DNA of 64,000 nt, taken from positions 36,704,001 through 36,768,000 of the forward strand of contig OX597821.1 of NCBI GenBank assembly GCA_951406725.2, read 5' to 3'. Within the stretch, counting starts at the first letter, position 1. Every line of letters starts with the position of its first letter. Below are positions 1 through 64,000 of this stretch, one piece after another. Origin of the DNA: Octopus vulgaris. Its lineage: Eukaryota. The notes below the pieces were generated by a model. That model had not been told where the DNA came from. It searched no databases and was given only the letters and a program-made list of their open reading frames with translations. The translations under genes were made by a program, and so were the position numbers.

Positions 1-481
1 TTCCCCTCTCTCCCTCACGCTTTCTCCTTGTCTCTCTTGTTGCTCACACGTGACCAACGGCTATCTATCTTTCTTTCTTCCACTTCCTTCCTAAAGACAA
101 GACGTGCTTTTGACTGTCTCTTTTCAAAGCTCGCTTCTCCAGCGTTCACCACTTTACCTCGTTATGGCTCAACAGCCTTTCCCGTTTCTTTTTACTATTT
201 GTTTACACTATCCTGTTTTTGTCACTACTTTAACCCTCCACAAATCCCAATATTTTTTTAATTTGCTTTACGGGAACGACTGTTTTAAGGAAGTCGCGTC
301 CTGCTCCTACGTTCGAAACGCGGAGTAGATAAAACTGATGAAGGGAATGTTCGTTATGTTGCCTGTCTCATTTCTCTATTTGTTTCTTTTGTTGTTCGAA
401 AAAAAAAAGATCGTTTTCCATGTTTTTGTTTTGTATGTTCTCGTTTCTCATTTTGTTCACGTTCTTTTGACGTCCTGTACC

Positions 482-483
<2 letters not shown>
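1..483 (+). mobile_element. Short non-coding (TA)n-abutting element with a rearranged hammerhead motif (copy 1; PLE pLTR/retrozyme-like)
   Basis: Homologous to 22200-22607: shared cctgtttttgtcact, ctgatgaaggg, tatgttctcgt and gtcctgtac ends, then runs directly into (TA)n at 484. Confidence 0.6.
261..348 (+). ncRNA. Candidate non-circularly-permuted hammerhead-like RNA, copy 1
   Basis: GUC 298-300, GAAA 315-318, CUGAUGA 335-341. Stem II gaacg(274-278)/cgttc(310-314). Stem III cgcgt(295-299)/acgcg(318-322). Stem I only partly paired (cta/tag distal). Confidence 0.5.
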
Positions 484-554
<71 letters not shown>

Positions 555-608
555 GTATATATATGTATGTACTTATATGTATGTATATATGCACATATAT
601 ATATATAT

Positions 609-658
<50 letters not shown>
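484..658. repeat. (TA)n/(TATG)n microsatellite, representative of dozens in the window
   Basis: Direct reading. Confidence 0.95.
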
Positions 659-662
<4 letters not shown>

Positions 663-1333
663 ACACTCAAAATAAATCTACTTATTAAATTTATTTTCAT
701 TTATCTATTATCAGAAAGGTTAAGTTGTTTGAGCTATGTTATGGAAAGTTTAATATCTAAAATTGGTCGTTTATGAGATCAAATAAAAAGAAAAGTTGAA
801 ACGAGTGAGTGAAGAGAATAAGAATAATTCTCTCGAAATGTAACACAACGCAATGTTAACATTTTTTTTCGAAATACAACAGCATTCTGTCTCAGAGGAT
901 ACTCGGAGAGTGAACCGATTTGTATGAATCTGCCTATAGAGTAACTTAAAATACATACACAATTTCACTCTCATGGCATTGGTCAACTCAAAGCTATGGT
1001 AAAAGACATATACCCTGGTTCAAGTCTCGTCAGATATTTATAGTCGCAACACAAATGTACTGAGCGCTTTAATTTGCTAAACCTATCAAAAGCTTATATA
1101 TATGTGTCTGTGTTTGTGTGTGTGTGTGTGTTTATAAGTGTGTGTGTATATATATATATACATTTATTCACACACAGATTTATTTATACATATTATATAC
1201 ATGCGTGGTATAAATGACATTACTAGGTTAACATTACTTGCATAAGAAATGACGAAATAAATTTAATATTCAGCCAGAACACCCTGGATAGCTTGATTTC
1301 ACATGATTTTGCGCGTTTTTTTTATTAATGTAG

Positions 1334-1372
<39 letters not shown>

Positions 1373-1449
1373 CGTGTGTGCATGTGTGTCTGTGTGTGTG
1401 ATGCGAGTGTGTGTATGTATGCATATATATATATAGATACATACATACG

Positions 1450-1912
1450 TACAAGGTCTAATCGATAAGTATCCGGAATGTTGCCATAGTAACGATGCTA
1501 AAGCACACAGAGTGAAGCTGCTTGGCACAGATTTACAATAGTGCTTGGGATGAAGATGTGTAGCGTGTGATCGTCGCACTGAACATGACAAAGTTGAGCA
1601 GAGAATCTGCATTAAATTTTGCCAAAAGCTTGGTGATACCTGCTCAGAGACCTACACAGTTTTCAAAAAGTTTTCATCATTCTCGACGCAGTCAAAAACA
1701 TCTTGTACAACTGAAACCCGAGTGCCTTTTTGATCAGCTGAAGGCAGTTTGGGCACAAGCTTGGCAGATACGAGTCTCATACCCAAATTTTCAGTGATAA
1801 TGGACTGAACTGAACCGTAACTAACCTGTACGTCTTCTGATAACTCACGAATGGTGATTCGACCATTTCCCCTCACAGCTACACACACATCTGTGATATT
1901 TTTCTCAGTTCT
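1450..1912. mobile_element. Mariner transposon relic with internal inversion
   Basis: TA plus TIR-like caaggtctaatcgataagtatccgga. + strand gives ..KVEQRICIKFCQKLGDTCSETY (HTH start). - strand 1660-1910 gives RITIRELSEDVQVSYGSVQSIITENLGMRLVSAKLVPKL (second HTH and WVPHEL-like motif). Confidence 0.85.
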
Positions 1913-2010
1913 ACATACATACAATCATACATACATGTATGATTGTATGTATGTACGGAGGTACGTCTGTCTGTCTTTTCCTCTCTCTCGATATATATAT
2001 ATATGTGTGT

Positions 2011-2331
2011 GAAGGCGCGTGGCTCAGTGGTTAGGGGCATTCGACTCATGATCGCAACGTCGTGAGTTCAATTCCCGGCGGCGCGTTGTGTCCTTGAGCA
2101 AGACACTTTATTTCACGTTGCTCGGTCCACTCAGCTGGCAAAAATTGGTGGTACCTGTATTTCAAAGGGCCACCCTTGTCACATTCTGTGTTACGCTGAA
2201 TCTCGCCGAGAACAACGTTATGGGTACACGTGTTTGTGGAGTGCTCAGCCACTTACACGTTAATTTCACGAGCAAGCTGTTCTGTTGATCGTATTGGCTG
2301 GGACCCTCGTCATCGCAACCGACGGAGTACC
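2011..2331 (+). mobile_element. tRNA-derived SINE (head type 2, tail type X)
   Basis: A box tggctcagtgg and B box gagttcaattcc. 3' half matches 45067-45250 (reverse); head matches 42500-42615. Confidence 0.85.
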
Positions 2332-2436
<105 letters not shown>

Positions 2437-2447
2437 TATATACATAC

Positions 2448-2504
<57 letters not shown>

Positions 2505-2940
2505 TTCAGGAACTTTTCGAGGTAGACATAGAGATTAAAAATCAACAATGGTCAAAAATGTAATAAAATAGGGAAAGGGTGGAAGAGGAGTGCGACACAA
2601 AAAGATTTAAGTTAGAAATTCTATGGCATGACTGAATGACAGAATGAGTAACTAATCCCGTAACCAAGGTGTGGTAAGAAAAATACTTGACCGTGCGTAT
2701 GTGTATACCTGTAAGTATCCATACCTGTGAGTGCGCACAAATCATTTACTAACACTAAAGTTGTCACAGGTGTGAAACTAGTAAGCCTTCTTTAGATGAT
2801 TAAAACGATGAATAGCAGCGCAATATTAGGCATAGAAGGATTAAATTAATGGACTTAAAACGTAGCATTTTGTCATTCTTATACTCTCACTCGCGTCAGA
2901 AAGGTCATATATATGCCGATCATTTCATTTAGAAGTTTTC

Positions 2941-3021
<81 letters not shown>

Positions 3022-3125
3022 ATATGTATGTATGTATGTATGTATTGCATATATATATATATATATATATATGTACATATATATATGTATATATATATAT
3101 ATACATATATATACATATATATATA

Positions 3126-3761
3126 TATAATAATCCAGGTTTCTCGTAGCACTAGGCCACTTGGTGTTGAATAGATATACTATTAAATTAGTATCTAATT
3201 CTCTCACCCTTATTAATTAATTATAATTATGCTGCATTTATTTCTAAATGCTGTATTTGTTTTCCGTGAAAGTTTGGCGCGCTGTTAGTTGGGGCATTTG
3301 AATTATAACGTCGGATGTAATCAATTGAACCACACGCGTATTTATCGTTATGGTAAAATCTGGCGTGTGATTGAGTGGATTTCATCCAGATAGTTTTGGC
3401 TGACGAGCTACAAATGGATTTTTTTTGTAAGTAAAATTACATTTAATTCATTAATAGCGAAACAATTGTCCCAAAATAATCTGTATTTTTGTTATTTTTT
3501 ATTTGCCCTGTCCGTGTGAGCTAACAATCGTACTGACTTTCATGGGAAACATGTATTTTCGTGGTTGAAACCTTTTGGATTAACTGGTGCTAGAGTGAGC
3601 CATATAGTGACCACTCTCTTATATTTATTTTGTAAAAATATTATAATATGTTATAAAATATTATAATAATCCAGGTTTCTCGTAGCACTAGGCCACTTGG
3701 TGTTGAATAGATATACTATTAAATTAGTATCTAATTCTCTCACCCTTATTAATTAATTATA
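3126..3761 (+). mobile_element. 536-bp unit with 100-bp terminal direct repeat and internal hammerhead (retrozyme/pLTR-like)
   Basis: 3126-3225 reads identical to 3662-3761. (TA)n on both sides. HHR at 3387-3483. No ORF. Confidence 0.8.
3387..3483 (+). ncRNA. Type I hammerhead ribozyme with intact core
   Basis: Stem I ttttgg/ccaaaa (extends cagat/atctg), CUGACGA 3400-3406, stem II gcta/tagc with structured 44-nt interior, GAAA 3459-3462, palindromic stem III ACAAUUGU, GUC 3468-3470. Confidence 0.9.
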
Positions 3762-3772
3762 TGTACATATAT

Positions 3773-3810
<38 letters not shown>

Positions 3811-4199
3811 GTATATGTATGTATGTATGCATGTATGTTTGTATATATATATACATATACACACGTATGTATTTGTAAGTGTGTATATACATTTGCAGGT
3901 GAGATTATCTATACTTAAATTTTGTTGTATCAGCAATCTTCATGATACGATCATTATATTTAAGAATGGAAAATAGTGTGTACATATATAGACACATACT
4001 TATACACACACACACACACATGTATATATACACCCATATAAGTATATATATTATAACTTCAAACACACCCACACCGGCTCTCAAACCTCACTGGGAGCCA
4101 AACATAGACACAAAGACACACACACATATGTATGCATATGTACGTGTATGTATGTATATATATATATATATATATACATATATACACATATATATAAAT

Positions 4200-4592
4200 G
4201 TGTGGTTTAGATAGTATGCAACCACATGGTATCAGATTCAGTGACCTTGGACAAGTGTCGTATACTATTCCCCATTAATCCCTCGTGATGGAATTTCGTA
4301 GATGGAAACAATGTGATAAACTTTCATGTTGATATGTTCCGAGTTCAGTCCCACTGCGTGGCACCTTGGGAAACTGTCTTCAACTCGGACCGACCGAAGC
4401 CTTGTGAGTGGATTTGGTAACGGAAACTGAAAGAAGCGCGTCGTATGTGTGTGTGTGTGTGTTTATATATTTATATATGTGTATTTTTGTGTGTATGTTT
4501 TTACCCCCACCACACTTGACAACCGATATTGGTATGTTTGCGTCTCCTTAAACTAGCGGTACGGCCAAATATACCGACAGAATAAGTACTAG
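4200..4592 (+). mobile_element. SINE family A, degenerate, two partial heads
   Basis: cagtcccactgcgtggcaccttggg...gccttgtgagtggatttggta...gaataagtactagg matches 5872-6288. Confidence 0.75.
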
Positions 4593-5411
4593 GAAAAGGG
4601 CAATGGACTGACAGAATCATTAACCCGTCACACAAAATGCCTTGTAGTGTTATACTATAATTTTGTTGTTTTCAAAATTGGGGGCAAGAAGTTAATTATG
4701 TAGAATAAACATACTCGGTGCCAGAACATCTAAGCACCAAAACATCTAGTCTCAAATGAAATTCAACATGCAATCAGAGACGTTGAAAGAATGATGTCAA
4801 ACGGGTAGCAGTAAACCATGTCTAACGTAGTTTTAAAATTATGCTTTTTCAGAACCAGCACCGAAAAACATTCTGTGCCAAACTGAATTCAGCATCGGAT
4901 CGTATCTTCTATTCCAAAGGCGTGATTTCAAAAGGGCTGCGCCAAAACGTCCCAGACCCAATAAATTTGCGAGTTAAAATGCCTCTTCGATTCAGCTCAG
5001 ACTTCACATCAATTGGAGGTGATTTCCGGTCATAATCAATGGCTTGGAGAGGCATAGTCTCTTTTAGGCTGACCTATCTTTGACCCATTCTATCAAACTA
5101 AAATTCAGTCTGAAAACTCCTTACTGGTTAAGAGTCGCAGAATGTACTTTTTTACTTTTGCGTTTTCATTCATATTTCTGTAAATTTATGCTTTCTTGGA
5201 AGCAAAATGTGTTGCTATGTATATATATGTGCATTTATGCGTACATGCGTGTCTGTTTATATAAATACTTACATACGTTTATACGTGATACTATCAATGG
5301 TTATTTCGATGATATCGTCTTCTCCTACCCATATCCTCCATCATTTAACATTAAGTAGCCCAACAGAAGCATTATACATATATACAAACTCGTACAACAT
5401 AAACAAGTGTA

Positions 5412-5562
5412 AGTATGTATGTATGTATGTATGTATGTATGTATGTATGTATGTATGTATGTATGTATGTATGTATGTGTGTATGTATGTATGTATGTAT
5501 GTGTGTATGTATGTATGTATGTATGTATGTGTGTATGTACGTACGTACGTACGTATGTATAG

Positions 5563-5633
<71 letters not shown>

Positions 5634-5660
5634 CAGACAGACAGACAGACAGACAGACAT
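5412..5660. repeat. Compound microsatellite (TATG)n-(TACG)n-(TAGA)n-(CAGA)n
   Basis: Direct reading. Confidence 0.95.
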
Positions 5661-5871
5661 ACATATATGTGCGTGTGTGCATTTATACTTATATGTGTGT
5701 GAGTGTACGTGTACGTATGTGTGTGTGAGTGTGTGCGTGTGTGTGTTTGTTTCTATTTGTGTGAGAGTTGATGAAAGAGAAAGAAAATTACATAGATATA
5801 CACATTGTGACAATCACACCGGCCTGTAAATTCATATGTCTATAAACATTCATACACAAATATATACACAC

Positions 5872-6288
5872 GTAGGAGTGGCTGTGTGGTAAGTAGCTTG
5901 CTTACCAACCACATGGTTCCAGGTTCAGTCCCACTGCGTGGCACCTTGGGCAAGTGTCTTCTACTATAGCCTCGGGCTGACTAAAGCCTTGTGAGTGGAT
6001 TTGGTAGACGGAAACTGAAATAAGCCCGTCGTATATATGTATATATATATATGTGTGTATGTGCGTGTCTATATGTTTGTGTGTCTGTGCCTGTCCCCCC
6101 ACCCAACATCGCTTGACAACCGATGCTGGTGTGTTTACGTCCCAGTAAGCTAGCGGTTCGGCAAAAGAGACCGATAGAATAAGTACTAGGCTTAGAAAGA
6201 ATAAGTCCTGGGGTCGATTTGCTCGACAAAAGGCGGTGTTCCAGCATGGCCACAGTTACATGACTGAAACAAGTAAAAGAGTAAAGAG
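5872..6288 (+). mobile_element. SINE family A, full length
   Basis: tRNA-like head (tggctgtgtggt...ggttcagtccc), internal TA/TG tract, LINE-like 3' tail ggcggtgttccagcatggccacag..gactgaaac; more than 10 copies in the window. Confidence 0.9.
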
Positions 6289-6880
6289 TGTATATATGCA
6301 CACAGTCACATTTGTATGAGTATGTTAAACAGATAAAGGTCAAGTTAGCTCCTTCTTTCAAAGTAATTTAACTGGACGACGGTAAAGACGAATGTGACCA
6401 GTACCATGAGCATAAGTATTTTATTGACCTTTGAAAGGATACAAAATGATATAGTTGAACACAGCGGGATTGGACCTCAGAACATTAGTGACCGTGATTA
6501 AATACCATAAGATACTTGTATCCCCCCATACTCTAGCAACAACAATAATCCAATGCGTTCCAGAGGTTGGAAGTATTAATCACGGAAGCTTGTTCTGAGT
6601 ATCACTTTTTTTAAAATTTGCTTTAAAGTGTGGAGAAAAGGAATATGATGAAAGTAGCAAATATAAAACTGTTGCTTGTGATTCTACCAAGAATCTAACA
6701 AACTAGGGTGAAAACCTCCATGTGAGTGCTTGACCTTCCAAAAAATAGCAACCAAATTGCCCTCATATTACACTGTACAGTTTAAAAATATGGAAGGACG
6801 CATTAGATAATGCAGGCCAAGATATAAGTGTTTTGGACAAACTCTCTTTAATGATAGATCTGTGGATCTATAAATATACA

Positions 6881-7095
6881 AGGTGAGCTGGAAGAATCGT
6901 TAGTACACTGGGCAAAATGCTTGACGGCATTTCGTCCAGCTTTACATTCTGAGTTCAAATTCTGCCGAGGTCGACTTTGCCTTTCATCCTTTCGAGGTCG
7001 ATAAAATAAATACCGGCTGAGCACTGGTGTCAATGTAATCGACTTAACCACCTGCCCCCAAAATTGCTGGACTTGTACCAAAATTTAAAACCAGT
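6881..7095 (+). mobile_element. SINE family B
   Basis: gagctgg..gaatcgttag...gagttcaaattc.gccgaggtcgactttgcctttcatcc matches 31531 and 40271. Confidence 0.85.
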
Positions 7096-7144
7096 ATATA
7101 ACATTATATTTGCATTGAGATTTATCATCAAAGTCCGATGCCTA

Positions 7145-7191
7145 CCACCTGAAAACCTAAAAGGTGTCACTGCTGAAACGTGTGTCAGGGG
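7145..7191 (+). ncRNA. Degenerate hammerhead-like relic
   Basis: CUGAAAA...GAAAC gtgt GUC agggg; G8 lost and stems poor. Confidence 0.3.
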
Positions 7192-8243
7192 TTTGTCTTC
7201 ACTTGCATAGTCGATTAAATGGGCCCACCGAAGCGATGACTCAGCCTTGGTGATGTTTGAACTCAGAAAAGTTAAAATGACCAGATAAAAATACGCAAGT
7301 CATGTTAGCGAACAGCCGACATTTTCTACCACTCAAGCCATCTTTTGTGTGCATAAATAATAACATTTATAAAAGAAAAAAAATGTAGTGGATGACAGAA
7401 GAAAAAAGAATGGAACAGAGGAGGGCAGTATTTTTCAGCGTTGATTGGCGTCTAATAGGATTGTGTCGTCGCTATGTATAGTAACTTCGTGTCATAGATA
7501 TCATCACTGCTAATTGCTTATGTATATATAGAAGAGTGAGGAGCCTCTTTATACAAAGTGTTAGTAACAGAAACCTCAGTACGGTTTCTCTCGTAAAGCC
7601 TTTAAAATAACCGAGTGATATTCACACTCTATTTTCTGTCTTTCTCATCCTTTCTCTCTTTCTCTTCCTCACTCTCTCTCTCTCTGCCCCCCCTCTCTCT
7701 CTCTCTCTCTCATTCAATAAGACGTTCACCAATCCTTTTACTCCTGTTTTACTGCATTTTGCTATTGGCGTCATCTCTTTTGTGATTGTTTTGTTCCTGT
7801 ACTATTATTGTCACTTATCCACAGTCACTTTGGTCACCACTTTAATGCATTCATTTCTGTTTGCTTTATTCGTTTTTTTTTTTTGCTGTTTTTTTTTTTG
7901 GAGGTGGGTTATTCTTCGCGTATATGTATAGGTATGTGTGTTTGTATGTAAAACGCTGCACGGAAAGACGAAAAAGGAACAAGGAAGAGATGGGAGAAAC
8001 AATACAATGGACATGGATACGTTCACCCCTATATCGACCAAAAATCCTCACAGTTTAAACATCTTAGGTATATACATACATAACTACAAATATAAAAATA
8101 TATATTCACACACACACATACACATATATATACATATACGAGTGAGGTTTCTGTAAGAAGCCTGCGAAAGTGGCATAGAGCCGATTCAGATTGTTTGAAG
8201 TTATAATATATATACTTATATGGGTGTATATATACATGTGTGC

Positions 8244-8374
<131 letters not shown>

Positions 8375-8384
8375 TGAGTGTAGT

Positions 8385-8585
8385 TCAAATTTAGAGAAAA
8401 CAAGAGACAAATACAGGTTAAAATAAAACAAGCAGGTGTATTAGTTTAACGCTCGGGAGAAATGGAAAACTATTTCACATTTCGAGCCTACGCACTTCAG
8501 CAGAAAAAAAACTTAGAGAGAACGAGAAAATGTCAGAGAGAGAAAAAATGTACAAGGATTAACGGTTCAACATAATGAAAAACAT
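8385..8585 (-). mobile_element. Short HHR-bearing element, family E (decayed)
   Basis: Reverse strand reads tttCTGCTGAagtgcgtaggctcGAAAtgtgaaa...cccgagcgttaaactaatacac, homologous to 57473-57672. Confidence 0.65.
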
Positions 8586-8592
8586 GTATGTA

Positions 8593-8625
<33 letters not shown>

Positions 8626-8664
8626 ATGTATGTATGTATGTATGTATGTATGTATGTATGTATG

Positions 8665-10113
8665 TATGTATGTATATACATATATGGTGAATGAAAGACG
8701 GAAGATGAAAAATACGAGAATTTTTATTAATCACGACCATTGTTTCGACACATCTAGCATCGATCCCTTCCGGGCGGGATACTTAACAACTGATTCAGGA
8801 GCATCCGACGATGCAGATGTGTCTTTTCGGGTGGGTAAAATAGATATAACTCGTTAAAATCACAGTTCCGCAATGTATCTTCTTGTTTTGTGTAAAGATA
8901 AGCAGCAAAACAAAGCTATATTTTCATTTCTATTGCTTGTTACTTGCTAGACTTTATCACTTTCGATCCTGATCGTTCTTTGCAGTGCGAACCACTGTTT
9001 GGTGTTGACGATTCCCCGCTTACTAATTCGCTAATACGATCTCAGTAAGCTTGGCGCGCTGGGAACGGCACGTTCAAACGTTCAGGTGTCCCTCCCTATG
9101 ATTTTATTTTGGTTGACTGTACAGATTACAATTTTGTGGTATGCATACCCAACTATTTTAAATCGTGGACATCTTATGTTATCTTTGTCTATTGGCTTAC
9201 AGAATACTCTAAGTACAAACTAGAGGACTCGATGCGGTTTGTCCGCGCCCACACGGATACATTCGGGATATTCAGTCGGTGTCTGTCAGACAGCTGGAAA
9301 CACTTGAGTAGGTTTGAGAGATTTTTGCATTCCACACACCCATCAACTAGTCCCCGATCTATCATGCATGCCTGATGACGTTCGAATTACATAAAAGCAC
9401 TGAAGTGTGGGACGTTCCTGGGAATCATCCTCTTTCAGTAATATATTTCTATCTGTTTCTTTTGGCATTGCAATACTTACAGCTACCACAGCAATACGTA
9501 TTATCATATTAGTAAACTGATTAAGAACACATATATGATCAATTTAATTATAAGCGTGACGGTCCAGTTTTCTTCGTTTGTGTTCTTTTGTTTGTTTTCT
9601 TTCCCCACGATTTAAAATAGTTGGGTATGCATACCACAAAGCTGTAATCTGTACAGTCAACCAAAATAAAATCATAGGGAGGGACACCTGAATGTTTGAA
9701 CGTGCCGTTCCCGACGCGCCAAGCTTACTGAGATCGTATTAGCGAATTAGTATGCGGGGAATCGTCAACACCAAACAGTGGTTCGCACTGCAAAGAACGA
9801 TCAGGATCGAAAGTGGTAAAGTCTAGCAAGTAACAAGCAATAGAAATGAAAATATAGCCCTTGTTTTGCTGCTTATCTTTACACAAAACGAGAAGATACA
9901 TTGCGGAACTGTGATTTTAACGAGTTATATCTATTTTACCCACCCGAAAAAACACATCTGCACCGTCGGATGCTCCTGAATCAGTTGTTAAGTATCCCAC
10001 CGGGAAGGGATCAATGCTAGATGTGTCGAAACAATGATCGTGATTAATAAAAATTCTCGTATTTTTCATCTTCCGTCTTTCATTCACCATATATGTATAT
10101 ATACACATACATA
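8665..10113. repeat. About 505-bp inverted repeat (8665-9168 / 9605-10113) with 436-bp spacer; each arm carries an HHR-like motif
   Basis: The ORF track gives near-identical peptides on opposite strands (MVNERRKMKNTRIFINHDHCFDTSSIDPF). Arms end at aatcgtgg/ccacgatt and are flanked by (TATG)n/(CATA)n. Confidence 0.9.
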
Positions 10114-10181
10114 CATCTAAGACATTATCCCTTGTGTTTCTCCTGTTTAAAATCGATTTTATTACTAATTCTAGTAGGCTG

Positions 10182-10397
10182 AAGGCAGCGAGTTGGCAAA
10201 ATCGCTAGTGTGTCGGGCAAATCCTTAGCGGTACCTTTTTCCGTCTCATTACATTCTGAGTTCAAATATTGCAGAGGTCAATTAATGCCTTAAACATTTA
10301 CGGATTCATAAAATAAAGCACCAGTCGAAACCTGGGGCCGATGTAACGGTTAAACCTCTCCACTTAAAACTGCTGTCAATGTGCCAAAGCTTGAAAC
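10182..10397 (+). mobile_element. SINE family B, degenerate
   Basis: ggcagcgagttggcaaaatcgctag...cattctgagttcaaat. Confidence 0.7.
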
Positions 10398-10767
10398 TTT
10401 TCTCCGCTAATTTATTGCATTTCATTTCCACCGCCTTCTGTATTTTCTTCTGGTGAATCAGTGAGTTGAACAAAGCAACCCTTATGTATGTTTTCTTCCA
10501 ATGATGTAGGGTATGGTATCTCAAAAAATTAACCCCTACATCTCGTTGATCTTTGATGTTTCTGAGCAATGCATTGAAAAGCTGTGGAATCTTGAAACAT
10601 AAGCTGTCATTACTCTACATGGAGAGAATGAGACTTTTGGTACTCTGTAATGGTGTCAAGTTCGGAGGCTGGTATAGCTTTCAGTGCCAAAGTTAGGTGA
10701 CAGACCGTCCAAGATGTATATGTGTATGTGTGTATTTATATGGGTAAATATGTAAATATATGTGTGC

Positions 10768-10828
<61 letters not shown>

Positions 10829-10899
10829 TGCAGGCACTCACGTGTTATGGGATCGCGTGGCCTAGTTGTTAGAGTATTTGGCTCACGTTCAGCTCCAGG

Positions 10900-10969
<70 letters not shown>

Positions 10970-11250
10970 CCGTCCCAAACAGCAATATCTGGCCTGTTAT
11001 GCTGACACTTCACAGATGTTTCGATGGAAATGTTAAATGAGTATTCCTTATGTTGACAGTTGTGCATGTATTCCGTAACAAGGGGATTCTCTGTATTTAT
11101 TCCAGGACAGTCTTTTTTCCCCAAAATGGCATTGTATATTGCCTTAGCGACAACGTCGACACGTATAGGGAGGTAAAACCTTGCTGACATTTTGGGGTAG
11201 CTGCTAATCACGTGTGATGTCTTCCACAGAAATATGACATAATCTACATT
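10970..11250 (-). mobile_element. RLE-type (R2/R4/Dong-like) non-LTR retrotransposon fragment: CCHC remnant plus restriction-like endonuclease
   Basis: HVISSYPKMSARFYLPIRVDVVAKAIYN...VKCQHNRPDIAVWD, matching HxxxxC...RHD...RPD motifs with substitutions. Confidence 0.8.
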
Positions 11251-11287
11251 GTATGTATGTATGTATTTATGTATGTACGTATTTATG

Positions 11288-11387
<100 letters not shown>

Positions 11388-11505
11388 TGTATGTATGTAT
11401 GTATGTATCTATGTATGTATGTATGTATGTATGTATGTATGTATGTATGTATGTATGTACGAACGTATGGTTGCGTTTGTTCAACAACTAAGTTTCTGAT
11501 ACGGA

Positions 11506-11556
<51 letters not shown>

Positions 11557-12078
11557 GAAGAAAGGAAGAAAGAAAGACCACGAAGTCACGGTCGGTACTC
11601 CTTGGATAATAACTATTCTGCTCAGTACGCCTGGCCTGTTGCCAAACAATAGCAATAACAACTGGAAATTAATTTTTTTTTTTTACTACCATGAATAGGA
11701 TGAAAAACGAACTCGGTCCCGTTGTGAATGAAATATAAGGATAGGACCAGCGGAGTGATGAGGGGCGCAAGGGAAAAACTTACAATATACAGCATGTAAA
11801 CCAGAGGCGATCAAGCAAGCCTAGCAATTCATTGTCCGGTCATCAAGGATATTACCTTTAACATTAAAACGACATCTAAAGAGAACAGCAATATCATAAG
11901 CATGGAACTTGTATGTTGTATGTCTTTTTAATTCACTGCTCTTGACCTTCCAAACCTGACTGGGAAGTGGGCGGAGGCAGTGGTTGCTATTTTGTTTCGG
12001 TTTTATTTATGTTTATATTTATTTTTTTAATGCTCGCTTTAAAAAAAAAATTTAATTTTGAAGCTGCTTGTAAATTAT

Positions 12079-12113
<35 letters not shown>

Positions 12114-12118
12114 CTTCC

Positions 12119-12182
<64 letters not shown>

Positions 12183-12758
12183 CACACGCATACACATTTA
12201 TATATATAAGTACATATATTGCCTCTAAATTATTACAGTATATATGTGTGTGTCTATGTGAGTATATAAATACATACACACACACACACACACATACATA
12301 TATACATATGTACATACATATATATATATATACACGCATATATATATATATATACACACATATATATATATATACATACGTACACTATAGACATACATAT
12401 ACATAGCGATATGCTTATACATGCATTATATAAATATGTATGCTTGTATGTATATGTAAGTATTATGCACACATATATATATATACATACATACATACAT
12501 ACATGCATACATACGTACTTACATATATACATATATACATACACAAATACACAAATAAAAACACAGACTCACGCGCGCACACACACACATACACATACAC
12601 ACACACAGAAAAATGCAATAAATACAAAAGAGAAAAACACTAAATAACTATAGAAATCAGTCAATTATAGGTATATTATACACACATACATACATACATA
12701 CATATATGCATGTGTGTGCGTGCGTGTGTGTGTGTGTGTATCAGTGTATGATATGCTT

Positions 12759-12830
<72 letters not shown>

Positions 12831-14068
12831 CTACTTATCAACCTTATAAACTAGATAACTGAAATAAATAGCATTAATAATTGCTATAGAATAGTCTGGA
12901 GAGCATTGGATGGAGATCAGTGAAGAAAGAAGGCTCTTTAGAAGAGTGGCCAAATAATGTGGTGAGCAGTGAAGGGTGACGCTCGCCTCGTCTGTATTAA
13001 CTTTGACTGTCATTCATTCGTTGCTTGTCCAAGGGGTGAGGCGGCGGTTACAAGTGGTGAAATATATTATGGATAGGGATCAGGTAAAATGAAATAAAAT
13101 TTAATAACAATAAAAAAGGTGAATGAGGATAAATCCGTGTAGGTGATGATGATTGTTGTGGGGGTGGAAGAGGGGTAGTGGGGTAGCGGTGGGATAGTAG
13201 GGGGTAGTGTTTGCGGTGGTGGGGTGGGGGTGGGGGTATAATACAATAAGTAGGAGAGAACGTATAAGACTTGGGTAGAAGACGAAGACGGCGATGTAGA
13301 TGATGAAGTAGAAAATGAGGAGGAAGAGGAGAGAAGGGGAGGGGAGGGTGAGTGGAGCGAGAGGGGCGATGAGGGGTGGGAGGGATAGGAGGGGAGTGGA
13401 GAGAAAGGGATGAGTGGAGGGAAGCGGAGGGGGAGGAGGAATGTGGTCAAGTTCATTGAACGAATGGTTTTGGTGAAATATCTGAACGGCCCTCTCCATA
13501 AGGAACATTGACGGAGATGATGATGGTGATGGATCTGATGTGAAGACGTGAAGGGGGGGGAGGGAGGGCTGGACAGAAGAAACGAGAGAAGGGACGTCCT
13601 CTGCACAGCCGCGCACAACAGATGGTTAAATTTTTATCTACAGTTTAGTGAGCCATATAACTAACCTGCGTAAGTGCGGCCGGCTTAGAAGTGTGACGGT
13701 GTGGAGTTAGTCAGAGGGGACACAATAAGTATGGGCTGTTTGAGTGGATGTCTTCTTATTTTTAAGAGAGTTTGTGAAAATTGGAAGGAAGAGGTATGTT
13801 AAAAGTCTATTAATTGTACAGGGGTGGGGAGAATATGTACGTATGTATGTATGTGTGTATGTATGTATGTATGTATATATGTATGTGTGTATGTATGTAT
13901 GTATGTATGTATGTACGTATGTATGTACGTATGGATGTACGTATGGATGTACGTACGTACGTACGTATGTATGTACGTACGTATGTATGTACTACGTACG
14001 TATGTATGTACGTACGTACGTATGTATGTACGTATGTATGTATGTATGGATGGATGGATGGATGGATG

Positions 14069-14147
<79 letters not shown>

Positions 14148-15288
14148 GGATGGATGGATAGATGGATGGTTGGTTGGTTGGTTGGTTGGTTGGTTGGTTG
14201 GATGGAGGGAGAGAGATGGATAGATGGATGGGTGGATAGCTAGATGGATGGACAGTTAGAGAGATAGAGAGAAAGAAGAGGGTAGTGTATATGAAAGCGA
14301 GAGATAATAAGCATCAGATAATGATGGAATACAAAATAGTTATGAATAAATCTAGACTATAACAAATGAGCGCTCGCAGCAGCCTTATTTTTAACTTAGT
14401 TGAGACACTTTTGCTGGTTCAGATGTTATTAAGCATTTCCATGAACATTCTTGCCATGTCTAGCCGTGTGTTATTCCCTCTCTTACATGTGGCTTCAACA
14501 GAGACATTGGCTCCAAGATACTTGTAAAATTCAACATTTTCGTGTCTCTTGTTGCTCTGTTTGATGTTAGTATTTACTTTCTCTTTCCCTGCCTCCACGA
14601 TAATAAAAATGCGTCAACAACAATTTGCATTAATCCTACCATCACTGCGACTACTATATATATTTATATACAGCCATCACATCCACCCACAAAAACCACT
14701 ACATGTACTACCATCAAAACCTCTACCTCTAGAACCACCCATTCGATGCCCAAACAATTCATTGGAGGTATTTTCATCGACCCCAAGAAGAATAAAAGTC
14801 AAAGTTGACCACTTCAGGATTTGAACTCAGAACACACAGAGCCGTAACGAATAGGTCAAAGCATTTTATCTGACCTCTAACGACTCGGTCAATTTACCAC
14901 TACGGCAACGACCACCGGCACAACAACATCATGTAGCATTGCAGCCACAGAGACAATCACCTCCACCGCCAACATCAACAGCAACAGCAACACTGCTGCC
15001 ACCACTATCACCGCCACTTTCTTTTTGCTATCACCGACAGCATAAAGGATTAAAATGACCATGACCACAAAATCACAATAAAAACTAGCCACTGTTGAAA
15101 ATCTGTGACCTGGCCTAACGACGCACAAGGAAGCTCATTAGTTGTGGTTGTGAAACGATGGGTGTAGTTGTGTGTTTTATTTTAATGTCGTCCCCATCTG
15201 CTTCTATAAAGGCGCACAACCAATAAACGAGCAATAAATACGAATAACAAAATACCAAAAAAATATATAACAAATATATAAATCAATT

Positions 15289-15347
<59 letters not shown>

Positions 15348-15396
15348 GAACATATATCTATGAATAAATACATCTCTCTTTCTCATACATACATAC

Positions 15397-15447
<51 letters not shown>

Positions 15448-15451
15448 ATAC

Positions 15452-15484
<33 letters not shown>

Positions 15485-15497
15485 CATATATATACGT

Positions 15498-15702
15498 ATT
15501 TTTTTAATCAGCTTCAGCTCAAAGCTGTGGCCATGCTGGGGCACCGCTGTTTTACTACACTATTATTATTGAGAGCCTCCTCTAATATGCAGCATTTAGT
15601 AAATAAGGGTGGTTGATGTCGTTATCCTCATTTGCACCTCCTGCCGTGAGGTAGGTTTCTCCTACATCCACATTGTGTACGTCCCTCAGATTGTTTGGGA
15701 CA
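15498..15702 (-). mobile_element. Diverged, internally deleted 3' end of the CR1-group LINE family
   Basis: Reverse strand gives [22 protein letters not shown] plus the gcggtgccccagcatggccacagctttgagctgaa tail, homologous to 17815-18060. Confidence 0.8.
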
Positions 15703-15710
15703 ATATATAT

Positions 15711-15797
<87 letters not shown>

Positions 15798-15880
15798 TGT
15801 ATGTATTTATGCATGTATGTACATGTATATACATAGATATATATGTATATACATAGGTATATATATATATGTATATGTAC

Positions 15881-15922
<42 letters not shown>

Positions 15923-18085
15923 AGCCATATGCTACAAACGTGTCCCAGAGAGAAAGGCCACTGTACACAAGAACAAAATACCCAGAGAGAGGAAAATTCT
16001 AATGAGACGGCGTACAAAAGTTTCAAATCGCCTAAACAAACAAATTGAAAGCAGTGAAAAGTCCCGCCTGAATATAAAACTGTTGGAAATTGAAAAATGT
16101 CTGCAACTCTCCCATGAAAAAGAAAGAGCAGACAAAGAAGCCTGGGCTATAGACAACATAAAATCTAACCCCAGAGCTTTCTACAGGTATGCCAAAGAAA
16201 CAGCTACGGTGCACTGTAGGATAGGGCCACTCCTTGAAAAGGATGGCACACTCACAGGAAATCCAATGAGGGTAAGTGAAATACTAAATGAGCAATTCAA
16301 GAGTATTTTCACTCCACCCCTAGGGCATTTTCAAGTCAGCAATCCAACTGACTTCTTTACCACTGCAGATATAAAATCAGAGGCAGCGATGATTGATTAC
16401 ATCAATATAAAGGAAGACGATGTAATAAAGGCTATTGATGAAATGAAAACAAACTCAGCTACTGGCCCCGATGGATTCCCAGCAATCCTTCTAAAAGTAT
16501 GTAAGAGAGTCCTAGCAAGACCACTGCAGTTCCTCTTTCAGAGCTTCCTTGCAACTGGCAAACTTCCAAGAAAACTTAAGGAAGGTAAAATATGCCCTAT
16601 TCATAAAGGAGGTAGCAGAGCGGAGGCCAAGAACTACAGACCTATCTCTCTGACCTCACACATCAGCAAGGTCATGGAACGAATAGTCAGAAGGAAACTA
16701 ATCACCTTCCTTGAAGAAAATGACTTGCTGCCTGACACCCAACATGGTTTCCGACCAGGAAGAAGCTGCTTAACTCAGCTCTTACAACACTATGACTGGG
16801 TGCTGAAACGACTGCTCAACCACTCAAATGTAGAAGTCATATATCTCGACTTTGCAAAGGCCTTTGATAAAGCCGATCATGGAATGATATGTCACAAACT
16901 GCGTGATCTTGGCATAGTTGGAAAATTGGGAGAATGGCTTCATGACTTTCTGAAGGATAGAAGTTAGGTGGTAGTAGCCATTAAAACGCAAATAGTGAGC
17001 GGTGTTCCGCAAGGCACTGTTCTGGGACAACTACTGTTCATAATGGCCCTCTCAGACATGCCCTCAGCCACGCAGAGAGCCACGATCACAAGTTATGCAG
17101 ATGATACAAAAGTTTCACAGGCAATACAGAACCGTGAAGACACTAAGCACCTGCAATGTGAGCTGGACAAAATATACAAGTGGGCTGAAAAGAACAGCAT
17201 GCAGTTCAATGCTGAAAAGTTTCAAGCTTTATACTATCAGCATGCAAAACTAAATGCAATACCCAATAAATACACTGGACCTGGAGGGATTGCAATCCCA
17301 GAGGCACAATCAGTGCGAGACCTGGGTATTTACATGAGTGATGATGCAACCTTTCATGTGATAATGAAATGTAGGCGGCTGACCGGATGGATTCTTAGAA
17401 CCTTTAGAACAAGAGACCAGGAAACCATGATGGTCCTATGGAGGACACTTGTCCTAAGCCACTTTGACTATTGCTCTCAGCTATGGTCACCATCCAGTGT
17501 CAAGTTAATCACAGAACTTGAGGCGATCCAACGAAGCTACACGAAGAAGATAGCCTCTGTGCAGCATATAAGCTATTGGGAAAGACTCAAGAAATTGAGA
17601 CTCTATTCCTTAGAGCGTAGGCGAGAAAGATATGCCATAATATACATCTGGAAGATCCTAGAAGGACTTGTCCCAAACTTTGGCATCGAGAGTTACACAA
17701 ATGCCAGAACTGGGCGCCACTGCATAGTGTCAAGGACTCCAAATTTGCCATCAAGATGTAGGACAAGATACTGTGATAGCCTGGGCTTCCGAGGCCCACA
17801 GCTCTTCAATATCCTCCCGAAGAACCTAAGAGACCTGCATGGGGTGGATGCAGATGTCTTTAAAATGAAACAGGATCTCTTCTTGTCAGGTGTCCCATAT
17901 GAACCAACTTCACGGCAGGAAGTGCAGATGAGAGCAGCTGCATCGAACTCTCTCATGCACCAGATGGCATTTGCTAAAAAGCATTCGTGAAGTAAAATCA
18001 TGTAGCAACACCAAATGGCGGTGCCCCAGCATGGCCACAGCTTGTGAGCTGAAACTAAATAAAATAAAAATAAAAAATAAAATAA
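15923..18085 (+). mobile_element. 5'-truncated CR1-group LINE; reverse transcriptase ORF2 pseudogene
   Basis: NYRPISLTS, QHGFRPGRSC, YLDFAKAFDK, SGVPQGTVLG, YADD (17094-17105), RDLG, YCSQLWSP. In-frame TAG at 16965-16967. No endonuclease domain. A-rich tail. Confidence 0.95.
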
Positions 18086-18337
18086 ATATGTATGTATATA
18101 TATGTGTATATAAATATATACATACACACACATTTATTCTATTACTTGTTTCAGTTATTTGACAACAGCGATGCTGTGGCACCGACTTTAATCGAGCAAA
18201 TCAACCCCACAACTTATTCTTTGTAAGCCTAGCACTTATTCTATCGGACCATTTTTTCCGAACCGCTAAGTTACGGGGACGTAAACACACCAGCATCGGT
18301 TGTCAAGCGATGTTGGGAGGACAAACAAAGACACACA

Positions 18338-18402
<65 letters not shown>

Positions 18403-18411
18403 ATATATATA

Positions 18412-18635
18412 CTTTATTTAAAGCAGCAGAAAATTCAACAAACCCTGTTACTCTGAGTTTCCCGTTGACGTTCATCGGACAGTTTCTAGCAAAAACTGTC
18501 CGATGAACGGCAACGGGAAACTCAGAGTAACAGGTTTTGCTGAATTTTCTGCTGCTTTGAATAAAGCATATTACTCTACCACTGGTATTTGAGTACTCTT
18601 TTTTCCACCTTGTTTCACATTTATGTGTTTACTCC

Positions 18636-18637
<2 letters not shown>
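18412..18637. mobile_element. Fold-back (74-bp arms) pLTR-like insert with an HHR-like motif in each arm
   Basis: 18412-18485 is the reverse complement of 18493-18566 with a few mismatches; bounded by (TA)n. Confidence 0.8.
18496..18533 (+). ncRNA. Minimal type I hammerhead-like motif (U4C variant); mirror copy at 18445-18482 on the - strand
   Basis: ctgt CCGAUGA acggcaacgg GAAA ctcagag UA acag; stem I ctgt/acag, stem III ACU/AGU. Confidence 0.65.
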
Positions 18638-18712
<75 letters not shown>

Positions 18713-18855
18713 ATGAGTGTATTTTACCTTGTTAACAATTAACACGGATAAATGAATGAATAGTTACCAGGGCAGCAAAAATCTCACAAGTAAAGATGTT
18801 GTAACTCCTTGTTTATAAAGGTTGAAACTTCGTGTTTACATTGAATATTTGAATA

Positions 18856-18912
18856 ATATGAATAAAAAATGGAGTTAACGCAGGTTTAAACCTGCGTTAA
18901 CTCCATTTTTTA

Positions 18913-18919
<7 letters not shown>
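18856..18919. repeat. Perfect 64-bp palindrome with no spacer
   Basis: atatgaataaaaaatggagttaacgcaggttt|aaacctgcgttaactccattttttattcatat. Confidence 0.95.
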
Positions 18920-18949
<30 letters not shown>

Positions 18950-19068
18950 GATGACCTTCTTTCAGGTTCCTTCTACCAAATCCACTCACAAGGGTTTGGT
19001 CACCCCGAGGCTATAGTAGAAGACACTTGCCCAAGGTACCACGCGCATTGGGACTGAACCTGGTACCA

Positions 19069-19133
<65 letters not shown>

Positions 19134-20935
19134 CGTTTATGTCTGTATGCTCTTTATGTGTGCTTTATGTACATGTATACTTTCCCTCTCGGTGACTTCA
19201 GTGAATGTGAATATTCGTCGCTTAACAATTGAAACTGGGCCAAAGTCTAAGCTAATCGTCTACTTGCCTTTGCACCACGCCAGTACCAGCTCCCTATCAT
19301 GCACTCTCAATGACTCTTCAAATCTGAGATATTGAAAATGGTCAATGTTCGTGCTATGTGCCATAAAGCCGAGCAGAGGTCCTTGAAATTATGTATTCAA
19401 ACACCTAGATGTACATAAAAGAAACTAAAAGTAACCCATATATGTGAACCTGACACAGTTGAAAGTGAATCTGTGCATTGTGTAACAATTTGCTTTATTC
19501 ATAATTATTTCATTGTTGTCGACTGTTTATTTTTTATGTCTGCAACCGACAAGCTTCGCACACCCAGAAAATTTCATTTTTATATTGTTGCTAAACACTT
19601 GCTAACTTCTGTGCGTGTATAATTTGAATATTAAATCCACTGAATTGATGAAAAGCAACTTATTTTATAAGTTTATTTAAGCATATCACCGTTTTAACAT
19701 ATCTAAACCAGTCAGGTTTACTTACAAGCAACGAATTATTAAACTTTTTTAATTTTTCACGCCAGATAATTTTGGGGTCATACAGTGGAAAAAGACCATA
19801 CATTCAATTATACTTCATATCTGGGTTTACTGCTTTAAAAAAAAAATAATAAAAGGAAAAGATTTTCAATAAAATATTTTGTGTCATCAGTTTTCCGAAA
19901 CAGTATTTTTCAATCAATCATTTTGGTGCAGATGTTAAAGAACGATCGCTTTTGGAGCAGAATGCATTTGAAATGTATGCGAATTAACCAGTGAGAGTGG
20001 TTTATCAGCAAATTAAAACTAGCTTATGTTTAAAATTAATTGTTAGCCTTGAGAAATGTAAGAAGTAAGAAACGTCGCACAATCTACGAAACATTGGTCT
20101 TATACTACTTGACTAGTGCTTCATAGAAAACGAATACTTTACTGATGTTACATATCAGATGATATTTTTTTAAACATATGAAAGTTGTGGGGGAGAGGAC
20201 AAGTCGATTACATTGGTAATTATTTTATCGAATCCGAAGGCGACCTCGTGTGAATTTGAACTCAAAACGAAGAACCAGAAGAAATGCCACTAATTATTCC
20301 TGAGGAAGAAGTAGAAGAGAGAGAGGAGGAAGAGGAGGACGACGAGGAGGAGGACGAGGACGAGGAGGGGGCGAGGAGGAAAAGAAGATGAATTGGGTGA
20401 AGGGCAAGCGGAGGAGAAAGATAAAAAGAAGACAGATTACGCCAGCACCGACAGCTACAACAAGAACCAGAAACAACAAAAGCAAAACTCAACGACTGTA
20501 GTTACAACAACTAAACGTAACAACAACAGCAACAACAACAATCAAGTGGTAACAACAATCAAGTTAACTACTAAAATATAACAACTAGTGGTAACATTGT
20601 ATTCATTATAGGCTGACTAAAACTGAACATTACAAGTAAAAACAGGAAACGTTATCCCGAACCTACCGGAAGTAACTAAGACAAAGTCTTTGGATCAACA
20701 ATAGAGAAACAACGAAGGTTTTTGTTTTTGTTTGGTTTATCGCTCTTCTTTCTCCTTCCGTTTAATCTTTTTTTTCTTCCTCTTCTCCCCAACTTATTCC
20801 TCCCTCCCCTTTCTCTTCTTCTTTTCATCCCCTATCATCTTCCCGTCTTCACTTTCACCTACGCATCATTAATTACCCGTCCATTTCTCATTAGTCTCTC
20901 ACTCTTCCCTAATCGCTATGCCTCCACCTTTGGCC

Positions 20936-21072
20936 GCAGGAGTGGCTGAGTGGTAAGAAGCTTGCTTTCCAAACCACGTGGTCCCGGGTTCAGTCGCACT
21001 GCATGGCAACTTGGGCACGTCTCTTCTACTATAGCATCGAGCCGACCAAAGCCTTGTGTGTGTGTGTGTATG

Positions 21073-21156
<84 letters not shown>

Positions 21157-21210
21157 TGTGCGTGTGTGTGTCTGTGTTTGTCCGTCCCTTCCACCGCTTC
21201 ACAACCTGGG
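20936..21210 (+). mobile_element. SINE family A, 5' part
   Basis: gcaggagtggctgagtggtaagaagcttgc...ccgaccaaagccttgtg. Confidence 0.8.
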
Positions 21211-22199
21211 GGCGATTTGTTCGAATATATTTTCATCAGCATTTTACGCCTGTTCTGATTTGTAACCACTCTATGCAATCAAATTCAATAGATCCCTAGG
21301 AGAATTAATAGCAGCTTCTCTATTATCACTGGCAGTTCAACGGTTGAATTTATATACAAAGTAAGGTACCACTTAACCCTTTCTGCTGTAATAACCCTCA
21401 TGTTTGTAGACCTGCAGTGGAACCGTGTCACTGATCAGGTCGCAGTTGGTGCGGCGAAAAGGTTGACACCAAATAATAACTGTTTAAGTGAAATTAACAG
21501 TTTTTGTGTGCTTTTGAATGGCTAATATGTATCTTTCAGTTTGTAATTGCTTTAGTTTCAAAACACTATCTCAGATCAAATCACAAGTACATCGCGAATA
21601 TTTATTTATCTATTATCATTCTATCTGTTTATTTATCTATCTATCACCCGGCGTGCTAACGTTTCTGCCAGCTCACCGTAAAGTTAAAATATATCATACA
21701 AATTATACGCATTCGCATATAGATATACAAATATATTGAATCTACGATCATGGTGTTAAGGTCGTCTGAATATACTATCAGAAAAATATACATACACAAA
21801 CCTTGAGAACTGAATCTGACCCTATACGTAAATCTATATGTATTTCATATTTTAAAGAAAATATTATACCTATAGATATTACATATGATATACATATTTT
21901 ATGAAAATAATCTAAAGGTTCACAAAAAGCTATCATAATCATTTTGTCTGGATGTAAGTCAATTAGATAATCTTGGCTATTGGGTTTTTTATAGATTTAT
22001 GGTGAATATTTTTATTAATCTATTAATATATAGTGTGTTAATGGTTATATCTTAAAAAACAGAATTGAAGATTTTTAGGGTGATATTAAATTATATCAAT
22101 AAATCATTTTAGGTACTTTGCCATGTATCAACACGAAAAACCTTTTTCATCCCTCGTATTAACTAGGTTCCCTTTTCTTTATATATATATATATATATA

Positions 22200-22607
22200 A
22201 ACTTGGAGAAGAGAAAGGCAAAAAAAGCCCGTATTGTCTGTTTCCTATACTGTTTCTTTATTGTACTGTTTTTTCTTCATTTTATTGTACTGTTTTTTTC
22301 TTCATTTGTATTGTTTTTTCTTCATTTGTATTGCTTTTACGTCCTGTTTTTGTCACTTGTTTTACCCCTCTGCAAAAGAATTTTATTTAATTCCTTTTGC
22401 AGGAAGGACTGCTTCGACTGTGTTCTGTCCTTACCTTTGAAACACACTTTGAGTCGAACTAGGGACAGCTGATGAAGGGCAATTTTCCTTGTATTGTTTG
22501 TCCTGTACTCTGTTTTTTCGTTGTTTAAAAAAAGTCCGTTTCCTGGTTTGATTTTATGTTCTCGTCTCTCGTTGTGTTCTACGTTTATTTGTGGTGTCCT
22601 GTACTCA
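22200..22607 (+). mobile_element. Short non-coding element between (TA)n tracts with a rearranged hammerhead motif (copy 2)
   Basis: (TA)n on both sides; homologous to 1-483. Confidence 0.7.
22389..22484 (+). ncRNA. Candidate non-circularly-permuted hammerhead-like RNA, copy 2 (best preserved)
   Basis: Stem II gaagg(22403-07)/ccttt(22434-38). Stem III tgtgt(22419-23)/acaca(22442-46). GUU 22422-24. Stem I ctgtcctta(22425-33)/tagggacag(22460-68). GAAA 22439-42. CUGAUGA 22469-75. Confidence 0.65.
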
Positions 22608-23296
22608 TATATATATATATATATGCATGTATATATACATGTAGATGTAAGTATGTACATATATGTATGTATATATGCATATATTTTATTTATTTATTAT
22701 ATTACTATATATATATATATATATATATATGAGCAAAACGCCCCACCCCCACCCCACCGTCCAATGGACGGTGCTGAGTTGTCAAACATTTAAACCAAAT
22801 TTTCTCAAAACAACTTGTCCGACCGTCCCATAGGCCTCCCCTTGAGAAACACTGATTTAACCTAAATTTGGAGACACCAGCAAAAGAAGAAATATAGATA
22901 TCGATCGCAACAGCTGATGTACTTGCGCGTACAAATGCACATTCCCACGGCTTTATCGATCGCATTCTCATCCGGAATCGATTTTTGTAATTTTTTCAAG
23001 ACTTATACACGCCCTGATACCGTCGGTATCTACATATCAAATTTGGGCGCATCGGATGCAGGATGCCCGAGACCCTAGACGACACACACACACAGACAGA
23101 CAGAACGGATTTTATATAATAGATATACATAAACATATATATATATATATGCATAAACATATATATACATATATACAAAATTTAGAGGACTGACCACTAA
23201 AAGTGGACAGCCTTTATGCTAGATATTTTTTTTAAATATGCTAGGCCACTGGTTCTAATTGATTAATATCAATTTCTACCCTTATTTAATTTTATA

Positions 23297-23345
<49 letters not shown>

Positions 23346-23382
23346 GTGAATGGCCTATTATGGCCGTTCCTTGATTTTGCTG

Positions 23383-23426
<44 letters not shown>

Positions 23427-24159
23427 TATATAGAACATTTTATCAACATAGATCCGTCATTGGTTGGCTGGCAAAACTTCGAACTCCTTATCGATATAAT
23501 CACTTAAACTATCTCACAACACTTTTACTGTGTGCTATTCTCAGTGAAATATTTATAGTTCTATGCTGATAAAAAAAACATCCTTTATCGTATGTGTGTG
23601 TATTTGTGTGAGGTGTAATGTGAGGCGTGTGTGTGCGCGCGCGTACGCACGCATATGCACTTCACCTATTAGCTATAAATATAATGACATAAATACATCC
23701 TGTATTATTAGCTTAAATATCAATAGATCAAACTAATTGCGGAAGCTAGTATAATGAAAAGTAAGTCTGATCCCTTGTTTTCATTGCATTTTTCGTGTAA
23801 ACATATCAACCGTAGTTTTCTTAGTCTTTATTATTGTTCTATCAATCCCGATGAGTCCCAATTTCCTTTATATGGAGCTTTCATTGAGTAACATTGTATC
23901 TGTCTCGTGTGTGCCTGTTCTTGTTATTCTATTCTTTTGCGCCATCGTTTCTTTTTCTTTTTTTTTCATCGGTTCAGCTTTCTATTTACCCCTTCTATCT
24001 ATCTATCTCTCTCCTCAATATTTTTCAAGAACAAAGAAACGACGCATACACACACATGTATGCATATATATCCATCTGTCACTCTATCTATATACCTAGC
24101 CATCTCTCTGTCTATGTATATGCCTATCTGCTTATTGATATGTATGTGTATATATATAT

Positions 24160-24275
24160 TTCTTTACTACCCATAAGGGGTTAAACATAGAGGGGACAAA
24201 CAAGGACAGACAAACGGATTAAGTCGATTACATCGACCCAGCGCGAAACAAGTGCTTTATTTATCGACCCCAAGA
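24160..24275 (-). mobile_element. SINE family B, 3' part
   Basis: Reverse of ...gtcgatgtaatcgacttaatccgtttgtctgtccttgtttgtcccctctatgtttaacccc. Confidence 0.75.
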
Positions 24276-24529
24276 AAAGGATTCCCTAATATTTAGACAG
24301 TTCCTGGACGAATAGGTCCAACAAATTCCGGACAAACTACCTACACCTGGTTATATCTCTACTAACAATAACTCTTTACTCGAATGACACATGGTACCCA
24401 AAGAGCGACTGTAATATAAGACATCGTTAAATGTCTTTTTTTGGTGTTGCTTTAAGTTAGCCATAGCCTGGAACAATTCTGGCCGAAACTTTTCTAAGTG
24501 ATCTAAGTATGTATATATACATACTTGTC

Positions 24530-24695
24530 AAACAGTATTGATGTGGTTACGTCCCCTACCTCTAGTAACTTAGCGGTTCAGCAAAAGAAACTGATAGAAT
24601 AAATACCCGGCTTTAAAATGTCCTAGGGTCGATTTATTCGACTTAAAACCCTTCATTGCGGTGCCCCAGTATTGCTGCAGTCAACTGACTAAAAC
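24530..24695 (+). mobile_element. SINE family A, 3' part
   Basis: gtaacttagcggttcagcaaaaga..gatagaata...gcggtgccccagtattgctgcagtc. Confidence 0.75.
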
Positions 24696-24697
24696 AT

Positions 24698-24772
<75 letters not shown>

Positions 24773-25550
24773 TACCCATACATACATGCATACATACGCA
24801 CACTTATACGTACGTACATACATACACACATACATACATACATACATACATACATACATACATACATACATACATACATACATACATACATACATACCAA
24901 TAAGCAGTCCCGTGTATTTCCGTACTTATATACACAACCACACAATAACATAGGTAGATGCTTGCCAACATACATATACATGCACACAATCATAAACATA
25001 TAGACACACACATACACGTGTGTGTACGCGCGCGAGGGCAAAGTAGACTTGGAGAAGATTTCGAGATGGAGTATATCGTCGAAGTAGGCCATGGCGGCAT
25101 TTGAACTCAAACAGCAATGAACCGGAACAAGTACCAGAAGGCATCCTGTCCGATACTACAACGGTTCCATTCCATTCACTCTACACTGGACCAACCTAGA
25201 AAGTATGAAAGTATGAAAAGAAATACTGGTCTCGGTAGATTTGAAATCTAAATGCCAGATAACGAAAGGAAAACTACAAGGCATTTCGTCCGACAGTCTA
25301 ATGTTTCTCCAAAGTGATCGGGTGAAGAAATACTTAAAGAGAAACTTTAGCAAACACTACAACCAATTAAACCCATCTACGGGCATATTTTGCTACGTTG
25401 GTCTATGCACAAGTAAATACTTTGTTGCACCAGCATAAATGCATTATATGATTATATTCTTTAAAAATATAGAAATATTTTTGACATATTCTTCAGATAA
25501 TATTCTAGTTATCTATCTATCAAATTATATAACTATATAAATATAAATAA

Positions 25551-25600
<50 letters not shown>

Positions 25601-25611
25601 CGTGTGTATAT

Positions 25612-25695
<84 letters not shown>

Positions 25696-25824
25696 ACGCA
25701 TATATGTATGTATGTATGTATTATGTATATGCAAGTGAGGAGAGGAAAATATACACGTAGAATAATAAATGAATATAAATAAATAAATTATATATATATA
25801 TATAGTAGCGTATATATATATGTG

Positions 25825-25916
<92 letters not shown>

Positions 25917-26854
25917 TGTGTGTGTGTACGCATGTATGTATGTATGTATGTATTATGTATATGCAAGTGAGGAAAGGAAAATATACACGTAGAATAATAA
26001 AATAAAATGCTGAATAAACAAACGAAAAGACCAAAAGAAGAAAGATACAGAATCCATGCATAACGTAATGTCAGATCATACCTTTGGCTGGGTACTTATT
26101 GGAATGGCTGACGACCACAAAAGAAAAGAAAATATAAAAGGGTTTTGTATTTTGCATTGAAGAAGACAGCAGTGTGAGCAAAATAAAAATGTAGTCAGCA
26201 GCACAGAAGAAACAAATAATAAGGTTTTAAAAAAAGGCATGGACGACAAAAACTTAAGATTTGTTGCGGTAAAAACGTAGCGATAACCTTCGTTAATATT
26301 ATCTTTACAAAACTACATTTTAAAAAAGGAAAACGGTAAGAACATGACATTGTTTCTTTAATGTTCTACTGAGAAAAGAAAAAGAAAAATACGAACTTTA
26401 TTAAATTATAATTATATCGCTTTACATTTCTTTACTTCTGTTTCAGAGTTTTGTGGTCTAGGTTGTTTTTGGTTTGATATATTTTTTTGTGTGTTTTATT
26501 GAATGATAAAATTTGTTTTCAACGTCTTCAGTCGGATATATATATAGGGTGTATTTATATATGTACATGTTTATTAAGCGTATATGTGTTTGTGTCTGTG
26601 TGTATGTAATTAGAGGGAGAGACAGAAAGAGAGACACAGAGAGCGAGAGAGAGAGTTGGGTTTTTTTCTGTGCGAGTGTTTCTATGTATCTGTTACGTCA
26701 TCTGCAACATAAAACAATCTATTAGAGGTTTTAGAGTCAATTTAATAAGATGTCGACATAGCTCAATCACGGTTTCTTTACATACATACATACATATGCA
26801 CGTCCATACATGCATAACGTAAATAAATACGTACTTACGTACGTACGTATATGC

Positions 26855-26908
<54 letters not shown>

Positions 26909-27165
26909 TCATACATACATTCAGAGACAGACACAGATAAGCAGACAGACAGACGGACGGACGTACGGACGGATAGACAGACAGGCAGACAGACAGGCAA
27001 GCAGACAGGCAGACAGATAGGCAGGCAGGCAGACAGGCAGGCAGACAGATAGCCAGACAGGTAGACAGACGGACAGGTAGACAGACAGACAGGTAGACAG
27101 ACAGACAAATAGACAGACAGACAGGTAGATAGACAGACAAACAGTTAGATAGACAGACAGACAGT

Positions 27166-27209
<44 letters not shown>

Positions 27210-27250
27210 GAGACAGACAGACAGACGGACGGATGGAAGGAGGGATAGAC

Positions 27251-27311
<61 letters not shown>

Positions 27312-27439
27312 TTCGGCATACGCAAATACAGCAGTATATTATTGAAATAATTTATCGTACTTAATGTATACTAACTAGTGACAGTGTGTTTGTATATAGC
27401 GCCGAGCATCTATTTGCAACATCACTGAATGTTTTTCTG

Positions 27440-27670
27440 TCTTTTTCCTATATCTGAGATAATGAATCTTCGTCCGAACATGTAGCTGGCTGCGTGCATG
27501 TGCCACTGAGAAGGTGCAAAAGTCCGAAATACATCTGATAATTTCGCTGCCTACTGCTGAGATGAATTTTCGTTTCTCTCTGATATTTATTGTGATTTTT
27601 AACACAGCATGTCCATAGATATAATCTCAAGACAAGTACTGCAGTAACTTGCCTAGGTATGATGCATGTA
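27440..27670 (+). mobile_element. Repeat family D with decayed minimal HHR (27503-27538)
   Basis: cca CUGAGAA ggtgcaaaagtcc GAAA taca UC tga; flanks homologous to 59990-60260. Confidence 0.55.
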
Positions 27671-28271
27671 TGATGGCTAGTTTAATAATCGTTCATATGT
27701 AGGATACTATCGGTTTCATGTAAGAGGAAGGAGGGCCTGTACTTGTCAGGAAAATTTACATTCCTCAGACCTGGCTGAATAACAAACAAAATATTCAGAA
27801 TTGTCATTCAATGTAATGTCGTTGGAGATGAGAAAATGAGTAATATTAGATGTAGTTCATTTAATAATAATAATGAACAATACATGTATGGTTCAAGAGA
27901 CTAATCACTGACGATCTAGTTTAGAACTAGAATTTCTCTTCTTACTGGGTGTTAAGTCCTGTGAGATTATGACATTAGAATAAAACAGAAATTAATGATC
28001 TAATAATATCCGTATGATCACAAACATTCAGTTTGTGCATTTAGACACATAACCTCTACAAGGAGGTGATAGTGTTTGAGAAAAGGTCATAAACGTTATG
28101 ATGCAGAATAGCCAAAAATGATATTGAATAAGGAATATGAAGAAAGAGAAGAAAACAAATAACAATAAAAAATAAGGGAAAGTGAAAACAATAGGAAAAA
28201 TATCTAAATAAAAAGAAGAAACAGACGTAAGCGTAGCTGTGTGGTATGTCATTTGCTTTGTTGTTGGTTGA

Positions 28272-29665
28272 AAGAATCTGAGCACTTGTAGAGATGGAAG
28301 AACTTACTGGACTTACGAAAAAATACGTATATAACTATCAAAGAAGCCGATAAAGGGAGCACTGTCGTCGTCATGGACAAAATTTACTATAAAGACTCAG
28401 CAGTCACAATGCTAGAGGACAACAACTGCTATAAAAAAGCAACTCACCAAAAAATCAAAAATAATGAAAAACCTCACAACTCTTTTAAAGAAGTATAACA
28501 AAGTCTTAACCAGCAAGGAAACTGACTATTTAAACCGCTTCAAATGTAAAACGAGCAACTTTTATGGTTTACCTAAAGTCTATAAATATAAAAGGATAAG
28601 TGATGCCTGTAAATCCTCAGGAAACAAATACATACAGCTAACATCTCCAGATGATCTAAAATTGAGACCAATCATAGCAATCCCGGCATGTGAAACACAC
28701 AGACTCAGGAACCTCTTGGACATCCTCCGAAAACCCTTCCTAAAACATATACAGAGTGACGTAAGATATTACTCAGACATGCGAAATCATTTGCCAAAAA
28801 CGGTAAATAAACATACAATTTTTACTTCATTTGACGTTGTCAACCTATACACCAACATTCCCCATGAATATGGAAGAACTGCAATCCAACACTGGTTAGA
28901 CACTCACCAATCTGAACTTTGAATACGCATAGAAAAATAATTTATCATTGATAGGCACAGATTCATACTTGAAAACGACTTTTTACCGTCAACGGTTCGG
29001 ATTACCGCCAAACATCAGGAGCGGCGATGGGTACGAATGTAACCAACATACGCCAGCTTAGTCATGGGATTCCACGAACAAAAAATCTACAACCAATCTC
29101 TACTAATATTTGGTGACACGTTCCATATACAACTAAGGAACAATTGGGAAAAGATACCTGGATGATTGCTTTATTTTATGGCAGTAAAATCTTGACAAGT
29201 TAACTGAATTTAAAAACATGTTTAATAACCTCATCCAATTCACAATGAAGTTTAACCCCAAAGAAATCGCCTTTCTGGATATCCTAATCAAAACCAAGAT
29301 GGGAAAATAGAAACGGATATATTCTACAAACCAGTCGACACCAAACAGTACCTTCTTTTCACATCATGTCGCCCGAAACACACCAAACTCAACATTCCCT
29401 TCAACCTGACAAAACGAATTTGTACTATAGTATCAGAACCATCCAAGCGTGAACAATGACTAGAGGAAATGAAGGACATACTTATCCAAAGAGCCTTCCC
29501 TCCTGGCATAATCAGCAACAGAATAATCAAGGCGAAACAAATGGATATCAATGAAATGAGGAAAACAAAAAACAAAAGGAAAAATGTCTTACGATTTGTG
29601 TCAGCCTTCAATCCCAGGAACACCGAAATATTTGATCACATCCACAAAACGCCTTCCTATCTTAG
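28272..29665 (+). mobile_element. Penelope-like element reverse transcriptase pseudogene
   Basis: ITIKEADKG, FYGLPKVYK, LRPII, SFDVVNLYTNIP, GAAMGT, RYLDDCF, FLDILI, DIFYKPVDTKQYL; several stops and frameshifts. Confidence 0.92.
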
Positions 29666-30093
29666 AACTTGGAAAGGAGGTGGAACGCCATTACATGGAC
29701 CAAATCTTCGTTTTTATGATAAAAGTACGACCATGTTCCATCCCCTGTCTCTAGATCGACCCCCCCCCCAAAAAAAAAAACGTATCTTCATTGGCACCAA
29801 ATGCTTTCAGCTGATCAGAGCAGACTTCCGCGCTCCTTTGTTTCAAATTGTGGGTCAACTAACGAGCTACCCACGTTGCATACTCTTTCCAGTCTTCACC
29901 AGATGGGGAACCTATACGCCAAGGAAACTGGGGAAACCGGCCCTATGCTCCACAAGGGGCAAAAGGGATAAAAAAGAAGAAGAAGAAAGAAGAAGAAGAA
30001 TGAATGAATGAATACACACACACATATGTAAATATATACATAAAGCTAAACATAGACACGCAAACATATATACATACACACACGTACACATAC

Positions 30094-30205
<112 letters not shown>

Positions 30206-30616
30206 GTATATAAGAAACGTAGAAAGAACTTATAGGTCGACGTTTTACCGTGGGTTTTACTTCCTGACTTTTAAATTATTTTGTGTAGAAGTTCCTTACC
30301 ATACTTTTTCAAGTATGCACATAGGGTACATAATTGACTGCAGTTGTGTATGTTCGATAATTTCTTTTTTTTTTTTTAAATTCATCTTCTGAGAAAAAAG
30401 ATTCTTAGAAAAATTGTGCGTGTATGAGTGTGTTCAAACACACAGACACATAAAAAAAACACCCCCACCCCTACATACACATCCATACACTCCCACACAC
30501 AGACACACGCAGTCACGCGCGCGCGCACACACACACATACACACACACGCACACACACATGTACGCACACATATAGATAGACAGCGAGAGAATTAAACAA
30601 GCAGACAGAGAGATAC

Positions 30617-30785
<169 letters not shown>

Positions 30786-31162
30786 CATGAATATGATAAA
30801 TCATATGTGCGTAAATATTTGTAAATATATGAATGTATAGATACTTACGCTCACACACACACACACACTCACGCCCACAAACACGCACACAAACACTCAC
30901 ACATTCAAATTTAGCCCAATATCCATTGTTTTAAAAAGAGTTGTTTTTTTTTTAAATAAAAAAAATCTCTTCAGTAACTTTTATCCTGCAGGTGTCTTTT
31001 GTTGAAAGCCGACCAATAAGTGATATTTTCTTTTTTACGTTGAACCGTTTTGTTTAGCTGATAACAAATTGGGATAGAATTATGCTCGTACTTGAGAATG
31101 ATTATAACGTATGATTAGACATTGAAAAACTCACACACACACACACACACAGCGGATACAAA

Positions 31163-31215
<53 letters not shown>

Positions 31216-31447
31216 TACGCATTTCTAAACACATTCACACACACTTCCAAACACGTGCACACAATACACACATACACATGATCACATATATGCATACACA
31301 CAAAAATATATACATGTATGAGGGAGTAGTTATCTTGATAAATACTTGCATTAGTATATGTGTGTGTGTATATACGTGTATTTGTGAATGTATACAGGAA
31401 AGTAGGCGTGTATATAAGTATACATTTATGATTATATATATATTTTG

Positions 31448-31530
<83 letters not shown>

Positions 31531-31531
<1 letters not shown>

Positions 31532-31758
31532 GCGGCGAGCTGGCAGAAACGTTAGTGCGCCGGGTGAAATGCTTAGCGGTATTTCGTCTCTCGTTACGTT
31601 CTGAGTTCAAATTCCGCCGAGGTTGACTTTGCCTTTCATCCTTAGGAGGTCGATAAATAAAGTACCAGTTACGCACTGGGGGCGATATAATCGACTTAAT
31701 CCCTTTGTCTGTCCTTGTTTATCCCCTCTATGTTTAGCCCCTTGTGGGCAGTAAAGAT
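31531..31758 (+). mobile_element. SINE family B, full length
   Basis: ggcggcgagctggcagaaacgttag...gagttcaaattcc...cttgtgggcagtaaaga; near-identical to 40271-40494. Confidence 0.9.
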
Positions 31759-32191
31759 ATATATATATATATATATATATCCGTATATGCGTGTTCGAGC
31801 ATATGTATGCACATACAAAAACGTATATCTATATGTCTATAAATATATTCATGTACTTATGTACATACACACGTGCACGCGCACACACGTACGCAAACAA
31901 ACGTACACGCGCGCACACACACATACTCACTGCCTGATTGGCTTATAGTGTTAGAAATTTGAATAAACTCTGTTATGATATCGGTTTTGTCCCTCTAGTC
32001 TCTGATTTCAAATCCCACTGACTTCAACTTTCATTTTTACGATGTCTATAACGGAGTTACCTGGCTAGTGTTCATGTGTTTCTATATCCTTTGTTACCGC
32101 ATCTATGATTTTCCTCAGGAACAAAAGTGAAAGGGCCTAGCTGATGCCTATATCTCTGCGTGACTACATAGGCACCTAGGCTATACGCTAT

Positions 32192-32568
32192 TACTCTTTA
32201 CTCTCTCTTTACTCTTTTACTTGTTTCAGTCATTTGACTGCGGCCATGCTGAAGCACCGCCTTTAATCGAGCAAACCGACCCCGGGACTTACTCTTTTGT
32301 AAGCCCACTACTTATTCTATCAGTCTCTTTTGCCGAACCGCTAAGTAACGGGGACATAAACACACCAGCATCGGTTGTCAGGCAATGCTAGGGGGACAAA
32401 CACAGACACACACGCATATATATATTTCCGTCTACCAAATCCACTCACAAGGCTTTGGTCGGCCCGAGGCTATAGTAGAAGACACTTGCCCAAGGTGCCA
32501 CGCAGTGGGACTGAACCCGGAACCATGTGGTTGGTAAACAAGCTACTTACCACACAGCCACTCCTGCG
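32192..32568 (-). mobile_element. SINE family A, full length
   Basis: Reverse complement of the 5872-6288 family. Confidence 0.9.
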
Positions 32569-33642
32569 CCTATTGTGTCATCCCCGAATGTGAATAACGG
32601 GTGTTATGGTTTTTATATATACACAAATATACACACACATACACACATATAATCACACATACGCACACATATTTATATAAAAATCTAGATTTTATTTCTC
32701 ATGCTAGCGTTTTGTGGGAGTATAATTTTATATATTGAAGTTTGTGTATGTTTATTTGTGTGTATGTGTGTTTATATGCATGCCTCTGTGTGTGTGTGTC
32801 TATATGTCTGAGCCCAATAAACGAAAATGGTGCATTATACCAAGTTATCTACCTTGTAAGTGGAATTCCGTACACGGGAAGCCAATAACCATGTAACTTA
32901 TCCTGCGGTGAAATCTTCAGTATATATTACATGTGACTGGGTGGGGGGCTGCCTCCTTAACCGCTTCTCTGATGTAATTATCATGTGCCGCCACAAATAT
33001 TACAAAAACTTTCTCATATTACCATAAGTTTTATATTCTGACCGATCTAATTAAACCTTTCTTTCTGCTATACCCCTCGCTATAGTACTCCTACTTCAAC
33101 AACTGTATTTCTCATACCTCTAAATTTAGTTACATTGTGGGTCTTTAGCGCTCATCCACCGGTGTTTCCCTACTCTGTTCTTCCTCTCTTACGAGCACTC
33201 CCTTATATCTCCTGCCTCCGCTCCCATTTTACTGAGCTTTATTTCCGATGCGACTGATTCGTTTTACAATTCTCTTTTATACTCTTTTAGCGTTTCTTTC
33301 ATGATTTCTGTTTTTATTTTCAACTTTTCCCTGCCTCCTCTGTTAGACTAGGCTTATACACTATGCGACTGCTTTCGTTTCTGAACTGACTATCCACTGC
33401 TCTTTTCTCTTTCACTCTTTATTTCTTCTTCGCTGATACCGGCCTCTCTTTCATCTGCATTTATCACCCTATTTCCCTATCGTTTAGTTTTATGATCAAT
33501 TTTATCTCTTTTTTTTTTCTGGGTACCGTTAACTGACATCTTTTAATTACTAATTCCTCTTCAACGACCTCACCTTACTCCTCTTTTCTTTCATTTTTTT
33601 CACTTTAAACTAATTCTACCCTTTTTTTCCTATTGAAGTGAT

Positions 33643-33719
<77 letters not shown>

Positions 33720-33720
33720 A

Positions 33721-33764
<44 letters not shown>

Positions 33765-33809
33765 TCTGTTCTGTACTACGCTATTTGATACTAAGCTATT
33801 TGATAGTGC

Positions 33810-33954
33810 CTTCTGATGAGGATAACATTATTTCGCATCACTAATCTCTCAAAATCCATGTTAGTCCATACACCTAAAATATCATTTATTGGAATCCATT
33901 ATTTCATATAAAATTTATTGCGTCAGACATTGTTTATCCGAAACAGTTGTAGAG
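33810..33954 (+). ncRNA. Type I hammerhead with 120-nt stem II domain
   Basis: ctt CUGAUGA(33813-19) ggataa...ttatcc GAAA(33940-43) cagtt GUA gag. Confidence 0.7.
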
Positions 33955-34005
33955 ATAAAACCTGATTAGATCTTTTATTTGTATATACAACATTCAATGT
34001 GAATA

Positions 34006-34886
34006 CAGTCAACTCTCGCTACTATGCCACCTCGCTACTATGCCACTCTCGCTACTATGCCAGTTTTGCGCGGTCCCGGCCAAATAATAAACAACAAATT
34101 TTTACAATGCCACCCTCAACTCTCGCTACTATGCCACTTGTAAACTGAAGCGCATGCAACTTTTCGAAATTTTGTACTCCTACATTTTGTACATTTCGTA
34201 TTTGTAATCTTGTGGAAAAGTTCAGAAAGTAGCACACAATGTCAGCTCAGAAACGCAAGCGGACTGAGTTTACGCCGAAGGAAAAGAAGGAGATTATCGA
34301 TGCTGCGAAAAACGTTATTGTCGGGCCCCTCGTATCATTAGTAATATCTGATACAAGTTACCGCCCCTTGTATTGTCCGACATGTTTCACTCTAGAAGAA
34401 ATAGCAAAGGAGGTAATGCATAACGAAGAGCCAGTGGAAAGTGAAGACGACGAGGTAATTGTGGAAGAGGAATACGTTTCGTTTGCAGATGCCCAGAGAG
34501 CATGGAGCACTGTCCGAAAGTTTATGCAGCAGCAGAGCAGCGGAAAACCCAGCGTCATGCAGGCGTGTGATAGGCTAGACAACGAAATGAATGAAATCCG
34601 CCGAAAGAAGATGCGTCAGCCGACAATTTTTGAGAGCTTCGGGATTAACTAAAAGCAATCTGAACTTAATAAACTTGGATGTCTTCTTTTTACCATTGCA
34701 TTGAACTTCTTATTGGCCTTACTTCCTACCCTATGAATTTTTATTCGTATGTTCAGTAAATTTTTGGTTATGTAGTGTTTAGATAACAGACCCTCGGTAC
34801 TATGCCATTCTCGGTACTATGCCACTCTCGGTACTATGCCACTTTGGCTCAGTCCCGCAGGGTGGCATAGTAGCGATAGTTGACTG
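34006..34886 (+). mobile_element. Tigger/pogo-like internally deleted DNA transposon
   Basis: TA TSDs. TIR cagtcaactctcgctactatgccacc / ggtggcatagtagcgatagttgactg. Subterminal ctcg(c/g)tactatgcca repeats. ORF 34239-34652 joins a CENP-B-like KRKR..KEKKEII start to an acidic ..RQPTIFESF end. Confidence 0.9.
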
Positions 34887-35148
34887 TATATTCATTACGC
34901 TTTTTTATATATTTTTTTGTTTATCTATCTTTTCAGGTCTCATCCCCGCCCAACGATGATCATTCTTATAGCCAGCGCTACCTGGAGTTAGAGCTTAAGT
35001 TTCGGATTTATCTGAGCTCTATATGATAACTATCTATAACACGCTTTCTTTAACATTCTTCAACATATTTTCCGCCTCTCTCTCCCTTTCTCTCTATCTC
35101 TCTCTTTCCCTCTCTTTCTGTCTCTCTCTCTCTTTGTATATATCTATC

Positions 35149-35219
<71 letters not shown>

Positions 35220-35244
35220 ATATATACATATATACACACACACG

Positions 35245-35364
<120 letters not shown>

Positions 35365-35834
35365 GTATATATGTACGTATGTATGAATATATACAACTGT
35401 TTTATTGAAAGATTTTATTCTGATGTTACTATTACTATACACAGAAGGCATAGGGGTCCAGGTGGGGAACCTATACGCAACGAGACTGGGAAACCAGCCA
35501 TTATGACCCAGGCGTGGCTCGAGAAGGAACAAACAACAATAACAAAGTGCAAAATTCAAAAGAATGCGTTGTCCGTTTCATCATATTTCTCTCAAATCAT
35601 CAGGTAATACCATAAATAAGAGTCAAATATTGATAAGCTGCGACGTTGAAGATCGTATAGCATATCGGACTGGACTGATTCAACTGATGATTTTTATTAT
35701 ACTGTCTAGCCATCACAAGTGGTGCGCTTCATATTGATAATACCAATAGATCCTCATCAAATCAGTAGACAGACAGACAAACAGATACATTTCTCACTAT
35801 AATCTAGGATACATTTCTCACTATAATATATGGG

Positions 35835-36418
35835 TCCCTCACAAACTCTCAGAAAAGAATTGCTTGGGTCGGTATTCCGTTTCTGATATACTGTTGAAAT
35901 GGAATGAAAATAAGCCGGTTTTGAAACAACTTGTAACGGATTGTGTACGAAAACGTTGTTTGAAAAAGAACCTGGTGGATCCCCAAAAGACGAATATCCA
36001 TGCCGAAAAAGCTATACTTTGTGTTTGGTGGGATCGTAAAGGCATTAATTATTATGAGCTTCTCCCACAAAGCCAGATCCTTAATTCCGATGCGTATTGT
36101 CGTCAGCTGGCTAATTTGAAAACCCCAAAAGATCAAAGAATTGAGGCAAGCATGACAATGCCCGACCATATGTGTCTTTGGTTACTCGAACAAAGTTATA
36201 TGAACTTGGCTGGGATCTCTTACCCCATCTACCATATTCTCCTGATATTGCGCCATCGGACTACCACTAGTTTTGTCTCTACCAAACTCATTGCAAAGAA
36301 AAGCATTTAACGATTGAGATGAAATCAAAATGCATCTAGATAACTTTTATCCTTCAAAACCAGTAAAATTTTATGTTGATGGAATATTTAAATTGCCTGA
36401 TAGCTGGGCAAAGATCAC
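35835..36418 (+). mobile_element. Mariner transposase catalytic-domain relic
   Basis: LCVWWDRKGINYYELLP, HDNARP, LPHLPYSPDIAPSDYH, GIFKLPDSW, across frameshifts. Confidence 0.9.
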
Positions 36419-36729
36419 TACGCCACTTGCGGACGTTTTTGACATCTATGCACGACTCGCCTTACACTTCCGTTACCTGGCGATGAATTTCAATCGGTTT
36501 AATACGTTTTGTGTTCAAAAACCGAATAACTGCGCCAACTTCACACTTGGCGATAGCGTCAATCGGGAGCTCCATCAGATACTACTGCTAAGCCAAGATT
36601 GAGCGTGACAGCGAGGCGCGCGCCGGAGCAGGCGCATGCACAACAAACACAATAGTGTTGCCAATAGCCGAACGTACAGTTTCTGTGTCCCAAGCGCTTT
36701 GGAGACCTTACTTTGGGGATTACCATCGT

Positions 36730-36730
<1 letters not shown>
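36419..36730 (-). mobile_element. Second mariner, 5' end (TIR plus HTH)
   Basis: Reverse strand: tacgatggtaatccccaaagtaagg TIR-like, then CEVGAVIRFLNTKRIKPIEIHRQVTEV*GESCIDVKNVRKW. Confidence 0.8.
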
Positions 36731-36764
<34 letters not shown>

Positions 36765-36770
36765 CACACA

Positions 36771-36840
<70 letters not shown>

Positions 36841-36872
36841 TACATACATACATACATACATACATACATACA

Positions 36873-36955
<83 letters not shown>

Positions 36956-36959
36956 CCGT

Positions 36960-37190
36960 ATCTTTGCGTTTATGTTGTATTTGTCCCCCACCACCGCTTG
37001 ACAATCAGTGTTGTTTTGTTTATGTTCCCGTGACCAAGCGGTTCGGCAAAAGTTACTGAAAAAAGTTAAATAGAAGTACCGAGGCCGATTTATTCAATTA
37101 AATGCTGGAGCATTGCCTACAAGGCAATGCCCCAGCATAGCCGCAGCCAGTTCAGTAGTTGAAACACACAAACGATGAAAGATTAAAAGA
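36960..37190 (+). mobile_element. SINE family A, 3' part
   Basis: ccgcttgacaatcagtg...agcggttcggcaaaag...tgccccagcatagccgcag. Confidence 0.7.
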
Positions 37191-37816
37191 TAACTGTAAT
37201 CTTAAAGTAGGTTTGAATACAAGACAGAATGGCCATAAATGGAGCGCCTTTGATTATAGGTCTATTGGACCGGAACTAATCTAAAGCTAAGCAGCTGCAG
37301 CAGCAACGTCACCATGACCACCGGAAAAATCAATGTCAACCATACTACCAACACCACCACCACCCTTTATCAAGACCATTGCCATTATGTCCATCGCCAC
37401 AATCCCCCACCACTAACCCCACCCTCACCTATACTACCTCTACAGACTTGACTTTCACAACGTTATTCTCCAGACGAAGCTCTATCGACACATCATCATC
37501 ATCAATACCATCACCACCACCACCACCACCACCACCACCACCACCTCTGTCGCACCATATTCACTACCACAATTACTACTACCTTACTATCACTTCAACA
37601 CGTCCACAACACTACCATGACACTTACCACTACCACCACTACCACCACTACCACGACCCTTCAATAGCTTCTAATCGTGTTTTTAATTTCTCTTTTCCTT
37701 TGCTAAAGTTGTGTCCAATGCAACTATCATCACAGTCATCATCATCACCATTACCATCACCGTCACCATCACCATCATCACCATAACGATCACCATCATC
37801 ATCCCCACCGCCGTCG

Positions 37817-37855
<39 letters not shown>

Positions 37856-38711
37856 CTTACAGTCTACACACCACGTTTATCCACCCCACTGCAACTATCC
37901 ACACTCCGCCGGCACATCTTTCCACGCTACCACATCTATCCACCCCGCTACATTTAGTCACACCCCCCCCACTACATCTCGCCACCTTACTTCAGAAGCA
38001 ACTACCTTCTGCCATGTATATTTATAGATGCATGTGTGTGTGTTTGTATTATTCAGTGTGTTCGTGTGTATGTATGCTTAAATATGTTCATATACATTTG
38101 TATATATGGAGGTGAGCGAGTGTTTCGCTTTGTACATTTACATTGGTGGTGTTAGTGACATATGTGTGGCTAACAGATTCGATCCATTTGTTGAGTACAA
38201 GAAATCAAGCGCTAGAAGCCGTTAGTTACTAGGTTGCAGAATAATTCTTAGCTACTATCAGAGCTCTTTCTTGAGACCGGTTGTCTTAACAGCCGCCATC
38301 TTGTCAAAGACACTTGTTGTGATCGGCTTCCGCTGATAAAGACGTCTTAAGTACTTGAGATGGTAATGTGAACTTTCAGTCTTATCAACTCATGACGTGA
38401 AAAAGTGGTCAGTGTGGACAAAAGCGAACGAGACTGACAGTATGGGGGCGATGGTGAGGGGAACCAGCGGGAGAAGTAACAGAAGTATTTTGATAGACAT
38501 GGGGAGTGGAGCACAAACTGGAGAATGAATGGTGGTGTGAGGTGAGGTGAGGCGAGGTGAGGTGGGACTTAAGGAGTTAAAACGTTATATATATAATAGG
38601 CGTGAGAAAGAGATAAGAGAGCAAGAGAGGTGTATAGAGAGAAGGAGAGATACAGAAACACTGGTAAAAAAAATGGCTGTCTGAGAGAGAGAGAGGCATG
38701 AAAAGGGAAGC

Positions 38712-38742
<31 letters not shown>

Positions 38743-38819
38743 AGAAATAGAGAGAGAGAGAGTAGCAAGAAGAAAGGGATAAGAAACATAACAGGAAAGT
38801 TGGTAATAATTATTTTTGC

Positions 38820-39001
38820 TGTTGGCACAAGGCCTGAAATTCTAGTAGAGGAGATTGTCGATTATATCGACTCCAGCGTTCAACTGGTACTTACATTATC
38901 GACCACGAAGAATGAAAAGCAAAGTCGACCTCGGTGGAATTTGTATTCAGAACATAATGACGGACGAAGCGCCGCTAAGCATTTTGTCTGGTGTACTAAC
39001 G

Positions 39002-39003
<2 letters not shown>
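38820..39003 (-). mobile_element. SINE family B
   Basis: gaatgaaaagcaaagtcgacctcggtggaattt..cgccgctaagcatttt is the reverse of family B. Confidence 0.8.
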
Positions 39004-39049
<46 letters not shown>

Positions 39050-39051
<2 letters not shown>

Positions 39052-39196
39052 AACCACATGGTTCCGGGTTCAGTCCCACTGCGTGGCACGTTGGGCAAGT
39101 GGCTTCTACTATAGCCTCGGGCCGATCAAAGCCTTGTGAGTGGATTTGTTAGACGGAAACTGAAAGACCGTCGTATATATGTATATATATATGTGT

Positions 39197-39269
<73 letters not shown>

Positions 39270-39458
39270 CCTGTGTTTGTCCCCACAACATCGTTTGATA
39301 ACCGATGCTGGTGTGTTTACGTTCCCGTAACTTAGCAGTTCGGCAAAAGGGACCGATAGAATAAGTACTAGGGTTACAACGAATAAGTCCTGGGGTCGAC
39401 TAAAGGCGCTTCTCCAGCATGGCCGCAGTCAAATGACTAAAACAAGTAAAAAAGAGTA
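39050..39458 (+). mobile_element. SINE family A
   Basis: ccaaccacatggttccgggttcagtccc...cagcatggccgcagtcaaatgactaaaacaagta. Confidence 0.9.
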
Positions 39459-39650
39459 TAGTAGTAAGTCCATTCCGACCTGCTGATGTTTACTTTGGCT
39501 TTCATCCTTCCCAGGGTCGATTAAATGAGCATCGATTAAATTTTCGGGTTCGTTAAGCCAGAAGGTAAGTCGGTTTCCGTAACGTATAAATACCCAAAAA
39601 TATAATACGTCATCTCTAAACTGGACATCGATCAGACGCAATGTTAACCC

Positions 39651-40073
39651 GGATCTTTTCGGTTTGAACGGCAGTTTTTTCTAGCGGTGTCATATGAAAT
39701 TGTTACCCATAATTATGACCCTAGAATCGATCTATTGCATTTCAATCTCTTTTAGGGTTAGGGTTAGGATTAGGAGAGGGGGAAAGGGTATCTTTTTTTT
39801 CTTCACAAATGTAAATAAACCCAATCTGTTTCTTAAACGAGGGGCATATTCATACGGCACAGAATGCTTTTTAACTCAATAGAAGTTACTGATTGGTTGA
39901 AATTGCAGAAATTGAAGAAAAAAACAACAAATATCTTACAAACTATAGAATTTTCTCAATAAAGCCAAGAGAAAAAGATGTTTTATAAACACATTCTACC
40001 AGTATACGAAGTTTAAAATTTTTTAGTTACCTAGAAATTATGTTAAAAACTGCCGTTCAAACCGAAAAGATCC
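39651..40073. mobile_element. MITE with GG-starting TIRs and 8-bp TSD (Merlin-like)
   Basis: TIR ggatcttttcggtttgaacggcagttttt / aaaaactgccgttcaaaccgaaaagatcc; TSD gttaaccc at 39643-50 and 40074-81. Confidence 0.9.
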
Positions 40074-40270
40074 GTTAACCCTAAGAAACTGATAGTCGGT
40101 TGAGTTTTCCTTGTCTTTTTCCTGTTTGTAGCTGCGTGAACTGAAGCAGCAACGTGAAACGAAGCGCTTTGCACAATACTTCAACGCGCTATACGGCTTA
40201 GAATCGTAAATAGACTCTTACACTCGTGAACCTAACCGTTGACCACGCGCCTAAACGTCAATCATATATA

Positions 40271-40494
40271 GAGCTGGCAGAAACGTTAGCGCGCCGGGCG
40301 AAATGCTTAGCGGTATTTCGTCTGTCGTTACGTTCTGAGTTCAAATTCCGCCGAGGTCGACTTTACCTTTAAACCTTTCGGGGTCGATAAATAAAGTACC
40401 AGTTTCGCACTGGGGTCGATGTAATCGACTTACTCCCTTTGTCTGTCCTTGTTTGCCCCCTCTATGTTTAGCCCCTTGTGGGCAGTAAAGAAAT
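40271..40494 (+). mobile_element. SINE family B
   Basis: Near-identical to 31531-31758. Confidence 0.9.
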
Positions 40495-40506
40495 ATACAT
40501 ATATAG

Positions 40507-40545
<39 letters not shown>

Positions 40546-41120
40546 AGAGAGAGATAGAGTGAGAGATATGAAGGGAGAAAGAGAGAGTGAGAGAGATGAA
40601 GGGAGAAAGAGAGAGGCTTTCTAACAAGTTTCTACCAAGTCGTTGAGACGTTGCTTTGTTATGGCATTTTAAAAATGTAATTGTGGCAGTATGGAATTTT
40701 TTGACTCGTGGTACAGTTGTGTTACTGAAGTGTTGCGGCGATTCTATAACACCTATAAAAGTGTGTCAGCGTTTGTGCGTCCTCATATCTACGAAGTACA
40801 AGTCAATATTGCCTCTGTATGTATGTGGGTATGTCCACACGCATGTATATGTGTATGTGTACTCGTACGTACACATGCTTGTATATACATGGATATTTCT
40901 TGTCCGCTAAACCGTTGTCTATTAAATTCGATAATGGCCATTTTCTCTAAAAGTTGTGCATTCTCGGTTTATTTCAAGAGGTTAGGGAAATTAAAGAACG
41001 TCCGTGCCTGTTCTTCCCAGCTTCTCGTTGTCGAGATGAGTGGGCTCCTCATCTTAAACATAAATTCCCCTCCGGCACGGCGGCATGGATAACCTCAGAT
41101 ACACAAGCGCGTACACACAC

Positions 41121-41185
<65 letters not shown>

Positions 41186-41320
41186 TATATATATATATAT
41201 ACACACTCAGATTTCTGTCTGCTTATTTGTCTGTCTCTCTCTTCTCTCTCTCACTTTCTCGCTCTCTCTCTTGCCCACTCGCTTGCTCGCTCTCCTCGTA
41301 CACACACAAACACGACACAG

Positions 41321-41353
<33 letters not shown>

Positions 41354-41469
41354 TATGTATGCATGCGTGTATGAAAACATACACTCACATACACTTATAT
41401 GTGAGTATGTATGTATTTACGTATGTATGTATTTACGTATGTATGTATGTATGTATGTATGTATGTATG

Positions 41470-41503
<34 letters not shown>

Positions 41504-41700
41504 TGTATGTATGTATGTATGTATGTATGTATGTATGCATGTATGTATGTATTGTAGAAGAAATTATCAACTGCCAATTACAAGGGATCATATCGTTTAT
41601 AGCATATTTATAACGGAGAGAGAATGAAAATATATAAATATAGGAGAAAAACAAAAAAACGAAAGGTGAAAGGTCATAGTGATTCGAAAATACATCCTTT

Positions 41701-41925
41701 GACATGTATTTATGTCATTATTCAATTTTATTTCAAGATTTCTTGCCACTAGAGAAAGAACCGGTTTCTAACCTAGATCGAAGGTTCTTTCATTGGAATT
41801 TCAACATTAACAACAGGATATTTTTGTTTGTATGTATGTTTGCATATATGTATGTTTTATGTATGTATGTTTTATGTAATCTAATCTCATGCATATAGTT
41901 ACATATCTAGACATGTTCATATGTA
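41701..41925 (-). mobile_element. 3' UTR of the RLE-type LINE, uninterrupted copy
   Basis: Reverse strand matches 58375-58445 joined to 58985-59131. Confidence 0.8.
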
Positions 41926-41935
41926 TGTATGTATG

Positions 41936-41969
<34 letters not shown>

Positions 41970-42499
41970 TGTATGTATGTCCTGGGTATGACTTTAAGCT
42001 ACATCCGGTAGTGGAGCCCTAGCTCGAGAATTTCAGGTCTTGAGGAGCGTGGAATCACCTCTTAGGCAGCTAGGCTCCCAGCTCTACTCAGACCTGAAGT
42101 AGTGGAAGCTGCCAGCATTCCAGCTACGGATTAAATAGTATGTAACCATCTAAGCCAGAGTACGTTGTAATCATGGGATGCAGCAGGATGCACGTGAACA
42201 ACTTAGGCAGATGAACGCATTCGAGTCAATAGCGAATATCATTAGATGCTGAGCGGACGAGCATTGAAATTGTCAACTGCCAGAATGAACCAGTTCAGCT
42301 TGCGAACCATTGCTCTCATCTGTAGTTGTGGTGTGTGCAGATGAGATATTCCAGCTAGCGGGAAACTAACATGATTTATTGATCCGAACAAGTTGACGGC
42401 CATCCACACTATTTGCATTTCCTCGAATTCACTCACAAGGTTTGGATTCGCCCGAAGTTATAATAAAAGTCACATGCCTCTTATTTGTTACAATTTAAC

Positions 42500-42812
42500 G
42501 AGGCTGTGGTTAGAGCGTCGAGCTTACGATCATGAGCTCGAATCCCTGACCGGGTTGGGTGTTGTGTTCTTGAGCAAGACCCTTTATTTCAAGATACTCT
42601 TGTTCACTCAGCTGTAGAAATGAGTTGCGACGTCACAGGTGCCAAGCTGTATTGGCCTTTGCCTTTCTCTTGGATAACACAGGTGGCGTGAAGAGGGGAG
42701 GCCGTTATGCATGGGCGACTGCTGGTCTTCTATAAACAACCTTGCCCGGACTTGTGCCTGGGAGGGTAACTTTCTAGGTGCAATCCCATGGTCAGTCATG
42801 ACCGAAGGGGAT
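42500..42812 (+). mobile_element. tRNA-derived SINE (head type 2, tail type Z)
   Basis: gttgtgttcttgagcaagaccctttatttca..cactcagctg is shared with 2011-2140; the 3' half differs. Confidence 0.7.
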
Positions 42813-42847
42813 CTCAGAGGGTAGTAGTATAACTTGTTCTCTTTTCT

Positions 42848-43225
42848 AAAAGTCTGGCTGCATCCGAAAAAATATATATTATGAAACAAAAATAAACACA
42901 AAACTTATTACACGAATCTGTTACCACCACGACAGTCAACTATTTGACGCCGAACACAAGTTTGATGTTGAATACATCCATGAATTTTCCGTTCAGATAG
43001 CTCTTCCCAAGACTGCAAGACGGCTTCGTGCAATTCATGCCTCGTTTTAGGGTTTTTCAGTTCAACTTTATCGGCCAAAACTTTGAAAATGCCTTCATCT
43101 AATGGATTCCACGTGTAAACATGTGTTGAATAGAACTCACTGAATAAATCTTAATTAACTGTGTTGTCAGTTGTATGCACCTAACATATGCTAACGTGTA
43201 TGCAGCCAGACTTTTCACACAGAGG
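42848..43225 (-). mobile_element. Tc1/maT-like deletion derivative
   Basis: Inverted ends aaaagtctggctgcat/atgcagccagactttt. Reverse strand gives NPLDEGIFKVLADKVELKNPKTRHELHEAVLQSWEEL...IVDCRGG (transposase C-terminus). Confidence 0.75.
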
Positions 43226-43531
43226 ATACCTATGCAGCATCCATTTCATACACCGAAGTTTGCACAAATTATTTTCGATTTTATTTTCGATAAAACTACA
43301 TTTAACTCATTTTATATTGTTTTACGGAAGTAGCACCAGATAAGTGTCTTTATCTCTTTTGCAGATATTATCTTTGCACCAAAGATCGAAATGTATACGC
43401 TGATTGCAATAAATACTTTCCAAGCAGCAAATAAAGAATATCATTGTCATCACCACTGCCACCACTATCATCACCGTCGTCGTAGTAGTAGTGAGTCTCG
43501 TCGAGTCAGCAGCAACCGCCGCGATGACGAC

Positions 43532-43738
43532 TCTTTTACTTGTTTCAGTCATTTGACTGTGGCCATGCTGTAGCACCGTCTTTAGTCGAACAAATCGACT
43601 CCTGGACTATTCTTTGTAAACCTAGTACTTATTCTATCAGTCTCTCTTGCCGAACCGGGGACGTAAACACACCAGCATCGGTTGTCAAGCGATGTTGGGG
43701 GGGGACAAACACAGACACACAAACATATACACACACAT

Positions 43739-43784
<46 letters not shown>

Positions 43785-43938
43785 GACAGACTTATTACAG
43801 TTCCCGTCTACCAAATCCACTCACAAGGCTTTAGTCGGCACGAGGCTATAGTAGAAGACACTTGCCCAAGGTGCCACGCAGTGGGACTGAACCCGGGACT
43901 ATGTGGTTCATAAGCAAGCTACTTACCACACAGCCACT
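43532..43938 (-). mobile_element. SINE family A
   Basis: Reverse complement of family A. Confidence 0.9.
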
Positions 43939-45066
43939 ATGAAGATGACATCGGCCAGTAAAAACTAATCAACAACAATAATAAGTACCAAGAAGTAGCA
44001 GCCAATTGTCCCTTATGTCACAAGCGCTTCAAGAAAGAAAGATACATTAAAGAATGATTAGTTCTATATATACAGCAAGATGGTTGTGGCTAAAACGCCT
44101 TTCATCATAGGTCGGTTCGACTGTAGTTAACCTTGGATTATATAGCAATAAGATCACCAAAGAGGTGTATCAATAAAATAATCGAATCCAAATAATCACT
44201 TTTACTATTGACAAAATAAATCTTATTTTCAACAAGGAGGGAACTATTACAATAAATGAAGGCGGTGGGACAGCATTAAAAGTAGATTGTCCAACTAAAT
44301 GCCTTACCTTTATTTAGTTACGTCCTGTTGAGGCTTACGTTATCATATACATACCTCCGGGGTCGCCGATATTGTTGCTTTTACCTTTTGTGGTTTTGTG
44401 CCAAAGTTTAAGAATCTTGGCAGAATCGATAGAAAATCAGGCAAAATGGCGGTATTTTCGTCCCATTCCTTTTACGTTTTTTCAAACCCCGCCGAAGTCA
44501 GATTTACCTTTTTAATCTCAGAGTTCGATAAAAAAAATAAAAACAGTCAAATACTGGGATCGATCTAATGGTACGCTTCTCCACATTGTGTGGTTTTCAG
44601 CCTATATTAGACGTTATTGTTGATATCTTTATCAAAAGGCGTAATAGCTGGCATTAAAGCTTTATAATTAATTGAAGTTTATCGGTGTGAATAAGTTTTG
44701 TAAACGTGAGGAACGGAAAAATCTGATATTTTAGGTCCAGGTCCTCTATTGAGGATCCCTAATTTGAAACGTTATTTCCTCTCCTCATGAAAATATTATT
44801 AACACTTTCAAACTCTGACTTATTTTAACCATTGCTGTCGACGCAGAACCTGGCCAGTGTCACTGGGTTCCAGATTTTACTCTTGATATAATTGATTTAT
44901 AACAGACACAACCCTCAACTCAGTCATGAGTGTAGTACTCGATTGATACTTATTTTATCGGCCCCGAAAGAATGAAAGACAAAATCGAACTCAGCGAGAT
45001 TTGAACTCAGGGCGTTAATGTATGCAACTAAATATCGAAAATTAAATTATTTTGTCTATCACTGGT

Positions 45067-45451
45067 GGAAGCACTCCGTCGGTTACGACGATGAGGGTTC
45101 CAGTTGATCCGAATCAACGGAACAGCCTGCTCGTGAAATTAACGTGTAAGTGGCTGAGCACTCCACAGACACGTGCACCCTTAACGTAGTTCTCGGGGAT
45201 ATTCAGCGTGACACAGAGAATGACAAGGCCGGCCCCTTGAAATACAGGTACAACAGAAACAGGAAGTAAGAGTGAGAGAAAGTTGTGGTGAAAGAGTACA
45301 GCAGGGATCACCACCATCCCCTGCCGGAGCCTCGTGGAGCTTTTAGGTGTTTTCGCTCAATAAACACTCACAACGCCCGGTCTGGGAATCGAAACCGCGA
45401 TCCTATGACCGCGAGTCCGCTGCCCTAACCACTGGGCCATTGCGCCTCCAC
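45067..45451 (-). mobile_element. tRNA-derived SINE (head type 1, tail type X) with 12-bp TSD
   Basis: Head ggaggcgcaatggcccagtggttagggcagcggactcgcgg..gtttcgattccc; TSD tctatcactggt at 45055-66 and 45452-63. Confidence 0.92.
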
Positions 45452-45619
45452 TCTATCACTGGTAATCAGTCTGCCAATAAATTACGGAACGTTTATTTTT
45501 ATTGATGCTACACCGAACAGTTCCTTACATTATATCCTTTACCATCCGCAAAAGTGGATGGTAGAAGTAATGAAATCATGTAAGGGTCAACGTAAAATTT
45601 TCCATGTAGCCACAGTATC

Positions 45620-47560
45620 TGATAAAAATAGCAGCAAAATAACTATCAAATGATGTCCTACCAACTTAAAACGTCAGAAAAGATGACGTGACAGTCACGA
45701 CTGAGGCGTCTTTGATCATAGGTATTGCTCAATCTCTGATGACCTGGAGCTAAACAACAATATCCTTTTTGAGCCAACGGGGAAACCTCTTCACGGTTGC
45801 TGGCCCACTCTAAAATCACACCCTACCGTCTTAAAACGGGAATGACAGGTTAGATAATGTGGTCCTTGATATACTGTACCTGAATAAAGACGAATGGCTA
45901 CGACTGGAACGTCTTTGATCATATGCTTTGCTTGGTGCGTGTTAATCCAGTGTAGAAGAGCAACAGCAGTGATAATTATAACAGCTTCACATCTTTTTGT
46001 ACTCAATTCGCATATCGCCGGCGGCTATGGAAATCCCAATCTCCTTCTCTTAGGCCTCGCAGCGTTCGTTCCCATCAAACAATGACGTCTGCAGCCACCC
46101 GCTGTGATGTACAGACAGCAGCTGGCTATACTTATTTGCTTGTCTGTTTTAGAAAATGCGTTTGCGCTTCATAGGTGTGTATTAAATACCAGATGTCGCT
46201 TATGTCGTACACTGTTGCACCAAAACGACACACAATATGACTTCATATACCGTGACCGTAACAAGCAGCATTATCACCATTGTCAACATGACGAGAAGAA
46301 AATATCTCAAGCGAGCAATATCTGCATTTTGAGTACACAAGCAATTGGGTCTCACATTTGTAATATAATGAATATAAAACAGAGATTACCCATGCAATTA
46401 ATCCATAAAAACTTTCTTAGGGTATTTTTAAAATCTAAAAATAAGGAAGGTAACTTACTCAAGCAATATAAGTTAATCAAAATTTCATCGCTTTTAATAT
46501 CACTATCAGCACATCAATACTTTCTCTGTCGTTATCTTCACCCTCATCATTACCACCACCGTGAGAAACAACGATCCAACGTGACGCTTTAATGGTGTTA
46601 CTCGATCTCATAGTAATAGCAACCAAATTTCTTCAAATCATTTGCTACTTTCTGAAGTATAGAAATAATACGTCAGATGAAATGATATAAAATGCCTCTA
46701 AAACAATATGGCGATGGTCAGTGCTATCATGTGGGCTAGGCAACAGCATCACCTACCCTGTCGCTTCCACCATCTTTGTCTCTATATGGTAGTTAAACAA
46801 GCAAGAAATAGCAGCCTACCTCCTTCAAATCAAACACCATCTTCTTAAAAGACACATAGGCAGATATATTTCTAGATATGGTATGCTTAAAATAAAACGA
46901 GTTGAACTTGATCAAAATACCTTTGACTATAGGTCTGCTTGATCAAGATGACCTATGGCCAAATACCACGCGGAACACCATCACACTTCAATCCAATGAG
47001 AAATAGAATGCAGATCTCCCTCAACATGACAAGAGCAACAATAAGCATGACAAGAGCAACAATAATAACAACAACGCTAACAATATCTGCGACAAAACGT
47101 TATCATCATCATCATCATCATCATCACCAACTAACAAGAAGTCCTCTACAGGAAGCGAGGTGCTGAAAAGTCCCTGGCTTTGGATAAAAGAAAATTCAGG
47201 AGGACCAGTTAATTATGATTTTATCCACCATAGTCCCCTCTCAGATTCACACATGTATTGTAGTGATCCTTCAGTTTTTCTAAGCCCTGTAAAAGAAATC
47301 GGATGGTCGGGCGTCTAACCAGGCTTTTCACAATAACCTTAAAACCAGGAAATTTTCAGCACCCCTTCGTATGTGGTCGATCAACCCGTTAGAAATAGCG
47401 GTCAGTTACATTTTATCATCTTGCAAGAAGACATATTGAATGATATAACCCTAAGGATGCTATATCTGAAAATAAGGCAGCCTGGCTATGAATAGAATAA
47501 CTTTGGTCGAGTTTGCTCAATCGAGTCAAGACTGAAACTATACAACTTCATCAAAGCAAC
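45620..47560 (+). repeat. Cluster of five old, co-oriented copies of a roughly 150-bp dispersed repeat
   Basis: aaatagcagc..caaatca...ctttgatcataggt..gacct..aacaac motif near 45620, 45790, 46610, 46800 and 47390; related copies near 6720, 37230, 43990 and 62320. Confidence 0.6.
47147..47371. mobile_element. Mariner-type MITE
   Basis: ggtgctgaaaagtccctggcttt / aaaaccaggaattttcagcaccccttcgta inverted ends. Confidence 0.75.
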
Positions 47561-47744
47561 CATTATCATCGCAATGACCTGAACAGGCTTCACTGATGAG
47601 CGCTGAAAAGCATAAGAGAAGAAATGTTGTGAGGGCTGAGACAGTGATCCTCTCAAGAAAGTCTTCCCAATGTACCCTCTGAATGTTAGTGGAACTTCAT
47701 TGAGGCAAGTGAAGTTTATATCTATTGGAGTCGTAATCAAGAGT

Positions 47745-48048
47745 TTTGTTAGTTCCTTCTCGAGTCATGCCTGGCTCATAAGGGCCGGTTTCCCTGTTTC
47801 TTGGCGTATAGGATTCCCCACCTGGACGGGACGCCGGTCCGTCGCAGCTGAGCTGCAAGATGCAGGAGGAAAGAGTGAGAGAAAGTTGTGGCGAAAGGGT
47901 CAGCAGAAGTTCGCCATTACCTTCTGCCGGAGCCGCGTGGAGCTTAGGTGATTTCGCTCATTAACACACACATCACCCGGTCTGAGATTCCAACCCACGA
48001 TCCCTCGACTGCGAGTCCGCTGCTCTAACCACTAGGCCGTGTGCCTCA
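47745..48048 (-). mobile_element. tRNA-derived SINE (head type 1, tail type Y)
   Basis: Homologous to 61527-61825; tail fragments also near 29880-29970 and 35455-35545. Confidence 0.85.
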
Positions 48049-48069
48049 ACAATCAAGAGGGATATGTAT

Positions 48070-48458
48070 CAGGCGGTTGGATTGGATGTTTGAAATGCAG
48101 TTACTGGAACACTAATTCGCGAGCTCCAGCATTTGTTTTTCAGGAGAGGAGAGGTTGGTAAAAACGCCAAATTTGCTATCTCCAATTTGATTTTCGTGCC
48201 TATCCTCACTTATTCTCACGAATGTTGGGTAACGACCAACATAGCACGATGGCCAATGTAATTGACTGAAATAGGGTTCCTTCGAAAGATCTCTGGGATA
48301 AGGGACTCGACAGGGTGCGTAAGTCGGAGATCAGGGAGTCTCTGCATTGAGAGGTAACAGCTCCGGAACTATAGACGTGTGCTTAGAAGGTCGCGGGGAA
48401 AAAAATTGCAAAACGGATTCTTCAAACAGAGCCAACCAGTGGGAGACCTAATGGTAGA
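48070..48458 (+). mobile_element. RTE-clade LINE fragment (post-RT region)
   Basis: AKFAISNLIFVPILTYSHECWV...EIGFLRKISG..LDRVRKSEIRESL...QLR...GRPNGR. Confidence 0.8.
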
Positions 48459-48757
48459 TTTTGACGTCTATATCTAGCATACAGGCTATCCACTTTTAGT
48501 GGTCAATCCTCTAAATTTTGTATGTAAAAAGGTTTTAATACAGTGAGACTGAACTCGGAACCATGTGGTTGGAAGCAAACTTCTTCCTACACAGTCGCGC
48601 CTATAATGATGTTTGCTTTTCATTTGGTAATGGTTGCTTTTCTACATCTCATGAAACTCACAACGCATGCACACTCACAAGAACATACTCTATCTCTCTT
48701 TCTCTCTCTATTTCTTTCTCTCTCTCTCACTCTCTCTTTCTATCTTTCTTTCTCTCT

Positions 48758-48798
<41 letters not shown>

Positions 48799-49256
48799 CT
48801 CTCCTTCTTTCTCTCCATGCTTCAAATCTACCATTCGTCTCTTCTTTATTCACACGCACACATACACACATACATAAGCAAACTGTACGTCTCGTCCTCT
48901 CTCTTTCACTTTCTTCCTCTCTTTATTGATTTGTTTTTATTTATCCCTAGCTCATTAAACATTTTATATACATGTTTTTTTTACAATGGAAACTGCAATG
49001 TCACTACCGAAAGTCATGAGGTCACGTCACACGAATGACATTTCTCAGCAAACTCACACATATATATTTAAATTCCCATTCCAAAGATTACACCTACACA
49101 CGCAGACATTCACAGAATATCAAATATATGCAGCAGACAGGCATATAAACACATGTTATTTATTTATCACACAAACATAAATTACTTATAAATAAATATT
49201 TATTATTATTCTTAACGCACGTATATATCATTATATAGACAGAGTCACACACACAC

Positions 49257-49301
<45 letters not shown>

Positions 49302-49536
49302 CTTATAAATGCATATGTATATATATATATGCATGTATTTATATATGTGTGTGTGTGTATCTATATATGTGTGCGTGCATATGTGTTTGTGGATGTTTGT
49401 GCTTGTATGTGTGTGCGTATGTGTGTATGTGTGAGTATGAATCTATCTATCTATATATATATGTGTGCGTGTGTGTGTGTATTCAGGATTAAATAAAAAG
49501 AAAACAAACAGAAAATTTGACATACCTATATATATA

Positions 49537-49787
49537 TATACAAAATGGGACAACAAAACATCCAGATAGACGATACAAAGAAAACAAGGACGGGTCATTC
49601 GAAGTTTTCTTTCCTCAGTCGAGTACCAGATTATCTTCGCAATTTCGGCTGGATACTCGTCTGAGGAAAGAAAACTTCGAATAACCCGTCCTTGTTTTCT
49701 TTGTATCGTCTATCTGGATGTTTTGTTGTCCCACTTTTGTATACCCTAACTGTCCGGATGTTTTGCGTTCTCGTCCCATTTTGTATT

Positions 49788-49790
<3 letters not shown>
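49537..49790. mobile_element. Fold-back insert (arms 49537-49625 / 49654-49743) between (TA)n tracts, with a partial rearranged HHR
   Basis: About 89-bp inverted arms; - strand reads ccagcc GAAA ttgc...tactcga CUGAGGA aagaaaac. Confidence 0.75.
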
Positions 49791-49838
<48 letters not shown>

Positions 49839-50193
49839 CGGCGTACGTACACTTTGGTTTCTTATATATATAATTTAAAAAAACGTGTTGTAAATAAACA
49901 AACATATACTACATACATATAAATATCTACGTATATGTGGATATATACGTGAATATATATAGAGATATATATACACACACATACAAGCACATACATACAT
50001 ACATACATACATACATACATACATACATACATACATACATACATACATACATACATACATGGGGTGGGGGCTGTAAGTCTACCATCAATGTAATGCTTCA
50101 AAATTCCTCCGACTTTCACCTTGCTGTTTCAATCATCGGAAGTGGGAACGATCAAAAAAACGATGTACAGACCAGTTGCTACTTGATCTATAC

Positions 50194-50394
50194 CAGTGCT
50201 TTTCAACCTTTTTGCTGGAGCGGAACCCCAAGGAAACATTCCACAGGCTCGAGGAACCCCTGTGCAATAATTTAATAGTCTTATGCACACATATCTGCAC
50301 AGGAGAATTAAAAATTACTGCCGATTTTAGCAGTTTTGTAACTTCTTGCGGAACCCCTGGACTGTGCTGACGGAACCCTGGTTGAAAACCACTG
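50194..50394. mobile_element. hAT (Charlie-like) MITE
   Basis: TIR cagtgcttttcaacc/ggttgaaaaccactg; TSD atctatac/gtctaaac (6 of 8 match); cggaaccc subterminal repeats. Confidence 0.85.
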
Positions 50395-50640
50395 GTCTAA
50401 ACAATCAATGATAGCCCCGCTAAAATGAATAACATTTTCTAACCGTTAGACACCGCCGTTGCTGTTGCTATTGCTGTTGCTATTGCTATTGTCATAGTGA
50501 GGTTATGTGGCTAGGATGCATCGCTAGAGACTCGTAGATTTTACTTCTGCTTTTTACGGGCTAAATTCCACTAAAATGAGATTTCTTCAGGAGTGAAGTA
50601 CAGGAGTCAATATACTCGACTAACCCCTATCCCCAAATTT

Positions 50641-50675
50641 CTGATGATGGCCTAAATGACCGAAACTTTGAAGTC
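50641..50675 (+). ncRNA. Hammerhead core lacking stem I
   Basis: CUGAUGA t ggcctaaatgacc GAAA ctttgaa GUC. Confidence 0.45.
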
Positions 50676-50807
50676 CCTGTCAGTCAATACTATACTAATT
50701 AAAGGATAATAAATTAGTGCTTTACAAAAAGTATTGAGTAATATCAGTTTAATGCGAAATTGGCTTTATTATAGCTTAACATAAAAACAAACACTAATAT
50801 AGCTATA

Positions 50808-50998
50808 GGTGCATGCATGGGTGTATGGTAAGAAATTTGCTTCCCAACCACATGTTTCTGGGTTCAGTCTCACCGAGCAGCATCTTGGACAAGTGTCTTC
50901 TGCTATAGCCTCGAGCCAATCAAAGCTTTGTGAGTGAATTAGGCAGCCGGAAACTGAAAGAAACCCGTGGTATATGTATATGCGTGTGTGTGCGTGTG

Positions 50999-51044
<46 letters not shown>

Positions 51045-51215
51045 AGACTTTGTGTCTGTCCCCACCACTACCACTGCATGACAACCGGTGTTGGTATGTT
51101 TACGTCCCAGTAACAAAAAAAAAGAAGAAAAAGAACTGGGGTCGATTTATTTGACTAAAAATATTTGAAGGTGGTGCCCCGGCATGGCCGCGGTCTGGTG
51201 GGTAAAACAAATAAG
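50808..51215 (+). mobile_element. SINE family A, diverged
   Basis: cccaaccacatgtttctgggttcagtctcac...ggtggtgccccggcatggccgcgg. Confidence 0.8.
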
Positions 51216-51282
51216 CAGAAAAAAGCTAAATGATGTGTGTGTATGTTTGTGTGTGTGCGCGCGTGTTTGTGTGTGTGCGCGC

Positions 51283-51345
<63 letters not shown>

Positions 51346-51733
51346 TGTGAATGTACACATGTATATTTCTATGTATTGTGTGCGCTGGTGTTCAAATCAT
51401 TCGCCACTCTCCTGAATTCAAATTCACTCATTCTCTCTTTCTTTCTCTTTTACACCCATATATCCCTCTCCCCCCACCCCACCACCACCACCGCCAACTC
51501 ACTGCACTTTTCACCCACCTCTATTCAATCGTCACTCTTATTTACATGTCCATTTATCTGAAGTCATCCATCTAAATATACTACTAATAGCTTGCGAAAC
51601 TTTCCTGAGCTAAAAATATGATGTCTTTTGAAAAGAATAATAAACTAGTTAAAGCAGGTTAGTCGTGCTGTTTTATCTCATAAGAAACGCAGCCCACCCC
51701 TAACGTTATATGGGTAACTGAGTCTGTATGTGT

Positions 51734-51780
<47 letters not shown>

Positions 51781-51959
51781 TGCGTGTGTGTGTTTGACCT
51801 TCCCCACCCAGGTTCTTTGTATACTTTTCTTTTCTTTACAGTTCAATGTAGTATCACATTTCAAGAGAATTTGTTTTTGAGCTTCCTTTTACATCGTTAA
51901 TCATTGACAAAATTATTAGAGGGTGTGTAAATACATACATACATACATACATACATACA

Positions 51960-51991
<32 letters not shown>

Positions 51992-52118
51992 CATACATAA
52001 GCATATCTGCATGTATATGCTCACGCACACATACATGTACATATGTATATCTAGATATAAATGAATATATGTATACACACGCATACATATACACATATAT
52101 ATATTTATACATACATAA

Positions 52119-52149
<31 letters not shown>

Positions 52150-52174
52150 CACATAAATATATATATATACATAA

Positions 52175-52280
<106 letters not shown>

Positions 52281-52434
52281 GTGCACATACATGTACATAT
52301 GAATATATATACTCATATAAACGTATACATGCATACACACATACACGCGTATCTGCTAGTGAACGTGATCTGGGTTGGACACATCGATGCTCAGACGTCT
52401 GGCAAATAACTTGGTAGACACCCGCAAGATTACA

Positions 52435-52934
52435 TTATTTAGATTATTTATATTTGACGGATATCAGTCGTTAACACAACGTTAAAATAATAGACAGAGA
52501 ACATCACTGGAAAATCCGAAAACTAAAAGAAGCAGTACATATGCTAGGACACAACAACCTTCTAAGCAGACCGAGTGCAGATATGAGTGTCATATGGGAA
52601 CCGGTACTACGGAAGGATAGATACCCTCCATCCTCCATTAGGTGTCTTGGGGAACCTGGGTTCCCATTCGATATTATTTTATTATTATTATTCAGGTCAC
52701 TGCTTGGAATCGAACTCGGAATGTTGGGGTTAGTAGCCATATGCCCGTGGGCAATTATGGAGTGAATTTTAGGGCTTATCAATTTAATATTTTTCAATCC
52801 TTCCTTAATACCAGTTCCCATATGCTGCTTATATCTGCACTCGGTTTGCTTAGGAGGTTGTTGTGTCCTAGCATATGTACTGCTTCTTTTAGTTTTCGTA
52901 TTTTCCAGTGATGTTCTCTCTCTATTATTTTAAC
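52435..52934 (-). mobile_element. PLE 3' end (GIY-YIG C-terminus, tRNA-like segment, split HHR) with inverted duplicate
   Basis: VKIIDREHHWKIRKLKEAVHMLGHNNLLSRPSADMSVIWEP on + 52481-52619, with a near-identical copy on - 52934-52797. B box gttcgattcc at 52706-15 (-). Confidence 0.8.
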
Positions 52935-53034
52935 TTAATCCCACAGGTGGGGGGGTCTCCGATTTTCCATACATGACTAACTATACCCGATTTATCAGTA
53001 TCTCCTCGTGTCACAGCTTTGTGCTGTTCGTCGG

Positions 53035-53538
53035 CCCTTATTTTGTGGACGTATTAATAACACGAACCAAGTATGGATTCAGGACATCCGTATACCACAA
53101 GCCGACCTTCACTGAACGATACCTCAACTTAAATTCTTACCATCCATACAGTATAAAGAGAAGGATTGCTCAGTGCCTAAAACATCGTGCAAAGAATATA
53201 AATAGCGATCATGATACCCACCAAGAAGAAATGATTAAGCTAAGTAACAATCTATTAAGCAAAAACTACCCCAAAATCATACTATTCACTCCAATTGTGA
53301 AGAAAAAAGAGGATGAAACCGATAAACTGTCCACAGTCTGTCTACCTTGTATGAAAGGCCTTTCCGAAAAGATACAAAATATATGCGGCCCATATGACAT
53401 CAAGATAGTATTCAAGAGTAATACAACACTTCGCAAATAACTCCTTCGAGTAAAACCACCAATAGAAGAGAATATGACCAAAGACTGCACGAACTCCATC
53501 TCATGCATCTGTGGTATGTTATACAAAGGTGAAACATG
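53035..53538 (+). mobile_element. PLE RT thumb, linker and start of GIY-YIG
   Basis: FVDVLITRT..FRTSVYHKPTFTERYLNLNSYHP..LPCMKGLSEKI..SISCICGMLYKGET. Confidence 0.9.
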
Positions 53539-53549
53539 TATATATATAT

Positions 53550-53628
<79 letters not shown>

Positions 53629-53892
53629 TAAATAAATAATTCAAAACTCTTAAACTATTAAATATATTTATACATTGTATTTATATTTATACATATTTAC
53701 ATATATTTTTATATATAGTAATATTTATTTATACATCTAATTTTAATACAATAACTATTTTCACACGGGGATATCTTTATGAGGAGTTTGGATACTAATT
53801 TCCTTATATTAATAATAATAATATATAATTATAAAACAATTATATATATATACATATATCTATATATACGTATATATACATATATATATATA

Positions 53893-53988
<96 letters not shown>

Positions 53989-53993
53989 CATAT

Positions 53994-54049
<56 letters not shown>

Positions 54050-54325
54050 TCTCACACACACATACATGCATATATATATATACACATATATTTATTCTCA
54101 CATACACATATACATACATATATATACATATATATACATATGTACGTATGTATGTATGTATGTATGTATGTATGTATGTATGTATGTATGCATGTATGCA
54201 TGTGTAAACACTTGAATATAAAAATCGCCGTAAGCAAGAAAGAAAAACTAAATACACGGGTACGTTTGTAATCATTTTAGATAGATACATATATACATAC
54301 ATACAAAGATACATACACAAACATA

Positions 54326-54380
<55 letters not shown>

Positions 54381-55602
54381 TATATACATACAATGAATAC
54401 ATATAAAAATATATATACATACACACACACACAGACACATGTGCCCAATCTCATACACAGACATGCATATACTTACACGCGCGCATTTACATACATTCAC
54501 TCATCACGTTTTGGCTGCATTGATTTACCCGACTCAACCAACCTGCATTCATGCTAGGCTGAACGTCTGACTACTAAATTAAGAATTCAGTGAAACAGAA
54601 GATACAAGCTGTCGACTGGCCATTTGGATTGAGAGAACAAGACAACAGCAAACCCTTCACCGTTATGTTGACATGTCATTCGTCGCTCTACACAACAATG
54701 CAACGATGTCTTACATAAGCAAACGTAAATTCGGCTTTCTTATAGAGTAAAGGGCTTATAAAAGATAATACCTGGTAGAACATTCTTCGACAGTATACTC
54801 TTTCAACTTTTCTTACAGTACTTTATTATTATTTTTATGCATATCTTGTTATTGTTGTTGTTGTTGTTGTTGTCGTTGTCGTTGGCGTCTTTGTCGTCGT
54901 TTGTTGTTGTTTTGTTTTATAGGCGAGTGTATTTATTCTTACCGAAATTTCTATAAGGAACCATAACGAATAATTACGAAATGTGACGACTGATGGCGAA
55001 ATATGACGGAATAAAGGACAAACAAACACTTGACGGACGACGGCAGAGAAATTAACGAGATTCTTTTCATCCAAATGCAAAGACTACTTGATCGGCGATT
55101 TTGCAATTTTTGACAGGCAAGGCATGGCGTGTAATGCTCTGCTCTGCTCTTTGAATAATACGTTATGTCAGTTGAACATCACATAAACACATGCTTATAC
55201 ATACTTGCACATGTACACGCGTACACAAATACAAACAGTATATGAAGTAATGTTATTGTTGCCGTTCACTTGTTATTGCGAGAGTGATGGCGTTTGTGAC
55301 GATTGACGAGGATTAATAAAATCCGGACTAGATGTTTTACAGATATTTACTTCAATTGCTAACGTCTGTACATTCAACAAATCTAACAGAGGTTATAAGA
55401 AAGAAGTTTAAACAATTAACAAGTACTACCCACCTACCAAAACCCGACCGACAAAATCCCTCCATACACACACACACACACAAATACATAGGTGTGCGTG
55501 GCTGTATATAATATATAGTTTACACTATATATACACTTATATGCGTATATATGTACACAAACAACGTCATATATGTTTACGTACATATGTGTGTGCATGT
55601 AC

Positions 55603-55725
<123 letters not shown>

Positions 55726-56106
55726 TAGACATAGCGATATCTATGTACATATATATTTGGACATATGCATGCAAATATGTGTGTGTGTGTAAACATACAT
55801 ATATATATATATAGAGAGAGAGAGAGAGGGAGAGAGAGACAAAGAGGGAGAGAGACATATACAAATATATACATATGATATATATACATATATATAGACA
55901 GACATATATATATATATACATATATATAAATATATATATATATATACATATATAGTATATATGTATGTATGTATATACGTATGTATGTATGTATGTATGT
56001 ATGTATATATAGTATGTATGTATGTATAGTATATATGTATGTATGTATAGTATATATGTATGTATGTATGTATGTATATATATAGTATATATGTATGTAT
56101 ATATAG

Positions 56107-56140
<34 letters not shown>

Positions 56141-56264
56141 TATATATAGTATGTATGTATGTATGTATGTATGCATATATAGTATATATGTATGTATGTA
56201 TATATAGTATATATAGTATGTATGTAATTATGTATGTACAGTAGCCACCTATTTGAAAACATAG

Positions 56265-56424
56265 GTGCAGGAGTACCTGTATGGTAAGAAGCTTTCTTCC
56301 CAGCCACATGGTTCCGGGTTCACTCCCACTACGTAGCACCTTGGACAAGCGACTTCTGCTATAGCCTCGGACCGACCAAAGCCTTAAGAGTGGATCTGGT
56401 AGATAGAAACTGAAAAAAGCCCGT

Positions 56425-56478
<54 letters not shown>

Positions 56479-56682
56479 TAATCCAAACATGAAAACACAA
56501 AGAGAAAACACAACAACGCGAGGACGTGGGAACAAGTATAATGTCATTCGACGCTCAGGAAAGGAAAGATAGAAGGAGGATTTAACGTTTCGAATTGAGC
56601 TCTTCGTCAGAAACATAGGGAAAGGAAAGATCCAATGAAGGGAAAACGGAGGAAAAAATCGCCAACTGTACACACGCGATCA

Positions 56683-56750
<68 letters not shown>

Positions 56751-56970
56751 ATATTTGTGTGTGTGTCTGTGTTTGTTTCCCCCTCCATCGCTTGACAACC
56801 GATGTTGGTATGTTTACGTCCCCGTAACATAGTGGTTCGGCAAAAGGGATCGATAGAATAAGTACTAGTCTTGCAAAGAATAAGTCCTGAGGTCGATCTG
56901 TTGGACTAAAAGGCGGTGCTCCAGCATGGCCACAGTCAAATGACTGAAACAAGTAAAAGAATAAAAGAAG
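56265..56970 (+). mobile_element. SINE family A with an insert in its internal (TA)n
   Basis: Head 56265-56425, tail 56755-56970. Confidence 0.88.
56581..56613 (-). ncRNA. Minimal type I hammerhead with canonical core, within element 56476-56685
   Basis: ttt CUGACGA a gag ctcaa ttc GAAAC GUU aaa; loopless palindromic ACGU stem III. Confidence 0.75.
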
Positions 56971-57100
56971 ATATATATATATATGTAGAAGGTTGAAAAG
57001 TAACACGCGGGTTGATATGTATTGTGGAAAAATTAAATGAAATGTTTTTTCTTAAATATCTCCATAGTTTTCAAATAGGTGGACATTTTCCTTTTGTCTG

Positions 57101-57164
<64 letters not shown>

Positions 57165-57415
57165 TCGCTTAATTTTGTAAAGGCTCAGTAGGTAGGTAGT
57201 TGCAGATTTGAAGAAATATTTCATTTGTGGTATGTTGATTCTGGATTTTGAGTGTTCAAGTAGCAATAGCCACCTATTTGAAAACTATGGAAATATTAAA
57301 TTTCATTTAATTTTTCCACAATTTAATTGTTTTTCATGCTATACTCTAAATTGAAAAAGTCGCAAATACTGAAATGTTCTTCATGATAAAACTATTTTAA
57401 CATTTTCTATCTTGT

Positions 57416-57472
<57 letters not shown>

Positions 57473-57474
<2 letters not shown>

Positions 57475-57669
57475 CGCCATGATAGATCGTTAGCCACTAC
57501 ACACATTTTTTTCTCTCCATGTTTCTCTCCTTGTTTTCTGTGTCCCTTTCTGTAGAAGAGCGTAGGCTCGAAACGTAAAAGACTTTTTCTATTCCTGAGC
57601 GTTATACTAATACATCTGTTTGTTTTGTACACCACCTGTCTTCGTCTTTTGTTGTTTTTCGTAAACTCT

Positions 57670-57672
<3 letters not shown>
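57473..57672 (+). mobile_element. Family E short element between (TA)n tracts; minimal HHR-like motif at 57546-57581
   Basis: cttt CUGUAGA a gagc gtag gctc GAAAC GUA aaag. Confidence 0.75.
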
Positions 57673-57725
<53 letters not shown>

Positions 57726-57866
57726 GTACATATATATGTGTGTGTATATGTATGCGTGTGTGTGTGTGTGTATGAATGTATATGTATATGCGTATCAATG
57801 TCGAGTTAAAATAAAAGCAATTTTAAAATGAAGAATTATTCAATGCATTTTGTAGAGTACATGTTC

Positions 57867-57988
57867 ATTATACTTTTACAAGAAGCGTGGTGACAGTGAC
57901 TTCTAAGTTTCGGTCTGCTCATCCAATGAAGGCTACAGGCCGAAAGTTCTAAGTAACTGTATCGCCACTCTTTTTGTAAAAGTATAAT
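57867..57988. repeat. Imperfect fold-back with decayed HHR-like centre
   Basis: attatacttttaca.../...tgtaaaagtataat; CCAAUGA a ggc tacag gcc GAAA gttc UA. Confidence 0.55.
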
Positions 57989-58112
57989 CAATATATAAGC
58001 AAACATTCACATACATACATACATACATACATACATACATACATACATACATACATACATACATACATACATACATACATACATACAAGCACGCATACAA
58101 GCATACATACAT

Positions 58113-59131
58113 TCACTGAAGATAAGGGGGAAAGAGACCACATATGCTGAACTATTGAGAAATCTGCAGTTACTCTATCCAGATTAAAAGTTCAGGTTTA
58201 TACCTGTAATTATTGGGCCCTGTGATATGTAACGCACTGCTTAAATACCCATCTTAAGAAATTAGGCTTTTCAAAACCTGGAAGGAGAAAGCTAATTCGG
58301 AGTACTACAGATCCAATCCATCACTGGAACTGTAAAAATCTGTAAATCTTTCCAGAAGTTTATCCTTTAAATATATATGAGCTTGTCTAGATATGCAACT
58401 ATGTGCATAAGAATACATACATAAAACATACAAATCTGCACATACATACATACATACATACATACATACATACATACATACATACATACACACATACATA
58501 CATGCATGCATACATACATACATAAATACATACATTATGGCTGCCCCCTCGTTATTGAGTATGGCCATTGCACGAAGCTTAACTGTTACTGGTGTTGTGA
58601 ACGAATGTGACTTTTTAGCCCAGCTAAAGATCTACAATGTCTTGTACGAAATTGGCAACTAAAACCTTTACCGGTAATAGCCGGCTGTAGTTGTAACTGT
58701 ACCCTTGCATGTCGTTTAAGTCCTCCTGCCGAATTACACTCTCTTCCACATGCCCGACAGATATGATTAGTATGGTGTGCTACACCACCACCAGTGGCCA
58801 GGTTGTCACTCATCTGTCTCGTTTTATGACTACGAAGATGACTCATGAGTCCAGCTTTACTGAGGCAGGGTCTTGCACAGACATTGCATGTCAGAATCAA
58901 AGGAAGACCCTTCCCTTCTGGAAGTGTAACAGCGATGCCCTTCCTGACATCCCTCCTTACTTTCTCATGTGCGACTCGAGATTTACATACATACATACAA
59001 ACAAACAAACAAACAAAAATACCCTGTTGTTGATGTTGAAACTCCAATAAAGGAGCCTTGGATCTAGGTTAGAAACCGGCTCTTTCTCCCTTGGCAAGAA
59101 ATCTTGAAATAAACTGAATAATGACATACAT
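58113..59131 (+). mobile_element. RLE-type (R4/Dong-like) LINE 3' end, interrupted by an RTE-like insertion
   Basis: KETTYAELLRNLQLLYPD*KFRFIPVIIG...LKKLGF...LQIQSITGTVKICKSFQKF. The 3' UTR resumes at 58985 and ends aataaactgaataatgacatacat. Preceded by (CATA)n. Confidence 0.8.
58535..58981 (-). mobile_element. LINE 3' end (RTE-like) with three C2H2-type fingers and a (TATG)n tail
   Basis: CNVCARPCLSKAGLMSHLRSH, CRACGRECNSAGGLKRH, CQFRTRHCRSLAGLKSHIRSQH*, short UTR, then tetranucleotide tail. Confidence 0.7.
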
Positions 59132-59359
59132 GTTTGAAGCTTTGATGAAACTATGAGGTGATATGCAAGAAGCACTCAACTATGAGTGAATTGTATTTTA
59201 ATAGCAGAAACAGTTGTAAGCTAACGGAGTTCACCACATAATTCTTGTTCCCTTGTCATTTATATAATCTCTCATTACGTTGTGTACTCGACTAATGCTT
59301 TTCTCTGAAATATACGTTTATTGAGTTCTAACACCAGTTCCAGGTTATTAGTATCATTC

Positions 59360-59470
59360 TAGGCTCGAAACATTAAAGACTTTTTCACTTCCCGAGCGTT
59401 ATACTAATACATGTTTGTTGTCTACACCACCTGTCTTCGTCTTTTGTTGTTTTTATTTTGTGAATTCTCA
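59360..59470 (+). mobile_element. Family E fragment (3' half of HHR onward)
   Basis: taggctcgaaacattaaagactttt..cccgagcgttatactaatac..caccacctgtcttcgtc. Confidence 0.75.
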
Positions 59471-59493
59471 TATATATATAAATACACATACAT

Positions 59494-59569
<76 letters not shown>

Positions 59570-59722
59570 CGTATACATATATATATATATATTTATGTAT
59601 GTATATATGTGTGTGTGTGAGTTTGTATTTATATAAGTATGTATATATATATATATATGTGCGTGTGTGTGTATATTTATATATATATATATGTGTATAT
59701 ATATGTAGAGGGTGTATATGTA

Positions 59723-59756
<34 letters not shown>

Positions 59757-59989
59757 CACGAAATTATATTGTTCGCTACATCTCTTTTTTGTGCGTAATA
59801 ATATTCTTTACAAAAAATATATCTAAAAGTCTTTTGAATTACTTCAACAGTCATACTGCAGTAACTGGCCTATTCACAGTGTTTATACATTAAGTTTAAT
59901 ACATGGATAACTATTTTTATTTAATATTATCTCACTTGTGTTCACGAAGTTTTCATTCAGACGGGCGGCTATTCGCGACATCAGTAAAT

Positions 59990-60260
59990 ACTCCATTCAT
60001 TTGTTTCCTGTATAAGAGAAAATGAATTCTCGTCCGAGCATATGGCTGGCTTCAAATTACGCGTCAATGAAAACACCCAAAAAGGCCGAAATGCATATGG
60101 TGTTCCCAAAGGCTGTTCAGTAACGAATTTTCGTCTCTGGCTGATATTCATTGTGTTAAAAATGCAGCAAGTTCTCAAGAGATGTTATCTCAGAGGGTAA
60201 AACTGCAGTAACTGTTGTATAACGAGATTCTTTACATCCAAATGCATGAAGTATGCTATA
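59990..60260 (+). mobile_element. Repeat family D, second copy; decayed HHR at 60064-60100
   Basis: cgtccga.cat...gctggct and ..ccGAAAtgcaTAtgg shared with 27440-27670. Confidence 0.55.
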
Positions 60261-61059
60261 CAGGTAGGTACGATATGTGTGTGTGTGTTTCTCTTTCTCT
60301 TTCTCTCTCCCTCTCTCTGTATGTATGTATATAGGAATGTATGTATGTATGTATGTATGTATGTATGTATGTATGTATGTATGTATGTATGTATAGAGAA
60401 TAATTTCATTGACTTTGAAATTTTGAAGCTTCGCCGCCCGCTGACCTTTAACATGTCCACATCTTCCTATGATTTGGAAACAATTTCAACAAATCTTTTA
60501 CAGATCTGAACTACCAGCCAACGAGACATATTAGTAACAACACACTGGTCAGTTAGTACGTTCTTAACCTAAATTTGGATTTATTGTGCTTAATATTCAG
60601 CACAGCAAAACAGATTAAAAAATATAAATAAAGATTACTTTAAAATCTCGTTGACAAAATGCACGTTTTATATTTCTGTGTGACTTTATTGTGCTGCTTT
60701 TATTTGTATTTAAGTATCATTATCGAATGCAACAGCTGTTTTATAGGGGAAAGAAAACAACGTATGAATAAGTTAAACGAATGGAAGTTGAAATGAGTTG
60801 GTCTTCTAGTGAACGTGTCAACTTGGCTTTGTTGTTGTTGCTGTTTCTTTTCATGGTGGCTACATCATCGTGACACAGCTGATTGATTACTTTTGTGGCG
60901 TTCTTCGTGACTTGGTTTCCTATTGTGTAAAGATTGATGTCTGTTTAGCACAGAGTTTTGAAAACATTTTAATTGATGTAATTATTATTATTATTATTTA
61001 ATTACTAACATTTTCAAAAGGCTCTGCACTCACACTTCTAGACTAGTAACCGATCTTCA

Positions 61060-61490
61060 ATTCAACCCGACAATTTCATATCACTATTTTGACAAGTATA
61101 ACAAAATATCTTCTTCGCGGAGGAGGTCTAATAAGATCGAAATTATACGGAGTTGTCTCCCATACAAGCTGAAATGAAATAGAAGAGTATTGTAGTTCGC
61201 TTGAATCATTGTGTATTGTTTGTAAAATACAATGTGTCTTGAAATGGCACAACAATGCACTATAATAACAACAATGGATTATAATAACTATAATGCACAA
61301 TGCTTCAAGCGAACTACAATACTCCCCTATCTCTATGTCTGGGCCAGGCCGAGTTCGCAACCGCTAGGGAACTAATCAAGCTATCAGAGAAACGTGCTAA
61401 AATCGGATACCAAATAAACTTTCCTAAACGCTGCCTAAAAAACAACATAATTCCCAACACTATCAGGAACATACAGAATATACATTAGAT
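61060..61490 (+). mobile_element. PLE 5' fragment: HHR-like motif followed by ORF N-terminus
   Basis: cttcg CGGAGGA ggtct aata agatc GAAA tta UA cggag (61113-52). ORF 61300-61488 contains QINFPKRCLKNNIIP, resembling the PLE N-terminal FLxRCxxxxIIP motif. Confidence 0.7.
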
Positions 61491-61526
61491 TTTGGATGAT
61501 TAAACTATAAGAGTTATCATAGTCCG

Positions 61527-61825
61527 TGGAGACGCAATGGCCCAGTGGTTAGGGCAGCGGACTCGCGGTAGGAGGATCGCAGTTTCGATTCCCAGACCGG
61601 GCGTTGAGTGTGTGTTTATTGAGCGAAAACACCTAAGAAAGCTCCACGAGGCCCCGGCAGGGGGTGATGGCGACCTCTGTTGTACTCTTTCGCCACAACT
61701 TTCTCTCACTCTCTCTTCTTGTTTCTAGAGTAACGCTGCGATGGACTGGCATCTCGTCCAGCTGGAAGGAACACAGAAACCAGAAAACCAGGCCCATGAG
61801 CCTGGCTAAGCTTGAAAAGGGCGAC
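61527..61825 (+). mobile_element. tRNA-derived SINE (head type 1, tail type Y)
   Basis: gcaatggcccagtggttagggcagcggactcgcgg..gtttcgattcccagaccggg. Confidence 0.88.
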
Positions 61826-62465
61826 GTTTATCGTTTTATTATAGTCCACTGTTATTCAAGACACACCATATTTTGAAATGAAATTATGTCATTGAACTTT
61901 AAAAATGTTTTCGTCACCCCACAATTATTATTCTTAACTCTTTGACGCGTATTGTATTAAATTATTTAATTCTAAACTCAACTATGTTTTTCTTTTCATG
62001 TAGATAGCACATGTAAGTAAATACAACACTCAATGTTCGTAACACTCTAGCTTGTTTACTACGCTCTCCCCACCTCTCTCATCGTCCCAATTGCAGGAAG
62101 TAACAGTCAAATGTCTTTCAAATTCCAATCAATCATCTAAAAATAAATATGTTATCGGCGTAATTGAGTGTTGGATGTCATATGCCAGAAAAGCAAGTGG
62201 GGGTGGTGTCACGTCTGGAACTCTGGTGAGACGATCAAAATTTGATACACAGCAATGTGAACCATGTAGCACGTAGTTCAACCAAGTTATACCATGAACT
62301 GACAAGACAATATTGTCACACTATCGTCTAGAAACATCAATGAAATCACCCTCAAATTTACTGTTTACTGTCATAAATAAAGAAGGATACATTAGCCACA
62401 CAATCACAGTTACCTCATTTTCTTTCTTTCTCTCTTTCTCATCCTCTCTATCCATATATAAACAA

Positions 62466-62531
<66 letters not shown>

Positions 62532-62702
62532 TTAGAGATAAAACCACTATTAGGCAAATCAAACAGTGAAAAACATAAGCCAATACATAAAATTATATAT
62601 ATATGTATGTATATATGTATATACATATATATAATTATGCATATACGTATATATACACACATATATATACATATACACACACACATATATATAAATACAT
62701 AC

Positions 62703-62738
<36 letters not shown>

Positions 62739-62826
62739 ATGTGTGTGTGTGTATATAACATAGTATGATTATAAACAGGGCAAATTTTAGCCATTTCTCC
62801 GCAGACTGAAAAAAAAATACGATCAA

Positions 62827-62867
62827 TCTTAATCGATTTTCGAACCTTATTGGTTTCTCATCAGAGG
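62827..62867 (-). ncRNA. Minimal type I hammerhead with canonical core
   Basis: cct CUGAUGA gaaacc aataa ggttc GAAA atcga UUA aga; palindromic stem III AAUCGAUU. Confidence 0.7.
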
Positions 62868-63280
62868 CATCCACTTCATTCTGACAGTCTCCAGAGAAAC
62901 AATCAGCCAAACTGTTTATATACTCAACAAATGCAGAACTTACTCAATGAAGGAGTCCCTAATTTGCATACCGAAAGTGTTTAAGACTATATAAATACCA
63001 GCGGCCTGTAAACGGGCATCTTAATCCACAGAGTATCAAGGTATGCAAAATTAAATTATATAAAAGCATGAACTGCATCAAAACGAAATAGTAAAGTCGG
63101 TGTTAGCATTAGTGCAATTAGAAATTTTAATTAATTAAGAGTCATTTAACTAAATGATCGATTCTGGTCAAGAAAGATAGTGTTGGGTTGACAATTCACT
63201 CATTTAATTTAATAAAAATTTATCAAAGCTAGACTGTAGATAATGCAATTTGGAGTTTAATCTTGGCAATTCTGCTACAA

Positions 63281-63321
63281 CTCTGGACATGTTTCGGTCT
63301 TATTAGAGTTCTTCAGTAAAG
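63281..63321 (-). ncRNA. Minimal type I hammerhead, stems partly decayed
   Basis: cttta CUGAAGA actct aata agacc GAAA cat GUC cagag; stem III ACAUGU palindrome. Confidence 0.65.
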
Positions 63322-63661
63322 ATGACTAGTAAGGTTAGTACTACCTAGTTCTAACTAGTAAGATCAGACTAGTTAACCAAGGTAGTATGCTTTGTTGCAT
63401 TTGGCATCAACAGGTATAATTGACTCTCCCGTCGAAGACAACGCATGAGAGTTCAGCTTTTGCCGAACGGCCTGCACAAATGATTTGTTTAAAGTGATCA
63501 AATGTATGTGCCGCATATTGACTCGCTCTCTCCATCAAATTGACGTTATGTACTGTATTTATATGAATAATATATAGTCTATTGACTAAATTTTTACACG
63601 CTAGGCCAATGGTAATGGAAATTTCTAATATTTCTGATCACCCTTTCTGATCACTATATTA

Positions 63662-63707
<46 letters not shown>

Positions 63708-63729
63708 ATGTGTGTGGGTGTATCTCTTA

Positions 63730-64000
63730 TCTTTTACTTGTTTCAGTTATTTGATTGGGGCCATACTGGGACACCGTCTTGAAGGGTTTTAATCGAAGAA
63801 ATTGAATCCAGGACTTTTTTCTAAGCCGAATACTGATGCTACCGGTATCTTTTTACGAGCCGCTAAGTTACGGGGACGTAAGCACACCACCACCGGTTGT
63901 CAAGCGGTGGCGGGAAACAAACACAGACACAAGGACGCACACATAGATATATATATTTTTTCAGCTTCTGTCTACCAAATCCACTCACAAGGCTTTGGTC
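63730..64000 (-). mobile_element. SINE family A, running off the window
   Basis: cttttacttgtttcagttatttga...ctaccaaatccactcacaaggctttggtc. Confidence 0.85.

Follow-up and report, generated by a model that had tools for sequence, protein, structure and literature searches.

A decayed copy of a Penelope-like unit in Octopus vulgaris and the predicted split-core hammerhead ribozyme of its intact relatives

Results

Two copies of a non-coding unit in the window

The window, that is, the whole stretch of 64,000 nucleotides of Octopus vulgaris DNA analysed here (contig OX597821.1, positions 36,704,001 to 36,768,000), begins within a copy of a non-coding unit that we assigned to subfamily A. Directly 5' of this copy lies a partial copy of the unit's 3' end, forming a pLTR-like partial tandem, and the TA-rich tail of the copy runs to about 660. 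The following features were assigned to it:

1-482, + strand: subfamily A copy of the non-coding unit; its 5' start lies about 158 nt before the window (L031:1144)
234-237, + strand: 5' strand of stem IV, CCCT; partner at 342-345
238-273, + strand: hairpin V, directly between stem IV and G10.1
274-278, + strand: strand 10.x of stem II, GAACG, supplied from upstream; partner at 310-314
280-287, + strand: 5' strand of helix I'; partner mostly deleted in this copy
288-294, + strand: first strand of a purine-rich internal loop; GAA 290-292 opposite AGTA 324-327
295-300, + strand: strand 16.x of stem III and the triplet GUC; intact copies are predicted to be cut after C300
301-309, + strand: strand 1.x of stem I and a 3-nt linker to stem II; mutated at 301, 304 and 305
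310-322, + strand: block G (stem II 11.x, GAA, stem III 15.x)
332-333, + strand: site of a 10-nt deletion in which stem I lost its 3' strand and helix I' its end
335-345, + strand: core CUGAUGA, followed directly by the 3' strand of stem IV, AGGG

A second copy, at 22.4 kb, belongs to subfamily B:

22217-22607, + strand: 5'-truncated copy of the young subfamily B, followed by a TA-rich tail
22365-22480, + strand: near-intact predicted ribozyme fold of subfamily B
22365-22369 with 22476-22479, + strand: stem IV; 22370-22402: hairpin V
22403-22407, + strand: upstream strand of stem II; 22409-22418: helix I'; 22419-22423: stem III
22424, + strand: H17 (T22424); 22425-22430: stem I, with its 3' strand at 22463-22468
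22434-22446, + strand: block G; 22469-22475: core

When the subfamily A copy was used as query, about 4000 first-look candidates were obtained, and the best 40 scored were 82-85% alike. Subfamily B likewise gave about 4000 first-look candidates in the 2.8-Gb genome, its best 40 scored relatives being 94-100% alike.

The two loci align past their shared motifs (211-500 against 22342-22624, 68.5% over 305 columns, E 1e-19). As the earlier note on this DNA had read them, the letters of stem II (gaacg 274-278/cgttc 310-314 versus gaagg 22403-22407/ccttt 22434-22438) and of stem III (cgcgt 295-299/acgcg 318-322 versus tgtgt 22419-22423/acaca 22442-22446) are present, and both copies have the triplet (GUC with C300, GUU with T22424), GAAA and CTGATGA followed by aggg in the same order.

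From three compensatory swaps between these copies it had been argued that the structure is selected. The stem II swap is a double transversion, but ccttt itself reflects one of three private changes of the B copy (at 22438, 22460 and 22480): the family reads ccttc, and the private C>T at 22438 makes G10.1-C11.1 a G-U. The same swap segregates within subfamily A, where G/C was found in 13, C/G in 9, a mismatch in 4 and another or unreadable state in 11 of the 37 copies. The two stem III swaps are real as well; taken alone, however, they give weak support, because both are of the CG>TG or CG>CA type and such transitions could come from decay. Indeed, this is the commonest decay here, with mismatches at 13-15% of CpG versus 5-8% of other sites in the three old subfamilies. 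Selection on the structure is strongly supported by covariation across the family, but the argument from three swaps in two copies is weaker than had been stated.

The window copy has lost stem I

To describe the decay of the window copy, we compared it with the majority of its own cluster (37 copies), in which stem I reads TTGTCC/GGACAA. One of these six pairs is left (hand count). Stem I is missing because of the 10-nt deletion between 332 and 333 together with the changes at 301, 304 and 305. The suspicion that the copy at 261-348 had decayed was therefore justified, and the suggested check against a subfamily consensus did restore stem I: at least five of the six pairs are held by 34 of the 36 other cluster copies, and four pairs by the remaining 2. 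In RNA reads of relatives, a 10-nt insert at the deletion point was present in 108 of 221.

Other details had to be revised. The cta/tag pairing is not stem I, whose real 3' strand was deleted between 332 and 333, and neither is the alternative ctgctc/gagtag register. The structure begins at 234, with stems IV and V, rather than at 261, and helices IV, V and I' had been missed. Hairpin V of the window copy has also lost two pairs through G>A changes at 240 and 270, relative to the cluster majority, and nested folding of this copy recovered stem IV and not hairpin V (z -0.8).

Judged by its sequence, the window copy is a broken relic of a carrier of the predicted split-core hammerhead described below. 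Since it is unable to form stem I, it is predicted not to cut, and cutting after C300 is not expected in this copy. Its use is that of a pointer and of a natural negative control.

Wiring of the predicted ribozyme

In the 5' half of the motif, the elements follow in the order stem IV, hairpin V, stem II 10.x, one spacer base, helix I' and internal loop. The middle consists of stem III 16.x, H17, stem I 1.x, 2-5 nt, stem II 11.x, GAA and stem III 15.x, and the 3' part of a loop, the helix I' partner, stem I 2.x, CUGANGA and the stem IV partner. The order of the blocks is S-G-C and not the circularly permuted C-G-S of hammerhead types I, II and III. The predicted core strand is opened between A9 and G10.1 and would be closed by the two extra helices IV and V.

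Pair counts in 10 families are consistent with this assignment. The upstream stem II strand matches 11.x by Watson-Crick pairing in 49 of 50 cells, compared with 9 of 40 for the strand after the core. The latter contributes instead to stem IV, whose runs of 3-11 bp are Watson-Crick in 39 of 40 cells. Nested folding predicted stem IV in all six copies folded, and in the five near-intact ones it recovered both IV and V (z -1.5 to -3.9). CTTT, which precedes the 3' strand of hairpin V, was considered as the stem IV partner and proved wrong; the real partner is CCCT, 5' of hairpin V.

There are zero bases between stems IV and V and between V and G10.1; stems IV and V can therefore, in principle, stack, which would place A9 beside G10.1. 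At the joint between stem III and helix I', the GAA/AGTA loop is identical in the majorities of A, C, E1, E2, G, I and J, occurs as variants in D and F, and is absent from B. GAA opposite AGTA is presumably loop-E-like and thus normally straight.

Targeted Rfam scans returned 11 and 1 weak matches, among which there was no hammerhead family. Among the 150 of 442 matches listed from an Rfam scan of the whole window, microsatellite matches to miRNA models dominate.

Covariation across subfamilies

A 15-letter stretch around the core has 4777 exact matches in the genome, compared with 2 for its reversed control. Subfamilies C, D and E were obtained from secondary matches of the searches, and F, G, I and E2 from an unbiased sample (the first 100 exact core matches on one contig); family J was found inside a Naiad locus. 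Clustering covered 193 of 250 copies, the other 57 being too truncated, and clusters of 1-2 copies (4 of 193) were set aside. The MAFFT alignment was out of register between subfamilies in block S, and the pair counts were made without it. Cluster I (3 copies) was excluded from the covariation and 10-family counts, and helix I' from the tree simulation.

Covariation over eight subfamilies, seen in stems I, II, III and V, supports the rearranged hammerhead proposed earlier. In the eight majorities, pairing is intact in 210 of the 216 cells of stems I-V, and two-sided changes occur at 16 of 27 positions. Stem I has 47 of 48 cells paired and 5 of 6 positions with two-sided changes; the corresponding values are 39 of 40 and 3 of 5 for stem II, 38 of 40 and 4 of 5 for stem III, and 54 of 56 and 4 of 7 for hairpin V. 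Double transversions occur from G-C to C-G in stems I and II, and from A-U to U-A in stems II, III and IV. Family J has a stem IV of 10-11 bp and a swapped second stem II pair.

As a null, we simulated changes along a tree made from the 3' tail, with a fully paired start and with the number of variable sides matched to that observed. The simulated means were 167 paired cells and 3.2 two-sided positions, and 0 of 4000 runs reached either observed value. The simulation overstates significance, because the registers were chosen for maximal pairing and the null lacks a CpG effect.

The hammerhead core is conserved: all 11 positions (CUGANGA, GAAA, U16.1-A15.1) are invariant in the eight majorities and present in the window copy. 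N7 is T or A and H17 is C, A or T, never G, in these majorities, and within J N7 is T, G or A. The 3' tail has 31 of 57 columns invariant in the same comparison. The invariance of the core is partly due to construction, because F, E2 and G were sampled through the core. Single copies do gain core changes (25 of 1350 non-CpG core cells, versus 561 of 14408 others); selection would therefore appear to act mainly on the source lineages.

Some copies depart from this core. The majority of cluster I (L242, L309, L306; three copies) has GTAC in place of GAAA. In cluster I, L010:1152-1243 and L287, the GAAA block reads GTAC, GTTA, GACA or GATA, and helix I' shows a clean compensatory change. The lineage of cluster I has possibly spread with a damaged core.

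The carrier is a Penelope-like unit

On sequence criteria, we regard the carrier as a non-coding Penelope-like unit that is present in thousands of copies. The copies share a fixed 3' end, are truncated at the 5' end and lie mostly in (TA)n tracts. Among 250 copies, upstream pieces are tandem in 20 and inverted in 23. A partial upstream unit was found in 16 of 280 copies, with a period of 554-897 nt, and 8 of these reach a second cut site. The same features (truncation, tandems, inverted pieces and (TA)n) are described for the insertion of Penelope-like elements (PLEs; PMC8557442).

The unit was searched for ORFs and none was found, nor was an RT or GIY-YIG domain common upstream. In 100 unbiased copies the common sequence stops at most 656 nt upstream of the core. 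A GTAAG donor-like motif often occurs about 30 nt after the unit start. LINE-type ORFs are located near some copies (L332, with a 1095-aa frame, L280, L246, L199:8209-9474 and L200:77-1627); they look like neighbours rather than partners, because the common unit sequence stops well before them.

Family J (L353:2913-3126; L370-L399) is also non-coding and has the same wiring, with a period of 554-656 nt and 902 first-look candidates. The head of its unit resembles that of subfamily A, and a Naiad remnant carries one J copy in its 3' UTR.

We also looked for traces of cutting. Relatives of subfamily A gave reads in both directions in one RNA run, with no pile-up of ends and no GT-AG joint. The junction of a unit-length circle would have the sequence of a tandem, so that both look alike in short reads. 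For subfamily B, 0 reads covered the motif in three RNA runs labelled as another organism. The 5' truncation points are not clustered at the predicted cut, which lies at about -44 (3 of 100 fall within -41 to -48), and 1 of 16 upstream partial units begins there. In run X15, the RNA depth at L031:1602-1711 rises from about 2 to more than 300 near 1609-1613, where the reads show loose ends and joints to the opposite strand. We do not read this step as cut RNA, because it lies 8-12 nt downstream of the predicted cut; most likely it reflects transcribed copies with an inverted 5' piece.

Several Naiad ends show the wiring, with no DNA similarity to the unit found

Craig et al. (2021; PMC8557442) present Naiads as lacking a canonical hammerhead, with some marked 'HHR_core' or 'HHR_half_core'. 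By eye, the 3' ends of two octopus Naiad consensus sequences from this paper show the split wiring, and so do the ends of three Acropora and two further Naiad consensus sequences, out of a published total of 54. The published octopus Naiad motif occurs 254 times in this genome, compared with 0 for the control, and at 6 of 30 loci the Naiad RT match is followed, 1.1-1.55 kb downstream, by a Naiad-type motif.

The likeness to the octopus Naiad is limited to the design of the motif, beyond which no DNA similarity was seen. The unit tail had no match in 45 GIY-YIG, 25 Naiad-motif and 30 Naiad RT loci, of which only the best matches were scored, and Naiad-type loci showed no DNA similarity to the unit beyond simple repeats and separate insertions. 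The unit also differs from Naiads in being non-coding, that is, in having no Naiad ORF (N-terminal GIY-YIG and C-terminal RT).

The best GIY-YIG matches came from canonical PLEs, which have a 781-aa ORF and a C-terminal endonuclease. These were considered as enzyme donors and rejected, as their ends lack the motif; no autonomous partner of the unit was found among the loci scored. A young canonical PLE family (L196:2745-5087, L197-L203) has RT and C-terminal GIY-YIG, an open 781-aa frame in many copies and an overlapping upstream ORF at most 479 aa long; near the PLE ends in L196, L199 and L203, CTGANGA was not seen. The window itself contains broken fragments of canonical PLE RT at 28295-29666 (+) and 53042-53302 (+), which are 43% and 32% identical to the L196 ORF.

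Discussion

Relation to known ribozymes and retroelements

The closest relatives in design are the type-SGC hammerheads (HRIMA-1 and variants; Eckert et al. 2023, PMC10085705). As described there, they share the S-G-C order, two pseudoknots, the full core, the short linker between stems I and II (2-5 nt here, typically 3 there) and a helix at the far end of I-II. Cleavage in vitro has been shown for type-SGC ribozymes that have this linker and this I-II helix (PMC10085705). In type-SGC ribozymes the stem II strand follows CUGANGA within 0-2 nt. In contrast to them, the 10.x and I' strands are 5'-terminal here, block C is split and closed by IV and V, and both strands of helix I' are joined to those of stem III. 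The present motif has thousands of copies in an animal genome, whereas Eckert et al. found none of the type-SGC ribozymes in the genomes of known organisms (PMC10085705). Eckert et al. assume that block C is uninterruptible (PMC10085705); the split wiring counts against our model in this respect, because it contradicts that assumption.

The unit resembles Naiads (PMC8557442) in its 5' truncation, partial tandems, inverted 5' pieces, (TA)n targets and, by eye, wiring. Animal non-LTR retrozymes and minimal PLE hammerheads (PMC7229834, bioRxiv 10.64898/2026.07.22.740005) are likewise non-coding tandem units with one hammerhead each, and such units are proposed to move by means of PLE enzymes via unit-length or circular RNA. 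Retrozyme and PLE hammerheads are of type I and form dimers owing to a weak stem III. Here, in contrast, stem III is stable and the dimer, if real, would be topological. Dimer-dependent cleavage as such has a precedent in PLE hammerheads (PMC4209133).

The pseudoknot hammerhead of Zhan et al. (2024, PMC11300833) is similar in having an extra helix IV and a pseudoknot at the place of stem II, with the core unchanged. There, however, helix IV forms the stem of the loop in the pseudoknot and lies coaxially with stem III and the pseudoknot helix, and the sections consulted describe no helix at A9/G10.1. Core insertions of 1-2 nt only are reported in the corresponding section of Perreault et al. 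(PMC3088659). The relevant parts of PMC10162972, PMC13725137, PMC6765202 and bioRxiv 10.64898/2026.09.16.752053 contain no match to the split wiring. In the mostly open-access literature searched, we found no hammerhead split at A9/G10.1, an earlier report among hammerheads with additional helices being possible, and no type-SGC-like ribozyme in an animal genome.

A predicted split hammerhead and how it might work

We propose that the window copy is a decayed copy of a PLE-like unit whose intact relatives carry a predicted split-core S-G-C hammerhead, likely to cut tandem transcripts to unit length, and give this reading a probability of roughly 0.75. In hammerheads, G12 acts as base, the 2'-OH of G8 as acid and the cut falls after H17 (PMC11300833). 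Given the conserved core, the split version would use the same chemistry and also cut after H17. Stems IV and V would stack and keep A9 adjacent to G10.1, in an arrangement resembling that of the crossing strands in a four-way junction. In the type-SGC fold, stems II and III are stacked on each other by their ends (PMC10085705). Helix I' and stem III would form one hairpin, with a loop that pairs with both flanks.

The ends that must meet are far apart in the hammerhead fold, and A-type versions therefore probably need either a sharp hinge or a swapped pair. A swapped pair, in which the loop of one copy pairs with the flanks of the next, would be likelier where the joint looks straight. Swapping would restrict cutting to transcripts with two motifs and release one unit. 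The cut RNA may then be circularised and serve as template for a reverse transcriptase of Penelope type, probably that of a Naiad. A circular unit could template longer-than-unit copies, as has been proposed for PLE hammerheads (PMC4209133).

Alternative readings

The alternative closest to this proposal is that all versions cut as monomers, with the III/I' joint (a k-turn, a bulge or a purine-rich loop) acting as a hinge or helix I' melting in the active state, and we think its chances somewhat short of even. The Naiad-type joint consists of GA/GA and a 3-nt bulge, which we take to be k-turn-like, with a bend of about 115 degrees, and subfamily B has a 6-nt bulge at this place; both would fit a monomer, as the normally straight loop of A, C, E, G and J would not. 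Most A-type subfamilies, however, are loop-E-like with a bulge of at most 1 nt, and yet a monomer would need a bend of 110-148 degrees at the joint (six versions; rough arithmetic with 2.8 A per pair). Published Naiad versions, roughly counted by eye, point the same way: one needs 137 degrees, and two cannot close even at 180. A symmetric swapped dimer, by simple reasoning, would close at any arm length, and on this rough geometry many versions may fold only as such dimers. Provided that the ribozyme is active, dimer-dependence of at least the straight-jointed versions is, in our estimate, an even bet at best. Doubtful to us is the stronger version, in which the monomer cannot fold at all and the domain swap between two motifs is a topology sensor of tandem, pLTR-containing transcripts that Naiads of several animal phyla and their non-coding parasites have in common.

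Other alternatives question the split or the function. The motif might be an ordinary type-SGC ribozyme with an unbroken block C, in which the AGGG that follows CUGANGA provides G10.1, with one extra A, and the upstream strand serves as a regulatory or distal extension. All 10 families do have G two bases after A9, where it could pair with C11.1, and 34 of 40 cells pair if G-U is counted. Yet only 17 of 40 are Watson-Crick when one base is skipped in this way, which is no excess over shuffles, the bases after the core serve stem IV, and by eye the second base after A9 is C in three published Naiad versions; we consider an unbroken block C very unlikely. Somewhat less improbable, though still unlikely, is a hammerhead-derived structure that is kept for RT recognition or 3' end protection and no longer needs to cut. 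The altered GAAA of cluster I and the lack of an end signal in RNA or truncation points would fit such a role. It sits poorly with the 11 catalytic positions, which are kept together with a non-G H17 across Naiads and subfamilies with divergent stems, while N7 and H17 vary. Finally, the paired changes might be by-products of methylation decay in inverted repeats, or chance. This would account for the stem III swaps between the two window copies, both of them CpG-type transitions, but not for the double transversions and non-CpG swaps; with no simulation matching the observed values, we give this explanation hardly any weight.

Returning to the split hammerhead, its confirmation would add a wiring to the six permutations so far considered possible, one in which the catalytic strand itself is open and a junction of two helices holds it. 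These would also be the first non-circularly permuted hammerheads in animal genomes in the literature searched. The apparent 'half core' of Naiads would be explained, and the view that Naiads spread without a ribozyme altered. The young, near-identical subfamilies B and C make a role of the ribozyme in PLEs testable. If the dimer reading is true as well, it would represent a novel mechanism by which an RNA detects another copy of itself.

Other motifs in the window

CTGANGA with GAAA 15-20 nt further on, in the standard order, occurs at 56610 (-), 62864 (-), 63316 (-) and 50641 (+). These are possible minimal or decayed type I hammerheads; 56610 alone passed a simple descriptor, and did so weakly. 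At 49612-49667 there is an inverted repeat that has CTGAGGA on both strands and near-identical flanks, and it is probably an inverted pair of a repeat end.

Follow-up and report, generated by a model that had tools for sequence, protein, structure and literature searches.

A hammerhead-like motif was modelled at positions 22365 to 22480 of a 64,000-nt stretch of the Octopus vulgaris genome (contig OX597821.1, positions 36,704,001 to 36,768,000 of the forward strand; hereafter the window). Very likely, the motif is a cis-acting hammerhead of the reverse cycle that is opened at a new point and marks the 3' terminal repeats of Naiad-type elements and non-coding repeats. From 5' to 3', the proposed order would be the first strand of helix X (X'), hairpin Y, the 10.x strand of stem II, the first strand of a tie helix, a block with stem III, UH and stem I, a short linker, a block with the second stem II strand, GAAA and stem III, the second tie strand, and the second stem I strand with CUGANGA, followed by X. 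As covariation shows, the crossing of stems II, III and I is the ABCABC arrangement of type SGC. On the sequence comparisons below, the split-core fold is well supported as a structure, and the enzyme is a candidate.

All features of the window copy lie on the forward strand. The core words listed by the first-pass annotation were recovered base by base: U16.1 and H17 at U22423-U22424, G12-A13-A14-A15.1 (GAAA) at 22439-22442 and CUGAUGA at 22469-22475. They abut stems I, II and III as in a hammerhead, with stem II reached through an upstream strand. Stem III, also described there, was present between 22420-22423 and 22442-22445 (in the segments 22420-22424 and 22434-22445), and the predicted cut lies 3' of 22424; H17 was A, C or U and never G, as the descriptor dictates. 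The placement of the stem II partner upstream of the cleavage site held as well: GAAGG at 22403-22407, starting with G10.1 (22403), pairs with the 11.x strand at 22434-22438, and covariation across families backs the pairing. Stem I had been given nine pairs between 22425-22433 and 22460-22468; these form in this copy, one as G-U, and the conserved stem I has 4-8 bp. By pairing and copy alignment, the segment 22425-22433 consists of a conserved 1.x strand (22425-22430) and a short linker, and 22460-22475 holds the 2.x strand and the core; the ninth pair depends on T22460, which is C in most family copies. A stem I running into stem II without any linker was not borne out, as conserved forms have 1-7 nt there, mostly 2-4. 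Nor is the linker from stem III to the second stem I strand very short: it has 17 nt and pairs as a further helix, here called the tie helix (22413-22419 with 22452-22458, 7/7 pairs), which connects the strand that follows stem II with the one that precedes stem I and corresponds to the 'I' helix of type SGC. Because this linker is long enough to form its own helix, no need was found for the dimer that had been suggested.

The extra helix claimed directly after A9 exists, with a different conserved partner. Its 3' strand (22476-22480) pairs with 22365-22369 as helix X, with 4/5 pairs in the window and 5/5 in family copies, and it is part of the L003 MFE structure; the fifth base of the 3' strand, G in 27/30 loci, is changed here. 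The partner proposed earlier, 22389-22397, can pair with 22476-22484 (8/9 here, 9/9 in the family majority sequence). As a conserved model this helix was rejected: it reached nine pairs in only 1/8 families and competes with hairpin Y, to which 22389-22397 belongs. Hairpin Y (22370-22402; 22370-22378 with 22394-22402, 9 bp) sits directly between X' and G10.1, and 3/7 of its pairs change on both sides. X follows A9 directly, Y directly precedes G10.1, and 0-2 nt separate X from Y. Pseudoknot-free folding of 22389-22484 alone gave a z of -0.53, and inclusion of X' gave -2.9 (-3.3, -1.6 and -1.4 for loci L003, L265 and L119). The G10.1-C11.1 pair is important for the hammerhead. It is G-C in 26/30 family loci and G-U in the window copy, whose private changes are at 11.1 (C to U) and in helix X; because of these changes the copy is probably impaired as a predicted ribozyme.

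The motif belongs to a Penelope-like non-coding repeat of family A (22216-22710, forward strand, aligned to 29 other loci), a 5'-truncated copy of ∼500 bp of a unit of about 760-900 nt. (TA)n tracts flank it on both sides, and 22200-22216 holds, on the reverse strand and beside (TA)n, an inverted short copy of its 3' tail, recognized as the reverse complement of other copies' 3' ends; by its sequence, this arrangement is typical of Penelope-like insertions. Family A and its kin comprise 5'-truncated copies, partial tandems and inversions, with tail-to-head junctions at 5/30 family A loci and a tandem spacing of 824-875 nt in sibling families. The best 40 of 3174 candidate places in the 2.8-Gb genome were 94-100% identical. 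Patterns for sibling families gave 2214, 1011 and 778 matches against 0 for controls (reversed patterns for 2214 and 1011), so that family copies beyond chance, for which a search had been proposed, do exist; a looser pattern gave 507 matches against 89 in its control and exposed more distant families. On this sequence evidence the window element is a truncated Penelope-like repeat copy with thousands of relatives. No coding frame owned by the unit was seen in the family loci read, neither GIY-YIG nor RT lay upstream of the motif in the window element or in sampled loci of families A-J, and no RT gene joined to family A was found. The element shows the (TA)n targets, partial tandems, inversions and tail of Naiads, features also common to other PLE clades.

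The repeat search in the window was dominated by microsatellites. Two further copies were found by sequence comparison: a broken copy of family B' (207-480, forward strand), which has a compensated GAACG/CGUUC stem II and has lost the stem I 2.x strand, and a copy of family I (49588-49651, reverse strand), which starts 3' of its predicted cut and is fused to an inverted arm. The window also contains a long inverted repeat at 8658-10116 with arms of ∼510 nt that are 96-97% complementary. In several families, a CACGTGA-like motif, possibly an internal promoter, precedes the ribozyme by a few hundred bases (window 45-60; L061, L070, L072). Other families in this genome carry canonical, Penelope-style type I hammerheads (L033, L059, L175, L052, L162), which often adjoin the split-form repeats.

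The evidence for the upstream stem II strand comes from families in which the 11.x strand and a segment ∼35-44 nt upstream change together. The observed 11.x/upstream pairs are CCUUC/GAAGG, CGUUC/GAACG, GGUGC/GCACC, GGCAC/GUGCC, UGCUC/GAGCA, UGGGC/GCCCA, CAGCC/GGCUG and GUGUC/GACAC, which makes eight distinct pairs, or seven if CCUUC and CGUUC are merged. Both strands were 5/5 complementary in all 10 subfamilies, and off-diagonal combinations reached 1-3/5 except for near-identical strands. A perfect upstream partner was present in 115/142 members and in 0.8-6.7% of shuffled windows. Because the best match defined the partner, the shuffle is the fair test, although shuffles ignore relatedness. 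The 25-pair model was 97.4% paired in 11 natural copies, a value reached by 0/500 shuffles, and slid controls gave 37-48%. Fourteen of the 25 pairs change on both sides in these aligned copies, 3/5 of them in the case of stem II, which bears out the covariation asked of the stems across copies. The core was required by the search patterns and the descriptor, and its invariance is partly a result of this construction. For old genomic families, the parse of individual copies was poor (for instance 5/30 and 3/21).

An independent set was obtained from metagenomes, where an alignment of 13 Naiad-type RTs led to 65 loci. Downstream of the RT, in sense, 19 loci carried the split form, 4 carried type CSG, none a canonical type, and 42 had no hammerhead; among the 48 loci with tails of at least 400 nt, the counts were 17 split, 4 CSG and 27 without a hammerhead. 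The split form was absent from antisense tails, from 121 kb of coding sequence in sense and from 1.27 Mb of shuffled tails, and the background consisted of three GSC matches in coding antisense and one CSG match in shuffles. In the 19 motifs, whose pairs were counted by script and several of which are near-duplicates (L244 equals L279, and L252 resembles L255), stem II had 5-6 bp, at each of which as many as four pair types occurred, G10.1-C11.1 was kept in 19/19, and the tie helix had 4-15 bp in 19/19. X, Y and the tie helix could be parsed in 18/19. The X plus Y score was matched by at most 5/300 shuffles in 13/19 and by at most 15/300 in 16/19; the automatic parse of X and Y failed for L239, and L243 and L255 gave a weak one.

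The RTs that carry the split form were 33-67% identical to the query, and GIY-YIG (EN) lay upstream of the RT in 7/8 split-form loci with more than 1.7 kb of upstream sequence and never downstream. The same architecture, N-terminal GIY-YIG and C-terminal RT, was found in the relatives P0002, P0045 and L142. In the Naiad-type proteins P0024 and P0045, GIY-YIG and RT are followed at the C terminus by a ubiquitin hydrolase domain (PF00443), and the tails of L258, L264 and L280 contain a similar ubiquitin-hydrolase-like coding sequence 3' of the RT. In an RT tree of 33 rows (32/65 loci with long matches and long tails, and one outgroup), the type CSG loci (L261, L263, L266 and L271) formed one clade (92/99) and the split-form loci fell in two others. 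The base of the tree is not settled, and therefore no order of events is claimed.

Naiads are described as lacking canonical hammerheads, and eight of them, two being cephalopod elements, are marked 'HHR_half_core', a half core being placed within the 3' UTR, with the other half 35-50 nt away (PMC8557442). This absence has served as an argument that such elements can do without the ribozyme. From the accessible supplement, 58/62 places with CTGATGA, 30/43 with CTGAAGA, 15/25 with CTGAGGA and 15/23 with CTGACGA were inspected. By eye, the full split form was found at nine Naiad 3' ends, namely Naiad_Obim, Naiad_Ovul and seven others, three of which precede the headers Aacu, Anas and 1_Movir and four of which have no visible header. 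Of the remaining ends, one was partly split, type CSG accounted for six, several of them next to nematode headers, and about six further core-bearing ends matched neither form clearly. At several ends, S- and G-like blocks precede CUGACGA in arrangements that differ again, block G possibly being split.

The octopus genome itself has a family that matches, by eye, the end of Naiad_Obim. Its Naiad RTs are decayed; the split form lay downstream in sense at 9/30 Naiad RT loci, and a decayed form at 5/20 more distant RT loci. L191-L194 hold a young Penelope-like element whose 775-aa RT-EN frame is intact; it has an overlapping upstream frame and is present in many identical copies. At L081, a family H ribozyme lies directly behind an RT fragment, with the EN part inverted beyond a (TA)n tract. 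Pfam gave nothing above the cut-off for the two L081 fragments, and family H as part of an RT-then-EN element was discarded, the motif being the own 3' end of such an element in 0/30 EN loci. The junction is treated as chance or unexplained.

Further evidence comes from the starts of truncated copies. Blocks G and C were the sole criterion for choosing 72 family A copies, of which 16 start at most 9 nt 3' of the predicted cut, one of them exactly at C1.1, and 2 start in the next 13 nt; 14 of the other 56 start in the next 90 nt, upstream (p = 7e-10, or 5e-4 without nine copies that end 0-2 nt from the anchor). A second sample of 30 copies, which overlaps the first in part and was chosen by nothing but the C block, has 11 starts within 42 nt 3' of the cut, followed by 5 of the 19 remaining over the next 100 nt; this is a step of three- to fourfold without a sharp peak. 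The pile-up fits templates whose 5' end is the predicted cut, and an RT stalling in the tight fold could also give such a spread.

These data bear on three other explanations. In a plain type SGC hammerhead, the strand after CUGAUGA would itself supply stem II, with one inserted base, and the match upstream would be a competing, regulatory pairing. Families A-E could form G-C, G-U, G-U and (G-C) in this way, the window copy could form A-U, G-U, G-U and G-C without an insert, and one-base inserts are known in SGC ribozymes (PMC10085705 supplement). However, this direct pairing, also tried as a conserved model and rejected, gave no more than two Watson-Crick pairs in any of the 10 subfamilies (0-1 in three) without clean compensation, and only 0-3 pairs in the 19 metagenome motifs, so that the plain SGC reading appears highly improbable. 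Scarcely more probable is that a dimer or tandem hybrid is the active form, one copy lending its stem II or CUGAUGA strand in trans. Partial tandems 824-875 nt apart would bring such strands together, and minimal Penelope hammerheads reportedly cleaved as dimers in one study. Against this, helix X joins the 5' and 3' ends of a single 116-nt unit, the linkers resemble those of types SGC and CSG, which cleave during transcription, and no conserved palindrome is needed.

The motif might instead be a conserved fold that does not cleave, a hammerhead-derived signal for protein binding or priming. The A9/G10.1 break falls at a metal site of the hammerhead, many Naiad loci lack the split form, and the intact RT-EN element of the octopus genome had no CUGANGA in sense in 4/4 copies. 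On the other side, the catalytic positions and G10.1-C11.1 are all kept across the divergent carrier RTs, and copy starts accumulate 3' of the predicted cut. We consider this explanation unlikely, and a cleaving, cis-acting split-core hammerhead is preferred.

Hammerheads are described as built from three blocks named G, S and C, the last of which comprises a stem I strand, CUGAnGA and a stem II strand; the blocks are assumed to be uninterruptible, and types SGC, CSG and GCS have been validated (Eckert et al., 2023, PMC10085705). Apart from one GCS candidate in a bacterium, none was found in a known organism's genome. The reversed order recognized and the pseudoknot considered in the first-pass annotation were correct, and with these types already described the reverse cycle is not new as such. 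Its expectation that descriptors for types I-III miss the motif was right, the cyclic order being S-G-C and not C-G-S. The Rfam comparison it had called for gave no hammerhead match at the gathering score in the window or in 15 loci, and E ≤ 10 gave only chance matches. The published SGC descriptor demands that CUGAUGA(U)G immediately precede stem II and that no more than 15 nt link G to C, and for these reasons it cannot find the window motif. Type SGC (HRIMA-1) shares the S-G-C order, the ABCABC crossing, a ∼3-nt I-II linker and a helix that ties stems I and II, and it cleaves in vitro (PMC10085705). Unlike in that type, where block C is uninterrupted but for an insert of 0-2 nt, block C is split here, the 10.x and tie strands lie at the 5' end, and helices X and Y are added; the present motif occurs in thousands of copies in an animal-type genome, whereas SGC was found only in metatranscriptomes. 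Type CSG, described from two tested examples, shares the cyclic order but is opened between G and C with A9 and G10.1 joined (PMC10085705).

The Naiad 'HHR_half_core' elements (PMC8557442) share the (TA)n targets, inversions, tail and 3' UTR half core; here, in contrast, the halves fold into a model of a complete permuted ribozyme, and the window element has no ORF. The pseudoknot (PK) hammerhead (Zhan et al., 2024, PMC11300833) has an extra helix and a pseudoknot around helix II as well, but follows the normal cycle, with G10.1 directly after A9. Non-LTR retrozymes and type I Penelope hammerheads also form non-coding tandem units with one hammerhead each, but with type I topology, which was absent from the tandem units of the family loci, and not the reversed split form. 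Core inserts have been reported elsewhere in the hammerhead (PMC3088659), and one preprint contains type I models only (bioRxiv 10.64898/2026.07.22.740005). In the accessible literature, including PMC13725137, PMC10162972, PMC13159263, PMC5737381 and PMC10827157 (subscription papers lay mostly outside its scope), we found no tested or solved hammerhead split at A9/G10.1 and none permuted in Naiads. The A9/G10.1 break bridged by X and Y and the link to Naiads remain new in the literature searched.

From the pairings, we propose a backbone break between A9 and G10.1 that X and Y clamp. X would stack on Y and bulge where other hammerheads tolerate one extra base, a stack that would allow the normal core, with the G12 base and the G8 2'-OH acid, to form and cut after H17. 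Circular permutation of type CSG/SGC could have produced the motif, for which a tandem CSG unit would be a ready source, and tandem transcripts would be cut into unit-length templates. In its widest form the proposal reads that this is a seventh hammerhead architecture and the commonest Naiad ribozyme, present in several animal phyla, derived from CSG in tandems, cutting in vivo and spread by non-coding repeats to thousands of copies; we regard this as probable.

If the model is true, the assumption of three indivisible blocks in six orders (PMC10085705) falls, and A9/G10.1 would be a core position that accepts whole helices, useful for ribozyme switches. The dozens of diverse natural sequences supply material for cleavage testing. 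Non-circularly permuted ribozymes would be moved into animal genomes, where reverse-cycle hammerheads would be abundant and not metatranscriptome rarities, and a direct answer is offered to why Naiads seem to be without hammerheads (PMC8557442).
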